Notes under the pieces: model-generated
Told to the model about the DNA's origin: nothing
The model's database searches: none
What the model saw: only the letters and a program-made list of their open reading frames with translations
DNA from: Thermoanaerobaculia bacterium
Lineage (GTDB): Bacteria > Acidobacteriota > Thermoanaerobaculia > Multivoradales > UBA5704
Length of the DNA stretch: 64,000 nt
Reading direction: 5' to 3'
Assembly (NCBI GenBank): GCA_044226625.1
Contig: JBGAGQ010000011.1
Location: 32,001 to 96,000 of the forward strand
Position numbers and translations under genes: made by a program
Part shown: positions 1 through 64,000 of the stretch, piece by piece
How positions within the stretch are numbered: position 1 is the first letter of the stretch
How the letters are laid out: the number at the start of each line of letters is the position of its first letter

Positions 1-1263
1 GGCGCGCTCTATCGCTCCCACGATGGCGGCATCTCTTGGGAAGGCCCCTTCCCGTTCGAGTTCGATCAGTTGGCGGTCGATCCGGTCGACCCCGACCGGG
101 TCTACGGCGGCAATTCTCGCGGGCTGTTCTTGAGCCGTGACGGGGGCGAGAGCTTCCTCCCGGCGGAAGGACTTCCCGATCTCGACCTCAACACCACCTC
201 GTTCTACGGTGTTCAGGCGCTCGCCACCGTCCCTGGTCGGGCGGGGTGGATCTTCGTCGGGACGAGAAAGGGCTTGTTCGTCTCGAAAGACGGCGGGGAT
301 TCGTGGAGCGCTCCGGTTCGCAAGGGTCTGTACAAAAACCTGGTCGACCTTTTTCTCATCGACCCCTTCCGTCCGAACCACTGGGTGATTCAAATCCTTG
401 GCACCGCGACGCAAACTCTCGATCGGGGCGTCACGTTCACGCCTTTCGCGACCACCCTGCCGGGGCGGCGTGTCACGCTCGCGTTCGATCCCTTCGTCTC
501 CGGACGGATCTGGGCGACCTCGGGCGCCGAGACCGGATACCACCTGTTTCGGAGCGACGACGGTGGCGCGCATTGGTCACGCGTCCCGGGGACGATGCCT
601 GCGGCCGAAACGCTCTCTTTCCCCGCGCCCAGGGTCCTTCTCGCCGGAGGTTTCGGGGGGATCTATCGCAGCGAGAATCTCGGTCGGACCTGGCGGAAGG
701 TGCTGGACGGCGTTCTCGATCCACGCGACGAAAACTCGCTGGTCGCCTGGTTCCGTCGACTGGTCCAGGACCCGCGGCATCCGGAGCGGATCTATGGTCT
801 CGCGACGACCTCGGCGCCTCACGTCTCCGGACCTCCCTTGATCTATCGAAGCGTGGACTTCGGCCGCACGTGGGAGCTTTGGCACACGAACGGCACGCTC
901 GTCGCCTTCGATCCGTTCCGTCCGCGTGCAACGTACGTCGTCGAGGGCCATCGGGTCCTGGTGACCCTGAGCGACGGCGGATCATTCCGCCTGCTCGCGA
1001 CGCTCATGCAGCCGAACGGCCAATCTCTCACCTTGCTCGATCTCGTACCCGATCGCGCGCATCCCGGTGAGCTCTGGGCGGCCACGATCGGCGGTGTGCG
1101 CCGCAGCCTCGATGGAGGCAAGCACTGGCAGGACGTGAGCGAAGGTCTCGCCGAGGGGAGCCGAACGGTCGTACCGCTTCTGCGCCAGGATCCCGGCCGG
1201 TCCACGCAATGGCTCGCCGCGCCGGAAAGCGGCGGCCTCTGGCGGGCGGAATTCGCGCCCTAG
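1..1263 (+). CDS. BNR/Asp-box repeat beta-propeller protein (5'-partial)
   Basis: Frame is open from base 1. Repeated Asp-box motifs SHDGGISW, SRDGGESF, SKDGGDSW, SDDGGAHW, SVDFGRTW, SLDGGKHW. Confidence 0.85.
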   Translation, partial: GALYRSHDGGISWEGPFPFEFDQLAVDPVDPDRVYGGNSRGLFLSRDGGESFLPAEGLPDLDLNTTSFYGVQALATVPGRAGWIFVGTRKGLFVSKDGGDSWSAPVRKGLYKNLVDLFLIDPFRPNHWVIQILGTATQTLDRGVTFTPFATTLPGRRVTLAFDPFVSGRIWATSGAETGYHLFRSDDGGAHWSRVPGTMPAAETLSFPAPRVLLAGGFGGIYRSENLGRTWRKVLDGVLDPRDENSLVAWFRRLVQDPRHPERIYGLATTSAPHVSGPPLIYRSVDFGRTWELWHTNGTLVAFDPFRPRATYVVEGHRVLVTLSDGGSFRLLATLMQPNGQSLTLLDLVPDRAHPGELWAATIGGVRRSLDGGKHWQDVSEGLAEGSRTVVPLLRQDPGRSTQWLAAPESGGLWRAEFAP

Positions 1264-1311
1264 CCGGAGCGGTGGACCGGTTTCGAACGCCTCTTTCCGG
1301 CCACCCGAGCC

Positions 1312-1791
1312 TCAGTCGACCCGGCCGCCCGCCTCGCGAATTTTTCGTTCGAGGAACTCGCGGAGCTCGGGGCCGAGGTCGGCGGGGGGAAGCGGCGTAG
1401 GCGTCTCGCCGAATTGGAGGATCCAGACGTCCGGAAAGCGGCGCAGCCTTCGGATCGCTTTCCACTGGAACGTCCCTTCCCGGTCGTCGGATCGGCATAC
1501 CAGCGAGTCCTCCTCGAACCGCCAGCGGATCGTTCCGGCTTCTCGCACCGCATCGGCGGCCCGGCCGGCGTAGGAGGCCCGGGAGATCCACCAAGCGACC
1601 GCGAAGGCGAACGTCGCCCCGAGCCCGAAGCCGGCGAACACCGGTTCGGCCTTCGCGAAGACCGCAACGGCCGAGATCGCGCCGACGAGCAGTAAACCGA
1701 TCCGCCAGCCGAGCGTGTCGCGCCAGACCGTCCGTCGATAGGCCAGCCGGGCCAGGTCCATCGTGGCCGGGTACGAGATCTCGTAGCTCAT
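1312..1791 (-). CDS. YcxB-like membrane protein
   Basis: Two N-terminal TM segments followed by a short soluble domain (GTFQWKAIRRL...WIL...LP). Confidence 0.6.
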   Translation of the reverse strand: MSYEISYPATMDLARLAYRRTVWRDTLGWRIGLLLVGAISAVAVFAKAEPVFAGFGLGATFAFAVAWWISRASYAGRAADAVREAGTIRWRFEEDSLVCRSDDREGTFQWKAIRRLRRFPDVWILQFGETPTPLPPADLGPELREFLERKIREAGGRVD

Positions 1792-1872
1792 GGGCGTTCC
1801 CGATCTTATGGCCGATCCGAACCTCTCGATCGGCCGGTAGAATCGACGTCACGAGGCTCGGGGAGGAGACGT

Positions 1873-3267
1873 TTGAAGCGCAACCGGGTATTAGCGGGGC
1901 TGCTCATCACGATTCTCGCGAGCGCGGGCGCGGCCGGAGCGAAGGTCTCCGACGCCAAGCTCGCGGCGGATCTTCAAGCGTTGCTCGGCACCGACGTACG
2001 CGCATTCCGCGCGGCGTGCGAACGAGCCGAAAGATCGCGCGACCCGCGCTACGCGGCGCCCCTGGTGGAGATCCTTCGATTTCCGCTCGGGAGCGAGAAG
2101 GGCGCCGTGATCGCGGCGCTTCAGGCGATCGCCGGCCCCGAGGCGGAGATCGGCCGGGGCGAGCCGTGGCACGACGCCTTCGTCTGGCTCGGAGCGCGGA
2201 AAGATCCAAAGCTCCCCCCTGGATTCGCCGACTGGAAGGGGCGCCTGCTCGCCGCACGGGTCGATCCCGCGCTCCGCCGGTTCTTCTCGTTCGACGCGCC
2301 CGGCTCCGCGAGCCGCATCCCGATCGAGAGAATCCAGTGGGGCGGGGTGAAGAAGGACGGCATTCCGGCGCTCGATCGGCCCGAGCTGGTCGCGGCGTCG
2401 GCGGCCGACTACCTCACGCCGGACGATCGCGTATTCGGAGTCGAGATCCGCGGCGAGGCGCGCGCCTATCCGCTCCGCATCCTCGATTGGCACGAAATGG
2501 CGAACGACGTCGTGGGCGATACGCCGGTCTCGCTCGCCTACTGCACGCTGTGCGGCGCGGGGGTGCTCTACTCGACGAAGGTGGGCGATCGCACCTTTAC
2601 GTTCGGCTCCTCGGGTCTGCTCTACGAGAGCAACAAGCTGATGTACGACCGGCAGACCGAGACGCTCTGGAACCAGCTCACCGGCGAGCCGGTGGCCGGT
2701 CCCCTCGCGAGCTCCGGGCTGCACCTGACGCGGCTGCCGGTCGTCGTCACCACCTGGGCGAAATGGAAAAAGGACCATCCGACGACGCGCGTGCTCTCGC
2801 CCCGCACCGGCTTTTCCCGCGACTACACGCCGGGCAAACCGTACGGCCCGTATTTCGCGAGCCCCGACCTCATGTTCCCCGCGCTCGGCGCGAGCCCGCG
2901 CATGCCGGGCAAGACGAAGGTGTTCGCCCTCCTGCTCGGCGACGCGCCGAAGGCCTTCCCGCTCGAAAAGTTGCCGAAACCGGGCGTGATCTCGGACCGG
3001 GTAGGGGAAACCCCGGTCGTCTTGGTGATCGACGAGACAGGCGCCGTGCGGGCTTACGAGCGCGGGGATCGCACATTCGGGCCGGCGCTCCGACCGCTGC
3101 TCGGCTCGGTCTTCCTGGCCGATCAGGAGGGGCACGCCTGGAAGGTGGAGGAGGACCAGCTCACAGGGCCTGGCGCCCGCCGGCTCGCCCGGCTGCCGGG
3201 GCACGAGGCGTACTGGTTCGGCTGGTCGGCGTTCTACCCCAAGACCGATCTCTGGAGCCCGCCGTAA
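1873..3267 (+). CDS. DUF3179 domain-containing exported protein
   Basis: Signal peptide; GGVKKDGIPALD, ARAYPLRILDWHE, YCTLCG, SGLLYESNKLMYDRQT, YWFGWSAFYP; GGAGGAG RBS before TTG. Confidence 0.85.
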   Translation: MKRNRVLAGLLITILASAGAAGAKVSDAKLAADLQALLGTDVRAFRAACERAERSRDPRYAAPLVEILRFPLGSEKGAVIAALQAIAGPEAEIGRGEPWHDAFVWLGARKDPKLPPGFADWKGRLLAARVDPALRRFFSFDAPGSASRIPIERIQWGGVKKDGIPALDRPELVAASAADYLTPDDRVFGVEIRGEARAYPLRILDWHEMANDVVGDTPVSLAYCTLCGAGVLYSTKVGDRTFTFGSSGLLYESNKLMYDRQTETLWNQLTGEPVAGPLASSGLHLTRLPVVVTTWAKWKKDHPTTRVLSPRTGFSRDYTPGKPYGPYFASPDLMFPALGASPRMPGKTKVFALLLGDAPKAFPLEKLPKPGVISDRVGETPVVLVIDETGAVRAYERGDRTFGPALRPLLGSVFLADQEGHAWKVEEDQLTGPGARRLARLPGHEAYWFGWSAFYPKTDLWSPP

Positions 3268-3309
3268 GCGAGGACTCTCTCGATCCCGGGCCGATGAAGC
3301 GAAGTAAAA

Positions 3310-3341
3310 CGAGAAAGGCGCCCGCGCGGGCGCCTTTCTCG
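3310..3341. terminator. Bidirectional intrinsic terminator
   Basis: Perfect palindrome CGAGAAAGGCGCCCGCGCGGGCGCCTTTCTCG between convergent genes. Confidence 0.75.
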
Positions 3342-3369
3342 ACTTCGATCGGAAGGGAGCGGGAGGCGC

Positions 3370-3975
3370 TTACTTCTTCGCCTCGGCCGGCTTGGCCTTG
3401 CCGACCTCCAGGTTGATCGCCACCTCGACGTCCTCGCCCAGCAGGGTGCCGCCGCTGTCGAGCGTCTTGTTCCAGACGATCCCGTAGTCCTTCCGGTTCA
3501 GCACGGTCTCGGTCGAGAAGCCCGCCTTGGTGTTGCCCCAGGGATCCTTCACCTCGCCGAGGAACTCGACCGGCAGGGTGATCGTCTTGGTCACGCCGTG
3601 CATCGTGAAGGCGCCGGTCACCTGGTAGCGGTTCTTCGCCACCTCCTTGACCGAGGTGCTCTTGAAGGTGATGTCCGGGAACTTCGCGACGTCGAAGAAG
3701 TCCGGCGAGCGAAGATGATTGTCCCGATCCCCGTTGGCGGTGTCGATGCTGGTCGCCTTGATCGTGAACTCGACCGAGGAAGCCGCGGGGTTGGCCGCGT
3801 CAAACTGAATCGTGCCGGAGAAATCGTTGAAACGCCCCGGGACTTTGCCCAGGAGGTGCTTGATCTTGAAGCTCACCTCCGAGTGTCCCTTGTCCACGTT
3901 GTAGGCGTCGGCCGCGAGCGCCGGCAGGCCGGCGGCGAGCAGGGAGAGGGCGGTTGCCGCGAGTAGTTTCTTCAT
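3370..3975 (-). CDS. YceI family polyisoprenoid-binding protein
   Basis: Signal peptide MKKLLAA; YNVDKGHSEVSFKIKH, SIDTANGDRDNHLRSPDFFD, DPWGNTKAGF. Confidence 0.92.
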   Translation of the reverse strand: MKKLLAATALSLLAAGLPALAADAYNVDKGHSEVSFKIKHLLGKVPGRFNDFSGTIQFDAANPAASSVEFTIKATSIDTANGDRDNHLRSPDFFDVAKFPDITFKSTSVKEVAKNRYQVTGAFTMHGVTKTITLPVEFLGEVKDPWGNTKAGFSTETVLNRKDYGIVWNKTLDSGGTLLGEDVEVAINLEVGKAKPAEAKK

Positions 3976-4028
3976 CGTCTTCGTCTCCTTCGTTGGTCGG
4001 TTGAGGGTGGTCTTTCCGGTCCTTCGAA

Positions 4029-4502
4029 TCACCGGCTGCCGGCGCGGATCGCGTCGAGCAGCCGAATCAGCTGGCTTTTTTCTTCGTCCGAGAGCATCGA
4101 AAGCGCCCGGTCGTCCGCGTCGCCCATCGGACCGTCGAGCGATGCGAGAAGCGCGAGACCTTCCGGAGTGATCCAGCAGAGCACCTGCCGGCGATCGTGC
4201 GGGCAGCGCTCGCGGCGCACCCAGCCCTTGGCTTCCAGGCGATCGATCAGGCGCGTGATGCCGGGCGACTCCTCGATCATCCGCGAGCCGATCTCCAGGG
4301 TGGGCAGACCGACGTCGCCCGCGCCGCGCAAGATGCGGAGGACGTTGTACTGCTGCAACGTGATCTCCTGGCCTTCGAGCGCGCGGCCGAAGGAGCGGCG
4401 GACCAGATCGGTGGTGCGCATCAATCCGAGCATGGCTTCCTGCGACAGGGAGCGGAACGGCCGGTTTTGGCGGATTTCCCGCTGGAGCACGCTCTCGTTC
4501 AC
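4029..4502 (-). CDS. MarR family transcriptional regulator
   Basis: ITLQQYNVLRILRG, ITRLIDRLEAKGWVRRERCPHDRR; start (GTG) is approximate. Confidence 0.88.
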   Translation of the reverse strand: MNESVLQREIRQNRPFRSLSQEAMLGLMRTTDLVRRSFGRALEGQEITLQQYNVLRILRGAGDVGLPTLEIGSRMIEESPGITRLIDRLEAKGWVRRERCPHDRRQVLCWITPEGLALLASLDGPMGDADDRALSMLSDEEKSQLIRLLDAIRAGSR

Positions 4503-4604
4503 GGGAGGATCATTGCAGATCAATGGTTGACGTGTCAAGTATCGATTTCGCGCAAGCGTTGCCCTGCCGGGCAGGTACAACCCGTTTTAGCGATTACCTA
4601 CGGT

Positions 4605-5531
4605 TCAGCCGTAGCTTTCCCGATGAATCCGCGGCTCCGGGACGCCCAGGTTCGAGAGGGCGGAGAGGACGGTTTCGATGAAGCGGGGCGCCGGCTCTTC
4701 GCCCCGTTCGGCCGCCGCTTGCCGCTCGAAGCTTCCGATCGCCGGGCCACACGCAAAGATCTCGACTGCCGTGGGATCCGGGACGAATTCGCGGATCAGC
4801 GCCTCGTCCACTCGGCCGGCTCGGACGTTCGGGCCGAAGGTCTCCGGCGCGGGCTCGCGCGAGAGGGCGTGCACCACCTCGAGCCGATCGGGATGGCGGA
4901 GGGCGAGCTCCTCCAGGGCGTTCCGGAAGATGACGTCGCTCCAGGTCCGGTTGCCGTAAATCAGCGTGTGCCGAAGCTTCTTCTCCGTCGCCAGGCAGTG
5001 CTTGAGGATGCTGAAATTGGGCACGATCCCCGAGCCGGCGCACAGGTGCACCAGATGGTCGGCCCGGCTTTCGACGTCATCCGCAAGGACGTACGGTCCG
5101 CCGAATCCCGTGACCTTCATCCGCGTGCCCGGCAGGGTGTGATCGACGAGCAGCGGTGACAGGAGCGGGGGATAGCGAGTCACCCCCGAGACGTAGCGCT
5201 CCTGCTTGACGGTGATCGCGAGCGAGCCCTCGTGCGGGGCCGAGGAGAGCGAGTAAGCGCGGGCCGGCTCGCGCCTCCCCTTCACGTCCTCGAAATAGGC
5301 GCAGATTCCCTCGAGCGTCGGGAACTGCTGCGGCCGAATGGTGAGGAAGTGCCCGGGCAGATAGTCGAGCCGGTCGTTGCCGGTGAACAGCATGAGCGTC
5401 GCGGCGTCCGCCGTCTCCCGGACCACCTCGGCGACGATCACCTCCATCTCCTTGAGGCGCGGGCGGTGGGCGGTTCCCGCGCCGTGCGCCCCATGGAGAT
5501 GGTCGCAGGGTTCTGCCGCTGGCTCGGACAC
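4605..5531 (-). CDS. FNR-like FAD/NAD(P)-binding oxidoreductase (no 2Fe-2S domain)
   Basis: RAYSLSS FAD motif, AGSGIVP NAD motif, FACGP, C-terminal HRESY. Confidence 0.85.
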   Translation of the reverse strand: MSEPAAEPCDHLHGAHGAGTAHRPRLKEMEVIVAEVVRETADAATLMLFTGNDRLDYLPGHFLTIRPQQFPTLEGICAYFEDVKGRREPARAYSLSSAPHEGSLAITVKQERYVSGVTRYPPLLSPLLVDHTLPGTRMKVTGFGGPYVLADDVESRADHLVHLCAGSGIVPNFSILKHCLATEKKLRHTLIYGNRTWSDVIFRNALEELALRHPDRLEVVHALSREPAPETFGPNVRAGRVDEALIREFVPDPTAVEIFACGPAIGSFERQAAAERGEEPAPRFIETVLSALSNLGVPEPRIHRESYG

Positions 5532-5553
5532 GGTCGCGCTCGGCGGGCTTCCG

Positions 5554-6624
5554 CTACACGTTGAACCGGATGTTCGTCACGTCGCCGTCCTTCATCTCAT
5601 ATTCTTTCCCCTCGAGCCGGAGGAGGCCCGCGTCGCGGCAGGCGGCGGTCGTCTTCAAGCGAAGGAGATCTTCCCAGCCGACCACCTCGGCGCGGATGAA
5701 GCCCCGTTCGAGATCGGAGTGGATGGTGCCCGCAGCCTCGCGGGCCTTCGTGCCGCGCTTGATGGTCCAGGCGCGCACCTCGTCCTCGCCAACCGTGAAG
5801 AAGGCGATCAGTCCGAGCAGATCGAAGCTCGCCCGGGTGACGCGAGCGAGACTCGGCTCGGTGAGCCCGAGGGAGGAAAGGAAGTCGCCCTGCTCGGCGG
5901 CCGGAAGGCGGGAGATCTCTTCCTCGATCGGGGCCGAGACGACCACCGCGCGGACCGCCGGGCGGAGGCGGATGCCGAGCGTCTGCGGATCGGCGGTCGC
6001 GACCTGCGCCTCGTCGACGTTGATGACCAGGAGCATCGGCTTCGCCGACAGGAGCTGAAAACCGCGCAGCCTGCGGTCGTCGTCCGCGTCGAGCTCGACC
6101 TCGCGCAGCGGGATCTCTTTTTCGAGCGCCGGCAGGATGATCTCCGAGAGCAGGTGCTTCTCCCGCACCTCCTCCGGGTTCAAGCCGCGCTTGCTCGCCT
6201 TGTCGAGGCGGTCGAGGCGCTTCTCTACCAGGGTGTGGTCGGCGAGGATCAGCTCGAGGTCGACCGTCTCGACGTCGCGCGCCGGGTCGACGGCCCCCTC
6301 CGGATGGAGGATCTCGGCGTCGGAAAACGCCCGAACGACGTGAACCAGCGCGTCGACGTTCTTGAGCTTCGCGAGGTCCAGGCTCTCGGCCGATTCCCCT
6401 TTGCGGATGCCCGGGATATCGACGTATTGGACGGTCGCCGGAACGTATCGCTTCGGCTTGAATAGATCGCGCAACTGCTCGAGACGCCGGTCGGCGACCT
6501 GGGCGATGCCGATGTTGGTTTCCGCCGAGGCGCTGAACTTGTCGGTCGCCTGATTCGACGCGGTCAGGGTATTGAAAAGGGTGGTCTTACCGGCTTTGGG
6601 GAAGCCGAGGATTCCGAGTTGCAT
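5554..6624 (-). CDS. ychF: Redox-regulated ATPase YchF
   Basis: GKTTLFN, DIPG, FFTVGEDEVRAWT, IHSDLERGFIRAEV, EGKEYEMKDGD. Confidence 0.93.
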   Translation of the reverse strand: MQLGILGFPKAGKTTLFNTLTASNQATDKFSASAETNIGIAQVADRRLEQLRDLFKPKRYVPATVQYVDIPGIRKGESAESLDLAKLKNVDALVHVVRAFSDAEILHPEGAVDPARDVETVDLELILADHTLVEKRLDRLDKASKRGLNPEEVREKHLLSEIILPALEKEIPLREVELDADDDRRLRGFQLLSAKPMLLVINVDEAQVATADPQTLGIRLRPAVRAVVVSAPIEEEISRLPAAEQGDFLSSLGLTEPSLARVTRASFDLLGLIAFFTVGEDEVRAWTIKRGTKAREAAGTIHSDLERGFIRAEVVGWEDLLRLKTTAACRDAGLLRLEGKEYEMKDGDVTNIRFNV

Positions 6625-6740
6625 GGGGGCTCTCCGGGGATCGGGTCAAGAGAAAGCGTACGAGCGGAGAATACCGCAGGGCGAACGGGACCTTCGGCGG
6701 GCGCCGCTGCCGGCCCGCCGGAAGATCCCAGAGACCCGAC

Positions 6741-7748
6741 CTAGAACGTGAGGCAGATCTTTCCGAAGTGGTCGCCGGCCGCCATGGATTCGAGCGCGGC
6801 GGCCAGATCGGTCCACGGATAGCTCCGATCGACCACCGGCCGCAGCCGATGAAGCTCGATCGCCCGGTTCATCCGCTCGAAGCTCTCGCGCGAGCCGACC
6901 AGCACCCCTTGGACGCGCACCGCCTGCATGAAGATCGAGGTGAGCTGAAGCGCGGCGGCGTTCCCGTCGAGGATCCCGATCAGCGCGACGGTGCCCCCGA
7001 TCCGCACCGCCCGAAGCGACTGCTCGAGCGTCCCGGCGCCGCCGATCTCCACCACGAGATCGACCCCCCGGTCGCCCGCGGCGGTCCGCACCGCAGCACC
7101 CCACGCGGGCTCTTTGCGCGAATCGATCACCGCCTCGGCGCCAAGGGCGAGCAGACGCTCGGCGCGTTCCGCCCGGCGGGTGGTCGCGAGCACCCGGGCG
7201 CCGCGCAGCCTCGCGAGCTGCAGCGCGAAGATCGCGACGCCGCCGGTCCCCTGGATGAGGACCGTATCGCCCGCTCCGATCGCGCCCGCGTCTAGCGCCG
7301 ACCAGGCCGTGAGAGCCGCGCAAGGGAGCGTGGCGGCCTCCTCGTCCGAAAGATGGTCGGGAACGCGAACGAGCCCCTCTTCCGACATCGCGATCCGCTC
7401 CTGGAGCACGCCGTCGAGCGGCCCCCCCAGGGTGGCGCGGACCAGCTCGCGTGCGGGCTCCCCCGCAATCCACCGCGGATTGAGGGTTGTCGCGACCCGA
7501 TCTCCGACGGCGAAGCGCCGGACCCCTGCCCCGACCGCCTCGACCACCCCCGCGCCGTCCGAGCAGGGGACGAGCGGCAGGCGCTGCTTCGGGTTGTAGG
7601 AGCCCTGGATCATCATCAGGTCGCGGTAGTTGAGCGAGGCCGCACGGAGGCCGACGACGACCTCCCCCGGGCCGGCGACCGGCTCGGGGCGCTCGACGAG
7701 CGTGAGGTTCTCGCGGCCGAACGCACCACGGACTTCGATCGCGCGCAT
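6741..7748 (-). CDS. MDR-family NAD(P)-dependent alcohol dehydrogenase / quinone oxidoreductase
   Basis: MRAIEV start; SLNYRD, PCSDGAG, TLPCAALTAW, QGTGGV, HFGKI. Confidence 0.9.
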   Translation of the reverse strand: MRAIEVRGAFGRENLTLVERPEPVAGPGEVVVGLRAASLNYRDLMMIQGSYNPKQRLPLVPCSDGAGVVEAVGAGVRRFAVGDRVATTLNPRWIAGEPARELVRATLGGPLDGVLQERIAMSEEGLVRVPDHLSDEEAATLPCAALTAWSALDAGAIGAGDTVLIQGTGGVAIFALQLARLRGARVLATTRRAERAERLLALGAEAVIDSRKEPAWGAAVRTAAGDRGVDLVVEIGGAGTLEQSLRAVRIGGTVALIGILDGNAAALQLTSIFMQAVRVQGVLVGSRESFERMNRAIELHRLRPVVDRSYPWTDLAAALESMAAGDHFGKICLTF

Positions 7749-8206
7749 CAGCCCTCGTGCGCTCCGCCCAACGTGCCGGCATCGCTCGCGAGCGCCTGCC
7801 GCATCCGCTCGGCGAGGTCGCGTCCCGAAGATTCGCCGAGCTTGCCGGCGGTCCAGCCGAGGCCAAGCCCTTGCGAACCGAACTTCGGGATGACGTGGAA
7901 GTGGACGTGCATCACCACCTGATGCGCCTCCCAGCCGTTGTTCTGCAGGATGTTGTAGGCGGTCGCGCCGGTCGCCCGCATCACCGCGCGGCAGATCCGC
8001 GGCATCGCCCGGCCGAGCGCGGCGGCCGACTCGTCCGACAGCTGGTGCAGGTGGGCTTTCCGCTCTTTCGGGATGATCAGCGTGTGCCCCTCGGACAACG
8101 GGCCGATGTCGAGAAACGCGAAGACCTGATCGTCCTCGTACACCTTGTAGCTCGGGATCTCGCCCGACAGGATCTTGTCGAAAATCGTCGATTGGTGGTC
8201 GCTCAT
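7748..8206 (-). CDS. HIT family nucleotide hydrolase
   Basis: IFDKILSGEIPSYKVYED, AFLDIGP, HVHFHVIP histidine triad. Confidence 0.92.
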   Translation of the reverse strand: MSDHQSTIFDKILSGEIPSYKVYEDDQVFAFLDIGPLSEGHTLIIPKERKAHLHQLSDESAAALGRAMPRICRAVMRATGATAYNILQNNGWEAHQVVMHVHFHVIPKFGSQGLGLGWTAGKLGESSGRDLAERMRQALASDAGTLGGAHEG

Positions 8207-8263
8207 AGCCGGAGATTTTAACCGCTCGGTCGGCGAAGCGAGGCCGGCCGGCTCCTTCGAGAG

Positions 8264-10882
8264 ATGATGTCGCCCGCCATGCCGCCACCCCTCGCTCCCC
8301 TGCCGGTCGACGAAGTCCTCCCCCGGCTCGTCGCCGCGCTGGCCCAAGGCGGCAACGTCGTGCTGCGCGCGCCGACCGGCGCCGGCAAGACGACCCGGGT
8401 TCCGCCGGCGCTCCTCGGAAGCGGCCTCGGCGCGAATCGCACGATCGTGATGACCGAGCCGCGGCGGGTGGCCGCACGCGCCGCGGCGCGTCGGATCGCC
8501 GAAGAGCAGAGGTGGACGCTCGGCGGCGAGGTCGGCTACCAGGTCCGTTTCGAGAAGAAGGCGTCGAAGGAGACGCGGATTCTCGTCGTCACCGAGGGGA
8601 TCCTCGTGCAGCGCTTGCAGTCCGATCCGTTCCTGGACGGCGTGGCGGCGATCCTTTTCGACGAGATCCACGAACGGACGGTCGCCGTGGATCTCGCGAT
8701 CGCGATGGCGCGCCGAGTGCAGCGCGAGGTGCGCCCCGATCTCTCTCTGGTCGCGATGTCCGCCACGCTCGACCCGGGACCCCTTTCCGAGTTCCTGGGC
8801 GGCGCGGAGACGATCGAAAGCGCCGGCCGGCTCCATCCGATCGAGATCCGCTACCTGGACGGCAGCGACCCTCTCGATCTCAAGACGGAACCGCGCGAGA
8901 TCGCCCCCCGGGTCGCCGCGGCGGTCGAGCGCGCGCTCGCGGAGGCGCCTGGCGGGGGAGGGGTGCTCGCTTTCCTTCCCGGGGTCGCTGAGATCCGTCG
9001 GGCGGAGGAGATCCTTGGCGGCCGCGCCGCCGTCGCGGGCTGCGCGATTCTGCCGCTCTACGGCGAGCTGGGACCGGAGGCGCAGGACGCGGCGATCGCC
9101 CCAAATGCCCGACGCAAGATCGTCCTCGCTACGAACGTGGCCGAAACCTCGGTGACGGTGGCGGGGGTCTCCGCCGTGGTGGACTGCGGTCTTGCCCGGA
9201 TTCTACGTTTCGATCCGGGAAGCGGCCTCGATCGATTGGAGCTCTACCGCATCGGCCGCGCGTCCGCGGATCAGCGCGCCGGCCGCGCCGGCCGCGAAAG
9301 GCCGGGGATCGCCTTTCGGCTCTGGCCCGAGCGGGAGCAGGCGGCGCGGCCCGAGCGGGAGCGCTCCGAGATCCAGCGCGTCGACCTCGCCGGCCCGGCG
9401 CTCGAGCTGCTCGCCTGGGGCGAGACCGATCTGGCCGGCTTCGGCTGGTTCGAGCCTCCCGAGCCCGCGGCGCTCGCCCGTGCCCGCGACCTGCTCGCAC
9501 GTCTTGGCGCGATCGAAGGCTCCGGCCTTTCGCCGCTCGGGAGGGCGATGGCCGGAGTCCCCGTCCATCCACGCCTTGCGCGGCTGCTGATCGAAGGGAA
9601 GCGGCGCGGCGTCGGGCGGGAGGCCGCGCTCGTCGCGGCGCTCCTCGGCGACCGGGACCCGTTTCGGCGCGGCGCGCCGGGGGGTGGGCGGAGATCGGCG
9701 GTCCACGTTTCGCGGTCGGACCTCCTCGATCGACTCGATGCGCTCGAACGATTCGAGAAGAGCGGCGGCCGCGAGACCTCCTCGGCCGCGGGCGAGCTTT
9801 CGGCGGGCGCCGCGCGATTCGTGATCCAAGCGGCCCGCCAGATCGAACGCTCGGTGGCGGAGACGCCGGACGAAAAAGGCGGGAGGGGACTTCTCCCCAT
9901 AACCGACCGGGACGCCGCCCTGCTGGCGGCGGTCGGTGCCGCCTGGCCCGATCGGATCGCCCGCCGCCGCGAGCCCGGAAGTCCGAGGGCGGTGATGGTC
10001 GGGGGGCGCGGCGTTCGACTCGGCGAGGAAAGCGCGGTCTCGACCGCCGAGCTGTTCGTCTGCGTCGACCTCGACGGCCGCCCGTCAGCGGGAGGCGAAG
10101 CCAGGGTGCGCCTCGCTTCGGCGATCGACCCGGACGACCTGCCGCGCGAGCTCCGGCGGGAGGAGATGGAGGTCCGCTTCGATTCCGAACGAGATCGGGC
10201 GGTCGCCCTGTGCCGCACGATGTACGACGATCTGGTCCTCGCCGAGCGAGAGGTTCCTCCGCCCGCGGAGGAGGCCGCGCGGGTCCTCGCCGAGGCGGCC
10301 GGCCGCGACCTCGAACGCGCGTTGGGGTTGGACGAACCGGAGATCGCCGGTTTTCTCGCCCGCTGGCGATGGTTGGCGCGAGCCATGCCGGATCTCGGTC
10401 TGCCGCCGGCGGGGGAAGCGGAGATCCGCGCCCTGCTGCCCGAGCTCGCGCGGGGGCGGCGCTCGTTCGCCGATCTGCGCAAGGCGTCGCTACGGGATTT
10501 GCTCTCCGGCGCCCTGTCCTACCCGCAGATGCAGGCGCTCGCCCGCGAAGCGCCGGAACGGCTCGAGGTACCGAGCGGCAGCTCGATCCGGCTCGAATAT
10601 CCGGTTGAAGGCGACGGCTCCCCGGTTCTCGCGGTGCGCATCCAGGAGCTGTTCGGCCTCGCCGAGACGCCGCGCGTGGCGGCCGGGCGGGTGCCCGTCC
10701 TGCTTCATCTGCTCGCGCCGAACTACCGACCGCAGCAAGTGACGCGCGATCTCGCGAGCTTCTGGGCGAACACCTACCCGCAGGTCAAGAAAGAGCTTCA
10801 AGGACGCTACCCGAAACACTCTTGGCCGGACGATCCGCGAACCGCCGTTCCCGAGCGTCGCCCGCGGCGAAAAACCGGCTAA
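8264..10882 (+). CDS. hrpB: ATP-dependent helicase HrpB
   Basis: APTGAGKTT, DEIH, MSAT, TNVAETS, QRAGRAGR; C-terminal DLASFWANTYPQVKKELQGRYPKHSWP. Confidence 0.95.
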   Translation: MMSPAMPPPLAPLPVDEVLPRLVAALAQGGNVVLRAPTGAGKTTRVPPALLGSGLGANRTIVMTEPRRVAARAAARRIAEEQRWTLGGEVGYQVRFEKKASKETRILVVTEGILVQRLQSDPFLDGVAAILFDEIHERTVAVDLAIAMARRVQREVRPDLSLVAMSATLDPGPLSEFLGGAETIESAGRLHPIEIRYLDGSDPLDLKTEPREIAPRVAAAVERALAEAPGGGGVLAFLPGVAEIRRAEEILGGRAAVAGCAILPLYGELGPEAQDAAIAPNARRKIVLATNVAETSVTVAGVSAVVDCGLARILRFDPGSGLDRLELYRIGRASADQRAGRAGRERPGIAFRLWPEREQAARPERERSEIQRVDLAGPALELLAWGETDLAGFGWFEPPEPAALARARDLLARLGAIEGSGLSPLGRAMAGVPVHPRLARLLIEGKRRGVGREAALVAALLGDRDPFRRGAPGGGRRSAVHVSRSDLLDRLDALERFEKSGGRETSSAAGELSAGAARFVIQAARQIERSVAETPDEKGGRGLLPITDRDAALLAAVGAAWPDRIARRREPGSPRAVMVGGRGVRLGEESAVSTAELFVCVDLDGRPSAGGEARVRLASAIDPDDLPRELRREEMEVRFDSERDRAVALCRTMYDDLVLAEREVPPPAEEAARVLAEAAGRDLERALGLDEPEIAGFLARWRWLARAMPDLGLPPAGEAEIRALLPELARGRRSFADLRKASLRDLLSGALSYPQMQALAREAPERLEVPSGSSIRLEYPVEGDGSPVLAVRIQELFGLAETPRVAAGRVPVLLHLLAPNYRPQQVTRDLASFWANTYPQVKKELQGRYPKHSWPDDPRTAVPERRPRRKTG

Positions 10883-10917
10883 CCTGGTGCCTCCGAACTT
10901 CCTTTGGAGGATTCCCG

Positions 10918-12267
10918 ATGCGTAGCGTGTTTCTCCTATCTCGCCCCCTCGCGGCGGTGCTCTCGACCGTCGTGGTTCTGGCGGCCGGCATGGCCGGATC
11001 GAGAGCCAGGGCGCAAACTCCGCCGCCGCCCAAGGTGACCGTGATCAAAGCGGCGCGGCTGTTCGACGGCACCTCGGACCGCGAGGTGAAAAACGGCATG
11101 GTGATCGTCGAGGGGTCGACGATCAAGGCGGTCGGCTCGGGCCTCACGGTCCCGGCCGGGGCGGAGGTGATCGACCTCGGAGATTCGACGCTTCTCCCGG
11201 GGCTGATCGACAGCCACACGCACGTTTCTTTCGAATCGGGAGACAACTGGGCCGCCGACACGATCGCTCGCCTTCGACAGGGCGTGCCGGAACAGGCGAT
11301 CCGCGCCACCGCCAACGTACGGAAGACGTTGTTGGCCGGGTTCACCACCGTGCGGGACGTGGGCTCGGGCGAGTACGTCGACGTCGCGCTACGCAACTCG
11401 ATCGCCGCGGGGACGATCCCCGGTCCGCGGATGATGGTCGCGGTCCACGCGCTCGGAGCGCGCGGCGGCCACTGCGACGAGAGCGGATTTCCCTACATGT
11501 TGTTCGGCCGGGAAAGCGGCATCGAGGACGGCATAGCCTCGGGCGCAGACCAGTTCCGGGACGCGGTCCGTTTCCAGGTGAAGTACGGTGCGGACGTGAT
11601 CAAGGTCTGCGCGACGGGCGGGGTCCTGTCGCTCGCCGACGAGGTGGATACCCCGCAGGTGACGCAGGACGAGATGAACGCGATCGTCGACGAGGCGCAT
11701 CGGCTCAGGAAGAAGGTGGCCGTCCACGCCCACGGCGCCGAGGGGGCGAAGGTGGCGATCCGCGCCGGGGCGGATTCGATCGAGCACGGCTCGTTCCTCG
11801 ACGACGAGGGGCTCAAGATGATGAAGGAGCGCGGCACCTTCCTGGTTCCAACGCTACTGGCGGGCGAGTACGTCGCCGGCAAGGCCGCGGCGCGCCATTA
11901 TCCGCCCGAGATCGAGGCGAAGGCGAAGGCCGCCGTCGCGGTCCGCTCCGAGATGTTCAAGAAGGCGCTCGCCTTGGGGGTGAAGATTGCATTCGGCACC
12001 GACTCGGCGGTCTCGCCCCACGGACTGAACGCCGAGGAATTCAAGCTGATGGTCGACCTCGGCATGAGCCCGACCGCCGCGCTGCGCGCGGCGACGCAGA
12101 ACGCCGCCGACCTGCTTGGCCTGAGCAAGGCGATCGGCACGCTCGAACCGGGTAAGCAGGCCGATCTGATCGCCGTACCCGGCGATCCGCTGCAGAACAT
12201 TCAGACGATGGAGACCGTGCGCTTCGTGATGAAGGGCGGCCAGGTCGCAAAGAACGACCGCCCTTGA
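10918..12267 (+). CDS. Amidohydrolase (prolidase-like, exported)
   Basis: Signal peptide; PGLIDSHTH, AVHAHG, SIEHG, FGTDS; GGAGG RBS. Confidence 0.9.
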   Translation: MRSVFLLSRPLAAVLSTVVVLAAGMAGSRARAQTPPPPKVTVIKAARLFDGTSDREVKNGMVIVEGSTIKAVGSGLTVPAGAEVIDLGDSTLLPGLIDSHTHVSFESGDNWAADTIARLRQGVPEQAIRATANVRKTLLAGFTTVRDVGSGEYVDVALRNSIAAGTIPGPRMMVAVHALGARGGHCDESGFPYMLFGRESGIEDGIASGADQFRDAVRFQVKYGADVIKVCATGGVLSLADEVDTPQVTQDEMNAIVDEAHRLRKKVAVHAHGAEGAKVAIRAGADSIEHGSFLDDEGLKMMKERGTFLVPTLLAGEYVAGKAAARHYPPEIEAKAKAAVAVRSEMFKKALALGVKIAFGTDSAVSPHGLNAEEFKLMVDLGMSPTAALRAATQNAADLLGLSKAIGTLEPGKQADLIAVPGDPLQNIQTMETVRFVMKGGQVAKNDRP

Positions 12268-12428
12268 GCCGAGGGCAGAGGCCTCGCCGCGGGGGCCGCG
12301 GGGATCGTACCGCCGCGGCGAGGCCTCCCAGGTGCCAAGCGGCCGAGAATCGATTAGAATGCCGCTATGCGGCAAGAGTCTGCCGCACCCTGACAATTGC
12401 CGGACGCTCCGGCTGGGAGGCGGCTGCG

Positions 12429-13229
12429 ATGGCCCCTGAGATGAGAAAAGACGCTCAAGCGATCTGGATCACCGGAGCGGCCTCCGGTATCGGCCGCGAG
12501 ACGGCTCGGCTGTTCGCCTCCCGCGGTTGGAAGGTCGGCTTGATCGACGTGAACGAGCAAGGGCTCCAGGCGGTCGCCCAGGAGCTCGGCCCCGAGCGAT
12601 GCTTCGTACGCAAGCTGGACGTCCGCGACGGCGCCGACTATCAAAAGGCGGTAGCGGAGTTCGGAGCCTGGAGCGGCGGGCGGATGGATGCGCTGTTCAA
12701 CTGCGCCGGGATCATGAAGATGGGGCCGTTTTCGTCGACCCCGCTCGAAGACCACAAGCGTACGGTGGAGATCAACGTGCTCGGCGTGGTCAACGGCATC
12801 TACTCTTCGCTCGAGTTGCTCAAGAAAACTCCCCGCGCCCACGTCGTCTCGATGGGCTCGGCCTCGGGGATCTACGGCGTGCCCGATCTCGCCACCTATT
12901 CGGCCTCGAAGTTTTTCGTCCGTGGGCTGACCGAGGCGCTCAACATCGAGCTCTCCAAGGACGACATTACGGTCACCGACCTGATGCCGCTCTACGTCGA
13001 CACGCCGATGGTCCGGACCCAGACCTATCGGGCGGGCTCGCTCGAAACCTTCGGCGCCAAGCTCACGCCCCAGCAGATCGCCGGGGTGGTCTGGAAAGCG
13101 GTCCACGCTCGGCGAGTCCACTGGGTGCCCGGCGCGCTGCTCAAGACGCTCAACTACATCGGCGGCGCGCTGCCGTTCGTCTCCAAGCCGACGATGAAGC
13201 TGGTCGACAGCCGCCGCAAGGCGAGCTGA
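12429..13229 (+). CDS. SDR family oxidoreductase
   Basis: TGAASGIG, NCAG, YSASK. Confidence 0.9.
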   Translation: MAPEMRKDAQAIWITGAASGIGRETARLFASRGWKVGLIDVNEQGLQAVAQELGPERCFVRKLDVRDGADYQKAVAEFGAWSGGRMDALFNCAGIMKMGPFSSTPLEDHKRTVEINVLGVVNGIYSSLELLKKTPRAHVVSMGSASGIYGVPDLATYSASKFFVRGLTEALNIELSKDDITVTDLMPLYVDTPMVRTQTYRAGSLETFGAKLTPQQIAGVVWKAVHARRVHWVPGALLKTLNYIGGALPFVSKPTMKLVDSRRKAS

Positions 13230-13230
13230 T

Positions 13231-14313
13231 TCAAGCCATCCTCGGATAGTCGACGTATCCCGCTTCGCCTCCGCCGTAGAACGTCGCCGGATTCGGCGCG
13301 TTGAGCGGCGCCCGCGCGGCGAAGCGCTCGGGCAGGTCGGGGTTCGCGAGGAAGGAAACGCCGAACGAGACCAGGTCGGCACGCCCTGACGCGAGCATCG
13401 CCTCCGCACTTTCCGCGGTGAAGCCGCCGTTGACCATCGACGGACCGCGGAAACGCTCGCGCAGATGGGCGGCAATCCGGCCCGTTTCGCTGTCCGGATC
13501 GGCGCTGCCCGGGACCACGAGGTGGAGGTAGGCGAGGCCAAACCCGTCGAGCATGCTCGCCGCCGTGCCGAACGTCGCGAACGGATCGGAATCTCTCATG
13601 TCGTTGAAGGGGCTGAGCGGTGACAGGCGAACTCCCACTCGGTTCGCCCCCCAGACCTCGGCAACCGCGGCCGCGACCTCCCGAAGGAAGCGGACGCGAT
13701 TCTCGGCCGAGCCGCCATAGGCGTCGGTCCTCGCGTTGGTTCCGTCGCGCAGGAACTGATCGATCAGGTAGCCGTTCGCGGCATGGATCTCGACCCCGTC
13801 GAACCCGGCGGCCAGTGCGCAACGCGCGCCGTGCGCGAACTCTCCCACCACTCCCGAGATTTCCGCGGTTTCGAGCGCCCGCGGCTGGACGTGCGGTTGT
13901 GGGCCGTCGGGCGTGCGGGTGTGCCCCGACGGGGTGATCGCCGAAGGGGCGACCGGCAGCTCGCCGTTCGGCTGGAGCGCCGGGTGAGAGATCCTTCCGA
14001 CGTGCCAGAGCTGCGCGAAGATCTTCCCCCCGCGCTCGTGTACCGCGTCCGTCACCCTCTTCCAGCCGGCGATTTGGGCGTCGTCGTAGATCCCTGGGGT
14101 ACCGAGATATCCGACTCCCCGCGGAGTCACTTGGGTCCCTTCCGTCACGATCAGCCCGGCGCTCGACCTCTGGCGGTAATACTCGATTGCCAGCTCCGCC
14201 GCGACATTACCCGCCGCCGCCCGGCTGCGGGTCATCGGCGCCATCACCATGCGGTTGCGAAGGACGTAGGGTCCCAGCTCGAAAGAAGAAAGAAGTTGGG
14301 GATACTCGTTCAT
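13231..14313 (-). CDS. Alkene reductase (old yellow enzyme, NemA-like)
   Basis: NRMVMAPMTRSR, QLWHVGR, EIHAANGYLIDQF, RTDAYGGS. Confidence 0.92.
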   Translation of the reverse strand: MNEYPQLLSSFELGPYVLRNRMVMAPMTRSRAAAGNVAAELAIEYYRQRSSAGLIVTEGTQVTPRGVGYLGTPGIYDDAQIAGWKRVTDAVHERGGKIFAQLWHVGRISHPALQPNGELPVAPSAITPSGHTRTPDGPQPHVQPRALETAEISGVVGEFAHGARCALAAGFDGVEIHAANGYLIDQFLRDGTNARTDAYGGSAENRVRFLREVAAAVAEVWGANRVGVRLSPLSPFNDMRDSDPFATFGTAASMLDGFGLAYLHLVVPGSADPDSETGRIAAHLRERFRGPSMVNGGFTAESAEAMLASGRADLVSFGVSFLANPDLPERFAARAPLNAPNPATFYGGGEAGYVDYPRMA

Positions 14314-14414
14314 CTCGTGCTCCATCGCCGCAAAGGCGGACTCAGATAGTTCTCGGTCGGAAAGTACATACCTGTAACAGGGGACAAAAAAAGAGAGACC
14401 CTCCCCTCGGCTCG

Positions 14415-14831
14415 TCACGGCTCGCGCACCAGCGACGCGATCCGGGCGAGCGCCTGTCGATCGGCCTCGGCGAAGCGCCCGAAAATCTGGCTCTCCGTTT
14501 CGGCCAGAACTTTGGACCCCGCGGCGTGTCGCTCCCGTCCCGCCGCCGTCAGAGCGGCCCGCACCGAGCGACGATCTTTCGGGTCGCCGAGGCGCTCGAC
14601 CAGCTTTTCCTCTTCCAGACGGTCGATCAGCTGGGTCATGTTCGAACGAACGCAGCTGCACCGCTCGGCGAGATTGCCAAGGGGCAGCGGATCGCCCGCC
14701 TCGACCAGGCGGGACAGCACGTTGAGTTTCGCGAGCGAAAGGCCCACCGCGTCGAGCGCGGTCTCGATTCGGCTTTCGACTTCCCGAGCGGTCGCCAGCA
14801 GAAGATGCGCAGCTGGCGGAGAATCGTTCAT
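14415..14831 (-). CDS. MarR family regulator
   Basis: GLSLAKLNVL, TQLIDRLEEEKLVER, DRRSV; upstream of the alkene reductase. Confidence 0.88.
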   Translation of the reverse strand: MNDSPPAAHLLLATAREVESRIETALDAVGLSLAKLNVLSRLVEAGDPLPLGNLAERCSCVRSNMTQLIDRLEEEKLVERLGDPKDRRSVRAALTAAGRERHAAGSKVLAETESQIFGRFAEADRQALARIASLVREP

Positions 14832-14903
14832 GCCTGTAGCATACGACTTCGAAGAATCGAGGGCAAGCGGGCGCCCGTGGGAGCGCCCGCCCGGACCGAC
14901 GGA

Positions 14904-16416
14904 TCAGCCGAGCTGAGGACCGGCGGCCTTGACCTCGGCCGAAACCCCGCTCGCGTACTTCTCGAAGTTCGTGACGAACATCTTCGCGAGCTCGTTCGCC
15001 TTCGCGTCGTAGGCCGCGGCATCCGCCCAGGTGTCGCGCGGGCGAAGCACCTCGTCCGGCACCCCGGCGACCGTCTCCGGCACGCTCAAACCGAAGATCG
15101 GATCGACGCGGAACGATCCCGAATCGAGCTCGCCCGAAAGCGCGGCATGCAGCAGGCGGCGGGTGAGCGAGAGCTTCATCCGGTTGCCGGTGCCGTAAGG
15201 GCCGCCGGTCCAGCCGGTGTTGACCAGCCAAACCTTGGCGCCCCCGTCGGCCAGGCGCTGGCCGAGCATCTTCGCGTAAACGCCCGGATGGAGGGGCAGG
15301 AACGGCGCGCCGAAGCAGGCCGAGAACGTCGCCTTGGGCTCGGTCACCCCTCGCTCGGTCCCCGCGACCTTCGCGGTATAACCGGAGAGAAAGTGGTACA
15401 TCGCCTGCTCGCCGGTCAGCCGCGCGATCGGGGGCAAAACGCCGAACGCGTCGCAGGTCAGGAACACGACGTTCTTCGGCTGCCCGGCGACCCCGGCGGG
15501 ATCGACGTTCGAAAGATGGGTGATCGGGTAGCTGCCGCGGGTGTTCTCGGTCTTCCGGTCGTCGTCGAGGTCGAGCGTCCGCCGATAAGAGTCGTATCCG
15601 ACGTTCTCGAGGATCGTGCCGAAGCGGCGGGTGGTCGAATAGATCTCGGGCTCCCCTTCCGCGGAGAGGCGGATCATCTTCGCGTAGCACCCTCCCTCGA
15701 TGTTGAAGACACCGTCCGGCCCCCAGCCGTGCTCGTCGTCGCCGATCAGGGTCCGCGCCGGGTCGGCCGACAGCGTCGTCTTGCCGGTGCCCGAAAGGCC
15801 GAAGAACAGCGCCACGTCGTCCTTGGTGGCGCCATAGTTGGCGCTACAGTGCATCGATAGGACGTCGTTTTTCGGCAGGACGTAGTTCATGACGGAGAAG
15901 ATGCTCTTCTTGATCTCGCCGGCATAGGCCGTACCGCCGATCAGCACGGTCTTCCGGTCGAGGTCCAGCAGGATGAAGACGCCGGAACGGGTGCCGTCGC
16001 GCTCGGGCTCCGCCTCCAGACCGCAGACGTCGAGGACCAGGAAGTCGGGCTCGAACGACTCGAGCGCCGCGCCGTCCTCTTCCCGCACGAACATGTTGCG
16101 CGCGAACAGGCTGTGCCAGGCCTTCTCGGTCACCACCCGGACCTTGATTCGATAGCGAGGATCGCATCCCGCATAGCCGTCGAAGACGAACAGATCCTTG
16201 CCCGCGACGTGCTCGCGCGCCCGCTCGTAGAGCGAGGCGAATTTTTCCGGGTCGAAGGGCTTGTTGACGTTGCCCCACCAGATGTCGCCTTCGCTTCCGG
16301 AGCTCTTCACCACGGCAGAGAGCGGCGGGAGAGAGATTCCAGTAGGCGGCGCGGGCGCGCTCCAAACCGTGTCGGTCGAGGCCGAAACGGCTGACGAAAG
16401 GTCCTTCGCTTCGCAT
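14904..16416 (-). pseudogene. pckA: Phosphoenolpyruvate carboxykinase (ATP), interrupted near the 5' end
   Basis: Body 14904-16313 has [32 protein letters not shown]. The N-terminus ([10 protein letters not shown]) is in another frame and the conserved TGRSPKDK segment is absent. Confidence 0.8.
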
Positions 16417-16657
16417 GCATTCCCCCGGGTGATGAAGTTTGGATCGACGTCAGGACGTACGTACTCTTCGTCGGATCTCGACGGATATCGAATCGCCTCG
16501 AACGGCGCGGCCGACCCGCGGCGCCGCGGCGCTCCCCTTCTCCAAGAAGTCAGATGAAATCAAAAAAGCCCAATAGAGTCGGGGAGAGTCCGTCCAAACC
16601 CTATACCGACCGGCGGTGGATCTTAGAGCATCCCGGCCGAATTGCTAGAGTCCCTGC

Positions 16658-17410
16658 ATGGCACCCCTGAGAATCCCCCCCGCCGTCGTCTTGGTGCGGC
16701 CCCGTGAGGAGGGCAACGTGGGCTCTGCCGCGCGGGCGATGGCGAACACCGGCCACAACCGCCTCCTGCTGGTCGAACCGGCGGCGCCGATCGGCGACAC
16801 GGCCCGCCGATTCGCGGTAGGCGCGCACCACGTGCTCGACTTCGCGGCGCGCTTCGGTTCGCTTGACGAGGCCCTCGCGCCCTTTCGCCGGGTGGTGGCC
16901 ACCACCTCGACGCGAGACCGCCGGCTCACGGTGCCGCTCTTGTCGGCGCGGGAGCTGCCCGCCCTGCTCGCGGAAGATCCGCCCGACCTTCCTACCGCGC
17001 TGGTCTTCGGCCCGGAGGTCGGAGGGCTCACCGGCGACGAGCTGGCCCTGGCCCACGCCGTCGTCCACATCCCCTGCGCGCCCGAGCAGCCGACGCTCAA
17101 CCTGAGCCAGGCGGTCCTGATCCTCGGCTACGAGCTGTTCCAGGCGCGTCGGGAGGCGGGGGAGGCGGCGAGCGCTCCGGCCGGCGCGGGCGCGCCGCTC
17201 GAGCCGGCGACAGCGGCCGAGGTGGAAGGGCTCTTCGGGCACGTGGCCCAAGTGCTCGGGCGGGTCGGCTTCGATCGGGACGACAGCTTCGAGGGCGTGA
17301 TCCGCGATCTGCGTGAGCTGGCAGGACGGACCTCGCTGTCGGTCCGCGAGGTCAAGATCCTTCGCGGCATCTGCCGGCGGACCGAAAACGCGCTCGCCGG
17401 CAGGCGATGA
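16658..17410 (+). CDS. TrmJ/LasT family SPOUT RNA methyltransferase
   Basis: VLVRPREEGNVGSAARAMAN, LVFGPEVGGL, LNLSQAV. Confidence 0.9.
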   Translation: MAPLRIPPAVVLVRPREEGNVGSAARAMANTGHNRLLLVEPAAPIGDTARRFAVGAHHVLDFAARFGSLDEALAPFRRVVATTSTRDRRLTVPLLSARELPALLAEDPPDLPTALVFGPEVGGLTGDELALAHAVVHIPCAPEQPTLNLSQAVLILGYELFQARREAGEAASAPAGAGAPLEPATAAEVEGLFGHVAQVLGRVGFDRDDSFEGVIRDLRELAGRTSLSVREVKILRGICRRTENALAGRR

Positions 17411-17420
17411 TCCGGGGGCG

Positions 17421-18047
17421 CTATTCGGTGTCCGGCTCTTCCGGCTCGAACGGCTCGGGCGCGATCGGCCGCTTGGTGTAGCCGCGCAGGAACATCCGTT
17501 CGGTGAGAGCGGCCATGCAGCGGCGCGCCACCTTGCGCACGCTCGAAGGGTGATAACCCATCTGGACCGCGACCTCTCCGGAATCGAGACCGAGCCGATA
17601 ACGGAGCCGCAGCAGCCGTCGACAACGCGGGGGTAGCCCCTCGATCAGATTGTCGAGATCCCAACGGACCTCGGCCTTTTCCTGAGGCGCCGACTCCGGT
17701 TCCGAGAGGAGCTCCAGGATCACCGCGTCGACCGAGTTGTAGAGATTGGTGTGCTTCTTCCGCCAATAGACGACGCAGCGGTTGCGCAAGGTGACCAGGA
17801 GCCACGCTTCCGGATCCTGGATCTCGCTCCATTTTTGGAGAGTGGAGACGAGAGCCTCCTGGACCAAGTCTTCCGCATCGTGCGCCGGTACGCGGTAGCG
17901 CGCGAGGATCTGCTTGAGCCGCGGCCGGAGCCGCTGCAGCAAATCCTCGATGGACTCCCGGACGACCCCGCGATCCGCGGCCGGCGTATCGGGGGCCACG
18001 GTATCGGAAGCAGGTCGATCGCTAGCGGAACGATTGGAGGCAGCCAT
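17421..18047 (-). CDS. ECF sigma-70 factor
   Basis: DAEDLVQEA...AWLLVTLRNRC (region 2); LPPRCRRLLRLRY...EVA (region 4). Confidence 0.85.
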   Translation of the reverse strand: MAASNRSASDRPASDTVAPDTPAADRGVVRESIEDLLQRLRPRLKQILARYRVPAHDAEDLVQEALVSTLQKWSEIQDPEAWLLVTLRNRCVVYWRKKHTNLYNSVDAVILELLSEPESAPQEKAEVRWDLDNLIEGLPPRCRRLLRLRYRLGLDSGEVAVQMGYHPSSVRKVARRCMAALTERMFLRGYTKRPIAPEPFEPEEPDTE

Positions 18048-18212
18048 TCGAGCGCCCTGGATTCACGTACCGCGAACGGTGGTTTCCGCCGCGAGCCTTT
18101 GATGATAACGCTTCGCACCGTAAATGCTAGTTGCCGCTTGCCGATTCCCCTCCGATCGAGCGAATTTCGAGGTGTCCGGGCACCCCGATCGCCGGTGATA
18201 TGCTGCCTCCGT

Positions 18213-18884
18213 ATGCTTTCGACCTTACCTTCGAGCCGGGCGCTCGTGGCGCTCTCGCTGTCCCATTCTCCGGTGATCGGGGTGGTGAGGACCGGCGATC
18301 TCGCCACGGCTCGCTCCCAAGCCGAGCAATTCATCGACGCGGGTCTGGAGCTGGTCGAGATCACCTTCACCGTCCCCGGCGCGGTCGATCTGGTTCGCGA
18401 GCTGCTCGCGCGCCGCGGCGGCGAGGGCGGTCCGTGGATCGGCATGGGAACCGTCACCACCAGCTCGCGCGCACGGGAGGCGGTCGCGGCCGGGGCCGAG
18501 TTCCTGGTCACGCCGAACGTCGGGCCCGAGGTCGGCGCGGTGGCGCGAGAGGCGGACCGCTTCTGGGTCTGCGGCGCCCTGACGCCGACCGAGATCGTCT
18601 CCGCTCACGAGTTGGGCGCCGATCTGGTCAAGGTCTACCCGTTGCCCCCCGTGGGCGGTGCCGCATATCTGGCGACGGTCCGCCAGCCCCTTGGAGACAT
18701 CCCCATGCTCGCTGCCGGCGGTTTCGGCATCGAGGAGATTCCGAACTACGCCGCGGCGGGAGCGTCGGCCTTCGGTATCGGCGGCCCGCTGGTGGGCGCC
18801 GACCGGGACGACACCCGAAAGCGCGTGGAGCGAGCGCTCTCGCTCGCCCGCGCAGCGCGGACCGCTCGCCCGGAGACGCGATGA
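18213..18884 (+). CDS. KDPG/KHG aldolase family
   Basis: VIGVVR, EITFT, IGMGTV, GALTPTEI, VKVYP; start approximate. Confidence 0.85.
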   Translation: MLSTLPSSRALVALSLSHSPVIGVVRTGDLATARSQAEQFIDAGLELVEITFTVPGAVDLVRELLARRGGEGGPWIGMGTVTTSSRAREAVAAGAEFLVTPNVGPEVGAVAREADRFWVCGALTPTEIVSAHELGADLVKVYPLPPVGGAAYLATVRQPLGDIPMLAAGGFGIEEIPNYAAAGASAFGIGGPLVGADRDDTRKRVERALSLARAARTARPETR

Positions 18885-19300
18885 CCAACCCCACGCCGCC
18901 CCGCCAACTGATCTTCGATTCGACCCCCGAGATCTTCGCAACCGACACCGGGGGATCGTTCGTCTTTCCGCTCGCGGTGGCCGGCAAGCTCTATCTCGCG
19001 ACCCAGTCCTACGACGAGATCCGCTTCGTCTTCTCCCTCTGGCATCCGTCGGGGCAGAAGACGATCGACCTCGATCGCGCCTACGTCGAGCTACGCGCCT
19101 CGTTCGATCCCGACGACGAGCACTGGACGAAGCTCGCGGAGATCGAGCCCGTGGTTCCACCGTATGCCGGCAGCGACAGCTTCGACGGTTGGATCGTTCT
19201 GCCGGTGCTCGGGGCGAACTGCGCGTTCGCGCTCGCCGGCAGCGGGTTCGAGGTCCGGTCGCGGGTGCAGATCCGCGCGAGCGCCTACTTCGTTTCCTAA
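18881..19300 (+). CDS. Hypothetical protein (139 aa)
   Basis: ATG overlaps the aldolase stop (ATGA), GGAG RBS, GC-rich third positions, protein-like composition. Confidence 0.7.
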   Translation: MTNPTPPRQLIFDSTPEIFATDTGGSFVFPLAVAGKLYLATQSYDEIRFVFSLWHPSGQKTIDLDRAYVELRASFDPDDEHWTKLAEIEPVVPPYAGSDSFDGWIVLPVLGANCAFALAGSGFEVRSRVQIRASAYFVS

Positions 19301-19312
19301 AGCGAGCTCCCG

Positions 19313-20560
19313 ATGCGCCACCTCGACCTGCTCTCCCGACTCGCGCAGGAAAACGGCTCGAAGATCGTCCTTCTGGTGCTCGACGGCGTCGGAGACATCC
19401 GCACCGCCGAGCAGCGGCAGACGGCCCTCGAAGCAGCGAGCCTGCCGAACCTCGACGAGCTCGCCGGCCGCTCGGCGCTCGGCCGTCTGGTGCCGGTCTA
19501 TCCCGGCGTGACGCCCGGAAGCGGGCCGGGGCACCTCGGCCTGTTCGGGTATGACCCGAGCGACCCGGCGGTCGACGTCGGCCGCGGCATCCTCGAGGCG
19601 ATGGGAGAGGGCTTACCGATCGGGCCGGGCGACGTCGCCGCGCGCGGCAACTTCGCAACCGCCGATCGCGCCGGGAACCTGATCGACCGACGCGCGGGGC
19701 GCATCCCGACCGAGGAGTGCGAGAGGCTCTGCAAGGTCATCAACCAGGGGCTGGCCGCGGCTCTCGCCGCCGCGCCGATCCCCGGCCTCTCGGTCAGCGT
19801 AGCGCCGGGCGAGGGACATCGGTTCGTCCTTCATCTCCAGGGCAAGCTGGACGGCGCTCCGCTTTCCGCGGCGGTCGCCGATACCGACCCGCAGCAGCTG
19901 GGCGTTCCGCCGCTCGCGGTCCAGGCGCTTGCCACGGAAGGCGAGGCGACCGCTTCGGCCATCGCTCGGATCGTGGAGATCGTCGAACGGACGATCGTCG
20001 AAGAGCCGCGCGCGAATCGGGCCCTGCTCCGCGGATTTTCGCAGCTGCCCCACCTGCCGCAGATCCCCTCGCTCTACAAGCTCCGGGCGGGCGCGTTCGC
20101 CGGCTACCCTCTCTACCGCGGGGCGGCCAAGGCGAGCGGTATGGAGATCGTGCCGTGCGGCAAGAAGTTCGGCGAGATCGTCGCGGCGGTCCGCGCGGCG
20201 TGGGAGCGGTTCGATTTCTTCTTCCTCCACGTCAAGCAGACCGATCAAGCGGGAGAGGACGGCAATCTCGCGGCGAAGGTGCAGGTGCTCGAAGAGGTGG
20301 ACGCGCTGCTACCCGAGCTTCTGGCGCTCGGCCCCGACGTCGTCGCGGTCACCGGCGACCACTCGACTCCGGCGCCCATGAAGGCCCATAGCTGGCATCC
20401 GGTGCCGCTGCTGCTCCATTCGGCGATCTGCTCGTTCGGATTCGCCGACGATTTCTCCGAGCGCGCCTGCGCCCACGGAGAGGTTGGCACGATCCCCTCG
20501 TACCAGCTCATGTCGCTGCTGCTCGCCAACGCCGGACGACTGGCGAAATTCGGCGCGTAG
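19313..20560 (+). CDS. apgM: 2,3-bisphosphoglycerate-independent phosphoglycerate mutase (ApgM type)
   Basis: LVLDGVGD, PGSGPGHLGLFGYDP, DRRAGRI, HVKQTDQAGEDG, TGDHSTP, HSWHPVP. Confidence 0.92.
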   Translation: MRHLDLLSRLAQENGSKIVLLVLDGVGDIRTAEQRQTALEAASLPNLDELAGRSALGRLVPVYPGVTPGSGPGHLGLFGYDPSDPAVDVGRGILEAMGEGLPIGPGDVAARGNFATADRAGNLIDRRAGRIPTEECERLCKVINQGLAAALAAAPIPGLSVSVAPGEGHRFVLHLQGKLDGAPLSAAVADTDPQQLGVPPLAVQALATEGEATASAIARIVEIVERTIVEEPRANRALLRGFSQLPHLPQIPSLYKLRAGAFAGYPLYRGAAKASGMEIVPCGKKFGEIVAAVRAAWERFDFFFLHVKQTDQAGEDGNLAAKVQVLEEVDALLPELLALGPDVVAVTGDHSTPAPMKAHSWHPVPLLLHSAICSFGFADDFSERACAHGEVGTIPSYQLMSLLLANAGRLAKFGA

Positions 20561-20667
20561 ACGCTTCCGCGCTACGGCCTGGCGCGCGAGGACGGCGCGA
20601 AACTGTCTGAGCCCGAAGGGCTAGTTTTGAGCGCCGCCCAGCGCGCTCTCGCCCGGCGCGAGTGAGC

Positions 20668-21216
20668 CTAACGAAAGCCCCGCCGCAGCTCGCGCCGGAA
20701 GGTCGAGAAGGCCTCGTTGTCATGGAGCACCACGACCACGCGCTCGAGCTTCGTTCCCCCTTGCAGGTAGCGATGGACCTCGGTCAGGAGGATTCGCGCC
20801 GCCCGATCCATGGGAAAACCGAAATTGCCGGTCGAGATCGCCGGAATCGCGATCGAGCGCAGGCCTGCACGGTCCGCGAGCGCCATCGAGGAGCGGACGG
20901 CGGAGGCGAGCTTACGGTCCTCGTCTCCCTCCCCCATCTTCGGACCGACCGCATGGATCACCTGCTTGACCTTCAGGTGCCCCGGACCGGTCATTACGGC
21001 GGTCCCCACCGCGGCGTGGCCGATCCGGTTGCATTCTTCTTGGATCGACGCGCCCGCTTTCTTGAGAATCGCGCCGGCGACGCCGGTTCCGAGCTTCAGA
21101 TTCTCATTCGCGGCGTTGACGATGGCCTCGACGTCGACAGACGTGATGTCGCCCTCGATCAGGTCGAGCTGGGTGTGCTCCAGCGTAAGTGTCACCCTGT
21201 TCTCGCTCGTCGTCAC
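20668..21216 (-). CDS. Macro domain (ADP-ribose binding/processing) protein
   Basis: GDIT, AIVNAAN, GVAGAI, VIHAVGP, PAISTGNFGFP; GGAGG RBS before GTG. Confidence 0.92.
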   Translation of the reverse strand: MTTSENRVTLTLEHTQLDLIEGDITSVDVEAIVNAANENLKLGTGVAGAILKKAGASIQEECNRIGHAAVGTAVMTGPGHLKVKQVIHAVGPKMGEGDEDRKLASAVRSSMALADRAGLRSIAIPAISTGNFGFPMDRAARILLTEVHRYLQGGTKLERVVVVLHDNEAFSTFRRELRRGFR

Positions 21217-21324
21217 AGCCTGGCCTCCAGCTTTTGGAACCGCCCGCGGTGGCCAAATCATATCAAGACCGAGGAAAGACGCCGAGCGGGCGAGCGCGGA
21301 CCCCTGATGTAGACTCCCGCGGCC

Positions 21325-23241
21325 ATGTGGAAAGAGCTCAATTCCCAGCTGAAACGAGAGATGGCGCGCGCCATCTCCGCCCGTTTCGGCGTCGAACACG
21401 ATCCGGTCCTCGAAGTGCCGCCACGGCGCGACCTCGGGGACCTCGCCTTCCCCGCTCCTCTGCAGCTCGCTCGGACTCTCAAGAAGAATCCCCGAGCGAT
21501 CGCCCAGGAGCTCCAAGCCGAGCTGCGACTTCCCGAAGGAGTTGCCGAGGCGAAAATCCTTGGCGCCGGCTACCTGAACCTGTTCCTCGACCGCCCTGCG
21601 TTCGTCGGCCGTCTGCTCTCCGGTCCGGTGCTCTCGGGAGCGACACGCGGCGAGAAGGTCGTCGTCGAGCACACCAACATCAACCCGAACAAGGCGGCCC
21701 ACATCGGCCATCTGAGGAACGCCGTGCTCGGCGACGTGCTCGGTCGATGCCTACGTGCGTTGGGATTCCCGACCGAGGTGCAAAACTACATCGACGACAC
21801 GGGGGTCCAGGTAGCCGACGTGGTGGTCGGGTTCATCGATCTCCGAAAGGCGACGCTCGCCGAGGTCGAGGCGCTGCCCGAGCCGTTCGACTACCACTGC
21901 TGGGATCTCTACAGCGAGGTCGGCCGCTGGTTCGGCGAAGACCCCGCGCGGCAGGCCTTGCGCCGCGAGACCCTCCACGAGCTCGAGGCCGGGCGGGGAC
22001 CGCGGGCCGAGATGGGGCGCCTGGTCGCGCGGCGGATCGTCGGCCGGCATCTCGGGACGATGGCCCGGCTCGGCATCGGCTACGACCTGCTCACCCACGA
22101 GAGCGACATCCTCGCGCTCCACTTCTTCGACGTCGCATTCGAGCGCCTGAAGAGCTCGGGAGCCGTGCGGCGCGAGGAGGAGGGCAAGAACAAAGGCTGC
22201 TGGGTGATGCCCCTTTCCGAGAGCGACGAGTTCGCCGGTCTCGAAGACCCGGACAAGGTGATCGTCCGCTCCGACGGCACGGTGACCTACGTCGGCAAGG
22301 ACATCGCCTACCAGCTCTGGAAGTTCGGCCTCCTCGGGAAGGATTTCGACTACCGCTTCTGGTCGGAAGAGAGCCTCTGGCAGACCTGCCACGGCGACGG
22401 GACCTCCGAACATCCGGCGTTCGGGCGAGCCGACCGGGTGATCAACGTGATCGACAACCGCCAGTCCTATCTCCAGAAGATCGTGCGCGCGGGGCTCGAA
22501 GCGCTCGGCCATGGCGACGAGGCGAAGCGATCGGTCCATTTCGCCTACGAGATGGTCGCCTTGTCGCCGGCGACGGCGCGCCAGCTCGGATTCGCGGTCG
22601 AGGGAGAGGAAAAGGCGCTCGAGATGTCCGGCCGTAAAGGAATCGGCGTCAAGGCGGACGACCTGATCGACCGCCTCCAGGCGAAGAGCCGGGAGGAAAT
22701 CGCCGCTCGAAACCGGGAGCTCGACGGCGCGACGCTCGATACGTTGGCGAACCAGATCGCGATCGCGGCGCTCCGCTTCTTCATGGTCAAGGCGACCACG
22801 AACCGGGTGATCGCCTTCGACTTCGACGAGGCGCTCTCGTTCGAAGGCGAAACCGGGCCCTATCTCCAATACTCCCTGGTCCGCGCGAAGAACATTCGAC
22901 GCAAGCTCGCCGAGGCAGGACTCGCGACCGAGGTGACGCCGCAGGGCGCGGCGGCGATCCCGGCGGACGCCTACGCCGATGATCTCTGGGATCTGGCGCT
23001 CGCGACCGCCCAGGTCGAGGAATCGATCGAGCGCGGCACCTTGGGCCTGGAGCTTTCGATCGTCGCCCGGCAGGCGCTCGACCTCGCCCAGAAATTCAAC
23101 CACGCGTACCACAAGCACCCGATCCTCCAAGAGGCCGACGAGACCTTGCGCAGCGCCCGGCTCGCCGCGATCCAGGTCTACCAGAGAGGACTGGAAACGG
23201 TGGCCGAGGTGCTGGGCGTTCCGGTGCCGGAGAAGATGTAG
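21325..23241 (+). CDS. argS: Arginine--tRNA ligase
   Basis: EHTNINPNKAAHIGHLRN, MSGRKG, FEGETGPYLQY. Confidence 0.96.
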   Translation: MWKELNSQLKREMARAISARFGVEHDPVLEVPPRRDLGDLAFPAPLQLARTLKKNPRAIAQELQAELRLPEGVAEAKILGAGYLNLFLDRPAFVGRLLSGPVLSGATRGEKVVVEHTNINPNKAAHIGHLRNAVLGDVLGRCLRALGFPTEVQNYIDDTGVQVADVVVGFIDLRKATLAEVEALPEPFDYHCWDLYSEVGRWFGEDPARQALRRETLHELEAGRGPRAEMGRLVARRIVGRHLGTMARLGIGYDLLTHESDILALHFFDVAFERLKSSGAVRREEEGKNKGCWVMPLSESDEFAGLEDPDKVIVRSDGTVTYVGKDIAYQLWKFGLLGKDFDYRFWSEESLWQTCHGDGTSEHPAFGRADRVINVIDNRQSYLQKIVRAGLEALGHGDEAKRSVHFAYEMVALSPATARQLGFAVEGEEKALEMSGRKGIGVKADDLIDRLQAKSREEIAARNRELDGATLDTLANQIAIAALRFFMVKATTNRVIAFDFDEALSFEGETGPYLQYSLVRAKNIRRKLAEAGLATEVTPQGAAAIPADAYADDLWDLALATAQVEESIERGTLGLELSIVARQALDLAQKFNHAYHKHPILQEADETLRSARLAAIQVYQRGLETVAEVLGVPVPEKM

Positions 23242-23275
23242 GAGCAGTCGGGAGCCAACGGACCGAGCCCGAGAG

Positions 23276-24397
23276 ATGCCGACCTCCGTCGTACCCATCG
23301 AGCGATCGCCGATCGGGCGACTCGATTCCAATCCCTGGGATCGTCGCGCGCCCGAACGGGCGGGGCTCCCTTCGGCGTGGGCGCTCCTACCCGAGCAGCT
23401 CGCCGAGCTCGGCTGTCCGGGGGCGGCGCCCCACGCGTTCGGTCGATTGCAGCGGGTGCTCACCTGGGGCGTTACGGATCGCGGGGAGACGTCTGGGCTG
23501 TTCCTCGCCCGGGACACCCGGGCCTGGCTCGACCGGCATACCGATCTGGCGCTCCCTCGAATCGTCGACCGTTTCCCGTCGGAAGACGGGGCGACGAAGC
23601 TCGCGCTGGAGCTGTCCGATGGGCACCGGATCGAGGCGATCCACATGCCGCGGCGGCCGGACGGCCGCGTCACGTTCTGCATCTCGAGCCAGGTCGGCTG
23701 CGCCCTCGGCTGCACGTTCTGCGCGACCGGGGCGATGGGAATCGTGAGGAACCTTTCGGCCGGCGAGATCGTGGGTCAGGTGCTGGTCCTGATGCACGAG
23801 CTTGGACCGCGGCGCGGCGATCTCGCGACGCTCGTGTTCATGGGGATGGGCGAGCCGCTCCACAACCTCGACCACGTGCACCGGGCGATCCGGGTCCTCT
23901 GCCACCCGGGCGGCGCGGGTCTGTCGCCGCGACGAATCACCGTGAGCACGGCGGGGCTCGTCCCGGGCATCGAGCGGCTCGCGAAGATGAGCCCCCGCCC
24001 GCAGCTCGCGGTCTCGCTCAACGCCACGACCGACGCGAGTCGCTCGGCGACGATGCCGATCAACCGCGCCTTCAACCTCGCCCGGCTGCGCCGGGCGCTC
24101 GCCGAATGGCCCTTGGAGAAGAACGAGCGCTTCCTGTTCGAGTACGTGCTGCTCGCCGGGGAGAACGACTCCGACGAGGACGCCGATCGGCTAGCCGCTT
24201 GGCTCGGCGAGCTACGCCATCGCCACAACGTGAACCTGATTCCGATGAACGAGCACCCTCGCTCGGATTTTCGCGAGCCGGAAGGGGATCGGGTCCAGAG
24301 ATTTCTGCGCCGCCTGCGCGAGCACGGCTGTTTCGTAAGCGTGAGGAAGAGCCGCAGCCGCGACGTCCAAGGGGCGTGCGGCCAGCTGGTGAGCTGA
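23276..24397 (+). CDS. rlmN: 23S rRNA m2A2503 radical SAM methyltransferase RlmN
   Basis: CISSQVGCALGCTFCATG, MGMGEPL, ACGQL. Confidence 0.9.
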   Translation: MPTSVVPIERSPIGRLDSNPWDRRAPERAGLPSAWALLPEQLAELGCPGAAPHAFGRLQRVLTWGVTDRGETSGLFLARDTRAWLDRHTDLALPRIVDRFPSEDGATKLALELSDGHRIEAIHMPRRPDGRVTFCISSQVGCALGCTFCATGAMGIVRNLSAGEIVGQVLVLMHELGPRRGDLATLVFMGMGEPLHNLDHVHRAIRVLCHPGGAGLSPRRITVSTAGLVPGIERLAKMSPRPQLAVSLNATTDASRSATMPINRAFNLARLRRALAEWPLEKNERFLFEYVLLAGENDSDEDADRLAAWLGELRHRHNVNLIPMNEHPRSDFREPEGDRVQRFLRRLREHGCFVSVRKSRSRDVQGACGQLVS

Positions 24398-24635
24398 GGG
24401 AGGGCCCCCCTCCTAGCGGGGGGAGGGAACCCTTCGGCGGGGCGCTTTGGATGCACGGCTTCCTCCCTCGCTCGCGGGGGGAACGAGGCGGGGGCGTCCG
24501 CGGTGCGCTACTGCCTGCGCGAGCCCACCAGCCCCCCTCCTAACCTCCCCCCGCAGGCGGGGGGAGGGACCCTTCGGCAAGGCGCTCGGCGTGGCCTCCT
24601 CCCCCGCTTGCGGGGGAGGACCGAGGTGGGGGCGT
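24398..24635. repeat. Cluster of REP/BIME-like palindromic units
   Basis: CCTCCCCCCGCAGGCGGGGGGAGG and CCTCCCCCGCTTGCGGGGGAGG in alternating orientation, two degenerate copies upstream, duplicated linker ACCCTTCGGC(GG/AA)GGCGCT. Confidence 0.75.
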
Positions 24636-24645
24636 CAACTCCGGC

Positions 24646-25731
<1,086 letters not shown>

Positions 25732-25846
25732 GGGCTTCCCTTTGCTCGGCTCCGTGGGGCCGCCCGCGGCCCCGTACGACGACCCCTAGAAACGGCGACG
25801 CCGCGGCACGATCGGCCGCGGCGCGAGAGTTCCTGCCGGAGCGAAG

Positions 25847-26050
25847 CTAAGCCGCTTTGTTGTAGCGCTTCTTGAAGCGCTCGACGCGACCGGCGGTGTC
25901 GATCAGCTTCTGTTTGCCCGAGAAGAACGGGTGGCAGACGCTGCAGATCTCGAGGCGGAGCTCTTTCTTCGTCGTGTGGGTCTCGAAGGTGTTGCCGCAC
26001 GCGCAGACCGCGGTCACGAGGTTGAGCTGGGGGTGGAGGTTTTCTTTCAC
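25847..26050 (-). CDS. rpmE: 50S ribosomal protein L31 (Zn-binding form)
   Basis: VKENLHP...CACGN...CSVCHPFFSGKQK...GRVERF. Confidence 0.96.
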   Translation of the reverse strand: MKENLHPQLNLVTAVCACGNTFETHTTKKELRLEICSVCHPFFSGKQKLIDTAGRVERFKKRYNKAA

Positions 26051-26414
26051 GGGAACGTCCCCTCTCTTCTTGCTGGGCTTAGGCGCTTCGGATGGGCGCC
26101 GGGCAAACGACGAGACCGCGGACGCCGCAAGAGCCTCGTAGGATACCCGATCAGGCCATCCTGGGGCAATAACCTTGGCGGTGATCCCAAAAATTGCCAT
26201 CCCGTCTTCCCGGCCAGCCCGATCGAGCAGGGCGAAACGCCAGGGCACAGTTCCTCCCTGGTGTGTCACACTTTCGCGAAGAATTGGCACCCTGACTTTT
26301 GTCTATACGTGAGCGACCCGGAATTCGGATTTGCCTCCCACCGGCAAATCGCCAGCTTCTCGCAAAATCGACTCGGCCAGGCTCGTTGGACCGAATTTCA
26401 TAGGAGTGCACTTC

Positions 26415-28148
26415 ATGAGCATGGAGCACGATGATCAGCAGGCGCCGGAAGGCGCCGAAGTTCCCAACGTCAACCGCCGCCAGTTCCTCGGAGGCGCTGG
26501 CGCCGCGGTGATCGGTGCGAGCGCCGGAGCGCTTGCCTTCGCGCCGAAAGGCGCGGCGGCCGGTGCTGCCGCCGAGCTGGAAGGCAATGGGATCGTGACC
26601 GGTGAAGCGAACGTCGGGCGTGCCCGGGCTTCGTTCAACTACCGGGTGAAGATGGCGACCCTCCGCCGCGACGCTCCGCACCCGCAGCACCGGAGCAACG
26701 GCGACGAGGCCCGATACGCGAACCGCATCGGGAGCTATTCCAAGGGCCTTCCGCACAACGAGTTCGGCGAGGTCAGCGCCTCGGCGTACTCCGCGTTCCT
26801 GAAAGCGGTCCAGACCGGCTCGCCGCTGGACTTCGAGGCCATTCCGTCCGGCGGCCCGCGGCCGCAGACCAGCCCGCAGGCCGGTATCGCGATGGACATC
26901 CAGGGCTTGGACGCCCTCGCCGTAACGGCGCCTCCGGCGCCGAAGCTCTCGAGCGCCGAAGCGGCGGGCGAGGCGGTCGAGCTCTACTGGATGGCCCTCC
27001 TGCGCGACCTCCACACCACGGAGTACGAGGGCAATGCCGACGTCCAGGCGGCGTTGGACGACTTGAACGGATTGAGCGTCTTCAAGGGGCCGAAGGAAAA
27101 CGGCCAGGTCACCGCTCAGACCCTGTTCCGCGATCCGTTCCCGGGCTGCACCGTCGGTCCGTACTTCTCGCAGTTCATGCTCCTGCCGACGCCGTTCGGT
27201 TCCGAGTTCGTCGACCGTCGGTCGCGCGTGTTCGCCGAAGGCTCGGATCACATGACCGATTTCGACAACTGGCTGACGGTCCAGAACGGCGGCGTCAACG
27301 AAACCACCTCGTTCGACTCGGAGCGCCGCTATCTGAGGAACGGCCGCGACCAGGCCGCCTGGGTGCAGATGGACGTGCTGTTCCAGGCCTACTTCAACGC
27401 CTGCCTGATCCTCGGCACGCCGCCGAACTCGTTCGACGAGCACAGCGGAGGCATCGGCTGCCCGGTCAACCTGGGTAACCCCTACCGCCACTCCACGAAC
27501 CAGGCCGGCTTCGCAACCTTCGGTCCGCCGGCGTTCAAGGGGCTGCTCTGCGAGGTCGCGACGCGCGGCCTGAAAGCAACGTGGTACCAGAAGTGGTTCC
27601 TCCATCGCCGGCTCCGTCCCGAGGCGTTCGGCGGCTTGGTCCACTTGCAGAAAACGCAGGACCGCTATCCGGGCGTTCTCCACGACGACATCCTGAATTC
27701 GACGGCGGTGTCGGCGGCTTTCGACAAGTACGGCAGCTACCTCCACCCGATGGCATTCCCCGAAGGGTCGCCGACCCATCCGTCCTACACCGCGGGTCAC
27801 GCCACCGTGGCGGGCGCCTGCGTCACGATCCTGAAGGCTCTGTTCGACACAAGCTTCGTCATCCCGAACCCGGTGGTGGCGAGCGCCGACGGCCTGTCGC
27901 TCGAGCCGTACAGCGGTCCGGACCTCACGGTGGAGGGCGAGCTCAACAAGCTGGCCTCGAACATCGCGACGGGACGAAACGTCGCCGGCGTCCACTGGCG
28001 GTCGGACTCGATCCAGTCGATGCTGCTCGGCGAGAGGATCGCGATCGCGATCCTCGAGGACCAGCGTGCCTGCTACAACGAGAACCGGCGCGGCTTCTTC
28101 AAGGGCTTCACCTTCAACAAGTTCGACGGCAGCACTATTACCGTCTAA
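26415..28148 (+). CDS. Vanadium-dependent haloperoxidase 1, Tat-exported
   Basis: Tat motif NRRQFLG; YSKGLPH; QKWFLHRRLRP; HPSYTAGHA; RNVAGVHWRSD; AGGAG RBS. Confidence 0.92.
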   Translation: MSMEHDDQQAPEGAEVPNVNRRQFLGGAGAAVIGASAGALAFAPKGAAAGAAAELEGNGIVTGEANVGRARASFNYRVKMATLRRDAPHPQHRSNGDEARYANRIGSYSKGLPHNEFGEVSASAYSAFLKAVQTGSPLDFEAIPSGGPRPQTSPQAGIAMDIQGLDALAVTAPPAPKLSSAEAAGEAVELYWMALLRDLHTTEYEGNADVQAALDDLNGLSVFKGPKENGQVTAQTLFRDPFPGCTVGPYFSQFMLLPTPFGSEFVDRRSRVFAEGSDHMTDFDNWLTVQNGGVNETTSFDSERRYLRNGRDQAAWVQMDVLFQAYFNACLILGTPPNSFDEHSGGIGCPVNLGNPYRHSTNQAGFATFGPPAFKGLLCEVATRGLKATWYQKWFLHRRLRPEAFGGLVHLQKTQDRYPGVLHDDILNSTAVSAAFDKYGSYLHPMAFPEGSPTHPSYTAGHATVAGACVTILKALFDTSFVIPNPVVASADGLSLEPYSGPDLTVEGELNKLASNIATGRNVAGVHWRSDSIQSMLLGERIAIAILEDQRACYNENRRGFFKGFTFNKFDGSTITV

Positions 28149-28170
28149 GTCTCGCTTCACGAGCGATCGA

Positions 28171-28213
28171 AAAAGACGCGACCGACCCGGAAGGGCGGTC
28201 GCGTTTTTCGTTT
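28171..28213. terminator. Bidirectional intrinsic terminator
   Basis: AAAAGACGCGACCG-acccggaagg-GCGGTCGCGTTTTT between convergent genes. Confidence 0.75.
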
Positions 28214-28226
28214 CGGTTCGCGAACC

Positions 28227-28904
28227 TCAGCCGTTGAACTTCGGCAGCTCGTAACGGCAGCGATCGAACGAACCCGAGACGTTTCCCTCGCCTCCCTCGC
28301 CTTTGTATGCAGCCGAGAACGTGCCGGAGATCTCGTCCTTGCCTCCGGCTTCCGCAGAGGGGAAGACCGTGATCTTGGTCTTCGCGACTCCACGCGACTG
28401 GCGGATCACCTCGCCCGAGAAGTTCGCACGCACTCGGGCATCCGCGTCGTAGTCGCCCGCGCCGTGGAAATTCTCGATGCGCAAGACGAAGAACGGAGCT
28501 CCCGGCAGGTTCATGCCGACTTGGAACGTCTTGTTCGGAAACAGCGCGCAATTCGGCACCACGTCCCCTTCGAAATCCTGGCTGCCGGTCATCGCGAGAT
28601 GGCCGGTCTGGCCGGTGCCTCGGGGTTGAGCCTGCACCGGAGGAAGCTTGGCGAAGGCCGGATCCGGCGCTACGTCCGAGGTGGCGCCAGGGGAGAGAGC
28701 GGGGGCCGAATCATCTGTCTCGACCGCCGCGGTATCCGGCGCGGCGGTTTGCGAAGCGCCCGACTCCTCGTGTCCGCCGCTTTCGCTCCCGCAGCCCTCT
28801 AACCCCAGGCAAAGCGCCAGACCCAGAATTCCGATCCCCAGGACGCTCGCGCCGAACCGCCTACTCGATCGCGAGGGTTCGCCCCGCGGTGTCGCTGCAA
28901 TCAT
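28227..28904 (-). CDS. Hypothetical lipoprotein
   Basis: Hydrophobic stretch ending LEGC, acidic/Pro linker, beta-rich domain with two Cys; start uncertain. Confidence 0.65.
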   Translation of the reverse strand: MIAATPRGEPSRSSRRFGASVLGIGILGLALCLGLEGCGSESGGHEESGASQTAAPDTAAVETDDSAPALSPGATSDVAPDPAFAKLPPVQAQPRGTGQTGHLAMTGSQDFEGDVVPNCALFPNKTFQVGMNLPGAPFFVLRIENFHGAGDYDADARVRANFSGEVIRQSRGVAKTKITVFPSAEAGGKDEISGTFSAAYKGEGGEGNVSGSFDRCRYELPKFNG

Positions 28905-29052
28905 TTTTCGCTCCTTTGGTCGGTCAAACCGCGCAACCCGAACGGACTTTTCGTGCGGGTGTGGACCGCCCATTTTACGCGACGGAGCCCCCGGCGCCGG
29001 CACTCGTGGACGCGAGAATCTCTAGGGGACTTCGTGCCCTACAATCCACTGG

Positions 29053-30144
29053 ATGCGATCTTTTGAACGGCCCCTCGTCATCGACGGCCACACCGACGTC
29101 CCGACTCGCCTCTGGGAGGGGCCGGTCGACTTGTCGCTGCCGCAACGCGACCGGCAGGTCGACCTGCCGCGCCTGCGAGCGGGTGGCGTCGACGCTTTGG
29201 TCTGGGCGCTGTTCCTTCCCGCGAGCTTGGATCCCGCTTCCGGTCGCGAGCACGCGCGCCGGCTATATGAGATTTCCCTCGATCATCTCGTGCCGGGAGA
29301 GCTCGAAGGGGCGCGAAGCGCCGAGGACGTGAGGAAGAACGCCGCGCGCGGCGTCGTTTCCGTCCTGTTCGGCCTCGAAAACGGTCGGCCTTTGGCCCTT
29401 CCCGGGATGGTCGACGAGATTGCGCGCTGGGGCGTGCGCTACGTCACCCTCACCCATTTCGCCAGCCACGAATGGTGCGACGCCTCGACCGACGAGCCGC
29501 GCCATGGCGGTCTATCGCCCGCGGGGCGCGACCTCGTCCGACGGCTGAACGGAGCCGGCATCCTCCCCGACGTCTCGCACGTCTCGGATGCGGCGGTCGA
29601 GCAGGTTCTCGAGGTCTCGAAGGTCGCGCCGATCGCGAGCCACAGCTCGGCGCGTGCGCTTTGCGACCATCCGCGAAATCTTCCCGATGGATTGGTGCGC
29701 GAGATCGCAAGATGCGGCGGGGTCGTGATGGCGAACAGCTTCCCCCCGTTCGTCGACCCCCGCGCGGCCTCGGCGCTCGTCGAAATCGAATCCGACCTCG
29801 CCGAGCCGATGCGGGAGCTTTCCGCGCGCTATTTCGCCGAGCCGGGTCGCGTCGCCCGCGAGCGGGCTCGGCTCTATGCGGATCGACGTCTCCCCGAAGC
29901 GACCCTCTCTCAATACGTCGATCATTTGATCCATTTGATCGAACTGGGCGGCGAAGAGCACGTAGGGATCGGCAGCGACTTCGACGGGATCCACGAGACG
30001 CTGCGCGGCTTCGAGAATCCGTCGAAATTTCCGGATCTCGCGGATGCTCTGCTCGCCCGCGGGGTCGACAAGAGCGGCCTGCGGCTGATCCTCGGAGAGA
30101 ACTTCCTGCGCGCGCTCGCGGCGGCCGAATCCGCGGCGCTCTGA
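29053..30144 (+). CDS. Membrane dipeptidase (peptidase M19)
   Basis: IDGHTD, QVDLPRLRAGGVD, LENG, DVSHVS, ASHSSAR, GIGSDFDG. Confidence 0.92.
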   Translation: MRSFERPLVIDGHTDVPTRLWEGPVDLSLPQRDRQVDLPRLRAGGVDALVWALFLPASLDPASGREHARRLYEISLDHLVPGELEGARSAEDVRKNAARGVVSVLFGLENGRPLALPGMVDEIARWGVRYVTLTHFASHEWCDASTDEPRHGGLSPAGRDLVRRLNGAGILPDVSHVSDAAVEQVLEVSKVAPIASHSSARALCDHPRNLPDGLVREIARCGGVVMANSFPPFVDPRAASALVEIESDLAEPMRELSARYFAEPGRVARERARLYADRRLPEATLSQYVDHLIHLIELGGEEHVGIGSDFDGIHETLRGFENPSKFPDLADALLARGVDKSGLRLILGENFLRALAAAESAAL

Positions 30145-30319
30145 AACTCGTTTTCCCCCCGCCAAGCAACACCGAGCCGGCCACCAACGCCGACTTCATC
30201 GAATCGGCTCGTATCGATCACCTCGCTCACCGGGAATTCTCGATTCGCAAAGCTCTCCCATACCGCGGAGCGTGCCCGCGGCATTGAGCCAAAGCATTCG
30301 CCGATCGTCGAGCGACATT

Positions 30320-30344
30320 CGGATTAAAAGGTAATATTAATCCG
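30320..30344. promoter_or_regulatory. Putative operator CGGATTAA-N9-TTAATCCG
   Basis: Perfect 8-bp inverted repeat in an AT-rich intergenic region about 200 bp upstream of haloperoxidase 2. Confidence 0.4.
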
Positions 30345-30550
30345 CCGCAGCCACGCGAAGGCTTTCGATGTTACAACCCAATTTTTCTTTCCAAAGTTGT
30401 CTCGTCTTCGTTGGGGCCTAGCACCTCCAGAGTTGTAATCGTCGCGAGAAGGAAGTCTTCCCCGGAATGTCGGATGTTAAGTAAAGCCGATTTTCCAAAG
30501 GTCTGCTTCGGCCTCGCCCTGACACACAATCCTTATCAAAGGAGAAGAGC

Positions 30551-32296
30551 ATGGACCGTCCCACAAACTCCCCGACTGACCAACGTACGCAAAGCCCCTC
30601 GGCGGCGGATTCACCCGGCGTGAGCCGGCGCGGCTTCCTCGGCGGCATGGGTACCGCCGCCGCGGCGATTGCGGTCGGAGGCGCGGCGCTCGAACCCGCG
30701 CTCACCGGCGCCGTCGCCGAAGCGGCGGAGATCGGGCCGCTCGGCAACAACCAGCGGCGCAACGCGGCGGCCGCGTACCGCAGAGAAGCCGCGCAGTTCT
30801 GGAAGCAGGCAGGCTTTCCCGACCACCCCACGAACAGCGACGAGAAGCTCTATCCGAACAAGATCGGCAACTACTCCAAGGGGCTACCGCACAACGCCTT
30901 CGGCGAGGTCGACGAGGGTGCGTACGACAGCCTGATCGACGCGTTGTCCTCCGGCGATCCGAAGGATTTCGAGGACATCATCTTGGGCGGTTCGGGCGCC
31001 GGTCCGGTGGGAAAACTGGTCAATCCCCAGTGCGGCCTCGCGTTCGACCTCGAAGGCTCCGATGCCCATCAGCACGCGATTCCTCCGGCGCCCGCCCTGG
31101 CGAGCGCCGAGGAGGCCGCGGAGGAGATCGAGCTCTACTGGATGTCGCTGCTGCGCGACGTGAACTTCAACGACTACGCGACGAACCCGCTCGCCCAGCG
31201 CGCGGTCTTGGAGCTCGACAGCCTACCGCCCTCGGCTTTCAAGGGACCGCGGATCGGCGGCCACGTCACCGCGCAGTCGCTGTTCCGCGACGTCGGCCCG
31301 GGAATGACCGACGGACCGTACCTGTCGCAGTTTTTCCTTCTGCCGACGCCGTTCGGCGCGGAGTACGTCGACCGGCGTTCGCGAGTGTTCGCGCCGGGCA
31401 CGAACTTCCTAACGAACGCGTCGACCTGGGTGAACGCCCAGAACGGCGGCGTGCCGATCGAGACCGCCGTGTTCGACTCGCAGCGCCGCTACATCCGCAA
31501 CGGCCGCGACATCGGCCGGTGGGTGAACATCGACGTCCTGTTCCAGGGCTACTTCAACGCCTGCCTGATTCTCCTTACCCCGCCGGACGGCGCCGATCCG
31601 CTCTCCGGTGGCATCGGCTGCCCCTTCAACCCGGGGAATCCGTACACCAGCTCGGCCACCCAGTTCGGCTTCGGAACGTTCGGCCCTCCGGGGATCAAAG
31701 CGTTGATGTGCGAGGTCGCGAGCCGCGCCTTGAAGGCGGTCTGGTTCCAGAAGTGGTTCGTCCATCGGCGCCTTCGGCCCGAGGCGTACGGCGGTCTGGT
31801 CCACTGGCAGAAGGCGACCAACCGCTATCCGGGAGTGCTCCACCCGAGCGTCCTCGGCTCGGAGGCGGTCGACCGGGTCCACACCCAGTACGGCACCTAC
31901 TTCCTGCCGATGGCATTCCCGGAAGGTTCTCCCACCCACCCGGCTTACGGCGCAGGACACGCCACGGTGGCGGGCGCTTGCGTCACGATCCTGAAGGCTC
32001 TTTTCAACGAGAACTACGTCATCCCCAACCCGGTCGTCGCTGCGAGCGACGGCCTGTCCACCCAGCCCTACTCGGGGCCGGCTCTCACCGTCCGAGGCGA
32101 GCTCAACAAGCTCGCCTCGAACGTGGCGACGGGCCGCAACATCGCGGGCGTCCACTGGCGCTCCGACGCCTTCTGGTCGCTCCGGCTCGGCCAGCAGATC
32201 GCGATCGACATCCTGCGCGATCAGCGGGGTGGCTATAACGAAGTCTTCAGCGGCTACACCTTCACGGGCTTCGACGGCGAGACGATCACCGTCTAA
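30551..32296 (+). CDS. Vanadium-dependent haloperoxidase 2, Tat-exported
   Basis: Tat motif SRRGFLG; YSKGLPH; QKWFVHRRLRP; HPAYGAGHA; RNIAGVHWRSD. Confidence 0.92.
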   Translation: MDRPTNSPTDQRTQSPSAADSPGVSRRGFLGGMGTAAAAIAVGGAALEPALTGAVAEAAEIGPLGNNQRRNAAAAYRREAAQFWKQAGFPDHPTNSDEKLYPNKIGNYSKGLPHNAFGEVDEGAYDSLIDALSSGDPKDFEDIILGGSGAGPVGKLVNPQCGLAFDLEGSDAHQHAIPPAPALASAEEAAEEIELYWMSLLRDVNFNDYATNPLAQRAVLELDSLPPSAFKGPRIGGHVTAQSLFRDVGPGMTDGPYLSQFFLLPTPFGAEYVDRRSRVFAPGTNFLTNASTWVNAQNGGVPIETAVFDSQRRYIRNGRDIGRWVNIDVLFQGYFNACLILLTPPDGADPLSGGIGCPFNPGNPYTSSATQFGFGTFGPPGIKALMCEVASRALKAVWFQKWFVHRRLRPEAYGGLVHWQKATNRYPGVLHPSVLGSEAVDRVHTQYGTYFLPMAFPEGSPTHPAYGAGHATVAGACVTILKALFNENYVIPNPVVAASDGLSTQPYSGPALTVRGELNKLASNVATGRNIAGVHWRSDAFWSLRLGQQIAIDILRDQRGGYNEVFSGYTFTGFDGETITV

Positions 32297-32310
32297 GCCC
32301 TCAGCGATTC

Positions 32311-32348
32311 GGCCCGGCCGCCCTTCTCGTTCCGGGGGCGGCCGGGTC
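32311..32348. terminator. GC-rich hairpin after haloperoxidase 2
   Basis: GGCCCGGCCGCCC...GGGCGGCCGGGTC followed by GACTTTT. Confidence 0.5.
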
Positions 32349-32407
32349 GACTTTTGGAGAAGCGCGCCGAATCGGCGGCGGCGAGCCCGAGTGAGAAGGC
32401 CGCGATC

Positions 32408-33509
32408 TCAGAAGATGAACATGTGGTGCTGCTCGTCCCAGAGCCTCTGGACCCCTGGCGGGTCGAGGCGGAACGTCGAATCCGGCATCGCCTCGTTGGC
32501 TCGAATCACCTCGATCCGGTAGGAGATCCGCTGAAGCAGATTGCCGCGCTCTGACAGTCGCTCCTCGACGATCGTCCATGGAAAGACCAGATCGGGGGCT
32601 CCTTGGACCGGATTGAAGAACGTCATCTCGACCCGGCGACGGACCTCACCTCGAGCCGTCCGCGCTTCCAGGAGGAGGCGGCCCCCACGGGGACCGGACT
32701 CCTCGGCCACCTGGTAGGCGCCGACCTCCGCATCCCCCAGGTTTGCGGGGGGGATGACGAGCTCGACCGGGCCTGTCTTCGAGTCGATCCGTTCGCGTGG
32801 CGCGCTGCCCCTCAGATCGATGACTCGAAGTCCGCAGGCGGGACACTCGTCGGAGTTGGGATCGAGCATCTTGAGCGGAAGAAACAACGGGTTTCGAACC
32901 GGTAGCGGCCACATCCGCTGGTTCGGACCGTTGATCGAAAGAACGCCGCCGACCGGCATGAAAATTTGATAGGACCGGCCGTCGTACGCCACTTCGCCGA
33001 CCTGGGAAAGACCGAGCACAGGTGGGACCGAGGACACGGCATGAAAGCGCTCGCCCGACTCCCAGTATTCGAAACTGCCGCTGCCGAGAAGGTCTCGGCC
33101 CAACCCCGTCTCCTCGGGAGAAATCCAGATTTCCAGCTGGGCTCGAAGGTGAATCGAATCGATTTCGGCGAGGGCCTGCCAGTACCTCCGAATCGCGGGA
33201 GGAACGCCACCCTTTCCGATAGCTTCCACTCTACGTTCGATCGCTACGACTTCCTGGGCCGTCTCCGGCCGTTGTGCAGGTGCAACGGATCCCTCCAGCC
33301 CACCGTCCTCCACGCCGTAGTGTCGTCGTCACGTTCTCAAGCGGAACCAAGGAAACGATGAGGGGAACGCACGAAGTGGGAAACAAGGTGCAGAGGGTCG
33401 CTTCGGGGTAGCACTGTCCGCCAGGCAATTGGGCTGAAAGGGAAAGCGGAACGAACAGGACCACGGAGAACAGGAAACGTCGCGCCATAAGTTTCATCAT
33501 GCGCTCCAT
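32408..33509 (-). pseudogene. Secreted hypothetical protein split by an apparent single frameshift near 33325
   Basis: The signal-peptide ORF (33509: MARRFLFSVVLFVPLSLSAQ...) and the 301-aa ORF (33313-32408) join if one base is removed. Confidence 0.5.
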
Positions 33510-33732
33510 TTAGAAATGTTGCGATATTCTGTGATCCACGTCGCCGCCGTGTCAAGGCGCCGCCAAAGAGCCGATGAAATCGGACCCGAAAAGGGACTCT
33601 TCCTCTCGACCATCTCGAGGCCCCAATTTCCTTCTTACCTATTGAGTCCAAACCACCCGATTTCGCGAACCTTCGGCCTTATGCTGAAGTCGTTCGGCCT
33701 GGCGGGCCGGACCGCAGCTGGAGGATGACGAG

Positions 33733-34260
33733 ATGCCGAGCGAAGCGAATCGAGGTTCGAGGACGGGATTCTCGGCGGTTGCCGTCGTGTTCCTGGTCTG
33801 TGCTCTGGCCGCGTGCAGAAAGCCTGCGCCGGCTGGTTTGGAGACACGCGGCGCTTACGAGCCCGGCCTCGGAGAGCTGATGACTTTCCAGCAGATGCGG
33901 CACCTCAAGCTCTGGCTCGCCGGTTCGGCCGGCAATTGGGATCTGGCGGTCTACGAGTGCGAAGAGCTCGGCGAAGGGTTCGACGACGTGGTTCGCTTTC
34001 ACCCGACGCACAAGGACGCGCCGATCGCGCCGCGCGATGCAATCCCGCGTATGGTCGTGGAGCCTCTCGCCGAAGTGCGAGCGGCGGCCGAAAGACATGA
34101 TCGTGCGGCGTTCGTTCGGGCCTACGACACGCTCACCGCGGCCTGCAACAACTGCCATGGTGCGATGAATTTCGGTTTCAACGTGGTCCGCCGGCCGACC
34201 GGCAATCCGTACACCAACCAGATCTTCGACCCGGAGCCGCCGGCCGAGGCCACCCCTTGA
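33733..34260 (+). CDS. Exported mono-haem c-type cytochrome (helical-bundle type)
   Basis: Lipoprotein-like signal (LAAC); C-terminal CNNCH; PGLGELM...RHLKLWLAG. Confidence 0.7.
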   Translation: MPSEANRGSRTGFSAVAVVFLVCALAACRKPAPAGLETRGAYEPGLGELMTFQQMRHLKLWLAGSAGNWDLAVYECEELGEGFDDVVRFHPTHKDAPIAPRDAIPRMVVEPLAEVRAAAERHDRAAFVRAYDTLTAACNNCHGAMNFGFNVVRRPTGNPYTNQIFDPEPPAEATP

Positions 34261-34354
34261 GCGCTGGAGGCGCGCGCCGCAGCGTTCGGAGCCTCCCGCC
34301 GCGGAAATCGAAAAAGTCGTCTTCGCGCGACCGATGGGGCTGGAGCGGCGCGCG

Positions 34355-35560
34355 ATGACAAAAGCGAGCGCCTCTGCCGCCGCTTCGACGGCGTTCCGGT
34401 TCGTGCTGGTGATGGGCGCGGTAAACCTTTTCGCCGACGCCACCTACGAGGGAGGTGGAAGCCTCAACGGCACCTTCCTGGCCTCGCTCGGGGCGAGCGC
34501 CGCCGCGATCAGCGTGATCGCCGGCTTGGGCGAGTTCCTTGGTTACAGCTTGCGGTCCGTTTCCGGGTACCTCGCCGACAGGACGGGAAAGCATTGGCCG
34601 ATTACCTTCATCGGCTATACGGTCAACCTCCTCGCGGTACCGGCCATGGCGCTCGCTCCCTCTTGGCAGGCCGCCGCGACGCTCGTTCTCGCGGAACGTA
34701 TCGGGCGCGCTTTGCGCAAGCCTACCGTCGAGGCGATGCTTTCCTACACGACCTCCAAGCATGGAAAAGGGTGGGTGTATGCGGTGAACACGGCGCTCGA
34801 CGAAACCGGCGCTACCCTCGGGCCCCTCCTGATGTCCCTCGTTCTCTATCGCGGCGCCGGTTTTCATATCGGCTATTCACTCCTTCTCGCCCCCGCGTTG
34901 CTTGCGATCGCCTGCCTGGTGGCCGCGAAGGTCATCTTCCCACTGCCTTCGAAGCTCGAAGAGGGCGGCGCTTCCACCGCTTCGGCGCCCGGTTTCACCC
35001 GCGCCTACTGGCTCTACATGACTGCCGGCGCCTGCTTCGCGGCCGGCCTCATGAGTTTCGAGCTGATCTCGTTTCACCTGTCGGCCAGCGGCACCGCGAC
35101 GCAGCACTGGATACCTCTCTTCCTGGCCATCGCCACCGCGTTCGCCGTCGCTGCGAGCCTGATTCTCGGGAAGCTCTACGATCGGGTCGACATCCGGGCC
35201 GTCGTGATCGGTGTGGTGGTGACGGCGGCGTTCCCGCCGCTGGTTTTCCTCGGCGGGCCTTGGGTTGCGCTTTTCGGACTGATGCTTTGGGGCGTCGGCT
35301 ACGCAACCCAGGACACTCTGCTCAAGGCACTCATCGCCAGCGTGTTGCCCGAGAAGCGCCGCAACCTCGCTTTCGGCATCTTTTACCTTGGGTATGGCGG
35401 CGGTTGGCTGCTGGGCAGCGTCGTCACGGGTCTGCTTTACGACAGGACGCGGATCGGCTTGATCGGGTTCGCGATGGGAACCCTTCTCACCTCGGTGCCC
35501 TTTTTCATGCTGGGTGCGAAGGCGTCGAAACGACTTCGGCGCCAAACGTCGGGCCGGTGA
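34355..35560 (+). CDS. MFS transporter
   Basis: About 12 hydrophobic segments; SGYLADRTGK and LGKLYDRV loop motifs. Confidence 0.9.
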   Translation: MTKASASAAASTAFRFVLVMGAVNLFADATYEGGGSLNGTFLASLGASAAAISVIAGLGEFLGYSLRSVSGYLADRTGKHWPITFIGYTVNLLAVPAMALAPSWQAAATLVLAERIGRALRKPTVEAMLSYTTSKHGKGWVYAVNTALDETGATLGPLLMSLVLYRGAGFHIGYSLLLAPALLAIACLVAAKVIFPLPSKLEEGGASTASAPGFTRAYWLYMTAGACFAAGLMSFELISFHLSASGTATQHWIPLFLAIATAFAVAASLILGKLYDRVDIRAVVIGVVVTAAFPPLVFLGGPWVALFGLMLWGVGYATQDTLLKALIASVLPEKRRNLAFGIFYLGYGGGWLLGSVVTGLLYDRTRIGLIGFAMGTLLTSVPFFMLGAKASKRLRRQTSGR

Positions 35561-36550
35561 CTCGAGGCGGCTCCTTTCCGCGGGAGGAACGGAAGGATCG
35601 GGTCGGAGCAACCAAGCGGCGAAACCCGCTTCCAACGCGTCCCACGACTCACCGAGCGTAGCGCGATGCCGCTCCGCGTCGAAACGCTCTCCTCGCGAGA
35701 GGGTTTGGAGATATCCCTTGAAACGAGGTGCGAGCCGCGGATCGAGCAGTAGATAGCGGACCAGCAGGGCGCTTTCCTCGTAGTCGAACGAACGCACGTC
35801 GCGATCGAAATCGCTTCGATCGAGGCCGGCGAGCTCGGACAAAGGACGCGCCCAGCCCCGGGACCGGGCTTCGCGCAGCCGCTGGGCGAGAGCCTCGACA
35901 CCGACGACTCCGCGCAGCGGAGCGATCCCCTCCTCCGAGGCGCTGTAGCCGATCGCGTCGGCGAGCCCCTCGGAGAGCCACGGAGGAAGATTCGTGCCGA
36001 GCGCCCGCCGATGGACCAAGTGGGTCAGCTCGTGAGCGAGCGTGGTGATCGCGCTCTTCCGTCCGCTCCCCGCGTGGATGACGATCAGGCCGTCTACATC
36101 GCTCGCGAAACCCGCGTATCCCGCGGCGAGACGACCGTCCGCCTCGACGAATCGCCGATAGGACGAGAGCGTCGCGAAGAGGACGATCCCCTCGACGGGC
36201 TTCCCCGCCGGCACCACCCCGAACCGCTCCGCGTAGACCCGATCGATCGAGGCGCCGATCCGCTCGCAGGCCGTGAGCAGGAGAATGTCGCGGCTGTCGG
36301 TGGTGAGCGTATACGGTCCGCAACGCCCTTCTTGGGAACCCGACATCGTCGAGCGGGCGAGCGCCCGGAGCTTCGGATTCGGCGGGTGAGCCGCACGAGG
36401 GGCGGAAAGCGGCGGCTTGGGCCGGAATCGAGGCGGCTTCAAGACCCGAGGCGGCGAGGGCTCGCCGCAGCCCGAGATGAGGGCGCCCAGGAGGACGCAC
36501 GCGCTCAAGCTGCGGCTCGCCCGAGAAGATCGGGTCCTGAAGCCCCTCAT
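34877..36550 (-). CDS. DUF1570-like / gluzincin metallopeptidase lipoprotein (3' end uncertain)
   Basis: LISGC lipobox; LAHELTH...PPWLSEGLA. The domain appears to end near 35600 but no stop occurs until 34877. Confidence 0.65.
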   Translation of the reverse strand: MRGFRTRSSRASRSLSACVLLGALISGCGEPSPPRVLKPPRFRPKPPLSAPRAAHPPNPKLRALARSTMSGSQEGRCGPYTLTTDSRDILLLTACERIGASIDRVYAERFGVVPAGKPVEGIVLFATLSSYRRFVEADGRLAAGYAGFASDVDGLIVIHAGSGRKSAITTLAHELTHLVHRRALGTNLPPWLSEGLADAIGYSASEEGIAPLRGVVGVEALAQRLREARSRGWARPLSELAGLDRSDFDRDVRSFDYEESALLVRYLLLDPRLAPRFKGYLQTLSRGERFDAERHRATLGESWDALEAGFAAWLLRPDPSVPPAERSRLESPARRLAPKSFRRLRTQHEKGHRGEKGSHREPDQADPRPVVKQTRDDAAQQPTAAIPKVKDAESEVAALLGQHAGDECLEQSVLGCVADAPKHQSEKRNPRPAEENQRRERRRHHHTDHDGPDVDPIVELPENQARSDGERGGDGQEERYPVLRRGAAGRQVKRDQLETHEAGREAGAGSHVEPVGAGETGRRSGGSAALFELRRQWEDDLRGHQAGDRKQRGGEKE

Positions 36551-36707
36551 CGCGTCACCATCCGAGGAAGCGTAAACCAACCGCCCCCCCGCCTTCTGAA
36601 AGCCCCCTCCTCGCCGGGGCATGGCAAAGCCATAGGCTGCGCCTGGGGCCTGGAGCGCCCCGGTCGAGGAGAGGGAGTTGTAACGCGGAGTTACTGCGAG
36701 GAACTAC

Positions 36708-37088
36708 TTACGCGGCTTCGGGGGAGGCGTTCGTCACGGTCGGCTGGGCCTTTGCCTTCGTGCGCACCGGCGGGCGGCGCGGGCGGAAGCCGAACTTGAC
36801 CAGGGTCTCACTGCCGAAACCGTGCTTCCACTGGAGGCTCGCGCCGATCCGGCGGCGCAGGCGGTCGCCTTCGAGCGCGAGGCTCTTGCGCTCGACCGTC
36901 ATCCCCTGGGCCTCGGCGCGCAGCAGTTCCTGGTGCGCCTCGAACTCCCGGCTCTTGCGGAGGATCTCCTTGAGCTCCGCGACGTCGGCCGAAAGGTACG
37001 GCAGGTCGGGAAGGTCGGGCTCGAGGTTGGTGACGAGGGTTTCCCAGCGGCTGATGCGCGCGACGAGGGTCTGGCCGTTGGCAGCCAT
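36708..37088 (-). CDS. Hypothetical helical protein (126 aa) with basic C-terminal tail
   Basis: AAAGGAG RBS; coiled-coil-like core; ends HGFGSETLVKFGFRPRRPP. Confidence 0.75.
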   Translation of the reverse strand: MAANGQTLVARISRWETLVTNLEPDLPDLPYLSADVAELKEILRKSREFEAHQELLRAEAQGMTVERKSLALEGDRLRRRIGASLQWKHGFGSETLVKFGFRPRRPPVRTKAKAQPTVTNASPEAA

Positions 37089-37160
37089 GATGCGGACTCC
37101 TTTTTCGCCTTGCGGCAAGGTGTGGGGTCGATCCCACGCCGCGAGGGTAAACCACGAGGG

Positions 37161-37559
37161 TCCGAGAAAACGATAGTTTTTCGCGAACGAAGATTTTTTC
37201 TTCCGGGAAAGGGCGTCCGAGCCGGGCGGGTCTTTCTCCGGGCGGTCGATCCGACGGGGGAATGCAGTCGATGCGACCGTTGAAGCCCACGATGCGGCGG
37301 CGGAATCCGGTCGACGCGCCGGCCGAAGCCAGCGATGCGAGCGCGGAATCGACCGGTTCGGCCTGTCGAAGCAACGGCTGCGGCGCCCGAATCGACTGGC
37401 TTCGATGGCCGAGTCGACCCGAGGAGGCGACGAACCGACTGGATTCGAAGGTCGCATCGACCGGCTTCGGTCGCCGAAACGCCCTCTTGGGCCGTCCTAG
37501 GGAATCGGTGCGCCTCGGCGAAAAAAAGATCGCTCGTCAAAAACTATCGTTTTCTCGGA
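37161..37559. repeat. Element with 40-bp inverted termini and an internal 22/21-bp phased array
   Basis: TCCGAGAAAACGATAGTTTTT at 37161-37181 and its exact reverse complement at 37539-37559 (34/40 over the full arms); ten degenerate units at 37260-37475. Confidence 0.85.
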
Positions 37560-37632
37560 GGGACCTCATGTACTCTCGGGTGGCCCGGTTCGGCATTTAT
37601 ATGCGGGCGACCTTCGCAACTCCCGGCTCGCC

Positions 37633-38157
37633 TTACGCCGCATCCACCAAGTCGAGGCGGACCTTTAGATCCCTGAGCACGTAGAACGGGTCCCGGTAGC
37701 GGACTGCAAACTCCCTGCAGACATCGGGCAGCAGAATACGGGCTCGCGAATCGGGCCGTGGCATCTCGTTCGTGACGACCTCCGTGCCGCGGACCATCGA
37801 ATACGCGACCAGCCACCCATCCGCCTCGGTCGCGAACTTGGCCTTGGCGCGGTCGAGGTATTTCGAGTTCCGCTGTACCCAGAGCATGATCTCGGCGTAG
37901 GCCGTACTAACGTCTGCGGCATTCGAGTCGACGAAAAAGCCGGCTGGGACGTCGTTCCTCACCCATTGCACGAGATCCTCTTCCTTCCGTCCTGCCAGCA
38001 GCTCGGCGCGAATTCGATCGAGGCTTTGGGCTCGGCCATGTCGGTGCGCTTGGAGAACCGCCTTCCAGAATCCCGGGCAGATCTCAAAGGCGTAGTAAGT
38101 GTTTTTGGCGGTAATGAAGACGTCCGCATCGAGCAGGTAGACGGGAGGCTTGCTCAC
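37633..38157 (-). CDS. DUF4411 family PIN-domain protein
   Basis: YLLDADVFITAKNTYYAFEICPGFW, ADGWLVAY, VVTNE, LPDVC; GTGA overlap with the upstream gene. Confidence 0.88.
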   Translation of the reverse strand: MSKPPVYLLDADVFITAKNTYYAFEICPGFWKAVLQAHRHGRAQSLDRIRAELLAGRKEEDLVQWVRNDVPAGFFVDSNAADVSTAYAEIMLWVQRNSKYLDRAKAKFATEADGWLVAYSMVRGTEVVTNEMPRPDSRARILLPDVCREFAVRYRDPFYVLRDLKVRLDLVDAA

Positions 38158-39305
38158 GGCAGGTCGACTCCGAGCCGGCGGGCGTACTCCTGGAACGCGC
38201 CCCCGCGGAGATCGGTGAGATCGTAGGCCTCCCGGAAGGTCAATCGCCCTTCCATCGCGGCGAAGATGACGCTGGCCGCGAACCTGGCACCGACGCGCGT
38301 ATTTTGATTGTTGTAGAAGTCGCCGCCTCCGGAGGGCTTCGATTGCTGCCGCTCCGTCTTCGTGTAGGCGTCGTAGAACGCGAAGAAGGCCTTCCGGTCG
38401 ACGAGTGCGAGATCCATCGCCCGACGGCCGGCCACGATCTGGCTCACTTTGAAGTGCCGGGCAACCCGCTCGAACGCATCGTGTGCGCCTTTGATCGTTC
38501 GCCAGAGCTCCTTGAGCTCGGCCGCCGGCACGAGGAGCTCCGCCGCCGCCTGATCGCAGAACGTTTCGATCCGCGTGCCGCCGGGGAAAATGCCGTCGAA
38601 GCCCGAGAGCCCCTCGCCTTCCGAACCAAGCCAAACGTGGGCGAGCTCGTGCGCGAGGGTGAACATCTGGGCCGACTTCGCATCCGCGCCGTTGACGAAC
38701 ACGAGCGGGGCGTAAGGGTCGCTCAGGGCGAATCCTCGAAACTCGTTCACGTCGAGCTTTCGGTGGGTGTCGTTGCCGACGACGCCATTGATGACCGCCA
38801 TCACGCCGAGCTGCTCGATGCGACGCCGAAGCTCGCTGACCGCCTCCCGCCAGCTTGGGACCTTGGAGGCCCAGCCATCGTCGAGCCCGAGCATGCGGCG
38901 CATCTCTCGCCCGACCGCTGCCGGGTCGTCGCCGAGCCGCGCGCTGCCCACGAACTCCACGGGCTCCGCTTCGCTCTCGATGCGCGATTCCCGGAGCCAG
39001 TCCTGGCGCCGCTGCATGGCGTAAATGGTGTCGAGCAGATCGGCGCTGGGCCGCCCGGGGCTGCGAACGCCGGTTCGCAGGTCCCGGATCGGCAGCCGCT
39101 CGACGGGAGGCTCTGGAAGAAGCATGTACCCGAGCGGCGTGTGAGTTGCCTTCGCGAAGGCCTCGAGCTGTTTGAGCGTCGGCTGCCGCTCCTCACGCTC
39201 CCATGCCCCTAGCTGCGGAAAGCGAGTCGACAGCACGAGCTCGTCGACCCGCGACCGTTCGACCGCCCAGCGCAAAAGCTCCGGCTTGACCTCGACACGC
39301 TGCAT
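38154..39305 (-). CDS. HTH + ImmA/IrrE family Zn metallopeptidase
   Basis: N-terminal WEREERQPTLKQLEAFA HTH; EFRGFAL; FTLAHELAHVW; ETFCDQAAAELLVP. Confidence 0.92.
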   Translation of the reverse strand: MQRVEVKPELLRWAVERSRVDELVLSTRFPQLGAWEREERQPTLKQLEAFAKATHTPLGYMLLPEPPVERLPIRDLRTGVRSPGRPSADLLDTIYAMQRRQDWLRESRIESEAEPVEFVGSARLGDDPAAVGREMRRMLGLDDGWASKVPSWREAVSELRRRIEQLGVMAVINGVVGNDTHRKLDVNEFRGFALSDPYAPLVFVNGADAKSAQMFTLAHELAHVWLGSEGEGLSGFDGIFPGGTRIETFCDQAAAELLVPAAELKELWRTIKGAHDAFERVARHFKVSQIVAGRRAMDLALVDRKAFFAFYDAYTKTERQQSKPSGGGDFYNNQNTRVGARFAASVIFAAMEGRLTFREAYDLTDLRGGAFQEYARRLGVDLP

Positions 39306-39501
39306 GGCCAGTTCCTGGCTCCTACTTTGGAAGGATCCGAGCAGTCTAGTCCAACCTGACTGCGGTCTTATCTTACCGATCGCCGCCGTAACGAGTCGCG
39401 TGGAATTCTCTGGGCGGTCGAGGCGCTGCTCGAAACGCAGGTGTCCGCCCCGGCCGTCGACGCTCCGATCCCGACCGCCTAACCTGCCGGCGGTCGTCCC
39501 C

Positions 39502-39530
39502 AAAAGCAAAACGCCCGAGAAGCTCGGGCG
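39502..39530 (-). terminator. Intrinsic terminator after tRNA-Glu
   Basis: Minus strand CGCCCGAG-ctt-CTCGGGCG-TTTTGCTTTT. Confidence 0.7.
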
Positions 39531-39547
39531 CTGGAAGGTCGAAGCTT

Positions 39548-39623
39548 TGGTAGCGCATACGGGATTCGAACCCGTGTTCCCGCCGTGAGAGGGCGACGTC
39601 CTAGACCCCTAGACGAATGCGCC
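39548..39623 (-). tRNA. tRNA-Glu (anticodon CTC)
   Basis: GGCGCATTCGTCTAGGGGTCTAGGACGTCGCC-CTCTCAC-GGCGGGAACACGGGTTCGAATCCCGTATGCGCTACCA, 76 nt with encoded CCA. Confidence 0.96.
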
Positions 39624-39644
39624 GGAACATCAACCGCGGGCGGA

Positions 39645-39674
39645 TTTATAGCACAACGCTTCCGGCGACTTCAA
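39645..39674 (-). promoter_or_regulatory. Putative sigma70 promoter of tRNA-Glu
   Basis: TTGAAG-N18-TATAAA with TGn extension, 21 bp upstream of the tRNA. Confidence 0.55.
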
Positions 39675-39679
39675 ATCCG

Positions 39680-42097
39680 CTAGTCGTTCCGCAGCGCCTC
39701 CACGGGGTTGACCTGGGTCGCGCGGGTCGCCGGAAGGTAGCTCGCGACGAGCCCCACCGAGGCGAGCAGACCCGCCACCAGGAGGATCGACGCCGGGTCG
39801 TACGGCTCGACCCCGTAGAGGATTTTCGAGAGGAAGAACGAGAGCCCGATCGCCACCGGGATCCCGCAGCCGAGCGCCAGGAACACGAGCTTCGCCCCTT
39901 GGCCGACGACCAGCTTGAGGACCTGCTCGCGCCGGGCGCCGAGGGCGACCCGCACGCCGATCTCCCGCCGCCGTTGGCCGACCAAATAGGAGAGGAGCCC
40001 GTAGACGCCGATCGCAGCCAGCGCGAGCGCGAGGCCCGCGAAGACCGAGAACATGCCGCCGAAGAAGCGCTGGTCCCAAATCCGCGAGTTGAAGAGCGTA
40101 CGCAGCGTTTGCAGGTCGAAGACCGGCAAGCCCGGATCGGCGGCCCGGATCACGCGCCGTGCGCCCTGGGCGACGGTCGCGGGCGGGCTGCTCGTGCGCA
40201 GTGTGAATCCCGTGTTCGGCATCGGCGCCCAGCGATAGGGGAGGAATGCCGCCGGCTCGACTCCTTCGTTCTCCGTGTCGAATCCGTCGTAATGGAAATC
40301 CGGCACCACGCCGATCACGGTGATCCAGGGTTTGCCTTCCTCGTCGAGCAGTCGGAAGCGTTGCCCGACCGGATCCTGCTTCGGCCAACGCTTCTTGGCG
40401 AAAGCCTGGTTGATCACCGCGAGCGGGGCTTTGCCGATCTCTTCCGAGTCGTTGAACATGCGGCCGGAAACGAGCTTTACGCCCGTGGCGTCCATGAAGT
40501 GCGCGGTCACCCCGGCCCAGTAGCTGTAAGGCTCCTTGCCGGGTTCCACCGGATGGCCGGCGATCTCGATCGAGCCGCCCGCGCCGCCGCCGCCGAGCGG
40601 GATCAGGTTCGAGGCCGCGACCGCCTCGACGCCGGGGAGCGTCTCGAGGCGCTGCACCAGCTCTTCCACCCGCCGGCTCTTGGCATCCGGCTCGACGTAG
40701 GACTCGCCGGGCAGATAGATCCGAAGCGTCATGATCCGGTCGACGTCGAAGCCGGGATCCGCGCCGCGCACCGCGAGGAAGCTGCGCATCATCAGCGCGG
40801 CCCCCACGAGGAGGACCAGGGCGAGGCCGAGCTCGCCGACCACGAGCAGGTTGCGCATCCACGACCGGCCGCCGGCATCCGAACGGCCGCCCGATTTGAG
40901 AATGTCGTGCAGGTTCCTGCCGGTCGCCTGGAGCGCCGGTACGATGCCGAAGAGAAGCCCGGTGCCGATCGCCGCCGCGGCGGTGAACGCGAGAACCGGA
41001 CCGTCGATCACGACCTGGATCCAGTAGGGCGGCTGGTTGTCCGCCGGGATCGAGGACATCATCCAGAGCACGCCGAAATGGGCGAGGCCCACGCCGAGGA
41101 TTCCGCCGCCGATTCCGACCAGGACGCTCTCGGTCAACACCTCGCGCATCAGCCGGTGCCTTCCGGCGCCGATCGCCGCGCGCACCGCGAGCTCGCGGCC
41201 GCGGGCCGTGACCCGGGAGAGGAACAGATTCGCCACGTTGGCACAGGCGATGAGCAGGACGAAGATCACCATGAACATGAGGATCAGCGTCATGCGGTGC
41301 ATCCCCTCGCCGACCAGCTCGCGCCGAAGCGAGCGGACTTCGCCGCCCCATCCCTTGTCCTCCGGGTGCTCGTTCGCGATCTTGGCGGCGAACGCCTCGA
41401 CCTGCGACTGGGCCGCCTCGACCGTCGAGCCCGGGGCGAGCCGGGCATAGACCGAGATCACTCGGTCGGCGCGCGGGTTCTCGTGGTGGTCGAGCGCCAA
41501 CGGCGCCCACGCGAGGCATCTCTGGGGGAATTGGAACCGGGGAGGCATGACTCCGACGATGGTGGTCGCGCGATTGTTGACCAGGACCGACGTACCGATC
41601 ACCTTGGGGTCGCCTTCGAACCGGCGTAGCCAGAGCTCGTGCGAGATCAAGATCGTCCGCGGCGCGCCGGGCTGGTCGTCTTCCGGTCGCAACAAGCGGC
41701 CGAGCGCGGGTTTGACCCCGAGCATCGGAAACAGGTTCGCCGACATGTCGAGGCCGATCACCCGTTCGGGCTCGTCCTGGCCCGCGAAGGTGAGGCTGCG
41801 CTGGGTAAACCCAGCCACCTCGGAGAAGACCCCTCGGCTCTCGACCAGCTCCCGGTACGCCGGATAGGCGAAGTCGGCGCCTTTGATGTCGGCCTGCAGC
41901 TGGTTCGTGTGGAGGCTCAGGATGCGGTCGGGATCTGCGAACGGGAAGGGCCGAAGGAGAATCGCGTTCACCACGCTGAAGATGGTCGTGGTCGTACCGA
42001 TTCCCAGACCGATGCAGACGATGGCCGCGAGGGTGGTCGTCGGCGTCTTGGCCAGCATGCGCAAGGCATAGCGGATTTCACGCAATAGGGTGTCCAC
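39680..42097 (-). CDS. ADOP-type duplicated ABC permease (MacB/FtsX x2)
   Basis: LLREIRYALRMLAKTP, LLIACANVANL, RELAVRAAIGAGR, RRREIGVRVALGA, ATQVNPVEALR. Confidence 0.92.
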   Translation of the reverse strand: MDTLLREIRYALRMLAKTPTTTLAAIVCIGLGIGTTTTIFSVVNAILLRPFPFADPDRILSLHTNQLQADIKGADFAYPAYRELVESRGVFSEVAGFTQRSLTFAGQDEPERVIGLDMSANLFPMLGVKPALGRLLRPEDDQPGAPRTILISHELWLRRFEGDPKVIGTSVLVNNRATTIVGVMPPRFQFPQRCLAWAPLALDHHENPRADRVISVYARLAPGSTVEAAQSQVEAFAAKIANEHPEDKGWGGEVRSLRRELVGEGMHRMTLILMFMVIFVLLIACANVANLFLSRVTARGRELAVRAAIGAGRHRLMREVLTESVLVGIGGGILGVGLAHFGVLWMMSSIPADNQPPYWIQVVIDGPVLAFTAAAAIGTGLLFGIVPALQATGRNLHDILKSGGRSDAGGRSWMRNLLVVGELGLALVLLVGAALMMRSFLAVRGADPGFDVDRIMTLRIYLPGESYVEPDAKSRRVEELVQRLETLPGVEAVAASNLIPLGGGGAGGSIEIAGHPVEPGKEPYSYWAGVTAHFMDATGVKLVSGRMFNDSEEIGKAPLAVINQAFAKKRWPKQDPVGQRFRLLDEEGKPWITVIGVVPDFHYDGFDTENEGVEPAAFLPYRWAPMPNTGFTLRTSSPPATVAQGARRVIRAADPGLPVFDLQTLRTLFNSRIWDQRFFGGMFSVFAGLALALAAIGVYGLLSYLVGQRRREIGVRVALGARREQVLKLVVGQGAKLVFLALGCGIPVAIGLSFFLSKILYGVEPYDPASILLVAGLLASVGLVASYLPATRATQVNPVEALRND

Positions 42098-42192
42098 GGG
42101 AGATCTCCTCAGAGGCGAAAAACGACAAACCTCCTCCTTTAGGAGAGGCCTACGGACGAGCCGCGACGTTTGTTTCGGTGACCGCGGGAATC

Positions 42193-43320
42193 CTACCGGA
42201 GCGCCCGATCCAGGTCCTCGATCAGGTCGTCCGGGTGCTCGAGACCGACGGAGACGCGGAGCAGCCCTTCCGGCGCCCGGGTATGCGCCCCTTCGACGGA
42301 GGCGCGATGCTCGATCAGGCTCTCGACTCCCCCCAGGCTGGTCGCGCGGGTGAAGACCTTCACCTTCGCCGCGACCTCGAACGCCCGGGCTCGGCCGCCC
42401 GGAACGACGAAGGAGAGCATGCCGCCCCAGGCGCTCATCTGGCGTTTCGCGACCTCGTGACCGGGGTGAGCGGGCAGCCCGGGAAAGAAGACTTTTTCGA
42501 CGCCGGCGTGGGCCTCGAGGAACGTCGCGAGCCGAGCCGCGTTCTCGCAGTGCAGGCGCATTCGGGCGGGAAGGGTCCGGATGCCACGCAGCACGAGCCA
42601 GCTGTCGAACGCCGAGGCACCCGCTCCGGCGCTCGCCTGGAGCCGGCGGACGCGCGCGAAAAGCGGGTTCTCCTCCCGGGCGACGAGCGCGCCGCCGAGG
42701 ACGTCGCAATGACCGCCCAGATATTTGGTCGTCGAATGGAGGACCAGGTCGGCGCCGAGCTCGAGCGGTCGCTGCAGCACGGGGGTTGCCCACGTGTTGT
42801 CGACGAGGGTGAGCGCCCCGCGGCTTTTCGCGCGCTCGGCGATTGCCGCCACCGCCGATACGTCGGCAATCCCGAGCAGCGGGTTCGACGGGGTTTCGAG
42901 CCAGACCAAGCGAGTCGTCGGCCGAAGCGCCCGCTCGACCGCGGCGAGGTCGGACAGGTCGACGAAGCTCGACTCGAGACCCCAAGCGCCGAAGGTTTCG
43001 GACAGCAGCTGGCGGGTGCCGTAGAACACGTCGTCCGGAGCGATCACGTGGTCGCCCGGCGCGAGCGCCTGGAGGAGCGTCGAGGTCGCGGCCGAGCCGC
43101 TCGCGAAAGCCGCGGCGGAAGCTCCCCCTTCGAGCGCCGCGAGACACCGCTCGAGGTCGGCTCGATTCGGCTGGCTTTCGCGCGAGTAGATGTGACCTTT
43201 GGGATAGGAGCCGTCCTCCGCCCGCTCGAACGTCGTCGCGAGATGGAGCGAGGCCGAGACGCCTCCCGAGGCGGGCTCGATCGAGCGTCCGGCGTGGATG
43301 GCGAGCGTTTCGATGCGCAT
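42193..43320 (-). CDS. PLP-dependent trans-sulfuration enzyme (cystathionine gamma-synthase/lyase)
   Basis: YSRESQP, WLETPSNP, VDNTWATP, HSTTKYLGGH, SLGGVESL. Confidence 0.92.
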   Translation of the reverse strand: MRIETLAIHAGRSIEPASGGVSASLHLATTFERAEDGSYPKGHIYSRESQPNRADLERCLAALEGGASAAAFASGSAATSTLLQALAPGDHVIAPDDVFYGTRQLLSETFGAWGLESSFVDLSDLAAVERALRPTTRLVWLETPSNPLLGIADVSAVAAIAERAKSRGALTLVDNTWATPVLQRPLELGADLVLHSTTKYLGGHCDVLGGALVAREENPLFARVRRLQASAGAGASAFDSWLVLRGIRTLPARMRLHCENAARLATFLEAHAGVEKVFFPGLPAHPGHEVAKRQMSAWGGMLSFVVPGGRARAFEVAAKVKVFTRATSLGGVESLIEHRASVEGAHTRAPEGLLRVSVGLEHPDDLIEDLDRALR

Positions 43321-43544
43321 AGGGTCCCTCCTCGCGATGCCCTCCCATCTTACGTCGCCGCGCGATTTCGAGAGGCGCGGACGGCGTTTACACCTCGCGA
43401 CCCGGGTGCTAGGGTCCCCGGCGGTTTTTCGACGCTCCTCGTCGAGGCGGGTACGCCTCATGGCTTCGCGCCGCTCGCGCTGCTCACGCCAATCGCGGGC
43501 TCGAACGAGACGAGGAGCCGGCACCCAAACTCTTGGAGGTTTCC

Positions 43545-45806
43545 ATGCGTCGATCGGTCGCGTTGGGTTTCGCCCTGCTCCTCGTCGTTCGCTTCGCCCA
43601 CGCCGAGGGGGGAGATCCTCCCACCTTGCTGGGCTTTTCGACCGAGCGCTCGAACGCCGAGCGGGCGTTGGAGCAGCAGCTCGACCGATCGGTGAGCGCC
43701 GAGCAGATGAGGGAATGGTTGAAGCGGCTCTCGGCCCGCCCCCATCATCTCGGATCGCCGTACGGCCGGCAGAATGCCGAGTTCATCGCGGGGCTCTATC
43801 GCTCCTTCGGGTTCGACACGAAGATCGAAGAGTTCCGCGTCCTGTTCCCGACCCCCAAGCTGCGCAAGCTCGAGCTCCTCGCGCCCACCCCGTTCGCGGC
43901 GTCTCTTTCCGAACCGGCGATTCCCGGCGACTCCACCTCGGGCCAAGCGGCGGAGATGCTGCCGACCTACAACGCCTATTCGGTCGACGGCGACGTGACG
44001 GGCGAGCTGGTCTACGTCAACTACGGCATCCCGGAGGACTATGACGAGCTGGAGCGTCGGGGCATCGACGTGATGGGGAAGATCGTCATCGCCCGCTACG
44101 GCCACTCCTGGCGCGGGATCAAGCCGAAGGTTGCGGCGGAGCACGGCGCGATCGGCTGCATCCTCTATTCCGATCCGGCCGACGACGGCTACGGCCAGGG
44201 CGACGTCTATCCCAAGGGCGGATGGCGGAGCGACCGGGCGGTTCAACGCGGCTCGGTCTCGGATGGCCCCCTTCGCTCCGGCGATCCGCTCACCCCGGGG
44301 ATCGGCGCGACGGCGGATGCGCCGCGCATCGATCGCAAGGACGCCGTGACCCTCACGAAGATCCCCGTGCTGCCGATCTCCTATGCCGACGCCCTGCCGT
44401 TCCTGAAGGCGCTCGGCGGCCCGGTCGCCCCGGAGTCGTATCGCGGAGGTCTGCCGATCGCGTACCACCTCGGCCCGGGACCCGCCAAGGTCCACCTCGC
44501 GCTCGCGTTCAACTGGGACCTGGCCACGGTGCTCGACGTGATCGCGACGCTCCCCGGCTCGGAGCTTCCCGACGAATGGGTGATCCGCGGCAACCACCAC
44601 GACGCGTGGGTCCACGGCGCCACCGATCCGCTGTCCGGCCAGGTGGCGCTGCTCTCCGAAGCCAAGGCGATCGGCGCGCTCGCGCAGACTGGATGGCGGC
44701 CGCGGCGGACCATCGTCTACGCCTCGTGGGATGGCGAGGAGCCAGGCCTCCTGGGCTCCGTCGAATGGGCCGAAACGCACGCGGAAGAGCTTCAGAAGAA
44801 GGCGGTTGCCTATATCAACAGCGACAGCAACGCCCGCGGCTTTCTCGGCCTCGGCGGCTCGCATTCTCTGGAAGCGTTCTTAAACGACGTCGCGCGAGAC
44901 GTCGTCGATCCGGAAAAAGGGGTGTCCGCCTTCGAGCGGGCTCGCGCCTACCAGAGCCTGAACGGCACCGCCGAGGAGAAGCGGGAGGCGCGCGACCGGT
45001 CGAACCTACGGATCGGCGCGCTCGGCTCGGGCTCGGACTACACGCCGTTTCTGCAGCATCTGGGCATCGCTTCAGTAGACGTCGGCTATGGCGGAGAGGA
45101 CGAATACGGGCAGTACCACACGGCGTATGACAGCTTCGATCACTTCGTCCGGTTCGTCGATCCCGATTTGTCGTACGGGGTGGCGCTCGCCCAGACGGGC
45201 GGCCGCATGGTGTTGCGCCTGGCCCAAGCCGACGTGCTGCCCTTCGAGTTCACCGGCTTCGCGGAAAACGTCGCCCGGTACGCGCGACAGGTGCGCGAGC
45301 TGGCGGACGATTTGCGCACCGAGACCGAGGATCAGAACCGCCTGATTGCCGATGGCGCCTATGCCCACGTTTTCGATCCGCGCCATCCCTACGTCCTGCC
45401 CGAGGCGAAGGATCCCGTGCCGTTCCTGAATTTCGCGCCGCTGCAGAACGCGGTGGCCGCCGTGGAAAAGAGCGCCAAGGCCTTCAGCACCGCCGCCGCC
45501 CTGCGCGCCCGATCGGGGCGGCCATATGACGCCGCCGAGCTCCAGAACCTCGGCAAGCTCCTGATCGGCACCGAGCGGGCTCTCACCCGGCCCGAAGGCC
45601 TTCCCGGCCGACCCTGGTACGTCCACCAGATCTACGCCCCGGGGTTCTACACCGGGTACGGCGTGAAGACCCTGCCGGGAATCCGGGAATCGATCGAGGG
45701 CCGCAAGTGGGACCAGGCCGCCCGCGAGATGGAAGTCGTGGCGCAGACCCTGCTCGGCTACGCCGCGCAGATCGATCGCGCCACGGCGGCTCTCGGAGGA
45801 AGGTAG
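43545..45806 (+). CDS. M28 glutamate carboxypeptidase II-like peptidase (PA + TfR dimerisation domain)
   Basis: Signal peptide; YVNYG, GNHHDAW, WDGEE, GSGSDY, YHTAYD, PGRPWYVHQIYAPG. Confidence 0.92.
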   Translation: MRRSVALGFALLLVVRFAHAEGGDPPTLLGFSTERSNAERALEQQLDRSVSAEQMREWLKRLSARPHHLGSPYGRQNAEFIAGLYRSFGFDTKIEEFRVLFPTPKLRKLELLAPTPFAASLSEPAIPGDSTSGQAAEMLPTYNAYSVDGDVTGELVYVNYGIPEDYDELERRGIDVMGKIVIARYGHSWRGIKPKVAAEHGAIGCILYSDPADDGYGQGDVYPKGGWRSDRAVQRGSVSDGPLRSGDPLTPGIGATADAPRIDRKDAVTLTKIPVLPISYADALPFLKALGGPVAPESYRGGLPIAYHLGPGPAKVHLALAFNWDLATVLDVIATLPGSELPDEWVIRGNHHDAWVHGATDPLSGQVALLSEAKAIGALAQTGWRPRRTIVYASWDGEEPGLLGSVEWAETHAEELQKKAVAYINSDSNARGFLGLGGSHSLEAFLNDVARDVVDPEKGVSAFERARAYQSLNGTAEEKREARDRSNLRIGALGSGSDYTPFLQHLGIASVDVGYGGEDEYGQYHTAYDSFDHFVRFVDPDLSYGVALAQTGGRMVLRLAQADVLPFEFTGFAENVARYARQVRELADDLRTETEDQNRLIADGAYAHVFDPRHPYVLPEAKDPVPFLNFAPLQNAVAAVEKSAKAFSTAAALRARSGRPYDAAELQNLGKLLIGTERALTRPEGLPGRPWYVHQIYAPGFYTGYGVKTLPGIRESIEGRKWDQAAREMEVVAQTLLGYAAQIDRATAALGGR

Positions 45807-46061
45807 CGGCGGCCGTCGCGCGCCGCCTCCTCGCTTACCCCATCATCGGCCGGCCCGGCATCCCGCCGGGACCGGCCGCCGCTTCACCTCGGGCGCCGGT
45901 TCTCCAGACCTTTCGCGGTCTCGGCGGTGTGGCTCGGCAAGCCGGCTCGTCTGTGCGGAATCAAGGGTTCGCACGTACAATCCACGTCCCATGTCGTCGT
46001 CGGGGCCTCTCCCCGCCGCCCTTTTGACCTGCTTTCGTTTTTTCGAGACTCCCGCCAACCC

Positions 46062-47150
46062 ATGAAACCCGTCGAGATTCACGAGTTCCTCGCCGAGCGC
46101 GTCATCGGCCAAGACGAGACCCTTCGGTTCGTGGCGGTCGCGATCTTCAAACACCTCGAGGGGGAGAAATACGGCAACCTCCTTCTGATCGGAAACTCCG
46201 GAACCGGCAAGACCACGATCATGCGCGGGATCGAGGCGCTCTACGCCGCGCACGACGAGTTTCGCGAATACCGGGTCGTCTTGATCATGAACGCGAGCAC
46301 GATCGCGGCCGAAGACGGAGCGATCGACACGTCGCGCCTCTTCCACCGGTTGGAAGAGCGGACGCGCCAGGTGCTGGGCGCCGGCGCTACGGCCGAGGAG
46401 ATCGGCCGGGCGATGGAGCGCGCGACGGTCTGCCTGGACGAGATCGACAAGGTCTCGGGCGTCGTCGGCGGCAAGCCGTACGTCACCGGCATCAACATCC
46501 AGCAGGCGCTGCTCACCCTGATCGAAGGCGAGAGGGTGAGCCACAAAATCACGGTGATGAAGGACAAGACGCCCGAGACGACCAACGTCTGGATCGACAC
46601 GGGCAAGATGCTGTTCCTGTGCGCCGGCGCCTTCGAGACCCTGTACGACCAGGTGTTCCAGCGCGTGATCTCGCCGAAGAGCGGGATCAAGCTGCCGACG
46701 ACGACGATCTACGAAAACGGCAAGATCCAGATCCGCGAGTACTTCACCCTGCGCCATCACTTCCGCCAGGAAGACCTGTTCGAGTACGGGATGCAGCCTC
46801 AGTTCCTCTCCCGCTTCGACAACGCGGTGATCCTCGAGGACCTGACGCCGGGTACCCTCGCGCGGATCTTCCGCGAGCCGGCCGAAGGGGTCCTCCAGGT
46901 GTCCCAGAACTTCTTCCGCAAGATGGGCATCGACCTCGAGGTGACCGGGCCGGCGATCCACAAGATCGCCGACGAGGCGTCGAAGAGCAGCCGCATCGGT
47001 GCCCGAGCGCTCAAGTCGGTCTTTGGGCGGGTGATCAAGCCGTTCGAGTTCGATCCGTTCGGCCAACCGGAGGTCCAGCCGGAGGGAGAACGCCACCGGT
47101 TGGTGATCGACGAGAAGGTCGTCCAGTCGACTCTCAAGCCGGCGGTCTGA
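46062..47150 (+). CDS. ClpX-like AAA+ ATPase, atypical
   Basis: VIGQDE, GNSGTGKT, LDEIDK, QQALLTLIEG, FLCAGAF, GARAL; no N-terminal Zn finger. Confidence 0.85.
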   Translation: MKPVEIHEFLAERVIGQDETLRFVAVAIFKHLEGEKYGNLLLIGNSGTGKTTIMRGIEALYAAHDEFREYRVVLIMNASTIAAEDGAIDTSRLFHRLEERTRQVLGAGATAEEIGRAMERATVCLDEIDKVSGVVGGKPYVTGINIQQALLTLIEGERVSHKITVMKDKTPETTNVWIDTGKMLFLCAGAFETLYDQVFQRVISPKSGIKLPTTTIYENGKIQIREYFTLRHHFRQEDLFEYGMQPQFLSRFDNAVILEDLTPGTLARIFREPAEGVLQVSQNFFRKMGIDLEVTGPAIHKIADEASKSSRIGARALKSVFGRVIKPFEFDPFGQPEVQPEGERHRLVIDEKVVQSTLKPAV

Positions 47151-47219
47151 GCTTCGATGTTCTGGATCGAGCCGCTTCGGCGAGATTCCGCGCGTTTCCT
47201 CTGAGATAGAATTTCGTCG

Positions 47220-48124
47220 ATGAGCCGGAAGAACGCCTATCGTCGTCGCCGCAAGCCCAGCCCGATCGTCGGGCTCGTCCTGCTGAGCGCCACCGCCGCG
47301 GCAACCGCGGCGCTCGTGCTCGCCTATCGGCGGGGTCACCTCGACGGGTTCCTCGACCTCGATCCGGAGCTCGATCCGGGACGCATCGGCGGGGAGCTCT
47401 TCTCGCCCACTCCGCGGCTCCAGGATCTCGCCCTCTGGCTGCCCGGACCGGCCGGCAACCTCTTCGTCCGGGACGGTGGGGCCGGCGGCTCCCACGACCT
47501 GCCGCTGTTGTTCGTCCATGGCCTCGGCGGCAACGGCGGCCAGTGGGTGCTCCAGCTCGACGCGTTCCGTTCGGAACGGCGGGCGATCGCCCTCGACCTT
47601 CGCGGCCACGGCGAGTCGGATCCGGCAAGCGACGGCGACTATTCGGTTGGCGCGCTCGCGAGCGACATCGCCGCGGTCGCCGACCAGCTCCACCTGCGCC
47701 GGTTCGTCCTGGTCGCCCACAGCCTCGGATCTCTGCCGGCGATCGCCTACGCCGCCGAGCACCCGGACCGCGTGGCGGCCCTCGTCCTGGTCGATCCCAA
47801 CGGCGACCAAACGCGGCTCCCGGCGGCCGAGGTCGAATCCTTCCTGAGCGCCGTCCGCCGCGACCCCGTCGCCGAGACCCAGGCCTACTTCCGGCAGCTG
47901 GTGGTCGGCGGCGATCGCGAAGCCGCCGGCTGGATTCTCGAAGATCTGGCGGAGACGGCGCCCCAGGCGATCGTCGGCGCGCTCGAAGGAGCCGCGGCCT
48001 TCTCCCCGATGGGCCCGCTCTCGGCCTACCCGGGACCGAAGATCGCCCTGGTGAGCGAGCTCAACAGCTTGCCGATCAGCCTGCGCGCGCGCTCGACGAG
48101 CTGTTGGAAGCGATCGAGTCGTAA
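47220..48124 (+). pseudogene. Membrane-anchored alpha/beta hydrolase with a C-terminal lesion
   Basis: FVHGLGG, DLRGHGES, AHSLG. After LPISL the frame shifts; the natural-looking end RALDELLEAIES* is in another frame and the catalytic-His segment is missing. Confidence 0.6.
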
Positions 48125-48201
48125 ACGACTCGCCCGCGGCCACCCTCGCTTGGCCGCGAACCCGCCGCGCTGCCCGAGCGAGAGAATGCGATGATCCCCA
48201 C

Positions 48202-49320
48202 ATGGAGGGGTCGACTCGCGGAAGCTCTTGGCAACCTCGTTACACCCTCACGGCGGGCGCCGTTCGGTCGCTCCTGAAAATCGAGGCCGCGAAGACGATC
48301 GTGGGAGGCACGCCGTTCCCGCCGTCGATCGCCGAGCAGCTGCGCAGGCGGGCCCGGGTAAGGTCCACCCACTATTCGACCCGCATCGAAGGGAATCGCC
48401 TGACCCTGGAGGAGGCCGAGCAAGCGCTATTCCGGCAGGCCGTCCCGTTTCATGGTCGGGAGCGAGACGTGACGGAGGTCCGAAACTATTGGACCGCCTT
48501 GCTCCGGACCGAGGAGTGGGCCGCGCGAAAGACCCCGCTCACCGAAGGCCTGATTCAACGTTTACATGCATTGGAGGAAAACGGTCCGCGGGCGCGGCCG
48601 ACCCCGTGGCGGACCGGTCAGAACGTCATTCGCGATTCCGAAACGGGGGCGATCGTCTACCTTCCTCCCGAAGCGAAGGACGTTCCGGATCTCATGGCGG
48701 CTCTGGTGCGGTGGGTGGAACGTGAGAGCGGCGATTTGCCGGTTCCCCTGATCGCCGGCCTCGCTCATTACCAATTCGTCACGATCCACCCCTACTACGA
48801 CGGCAACGGGCGCACGGCGCGGCTGTTGGCGACTTTTCTGCTTCACCGGGGCGGCTACGGCCTCCAAGGGTTCTTTTCGCTCGAGGAGTACCATGCCCGC
48901 GATTTGGCGGCCTATTACTCGTCGCTCGTCACCCACCCTCACCACAACTACTACGAGGGGCGTGCCGAGGCAGACCTCACGCCGTGGCTCGAGTACTTTC
49001 TCGAGATCCTGGCGACCGTCTTCGGCAACGTCTCCGACGAGGCGTTGCGAGCGACAGAAGAAGACCGATCGACCGAACCGGAGGCGCTCCGGCGGCTGGA
49101 TCCGAGAGCGAAGACTTTGCTGGCGCATTTCGCCCGCCACGATCGGTTGACCGCTCGCGACGCGGCTTCCGCTCTGGGCCTTTCGGAACGAACCACTCGC
49201 GACCTGCTGAGCCGTTGGGTGCGCGAGGGGTTCCTCGAGATCGCCGACCCTTCCCGCCGCGCCCGGTCGTATGCGTTATCGGCGGTTTATCGGCGGCTTA
49301 TCGGCGGTTCTTCGACGTGA
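48202..49320 (+). CDS. Fic family protein with C-terminal winged HTH
   Basis: HPYYDGNGRTAR Fic motif; STRIEGN inhibitory motif; ASALGLSERTTRDLL. Confidence 0.92.
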   Translation: MEGSTRGSSWQPRYTLTAGAVRSLLKIEAAKTIVGGTPFPPSIAEQLRRRARVRSTHYSTRIEGNRLTLEEAEQALFRQAVPFHGRERDVTEVRNYWTALLRTEEWAARKTPLTEGLIQRLHALEENGPRARPTPWRTGQNVIRDSETGAIVYLPPEAKDVPDLMAALVRWVERESGDLPVPLIAGLAHYQFVTIHPYYDGNGRTARLLATFLLHRGGYGLQGFFSLEEYHARDLAAYYSSLVTHPHHNYYEGRAEADLTPWLEYFLEILATVFGNVSDEALRATEEDRSTEPEALRRLDPRAKTLLAHFARHDRLTARDAASALGLSERTTRDLLSRWVREGFLEIADPSRRARSYALSAVYRRLIGGSST

Positions 49321-49410
49321 CTAATACCGACGTTCCGGATCGGCGTCTCGATCCATGGCCGGGTGCGAGGCAGGTCTCGCGCTCGCCTTCTCGAGAAAGG
49401 ACGCTACGCC

Positions 49411-49623
49411 ATGAAACGGAAACTCCGCCTCAACCGCGACACGATTCAATGCCTCACCCCGGCCGAGGCCTCCCAGGCCCAAGGCGCCGCCGCCGGTACC
49501 CGGGACGCGAGCTGCCTGATCGGCTCCTGCGCCTGCACCGTGAACTGCAGCCAGCGGACCTGCGTCGTCAGCTGCGCGGGTACCTGCTTCCAGATCTCCT
49601 GCGTCGCCGCCACCTGCTACTAG
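49411..49623 (+). CDS. Putative RiPP (lanthipeptide-like) precursor peptide, 70 aa
   Basis: AAAGGA RBS; leader MKRKLRLNRDTIQCL...AQGA; Cys/Ser/Thr-rich core; own terminator. Confidence 0.75.
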   Translation: MKRKLRLNRDTIQCLTPAEASQAQGAAAGTRDASCLIGSCACTVNCSQRTCVVSCAGTCFQISCVAATCY

Positions 49624-49634
49624 GGCCTGAGTTG

Positions 49635-49662
49635 CCCGCCCGCCTCCGGGCGGGCGGGGTTT
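49635..49662 (+). terminator. Intrinsic terminator after the peptide gene
   Basis: CCCGCCCGCC-tccg-GGCGGGCGGG-GTTT. Confidence 0.7.
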
Positions 49663-49667
49663 CCGAT

Positions 49668-50141
49668 TCAGGGGCGGACGAAGGTCGCCGACGCGGTGTA
49701 AGTCGCTGGCCCCGCGACGAAAGGCGAGTTGCCGGTACAGCCGCGTCGCAGGAACTTGAGGTTCTGCGACTCGATCCCGCGGCGCACTCCACTCAGGGTC
49801 GCGCCCACCGCGATCGGCTGGAGGTTGATCGTGCAGTCGTTGTTGTCGATTCCGCCGGCGCAGACTTGAACCATCAGCCCTTCGGCGTCGCTGCTCGCCA
49901 TCAGGGTGACTTGGATCGTCCCGCCCGCGGAGACCGGGAAATCATGAGAATCGCTGGTGCAGCCGCCTGCCGCGAGCGTGGTCGTCGTGCCGGAGACCAT
50001 CTGGGTCGTGGGAGCCGGCGGGGAGGTAGGAGAACCTCCGCCTCCGCCCCCGCCACAGGCCCAGAGCCACGGCGTGCCGATCGCGAGCAACGCGGCGACC
50101 GGGCGGAACAAAACGAATCGTAGGGGAAATCGAGCGAACAT
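49668..50141 (-). CDS. Hypothetical lipoprotein
   Basis: LWAC lipobox, GGGGGGGSPT linker, four further Cys; GGAGG RBS. Confidence 0.7.
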   Translation of the reverse strand: MFARFPLRFVLFRPVAALLAIGTPWLWACGGGGGGGSPTSPPAPTTQMVSGTTTTLAAGGCTSDSHDFPVSAGGTIQVTLMASSDAEGLMVQVCAGGIDNNDCTINLQPIAVGATLSGVRRGIESQNLKFLRRGCTGNSPFVAGPATYTASATFVRP

Positions 50142-50380
50142 CGCGCCTCACCTCCGGTGAACGGCGGACCCTCTCAGTCTTTCCATCCGCTGGGTTCGAG
50201 AAAACCTGACCGAAGATAAGGGACGACCCCTCGGCCGCCACGCCGGCTGGGTCGAGAGCCCGCCTGCCGGGATGAAACGTCGGATTCGGAGGACGGCAGA
50301 AGGTCGGAGGTGGGCGGCGAAGGGCGAAAAAGAACGGCCTCGATCGGATTCCGGATCGAGGCCCTGGCTCCGCTTCCCCG

Positions 50381-51811
50381 TTACTGCGCGTACAGCCGGA
50401 TCACCTGCTCGATCGCCGCGCGGCAGGCGGCGCAGAAGCCGACCTCGTCGCGGGTGAACATGATGCAATCCTCCTGCGGCCGGTACATACCCGTCGCCTG
50501 GTAGTTCGCCCCTTCGAACGCGCCGACTTTGCCCGAGTGGACGTCCTTACCCAGAAGCTCGGTCTCGTGGGTCCGCTCCTCGCGGAAGAGGGCGTCCATC
50601 TCGGATTCGGGCCGGCGATCCGCGCGGATCTTCCTTCGGCGCGCCTGGACGTCCTTCTGGAACGCCTCGAACTCTTCTTTCTTCCAGGACGTTGGAACGG
50701 GGACCCCTGGCGTGAGCAGCGACTTCCACTTGATCGTCGCCGGATCGGGGTGGGCGGTGACGTTCTTTTCCCACGGCTCGACCACCTCGCCGTTGTCCGT
50801 GGCGACGTCCGAGGTGTAGTACTCGTCGGCCAGCCCGGCGAAATGGTGGCCGAACTCGTGGACGAACACGTAGGGTGCCCAGGCGCTGTCCGCGGCGACC
50901 GTGCCGTAGAGGCCGAAGATCCCGCCGCCTCCGTAGGTCTGGCCGTTCACCAGGATCTCGACGAAATCGTAGGGGGCGAACTGCGCCGCCTCCCGAAACG
51001 CGCGGTTGTCGAACGTCAGGACGTAGCGCTCCGAACCGAACGCGTCGTAGGTGGACCCGATCGGATTCCTCCGATGGATGCCGGTCGACGGCCGGGAGAT
51101 GCCGCTTTCCTGGGCCGGCGGGCAGAGACCCCAGACGTTGAACTCGGCGCGATGGCTCTTGAACGGCTCCTGGGCGAACAGCGTTTCGATCAGGCGTCTG
51201 GCGTCGCGCTCGAATTTCTCCCTTTCGGCCGCCGTGTAGCCGTCGCCAAGGATCAGGAAATCGACCTTCTCGGCCGGATCGCCATGCCGTTCGAGCGCGA
51301 GCAACGGCGCCGGGGCTTTGGGCGTCGCGGTGTCGACGAACATATCGGAGGGATCGACGACGAGGCTCCAGATCTCCCGGAAGTCGTTCCGCGCATCGCG
51401 CTTCTTCAAGCTGATGCGGACCGGATGCTCGGGCGCGGGGAAACGGAATGACTCGGAAAACGTGCCCCAACGTTCCTTGGCTTCGTCCGTCGTCTGCCAC
51501 TCGCCGAAGATCGAGGCGAAGCCTCGCGAATAGATCGCCCGATTCGTCTCGCGATCCACGACCTCGAAGAAGTAGAGACCGAGGTTCGTGTCGTCGAGCG
51601 ACCGGGCCGGGTTACCCGCCCAGGGGAGAGGCTCGACGACGACCCTCTCGACCGCGAACATCTCGGTCGTCGCGTTTCCGGTATGGAAGTAGTCGACGCG
51701 CAAAGTCCGCGGCGCGCCCGATCCCGACGGGGCGGCGGCCACCTGGGCCGGGAAGCAAAGCGCCGGACCCAAGGCCAGCGCGACGAGGGCGAAGCGTGCG
51801 ATCTTGATCAA
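50381..51811 (-). CDS. Peptidase M64 (IgA peptidase family)
   Basis: TLRVDYFHTG, ILGDGYT, YGGGGI, HEFGHHFAGLADEY, YRPQEDCIM, FCAAC. Confidence 0.92.
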   Translation of the reverse strand: MIKIARFALVALALGPALCFPAQVAAAPSGSGAPRTLRVDYFHTGNATTEMFAVERVVVEPLPWAGNPARSLDDTNLGLYFFEVVDRETNRAIYSRGFASIFGEWQTTDEAKERWGTFSESFRFPAPEHPVRISLKKRDARNDFREIWSLVVDPSDMFVDTATPKAPAPLLALERHGDPAEKVDFLILGDGYTAAEREKFERDARRLIETLFAQEPFKSHRAEFNVWGLCPPAQESGISRPSTGIHRRNPIGSTYDAFGSERYVLTFDNRAFREAAQFAPYDFVEILVNGQTYGGGGIFGLYGTVAADSAWAPYVFVHEFGHHFAGLADEYYTSDVATDNGEVVEPWEKNVTAHPDPATIKWKSLLTPGVPVPTSWKKEEFEAFQKDVQARRRKIRADRRPESEMDALFREERTHETELLGKDVHSGKVGAFEGANYQATGMYRPQEDCIMFTRDEVGFCAACRAAIEQVIRLYAQ

Positions 51812-51911
51812 GAGAAGCCTCCCGGGACGCCTGTTCTACAAGGGATTCGAGCGGTTTGCCGACGGGCATGACGTTAGCATGGCCATGCCCTCGGACCGCC
51901 GGGAGGGACTC

Positions 51912-52427
51912 ATGTCCTATCTGATCGATGGCAGCAATTTGGGTGGCGTGGGAGGCGGGCGTGCCGGATCGCGCGACGCTCGCGCCGTCGTCGAATGGCT
52001 GCTTCCCTGGATCCGCGAGCGCGCGGGCCGGGGGCGCCTGATCGTCGTCTTCGACGGCTCTCCGCGTCCGGACGTGGCCCTTCGGTACGGCCCGATGGCC
52101 GTCGAGTTCGCCGCTCCACGCACGGCGGACGAGGCGATTTTGGCGCGGGTTCGATCGAGCCCGAAACGTTGGATCGTGGTCACCGACGACGGAGCCCTCG
52201 CCCGCGCCTGCCGCGATCTGGGAGCGACGACCCAGGCCGCCTCGACGCTGGTCCGGAGCGTTCTTTCCCCGTCCGGCGGCAAGCGGTCGAAGCGACCGGG
52301 GGCCGTACGGCCGGGCGACGAGAAACCGCATCCGAGCGGCAGCGATCAGGCGCATTGGAAAGCGGTGTTTGGAGGAGGAAGCGGAGGCGGAGGCGATTCG
52401 AGCGATCCCGAACGAGGATCGAAGTAG
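51912..52427 (+). CDS. NYN/YacP-like PIN nuclease domain protein
   Basis: YLIDGSN, VVFDG, TADEAI, VVTDD. Confidence 0.8.
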   Translation: MSYLIDGSNLGGVGGGRAGSRDARAVVEWLLPWIRERAGRGRLIVVFDGSPRPDVALRYGPMAVEFAAPRTADEAILARVRSSPKRWIVVTDDGALARACRDLGATTQAASTLVRSVLSPSGGKRSKRPGAVRPGDEKPHPSGSDQAHWKAVFGGGSGGGGDSSDPERGSK

Positions 52428-52472
52428 CGGCGGTCGCGGTAGGCGGGGCGGCGCAGATCGTAAACTCCCGCG

Positions 52473-53318
52473 GTGTCGACCCTTCGAGAGCTGATTTCCT
52501 GGGGGCGCTCCCGGCTTACGGCGGCGCCTTTCTCCCCGCCCCCGCGGGAAGCCGCTCTCTTGCTCGGCCGGGCGCTCGGCCTCTCCGAAGCGCAGGTCCT
52601 CGCCCGCGACGACCAGGACGCCGAATCGAAGGCCGAGGCGCTCTACCGCGAATGGATCGAACGCCGCGTTTCCGGCGAGCCGGTCGCCTATCTGCTCGGC
52701 GAGCGCGAGTTCTTCGGCCGCGTGTTCGAGGTGGACCCGAGGGTGCTCATCCCCCGACCGGAGACGGAGCATCTGATCGAGCTGGCCCTGGGTCTCGCGC
52801 TTCCTTCTCGCCCGCGGATTCTGGACGTCGGCGTCGGCTCCGGAGCGATCGCGGTGACGCTCGCCTGCGAGATGCCGTCCGCCCGGTTGGTCGCGACCGA
52901 CCTTTCCGTCGGCGCGCTCGAGGTGGCGCGGGGGAACTCGCGACGGCTCGGCGCCTCGGATCGGCTGGCGCTGGTGCGAACCGATCTATGCGCCGGGATC
53001 GCTCTCGAGAAGGTCGACTTGTTGGTGAGCAACCCGCCGTACGTCGGTCGCCGGGAGATGGCCGAAATGTCACCCGAGGTTTGCAATTTCGAGCCCCACC
53101 TGGCACTCTTTCCGCCCGGCGGCGACGGGCTGGAAACGATCTTCCGGCTGCTCGCGGCGGCCGGAGGATTACGCCCCGGCGTCCTGGCCCTTCTAGAAAT
53201 CGGACAGGGCCAGATCGAGGCGATCGAATCCGGGGCGCGCGCGTTCGGTTTCGAGCTCGTCGAAGCGCGGGCCGACTATGCCGGCATTCCGCGCGTCGCG
53301 GTGCTCGCGCGGCGCTGA
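52473..53318 (+). CDS. prmC: Release factor glutamine methyltransferase
   Basis: GEPVAYLLG, VLIPRPETE, DVGVGSG, SNPPY. Confidence 0.95.
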   Translation: MSTLRELISWGRSRLTAAPFSPPPREAALLLGRALGLSEAQVLARDDQDAESKAEALYREWIERRVSGEPVAYLLGEREFFGRVFEVDPRVLIPRPETEHLIELALGLALPSRPRILDVGVGSGAIAVTLACEMPSARLVATDLSVGALEVARGNSRRLGASDRLALVRTDLCAGIALEKVDLLVSNPPYVGRREMAEMSPEVCNFEPHLALFPPGGDGLETIFRLLAAAGGLRPGVLALLEIGQGQIEAIESGARAFGFELVEARADYAGIPRVAVLARR

Positions 53319-53403
53319 CCCCTCGGGCGCCGCGCTTGCAACGGCCGAGCGGCGAGCGCCGAAAAGGCACGGGGGACCGGAGCGGAGCGTCGGGGGAAAG
53401 AAC

Positions 53404-54684
53404 ATGGACAGATTCCGCATCATCGGACCGACGCGGCTCGACGGCCACGTGCGCGCGAGCGGCGCAAAGAACGCCGCCCTTCCGGCCCTCGCCGCCTCTC
53501 TCCTGACCGATCGGCCGATCCGCCTGAGCCGGGTTCCCCGGGTGCGCGACATCCGGACGATGCTACGCCTGCTCGAACATCTGGGGGTGGGCGGCAGCGA
53601 GATCGGTGAGGACGGCGAGCTGACGCTCGAGCGGCGTCACGCGGGAGGTGCGCCCGCCGTCGAGGCTCCCTACGATCTGATGAAGACCATGCGCGCCGGC
53701 GTCCTGGTGCTCGGGCCGTTGCTCGCGCGCTTCGGGCGCGCCCGCGTCTCGCTCCCCGGGGGGTGCGCGATCGGCGTACGCCCGATCGACCAGCACCTCA
53801 AGGCCCTGGAGGCGCTGGGCGCGAGGGTCCACCTCGAGCACGGCTACGTCGAGGCGAGCTGCGCGCGGTTGATCGGCACCCGGTTCCGCTTCGACATGGC
53901 GACCGTCACCGGCACGGAAAACCTCCTGATGGCGGCCTGTTTCGCGCGCGGCACGACCGTGCTCGAAAACTGCGCCCGGGAACCCGAGGTGGTCGACCTC
54001 GCGCTGTTGCTCAAGGCGATGGGCGCGAAGATCGACGGCGAGGGGACCGAGACAATCGAGATCGAGGGGGTAACCCAGCTCGACGGGGCGGAGCACCCGG
54101 TGATCTCGGATCGGATCGAAGGGGGCACTTACCTCATCGGCGCCGCGCTCACCGGGGGCGACGTGACGCTCGAAGACGCCGATCCGGCGGCTTTGGCGCC
54201 GCTGCTCGAGCAGCTGGAGCGGGTAGGCGCAGCGGTTGCGGAGGGTCCCGATGGCATCCGCGTACGCGCCGAGGGCGAGCTCTCGGCCGTCGACGTCGAG
54301 ACCGCCCCCCATCCGGGATTCCCGACCGATCTTCAGGCACAGTACCTCGCGCTGATGACCCAGGCCGAAGGATCCGCCACGGTGCGAGAAAGCGTGTTCG
54401 AGAACCGCTTTCAACACGTCCCGGAGCTGACGCGAATGGGCGCCGACCTGCACGTCGAGGGTCGCGACGTCCGGGTCAAGGGACCGACTCCGCTCGCCGG
54501 AGCCAACGTCATGGCGACCGACCTTCGCGCCTCGGCCTGCCTGGTCCTCGCCGGTCTGGTCGCCGACGGCGAGACGATCGTCGACCGGATCTATCACCTG
54601 GATCGCGGGTACGAGTCCATGGAAGACAAGCTCCGCGCCTTGGGCGCGCGGGTGGAGCGGATCGCGGGTCCCCCCACCCCTTGA
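53404..54684 (+). CDS. murA: UDP-N-acetylglucosamine 1-carboxyvinyltransferase
   Basis: [40 protein letters not shown]. Confidence 0.97.
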
Positions 54685-54777
54685 GCTCGCGCCGGCGCCG
54701 GCCGCTCCGGCCGCTCCAAGAATTCACGGTTTGATTTACGCCTCGGCAAACCACGGGACATCGCACGAAACGACCGC

Positions 54778-57045
54778 ATGGTGAGCTCACCTTTCGTCGT
54801 CGCGACCTTCGCCCTCGCCCTCGCCGGCGGGGGGCGCGCGCCCGATCCTCGGCCGACCCTGGTCGAGCTGGAGCGCGCCGGCCGGAACCGAGACGCGCTC
54901 GCCCTGGTGGAGCGGGAGATCGCGGCGAACCCCGAAACCGCGCGCGAGATCGGGCTGTCGTATCTTCGCGGCCATCTGTTGGAGGGGTTGGGCGACGAGC
55001 GGCGCGCCGCCGAGGCGTTCGCGGCGGCGATGGTCGAGACCCCCGCGCTCGCGAGCTACGGCCGATACCGGTTGGCTCTCGGCCAGGTGCGCGCGGGTCA
55101 TCCCGAGGTGGCCGCCGGCTTGCTCGCCGCGGTGGTCAATGACAATGCCCGGTCGCCGCTCGCGGGTCGGGCCGTCCGGCTCTTCGAGCGAAGCCTGCGC
55201 AACGGCGGGGACTGCCGCCTGCTTCGCTCGGTCACCCTGCTCGCGTTCGCTCCCCCCGAACGGCGCGCGCTCGAGCTCGCTCGGGCCGATTGCGCGTTTC
55301 GCGGCGGCGACGTCGAGCTCGGGCGCAGCCTGCTCGTCGACCTGCTCGAAGAATCGCGCATCGACGAATGGGCGTTCGCCGCCGCCGAGCGGCTCGCTGC
55401 GCTCGCGGGATCCCAGGCGGAATCGCGCGGACGGGCGGCATTGCTGTCCGGCCTGGTGCTGGCCCTCGGACGCGAATTCGACCGGGCGATCCTCGAGCTG
55501 CGGCGCGCCGCCGTCTCCACACCCCGCCGCGAACGGAGCGAAGCTGCCGCCGCCCTCGGCCGGGTGGAGCTCCAGGCAGGCCGCTACGATCCGGCGATCG
55601 CCCAGCTGGAGCTCGTCGCCCAACAGGCGACCGGCCCCTCGTCCCTCGCCCGGGCGCGCTACGACCAGGCGCGAAGCTTCGAGGCGCGCGGCCAGGCGCA
55701 GATGGCGATGAGCCGCTATCTCGCTGCGGCGGCGGCCGACCCGGACGGCGCGGTGACGGCGGCTTCCTATGCCGGGGCCCTTCGTCTCGCGGCCCGCGCG
55801 GGAGACGACGCCAACGCGAGCGCGCTCCTCTCCCGGCTCGGCGCTCGCCCAGCCTGGCGCGGCGAAGCGGCGCGCGCGGCGCTCTTCCTCGCGGCCGGCG
55901 ACCTCGTCCGAGGGCGCGCCGATCGCGCCCGGGATTGGCTCGATTTTGCGGCGTCGGGGGGAGATGCGATCGAGGTCGCCTACTGGCGCGCGCGCGCCGC
56001 GGAGCTCACGGGCAATCGGCAGGCCGCGGTCAACGGCTACCTCGGCGTGTTGCGATTGGACCCATATCACCTGCTCGCGATCGGGGCGCGTCGACGCCTC
56101 GCCGGGCCGTCAATCGCACCGACCGCGACGATCCTCGCCCAGAAGCTCACCGAGACCGGCCGGCCAGCCGACCTCACGAACGCCTGGCTCATCCTCGGCG
56201 ATCTGAACCCGCTCGGACGTTCGGCGCGCGCGCGGCTGGCCAAGCTTCTCGCGAGCGACCGGCAGGTGGCGCCTTTCCTACGCCTCTCCCTGGTTCCGGT
56301 CGACCGATGGCCGATCTGGGGGGAGCCCGACGTCGGGGGCTCCGGCCGAAGCCTCGGCGCCGAACGGATGCTGCTTCGCCTCGGGATCTGGGCCGACGGA
56401 GCCGCCGCGGTCGCGACGGCGTTCGATCCCGCGACTCCGGATCTGGCGTTCACCGCCGCCCGGGAGCTGTCGCGGGTCGGTCAGACCCGGCGCGCGATCG
56501 CGATGGCCGAGGCGATCCGCGCCCGCGCCCCGGCGCACCTTCCGGAAGCTCTCCTCCCGGCGGCCCTTCGTCGTCTGATCTACCCCTTCCCCTATGCCGA
56601 TCTGCTGCGGCGGGAAGGCACGCGACGAGGCATCGATCCGCTGCTTCTCGCCGCGACCCTGCGCGAGGAGAGCCGGTTCGATCCCGGGCAGGTGCGCGGA
56701 GCAGAACGCGGGCTCGCCGGCTCGTTTCCCTCGACCCATTCCCGCATCGCTACGATCGCCGGCCTGCCGGAGCCCGGCGACGACGACCTCGATCGGCCCG
56801 AGGTTGCGATACCGCTCGCCTCCGCCCATCTGGCGGCCGAGCTGGCCGCCGCCGGACGCTCCACCCACCGCGCGGTGGTCGCCTTCGAAGCGGGCCCCGA
56901 AGCCGCCCGGATCTGGCAGGGGACCTGCTACACCACCGAGCCCGAGGAGTTCTGGACGAAGGTCACCGATCCCGAGGCCCGCGAGCACCTCGCCGCCGTG
57001 ATCTCCTCCTGGGCGCACTACCAGGAAATCTACGGTCAACCGTAG
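54778..57045 (+). CDS. TPR-rich soluble lytic transglycosylase-like protein
   Basis: Helical repeats followed by IYPFPY...IDPLLLAATLREESRFDP. Confidence 0.75.
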   Translation: MVSSPFVVATFALALAGGGRAPDPRPTLVELERAGRNRDALALVEREIAANPETAREIGLSYLRGHLLEGLGDERRAAEAFAAAMVETPALASYGRYRLALGQVRAGHPEVAAGLLAAVVNDNARSPLAGRAVRLFERSLRNGGDCRLLRSVTLLAFAPPERRALELARADCAFRGGDVELGRSLLVDLLEESRIDEWAFAAAERLAALAGSQAESRGRAALLSGLVLALGREFDRAILELRRAAVSTPRRERSEAAAALGRVELQAGRYDPAIAQLELVAQQATGPSSLARARYDQARSFEARGQAQMAMSRYLAAAAADPDGAVTAASYAGALRLAARAGDDANASALLSRLGARPAWRGEAARAALFLAAGDLVRGRADRARDWLDFAASGGDAIEVAYWRARAAELTGNRQAAVNGYLGVLRLDPYHLLAIGARRRLAGPSIAPTATILAQKLTETGRPADLTNAWLILGDLNPLGRSARARLAKLLASDRQVAPFLRLSLVPVDRWPIWGEPDVGGSGRSLGAERMLLRLGIWADGAAAVATAFDPATPDLAFTAARELSRVGQTRRAIAMAEAIRARAPAHLPEALLPAALRRLIYPFPYADLLRREGTRRGIDPLLLAATLREESRFDPGQVRGAERGLAGSFPSTHSRIATIAGLPEPGDDDLDRPEVAIPLASAHLAAELAAAGRSTHRAVVAFEAGPEAARIWQGTCYTTEPEEFWTKVTDPEAREHLAAVISSWAHYQEIYGQP

Positions 57046-57081
57046 GTCGGCGCGAATTGACGCCCTCGGAGACGGCCCGCC

Positions 57082-57855
57082 CTATCTCGGTTTTCCAGTG
57101 ATATGCAGCACGGGTGGCAGGTGGTCGACCGGCTCGTCGTAGAAGCTCTCCACGTCGGCGTTCCGGCGCAGCTCTTCCGACCAGCGCGCGAGCTCGTCGT
57201 TCAAACGCTGCTCCTTGAGGACGGTGCGGATCTCTTCGCGCACGTCGTCTAGGGGAGGCGCTTTCTCACCTCGTTTCTCGAGCTCCGGCACGAGGGTCGC
57301 GTCGTAGTAGGCGCGGATGTCGTCCAGGCTCACGAAGACGCGGGGACCGAGCCGTTCGTCGATGTAGACCAGAATGGCGATCTGACGCGCCACCAGCTGC
57401 GACAGGGCGGCGCGCGTCATCCCCAGCTCGGTAAGGCGCCGATCGAGCTCCGCCTCGTCGCGAAAGCGGGAGCGGATCTCGGCGGTCTGCTTTTCGATCT
57501 CGTCGACCGGTACCTCGACGAATCCCGCGCGGTCGACGGCGTGAGAGCGCAGTCTCTGCTCGATCAGCTGGTCGAGCACCCGGCGCCGCAGCAGGTCGAC
57601 GCTCTCGTCCGGCTTCTTTTCGACCAGGCCGAGGCCGACCACCCGGTCGATGTCGGAGCTCAGGATCGGATCTTCGTCGACCACCGCGACCACCCGATCG
57701 AGAAGCGTGGCGACCGGAGCGCCCGGTTCCCCCGCCGACCCCGCCGCCGCCACTCGGGGAAAAACCACGGCGAGAGCGAGAAGGCAGAACGCCCGAACGC
57801 AGCGAGCGAGCGGTGCGCGATCGAACCCGGCGGCCATCGAGGGTGATGCTAGCAT
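57082..57855 (-). CDS. SurA N-terminal-domain-like chaperone
   Basis: LDRVVAVVDEDPILSSDI, VLDQLIEQRL, WSEELRRNADV; start uncertain. Confidence 0.8.
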   Translation of the reverse strand: MLASPSMAAGFDRAPLARCVRAFCLLALAVVFPRVAAAGSAGEPGAPVATLLDRVVAVVDEDPILSSDIDRVVGLGLVEKKPDESVDLLRRRVLDQLIEQRLRSHAVDRAGFVEVPVDEIEKQTAEIRSRFRDEAELDRRLTELGMTRAALSQLVARQIAILVYIDERLGPRVFVSLDDIRAYYDATLVPELEKRGEKAPPLDDVREEIRTVLKEQRLNDELARWSEELRRNADVESFYDEPVDHLPPVLHITGKPR

Positions 57856-58625
57856 CCGTTCGAATGGCCCCGCCTTTTGTCCCCGAACCCGATCGGACCG
57901 AGAGCCCGGCGGCCGCCGGCCGCTTGATCCTGGTGGCGACGCCGATCGGCAATCTCGGCGACCTCTCGGCCCGCGCCCGGCAAGCGTTCGAGCGGGCGGA
58001 CCTGATCGCCTGCGAGGACACGCGGGTCACCGGCCAGCTGCTCGCGCATCTCGGGATCAAAAAGCCGCTCGTCTCGCTCCACGAGCACAACGAGCGGCAA
58101 CGCTTGCCGCGCCTGCTGGCCGATTTGGAGCGAGGCGCGACGATCGCCGTCGCGAGCGATGCGGGGACGCCCCTCCTGTCCGACCCCGGCTTCCTGCTGG
58201 TGCGCGAGGCGGCGGCGCGAGGCGCCACCATCGAGCCGATCCCCGGACCTTCGGCGATCCTCGCGGCGCTGGTCGCTTCGGGGCTACCGCCTTACCCGTT
58301 TACCTTCGCGGGCTTTCCGCCGTTCCGCTCGGGCAAACGGCGGACGTTCTATCGCGAGATGGGCGCGCTCGGTCACACCTTCATTCTGTTCGAGTCGCCC
58401 CACCGCCTGCTGGCTTCGCTCGACGACGCGATCGCCGAGCTTGGCGAACGGCCGGCCGCGATCGGCCGCGAGCTGACCAAGCTGCATGAAGAGGTCGTCC
58501 GCGGGCCGCTGTCCCACCTGCTCGCCGTGTTCACCGCTCGACCGAGCCTGAAGGGCGAGTTCGTGCTGGTGGTGGGTGGTACTTCCTCGAAAGCCGCCGG
58601 ATCGCGACGGATCGATTCCGACGAG

Positions 58626-61883
<3,258 letters not shown>

Positions 61884-61896
61884 AGTTTCGTACCAC

Positions 61897-61986
61897 GGAG
61901 GGGTGGCTGAGCGGTCGAAAGCAGCGGTCTTGAAAACCGCCGGGCCTGCAAGGGTCCCATGGGTTCGAATCCCATCCCCTCCGCCA
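61897..61986 (+). tRNA. tRNA-Ser (anticodon TGA)
   Basis: GGAGGGGTGGCTGAGCGGTCGAAAGCA-GCGGT-CTTGAAA-ACCGC, long variable arm, GGTTCGAATCCCATCCCCTCCGCCA; 90 nt. Confidence 0.96.
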
Positions 61987-62040
61987 CAAGGAATCGAGTT
62001 CGAATCCGTATGCCACTCCCTGCCAGACTGCCGCCGCAAG

Positions 62041-62420
62041 TTAGTTATGCCAGATCGATCCTCCCGGCAGCGCTCTTCCCGCCTCCGGAAATTGAGGGTG
62101 TCGCATAGTTTGATCATAAAAGCTCACCCCTGCCGATGCCATTGCAGAAAATGCCCGCTGCTGCTGAATCGATGGAGTCGAGAGCCAACCCTGCTGATTC
62201 GCCTCATAAGCGAGAAGCCAATGCTCCCCTATCAGTGAATCGGATTGAGCGATCAAGTCAGCCCAACGGGTCTTTGTTAAAGAACCTCGCGGAAAGAGGC
62301 CGAGGTCCGCGGCATGCATCGCTAAGCGCAACAACGTCGTCTTCGATCGCGTCGACAAGTTGCGCTGCGTCAGTGCTCAGAGCGACATCCCATGCCAGGG
62401 CACCCCAGAGCGCCCAGGCG
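62041..62420 (-). pseudogene. Frameshifted 3' remnant resembling the C-terminal domain of defence-type (UG/Abi-like) reverse transcriptases
   Basis: Joined reading AWALWGALAW...EDDVVAL/LAMHA...GEHWLLAYEANQQGWL...GVSFYD; no start and no RT core. Confidence 0.55.
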
Positions 62421-62447
62421 AATAATGCCTGCCGACAAGCGAGATCG

Positions 62448-62957
62448 CTACGAGCCAACCACTCGCCTGACGGTCCTCATCGGCAGCACGAGGCGGTGCG
62501 AATCGGGGAGCTTCACGAAACCATGAGCAGAATAGAATGCTGCAGCGGAGTCATCCAAAGCGTCCACCACGACCATGGATGAGCCCACGGTGTCCGAGCT
62601 CGCCAGCGCTCTTCGAAGCGCGTCGACCAGGAGGACTGAGCCGAAGCCTTGGCCGTGGCAGCGCGCGGCGACGGCAAGGCGCCCGATCAGCGTAGCGCTG
62701 ACCAGGGGGTATCGCGGAATGTACTTCCTCGCGGCTTCGGGAACGTCACCCGGAAGAAGCGCGGTCGCACAGAGCGTGTAGTACCCGAGGATCGTCTCAG
62801 GCTCTGCGTTCGCAATCAGAACGAAGACCGCATTGGCGTGGCGACGCATGTCCTGACCGGCCTGATGGTGCAGGTAAAGGTCGAGGCTTTCAACTCCGCA
62901 GGTGAACTCAGCCCGCCGATGGCCGTCGCGCAGCGGGACGACCGAATCGTCAGCCAC
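62448..62957 (-). CDS. GNAT acetyltransferase toxin (AtaT/TacT-like)
   Basis: FTCGVESLDLYL, ILGYYTL, LIGRLAV, HGQGFGSVLLVDAL, VVDA, AFYSAHGF. Confidence 0.9.
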   Translation of the reverse strand: MADDSVVPLRDGHRRAEFTCGVESLDLYLHHQAGQDMRRHANAVFVLIANAEPETILGYYTLCATALLPGDVPEAARKYIPRYPLVSATLIGRLAVAARCHGQGFGSVLLVDALRRALASSDTVGSSMVVVDALDDSAAAFYSAHGFVKLPDSHRLVLPMRTVRRVVGS

Positions 62958-62960
62958 CCG

Positions 62961-63269
62961 TCAAACACCGACTCGGCGCTTGTGCGCGGCGATCGCGCGC
63001 ACCAACCGCTCGTTCGGCTCGGGCGGGTGGATCAGCGCATCGAAAAACGCAGCCCGGTCGTTCTCAGACAGATGGAGCCCCTCGTGCTGTGCGATCGTCC
63101 GGCGGGCAGCCTCTGAGATAGCGGTCACGCAGAAGTCGCTGATCTTGCGGCGCTCGAGTTGTGCGGCACGCTCAATCAACTCCTTGGTCTGTTCGTCGAT
63201 CCGGAATCCGAGACGGTCATCTCGGGTGATCCGAATTTTCCGATTGGTACTGTGGCTGAGCATGCCCAC
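62961..63269 (-). CDS. DUF1778 RHH antitoxin
   Basis: RLGFRI...KELIERAA...SDF...LSENDRAAFFDALIHPPEPNERL; 3 bp upstream of the GNAT gene. Confidence 0.9.
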   Translation of the reverse strand: MGMLSHSTNRKIRITRDDRLGFRIDEQTKELIERAAQLERRKISDFCVTAISEAARRTIAQHEGLHLSENDRAAFFDALIHPPEPNERLVRAIAAHKRRVGV

Positions 63270-63277
63270 CCCCTAGG

Positions 63278-63370
63278 TCACAGAATGTACACCCAAACGG
63301 CGCACAAGTCGAGAACAGGCCGCCGCTTCATCCCCGCGACCAATAACGAAGCGTCGAGGACGGCGCTCAC
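63278..63370 (-). pseudogene. Truncated VapC/PIN toxin stub
   Basis: GTGA-coupled to the antitoxin stop; reads VSAVLDASLLVA, then loses similarity and stops after 30 aa. Confidence 0.55.
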
Positions 63371-63603
63371 CGGCGATCCGCGTCGCGGTGAGCCATGATT
63401 TCGGCTGCGGAGAGCCTTCTTTTCGACCTCGCGTTTCCTTTCTTTACCTGAGCCAGAAGCTGTTCGATCGGTGAGCGCGAGGCTAGGCGCTCCAGCTCGG
63501 CACGCAAGAACTCGTGCGTCGACTTGCCCACAAGGGCGGCCCGGGCGGCCAACTCTTTCTTGACGGCGTCCGGAATGTCACGGATGGTGATTTGAACTCC
63601 CAC
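63367..63603 (-). CDS. FitA/Arc-like RHH antitoxin
   Basis: VQITIRDIPDAVKKELAARAALVGKSTHEFLRAEL; start approximate. Confidence 0.8.
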   Translation of the reverse strand: MGVQITIRDIPDAVKKELAARAALVGKSTHEFLRAELERLASRSPIEQLLAQVKKGNARSKRRLSAAEIMAHRDADRR

Positions 63604-63752
63604 GCCATGCTCATGGGAACTCTGCGGGCAAAATACAAGCTGCGGTACGTGCCGCGGTATTGTTTCGCCCGGATGGAGATCGCGTCCCCAATCTACGCGA
63701 TCTACAATCCGTACCGAAGAAACCACCGGCGCCAGGCGCCGTCGCCCAGTCG

Positions 63753-64000
63753 TGCGACACTCTCCTCGACGTGGAGGAGATTCTCCTCGCCGGCTATCGG
63801 CGAATGACGCCCGCCGAAAAAATGGAGCGGGTCGCGGACCTCAGCCGCGCGGTCCAACAGTTGGCGCTAGCACGGATCCGGGCGCAGTATGGCCCGAACC
63901 TCAGCGAGCGCGAGGAGCGGCTCCGTCTGGGTTCGCTATGGCTCGACCGAGAGACCATGATCAAGGTATTCGGTTGGGACCCCGAAGTCGAGGGCTACTG
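63753..64000 (+). CDS. Small TA-associated hypothetical protein (start uncertain, runs to window end)
   Basis: DT..DVEEILLAGYRRMTPAEKMERVADLSRAVQQLALARIRAQY...FGWDPEVEGY. Confidence 0.55.

What the first reader, a model, noticed from the sequence alone, without database searches (positions are those of the whole stretch)
36708..37559. Candidate new module: helically phased non-coding array inside inverted repeats, directly upstream of an orphan helical protein
Seen: ten degenerate units start at 37260, 37282, 37303, 37325, 37346, 37368, 37389, 37411, 37432 and 37454 (next GAA at 37476), giving spacings 22,21,22,21,22,21,22,21,22,22. Units 1-7 alternate strictly GAAT (22 bp) / GAAG (21 bp), and most carry a second G(A/C)T(G/T)CG motif mid-unit. 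The 43-bp dimer is not a multiple of 3, so this is not a protein repeat, and there is no repeat/spacer structure, so it is not CRISPR. The array is enclosed by 40-bp inverted repeats, and a 126-aa coiled-coil-like gene with a strong RBS and an Arg-rich tail starts 72 bp beyond the left arm. Known: 21.5 bp is about two B-DNA turns, as in iteron and centromere-like arrays. Inference: spacing is conserved while sequence drifts, which suggests a phased protein-loading or wrapping site, a structured RNA or a non-autonomous mobile unit, possibly bound by the adjacent protein.
Basis: partly seen in the sequence, partly recalled or inferred. Interest (0 to 1): 0.82.

Follow-up and report, generated by a model that had tools for sequence, protein, structure and literature searches.

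The report
Phased repeat arrays paired with small proteins
The repeat array is real and is one copy of a recurring, apparently undescribed pairing, found in one group of Acidobacteria, between tandem DNA repeats spaced two helix turns apart and a small rod-like protein encoded just downstream.

Summary
Ten to eleven degenerate units alternate 22 and 21 bp; the 43-bp autocorrelation has z 9.5, matched by 0 of 1000 shuffles. Inverted arms flank the array, and a 126-aa helical gene with a basic tail lies beside it.

The interpretation needs three corrections.

1. The protein is not an orphan. This genome has 19 paralogs. Twelve of the 19 have a 20-22-bp-period array within 400 bp upstream, against 0.7% by chance. 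In a complete genome of another genus, 16 of 16 paralogs have one.
2. The inverted arms are not element ends. They are two of 31 copies of a genus-specific, promoter-like box. Six orthologous loci have only the gene-proximal copy. No target duplications were found.
3. No 10.7-bp periodicity is present.

The genome holds 107 such arrays. Most are intergenic orphans with family-specific, often palindromic, units. Arrays were frequent in three genomes that have the protein family and rare in three that lack it. A divergent DCoH-like gene accompanies about a third of modules.

Best reading (0.45): the protein, predicted to be an antiparallel dimer, binds its array DNA cooperatively. Binding itself is untested.

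The parts
36708..37088 (-). Gene for the 126-aa small helical protein (called SHP here). It has a long helical hairpin, a conserved C-terminal G-F-x-S-E-x-L-x-x-F-G-x-x-P-R motif and a basic tail.
   Evidence: ORF and RBS. Alignment A1, with invariant G90, L96 and G100. AlphaFold2 pLDDT 85.7. No Pfam, NCBIfam or PADLOC family. 19 paralogs in this genome.
37089..37137 (-). Inferred 5' leader with two small hairpins (GTGGG..CCCAC and GCC-GCAA-GGC) ahead of the AAGGAG ribosome-binding site.
   Evidence: Sequence. The leader is alignable across 7 orthologs and the first hairpin is kept. The second hairpin is replaced by CGTC-GAAA-GACG in 5 orthologs, read by eye. The transcription start is inferred, not mapped.
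37142..37200 (-). Left arm: a promoter-like box pointing at the SHP gene. It has a TAnnnT hexamer (TACCCT, 37144-37149), a palindromic core AAAAC-GATA-GTTTT (37167-37180) and an A/T tract (37190-37200).
   Evidence: The same box sits in the same position before 7 orthologous genes in other species. No sigma-70 consensus match.
37244..37497 (.). Degenerate tandem array: 10-11 units alternating 22/21 bp (43-bp dimer), of the 'K type' (about GAATCC-N3-GGATTC plus a GC-rich spacer).
   Evidence: Related arrays at three other loci of this genome. Related arrays upstream of orthologs.
37520..37578 (+). Right arm: a second copy of the box in inverted orientation, pointing away from the array. Core at 37540-37553, TAnnnT hexamer (TACTCT) at 37571-37576. 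It faces the 3' end of the convergent DUF4411 gene.
   Evidence: Absent from orthologous loci in other species.

Best explanation
The finding is one instance of a recurrent two-part module, sometimes three-part, that among the genomes searched is confined to one GTDB family of Thermoanaerobaculia (Acidobacteriota).

The parts are a tandem array of 20-22-bp units (two turns of B-DNA) and, 30-400 bp downstream, the gene for a ~125-aa all-helical protein (SHP). About a third of loci also have a divergent pterin-4a-carbinolamine dehydratase (DCoH)-like gene upstream.

Proposed mechanism (inferred, not shown). SHP forms a rod-like antiparallel dimer. Its C-terminal conserved motifs and Arg-rich tails lie roughly two helical turns apart. 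They contact the AT-richer, often palindromic, cores of successive units on one face of the DNA. An array therefore loads a cooperative chain of dimers.

At its own gene the array would confer autoregulation. In this window it sits just upstream of the promoter-like box that drives the gene. The many orphan arrays of the same unit family elsewhere would be further loading sites.

The 'inverted repeats' are two divergently oriented copies of that genus-specific box, not transposon ends.
For: Shown:
- Gene-array linkage. 12 of 19 paralogs have an array within 400 bp upstream, against 0.7% of random oriented positions. The figure is 16 of 16 in G014, another genus, and 10 of 17 relatives' loci by TRF.
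- Restricted period. Of 107 merged arrays, 37 have period 20, 6 have 20.5, 58 have 21, 2 have 21.5 and 2 have 22. Among all TRF rows with at least 5 copies, periods 20, 21, 40 and 42 give 90 of 151 rows, and periods 16-19 and 23-39 give only 5.
- Arrays track the protein family. Evenly spaced samples gave 11 arrays per 400 kb in G014 (16 paralogs) and 15 per 400 kb in G013 (49 paralogs). Genomes with no paralog gave 1 per 400 kb (G031), 2 per 200 kb (G032) and 1 per 110 kb (G034, no match to the single-protein search; not searched with the profile).
- Unit anatomy fits dimer operators. The best dyad arm is at least 5 nt in 25 of 48 arrays, against 15.8% of random 21-mers. Dyad columns are more conserved than spacer columns in 29 of 39 arrays. 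In 18 of 39 the dyad centre is 0-2 nt, too short for an RNA hairpin loop.
- Related paralogs have related half-sites: GGAT-nn-ATCC, GGAAC-nn-GTTCC, GAGAT-ct-ATCTC and GGAGAT-cg-ATCTCC at 53-79% protein identity.
- Each unit family has at most one SHP-adjacent array.
- Homodimer prediction. ipSAE is 0.64 and the best of 3 controls is 0.00. That mark was reached by 20 of 30 proteins solved as pairs of one chain and by 1 of 23 proteins solved as single chains. Runs agree in at least 88% of contacts and partner pLDDT is at least 78. Contacts are antiparallel (residue 39 with 74-81).
- DCoH-like partner. 6 of 7 Pterin_4a hits here, and 12 of 12 non-canonical hits in G009, G013 and G014, lie directly upstream of an SHP gene.

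Inferred:
- A rod length of about two DNA turns, estimated from helix 30-89 and the symmetric contacts.
Against: - There is no binding data of any kind.
- SHP has no recognisable DNA-binding fold or family.
- Paralogs 79% identical have different half-sites, so specificity would rest on few residues.
- Orphan arrays are enriched between convergent genes: 30 of 66 classified orphans, against 19.5% of intergenic regions under a crude gene call. Autoregulation cannot explain that.
- In G014 many arrays end 5-60 nt from the ATG, and sigma-70-like promoters lie upstream of some arrays. There the array is probably transcribed.
- Nine of the 31 boxes point into an array.
- This window's own array is degenerate (66-77% matches) with weak dyads.
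Confidence: 0.45

Rival explanations
1. The arrays act as RNA. They are transcribed as 5' leaders, intercistronic spacers or 3' tails. Either SHP's Arg-rich tail binds the repeated RNA units (translational autoregulation or an RNP), or the repeats act in cis on mRNA stability, as REP clusters do.
For: - In G014 arrays end 5-60 nt before the ATG in many of the 16 loci. Near-consensus promoters lie upstream of the array in L096/L026, L102 and L105.
- Seven J-type arrays start 40-70 nt downstream of a box and are followed only by a convergent gene.
- The DCoH-like gene, array and SHP gene are co-directional in 5 of 6 loci here.
- The basic tail resembles arginine-rich RNA-binding motifs (recalled, not tested).
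Against: - 18 of 39 dyads have centres of 0-2 nt, and 9 of 48 arrays have no dyad arm of at least 4 nt.
- G:T and A:C mismatches in dyads show no clear asymmetry, 98 against 74.
- RNA fold z-scores of this array are -1.2 and -1.8.
- There is no consistent strand orientation relative to flanking genes (inconclusive).
- A period fixed at two DNA turns across unrelated unit sequences has no obvious RNA rationale.
- In this window and in 6 orthologs the box lies between the array and the gene.
Confidence: 0.2
2. The arrays are cis-regulatory or architectural DNA recognised by something other than SHP, for example another factor, or intrinsic curvature from 21-bp phasing. SHP genes are merely a class of genes placed under such arrays.
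For: - The correspondence between protein similarity and unit sequence is loose.
- Orphans outnumber SHP-linked arrays by about 6 to 1.
- 17 of 31 promoter-like boxes lie within 300 bp of an array, against 1.2% by chance. This links arrays to transcription signals in general.
Against: - The many different palindromic half-sites call for many binders. SHP is the only recurrent gene family next to arrays.
- Arrays and SHP co-occur at genome level.
Confidence: 0.15
3. The arrays, and here the arm-array-arm unit, are selfish or mobile satellites of the REP/BIME or MITE type. They accumulate where tolerated, and SHP is encoded by or hitch-hikes with a master copy.
For: - Orphans are enriched at convergent gene ends and depleted at divergent ones.
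- 21 arrays abut contig ends.
- Box copy number varies from 0 to 25 among 8 congeners.
- All four K-type arrays here lie between inverted boxes.
- One Y1 transposase hit lies 1.2 kb from an H-type array.
Against: - No target-site duplication at 0 of 12 arm pairs.
- In the arms the 19-nt core is nearly invariant while the adjacent 12-nt spacer varies. This is the pattern of functional constraint, not of recent copies.
- Only one Y1 transposase is present for dozens of unit families.
- SHP has no nuclease or recombinase features.
- The gene-array order and distance are conserved across genera.
Confidence: 0.12
4. Chance low-complexity sequence, or the remnant of a heptad-coding repeat.
For: 21 bp equals 7 codons, and some 21-bp arrays sit in long open frames in this GC-rich genome.
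Against: - Lag-43 autocorrelation is reached by 0 of 1000 shuffles.
- 48 of 107 arrays have periods that are not multiples of 3.
- About 95 of 107 arrays overlap no ORF with coding-like GC3.
- The recurrence upstream of paralogs argues against chance.
Confidence: 0.02

Closest known systems
ParR-parC and similar centromere or operator arrays of plasmid partition systems (R1 parC, TubR-tubC, omega heptads). Recalled from general knowledge; not retrieved here.
   Same: Phased short repeats lie around or upstream of the promoter of the gene for a small (~120 aa) dimeric binding protein. The expected behaviour is cooperative loading and autoregulation.
   Different: - SHP is all-helical, with no ribbon-helix-helix strand in the model.
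- No NTPase partner recurs next to it.
- The modules are chromosomal, 7-49 per genome, with about 100 orphan arrays.
- There is no sequence or fold match.
Iterons of theta-replicating plasmids with their Rep initiator, and the 43-bp sopC repeats of F (recalled).
   Same: Tandem direct repeats of about 22 bp (the dimer here is 43 bp) lie next to an AT-rich stretch in GC-rich DNA.
   Different: - No Rep-like gene is present.
- The AT-rich stretches are copies of a 31-copy promoter-like box.
- 107 arrays in one genome cannot all be origins.
REP/BIME clusters with RAYT transposases (recalled).
   Same: Short palindromic units lie in intergenic clusters. There are several sequence families per genome, each with one protein-linked copy and many orphans. 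They favour the 3' ends of genes.
   Different: - The linked protein is not a Y1 transposase; the genome has one Y1_Tnp hit and it is not at this locus.
- Units are strictly tandem at 20-22 bp.
- The array lies only upstream of the gene.
H-NS / Lsr2-type nucleoid proteins (recalled).
   Same: A small protein with a coiled-coil oligomerisation region and a basic Arg-containing C-terminal segment. Antiparallel dimers could chain along DNA.
   Different: - No homology.
- The targets here are discrete, sequence-defined arrays in GC-rich DNA rather than AT-rich tracts.
- There are dozens of paralogs per genome.
DCoH-HNF1 alpha (recalled): a pterin dehydratase fold that binds the helical dimerisation bundle of a transcription factor.
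   Same: A divergent Pterin_4a protein is encoded directly upstream of a protein predicted to dimerise through a helical bundle, in 18 of 18 non-canonical copies examined.
   Different: - The interaction was not tested here.
- The bacterial copies score only 19-73 bits against Pfam, against about 100 bits for the canonical enzyme in the same genomes.

Membership tests
CRISPR array | Near-identical direct repeats separated by unique spacers of similar length | tested here: not met
   Units abut one another with no spacers and are only 66-77% alike. A genuine repeat-spacer array with a 65-bp period exists elsewhere, on contig C121.
CRISPR array | Adjacent cas genes | not tested
   Only three neighbouring proteins were scanned against Pfam: SHP, DUF4411 and Peptidase_M78. 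None is Cas.
MITE / non-autonomous transposon | Terminal inverted repeats | tested here: met
   59-nt arms, 75% complementary.
MITE / non-autonomous transposon | Target-site duplication flanking the ends | tested here: not met
   0 of 12 arm pairs show a direct repeat at a consistent offset.
MITE / non-autonomous transposon | The whole element is repeated, with even divergence along it | tested here: not met
   Only the arms recur; the interiors differ or are absent. The core is invariant while the spacer is variable.
REP/BIME with RAYT | Short palindromic units clustered in intergenic regions | tested here: met
   Dyad arm of at least 5 nt in 25 of 48 arrays, against 15.8% of random 21-mers. 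About 95 of 107 arrays are intergenic.
REP/BIME with RAYT | Cognate Y1 (IS200-like) transposase gene flanked by the repeats | tested here: not met
   One Y1_Tnp hit in the genome, on contig C79, and none at this locus. The linked gene is SHP.
Plasmid iteron origin | Adjacent Rep initiator gene | tested here: not met
   No Pfam family on SHP. The neighbours are DUF4411 and Peptidase_M78.
Plasmid iteron origin | Tandem direct repeats of about 17-22 bp beside an AT-rich region | tested here: met
   However, the AT-rich parts are copies of a dispersed box.
ParR/parC-type partition centromere | Phased repeats at the promoter of the binder's own gene | tested here: met
   The order array, box, leader, gene is seen here and in 6 orthologous loci.
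ParR/parC-type partition centromere | Ribbon-helix-helix binder | tested here: not met
   The AlphaFold2 model is all-helical and residues 1-7 are coil. There is no Pfam match. Caveat: a monomer model may miss a strand that forms only on dimerisation.
ParR/parC-type partition centromere | Adjacent actin-like or Walker NTPase | tested here: not met
   The only recurrent neighbour across 27 loci is a Pterin_4a protein.
H-NS/Lsr2-like nucleoid proteins | Sequence membership (Pfam families) | tested here: not met
   0 Pfam families at E<=0.1.
H-NS/Lsr2-like nucleoid proteins | Coiled-coil oligomerisation plus a basic C-terminal DNA-binding segment | tested here: inconclusive
   The helical rod and predicted antiparallel dimer are supported. 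DNA binding was not tested.
DCoH-like cofactor pairing | Pterin_4a-fold partner that binds a helical dimerisation bundle | not testable with these tools
   Gene adjacency is shown.

The most novel reading that the evidence does not exclude
One family of Thermoanaerobaculia has evolved an 'array code'. Dozens of paralogous rod-shaped dimers (7-49 per genome) each read their own palindromic satellite, phased at two DNA turns. Some work with a DCoH-like cofactor. They build protein-DNA filaments at about 100-300 intergenic sites per genome. Those sites include the junctions of convergent genes, where the filaments could act as insulators or transcription roadblocks. This would be a bacterial chromatin-like layer with no described counterpart. 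The rod-shaped dimer might also act as the ruler that fixes new duplications at 20-22 bp.
Probability: 0.3. Interest if true: 0.9.

Novelty: new variant of a known kind. Interest (0 to 1): 0.8.

Why it matters
If SHP proteins bind their arrays, this is a new DNA-binding protein family with built-in natural specificity variants: dozens of protein and half-site pairs per genome. That makes it a ready system for studying how recognition codes diversify.

It would also be a previously unnoticed way of marking about a hundred intergenic sites per bacterial chromosome.

It gives a testable role to non-enzymatic DCoH-like proteins in bacteria.

Practically, these arrays break assemblies: 21 of the 107 lie at contig ends. 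Annotators leave them unannotated, and the proteins are labelled only 'hypothetical'.

Tried and rejected
- RNA evidence. The one sequencing-run search found a single RNA run, holding 6% of the sampled words. Laid on the window, its contigs cover parts of 37576-38289 and the tRNA but not the array or the SHP gene. Contigs cannot show transcript starts in any case. The 'skips 341-357' joints in DNA run X1 are best read as other box pairs cross-mapping, not as deletion alleles.\n- Rfam at E<=1 over 35000-40000 gave only the tRNA and two sub-threshold chance hits.\n- RNA folding of the array on both strands gave z -1.2 and -1.8.\n- The G:T against A:C mismatch test for RNA-level selection gave 98 against 74, no clear asymmetry.\n- The orientation of arrays relative to flanking genes within families was inconclusive; it rests on crude gene calls.\n- The sigma-70 consensus scan of 36500-37750 gave 0 sites. 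A stricter home-made scan of 35 upstream regions found few sites.\n- Protein annotation gave nothing informative: Pfam, NCBIfam and PADLOC gave no significant match; a PDB profile search gave only generic coiled coils at E>=0.01; Foldseek against PDB gave nothing at E<=0.001; VIA-align wide gave a best Z of 6.4, within the range of generic helical hairpins; the ESM Atlas gave only unnamed Acidobacteriota clusters.\n- Three literature searches found nothing on such arrays in Thermoanaerobaculia or Acidobacteria. Only the listings and abstract starts were seen. This is too thin to claim the system is not in print.\n- Two look-ups of this scan's earlier findings returned nothing.\n- No target-site duplications were found.
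Full report
**Observation**

Units start at the eleven listed positions with spacings of 22 and 21 bp. Units 1-7 alternate GAAT and GAAG. TRF finds periods 22 and 43 at 37245-37350.

Against 1000 dinucleotide-preserving shuffles of 37240-37480, the match fraction at lag 43 is 0.596 (z 9.5, reached by 0 shuffles). Lag 65 has z 5.0, and lags 21+22 together have z 5.6. The predicted peak near 10.7 bp is not there (z -0.7 and -2.8).

The inverted repeat is real and longer than stated: 37142-37200 against 37520-37578, 59 nt, 75% complementary. The 126-aa ORF (36708-37088, minus strand) has a strong ribosome-binding site. It is modelled with pLDDT 85.7 as helices 8-28, 30-89 and 94-99 plus a poorly ordered basic tail.

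**What the arms are**

Searching the window's own genome (6.6 Mb, 133 contigs, 67.7% G+C) with the 421-bp element shows that only the arms recur. A 19-nt core, AAAACTATCGTTTTCTCGG, occurs 31 times with up to 3 mismatches.

Aligned, the copies share four features:
- an A-rich tract
- a nearly invariant palindromic core (AAAAC-TATC-GTTTT)
- a variable 12-nt spacer
- a TAnnnT hexamer at a fixed distance

This reads like an UP element, an operator in place of a -35 element, and a -10 element. I therefore call it a promoter-like box pointing outward from the array. This is inference. The sigma-70 consensus scan finds nothing here, and no transcript ends are available.

In favour of the promoter reading:
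- The box stands 50-90 nt before the start codon of this gene and of seven orthologs in other species.
- The stretch between box and start codon is conserved among those orthologs and carries a hairpin.
- One copy stands about 75 nt before a tRNA-Arg gene.

The exact 15-mer is genus-specific. It occurs 25 times here, 1-10 times in six of seven congeners, and 0 times in 33 genomes of other genera. The reversed control pattern gave 0 everywhere.

Twelve pairs of boxes face away from each other. Eight pairs are 55-98 bp apart. Four enclose 359-515 bp that contain an array of the same type as this one. No target-site duplication flanks any of the 12 pairs. The orthologous loci of other species have only the gene-proximal box. 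The arms are therefore not the ends of a mobile unit.

**The protein is not an orphan**

An iterated profile search of all ORFs in this genome finds 19 paralogs. The public 50%-identity library holds 1398 representative clusters at E<=0.001 and 718 at E<=1e-10. The few that carry names are 'hypothetical protein' from Thermoanaerobaculia or Acidobacteriota.

The single protein matched 17 of 24 genomes of the same GTDB family at E<=1e-15, and 0 of 16 genomes of other families of the order. Paralog counts by profile are 16 (G014), 7 (G009), 49 (G013), and 0 in G031 and G032.

In an even sample of 300 genomes of the phylum, only the one other genome of this family matched. In that search only 14 candidates per genome were scored, so weak relatives may have been missed.

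**The module recurs**

TRF on the whole genome gives 107 merged arrays with period 19-23 (at least 3 copies) or 40-45 (at least 2 copies). Together they cover 21.4 kb.

- 12 of 19 paralogs have such an array within 400 bp upstream and 14 of 19 within 1100 bp. The figures for random oriented positions are 0.7% and 1.7%.
- Three of the other five paralogs have shorter TRF hits of 2.4-2.8 copies. Two have none.
- In G014, a complete genome of another genus, all 16 paralogs have an array ending 30-202 bp before the gene.
- Among the best-hit loci of 17 relatives with at least 800 nt of upstream sequence, 10 pass the same criterion. By eye, four more (L018, L021, L025, L030) show degenerate units. 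L022, L024 and L031 do not convince.

Unit sequences differ from locus to locus. Orthologs at 75-79% identity keep a recognisably related unit and a period near 22 (22/44/65-66).

**The arrays as a class**

Halving the double periods, 37 arrays have period 20, 6 have 20.5, 58 have 21, 2 have 21.5 and 2 have 22. Forty-eight of the 107 have periods that are not multiples of three. Long tandem arrays of other periods are almost absent from this genome.

About 95 of the 107 overlap no ORF with coding-like GC3. The arrays fall into sequence families of up to 13 arrays, and no family has more than one SHP-adjacent member.

Under a crude gene call that recovers only 2465 genes, classified orphan arrays lie as follows:
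- convergent intergenic regions: 30 of 66 (background 19.5%)
- tandem: 29
- divergent: 7

Twenty-one arrays touch contig ends.

Many units consist of an AT-richer palindrome and a GC-rich spacer. The best dyad arm is at least 5 nt in 25 of 48 arrays, against 15.8% of random 21-mers. Arrays of one family are not independent in this count. Dyad columns are better conserved than spacer columns in 29 of 39 arrays. The dyad centre is 0-2 nt in 18 of 39, which is too short for an RNA hairpin loop.

Related paralogs in G014 (53-79% identity) have related half-sites: GGAT-nn-ATCC, GGAAC-nn-GTTCC, GAGAT-ct-ATCTC and GGAGAT-cg-ATCTCC.

**Arrays go with the protein family**

Evenly spaced samples, using the same TRF criteria, gave:
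- 11 arrays per 400 kb in G014 and 15 per 400 kb in G013
- 6.5 per 400 kb in this genome
- 1 per 400 kb in G031, 2 per 200 kb in G032 and 1 per 110 kb in G034

The last three genomes have no paralog (G031 and G032 by the profile; G034 by the single-protein search only), and their hits are weak. This is three genomes against three, and they are related to one another. It is a lead, not a statistic.

**A third component**

Six of the seven Pterin_4a (DCoH / pterin dehydratase) hits in this genome lie directly upstream of an SHP gene, usually with the array in between. These six are all except the high-scoring canonical copy.

In G009, G013 and G014, all 12 non-canonical hits do the same. G031 and G032 have only the canonical copy. 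This window's own locus has no such gene.

**Mechanism**

The protein has no family or fold match. A homodimer is predicted with ipSAE 0.64 against a best control of 0.00. That mark was reached by 20 of 30 proteins solved as pairs of one chain and by 1 of 23 proteins solved as single chains. The runs agree in at least 88% of contacts, and partner pLDDT is at least 78.

The contacts (residue 39 with 74-81, residue 42 with 70-74) make the long helices antiparallel. The two conserved C-terminal motifs and basic tails therefore lie at opposite ends of a rod. From the helix length I estimate that they are about two DNA turns apart. This is inferred, not measured.

The evidence points to a cooperative chain of SHP dimers on one face of the array DNA:
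- a period fixed at two turns across unrelated unit sequences
- palindromic cores
- an expanded paralog family as the only recurrent neighbour

In this window the array sits just upstream of the box that drives the SHP gene, the position of an autoregulatory site. I put this reading at 0.45.

**What speaks against it**

Nothing shows binding. Several observations do not fit simple autoregulation:
- Close paralogs differ in half-site.
- Orphan arrays favour convergent gene ends.
- In G014 the arrays nearly abut the start codon and so probably lie in the leader.
- Nine boxes read into arrays.

This keeps an RNA-level reading alive at 0.2. The remaining rivals are another binder or intrinsic DNA architecture (0.15) and a selfish-satellite reading (0.12).

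**Comparison with known systems**

The module works most like the phased operator or centromere arrays of small plasmid-partition proteins. Its genomic distribution resembles REP/BIME clusters with their RAYT genes. It fails the defining tests of both, and also those of CRISPR, MITEs and iteron origins (see the membership table).

I rate it a new variant of a known kind: phased protein-loading arrays. The reservations are that the protein family, the genome-wide scale and the DCoH-like partner have no described counterpart that I could find. My literature check was only three searches, seen as listings.

Noticed in passing
window 37633-39350 (- strand): A DUF4411 (PIN-like) gene at 37633-38160 (Pfam E 6.3e-40) overlaps the end of a gene for an HTH plus Peptidase_M78 (ImmA/IrrE) protein at about 38154-39350. 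The right-arm box points antisense into the 3' end of the DUF4411 gene.
   Followed up: partly
window 39551-39623 (- strand): A tRNA gene (Rfam 56.6 bits); ARAGORN calls it tRNA-Glu (CTC). In metagenome runs many unrelated contigs pile up on it.
   Followed up: no
own genome C123:96108-96514 (about 100-500 bp beyond the window's end), C97:179-708, C21:522-897: Three further K-type arrays, each between two outward-facing boxes. The boxes face a tRNA-Arg gene, a 470-aa membrane protein, a MarR-like gene and a large secreted-protein paralog. This may be a small regulon of the window's SHP.
   Followed up: partly
own genome, 6 loci (e.g. C109:47969-49189, C125:65711-66873) and 12 loci in G009/G013/G014: Divergent Pterin_4a (DCoH-like) genes lie directly upstream of SHP genes: 18 of 18 non-canonical copies. 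Genomes without SHP have only the canonical enzyme.
   Followed up: partly
window 37089-37137 and orthologous leaders (alignment A2): The conserved 5' leader has a GTGGG(A)..(T)CCCAC hairpin. A second GNRA-looped hairpin changes from GCC-GCAA-GGC to CGTC-GAAA-GACG between species.
   Followed up: partly
own genome C34:52280-52699: Behind another box, a different array with a unit of about 41-50 bp (..GCGCTCGGAAAAATC..) runs to the contig end.
   Followed up: no
own genome C121:96520-100079: A genuine CRISPR array (65-bp period, repeat ending GGATTGAAAC). Cas2-like and Cas1-like ORFs lie about 4 kb away, next to a short box pair.
   Followed up: no
own genome C79:2876-3097: The genome's only Y1_Tnp (IS200/RAYT-like) hit lies 1.2 kb from an AT-richer 20-bp array (GGAATCGTTTTTTAACTCCA type, 5 loci). 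That one array family may be a true REP/RAYT system.
   Followed up: no
window 38108-38289: A metatranscriptome run (X3, biofilm) holds a 182-nt contig identical to the DUF4411/ImmA junction. A near-identical strain is therefore present in an RNA library, but DNA carry-over cannot be excluded.
   Followed up: no
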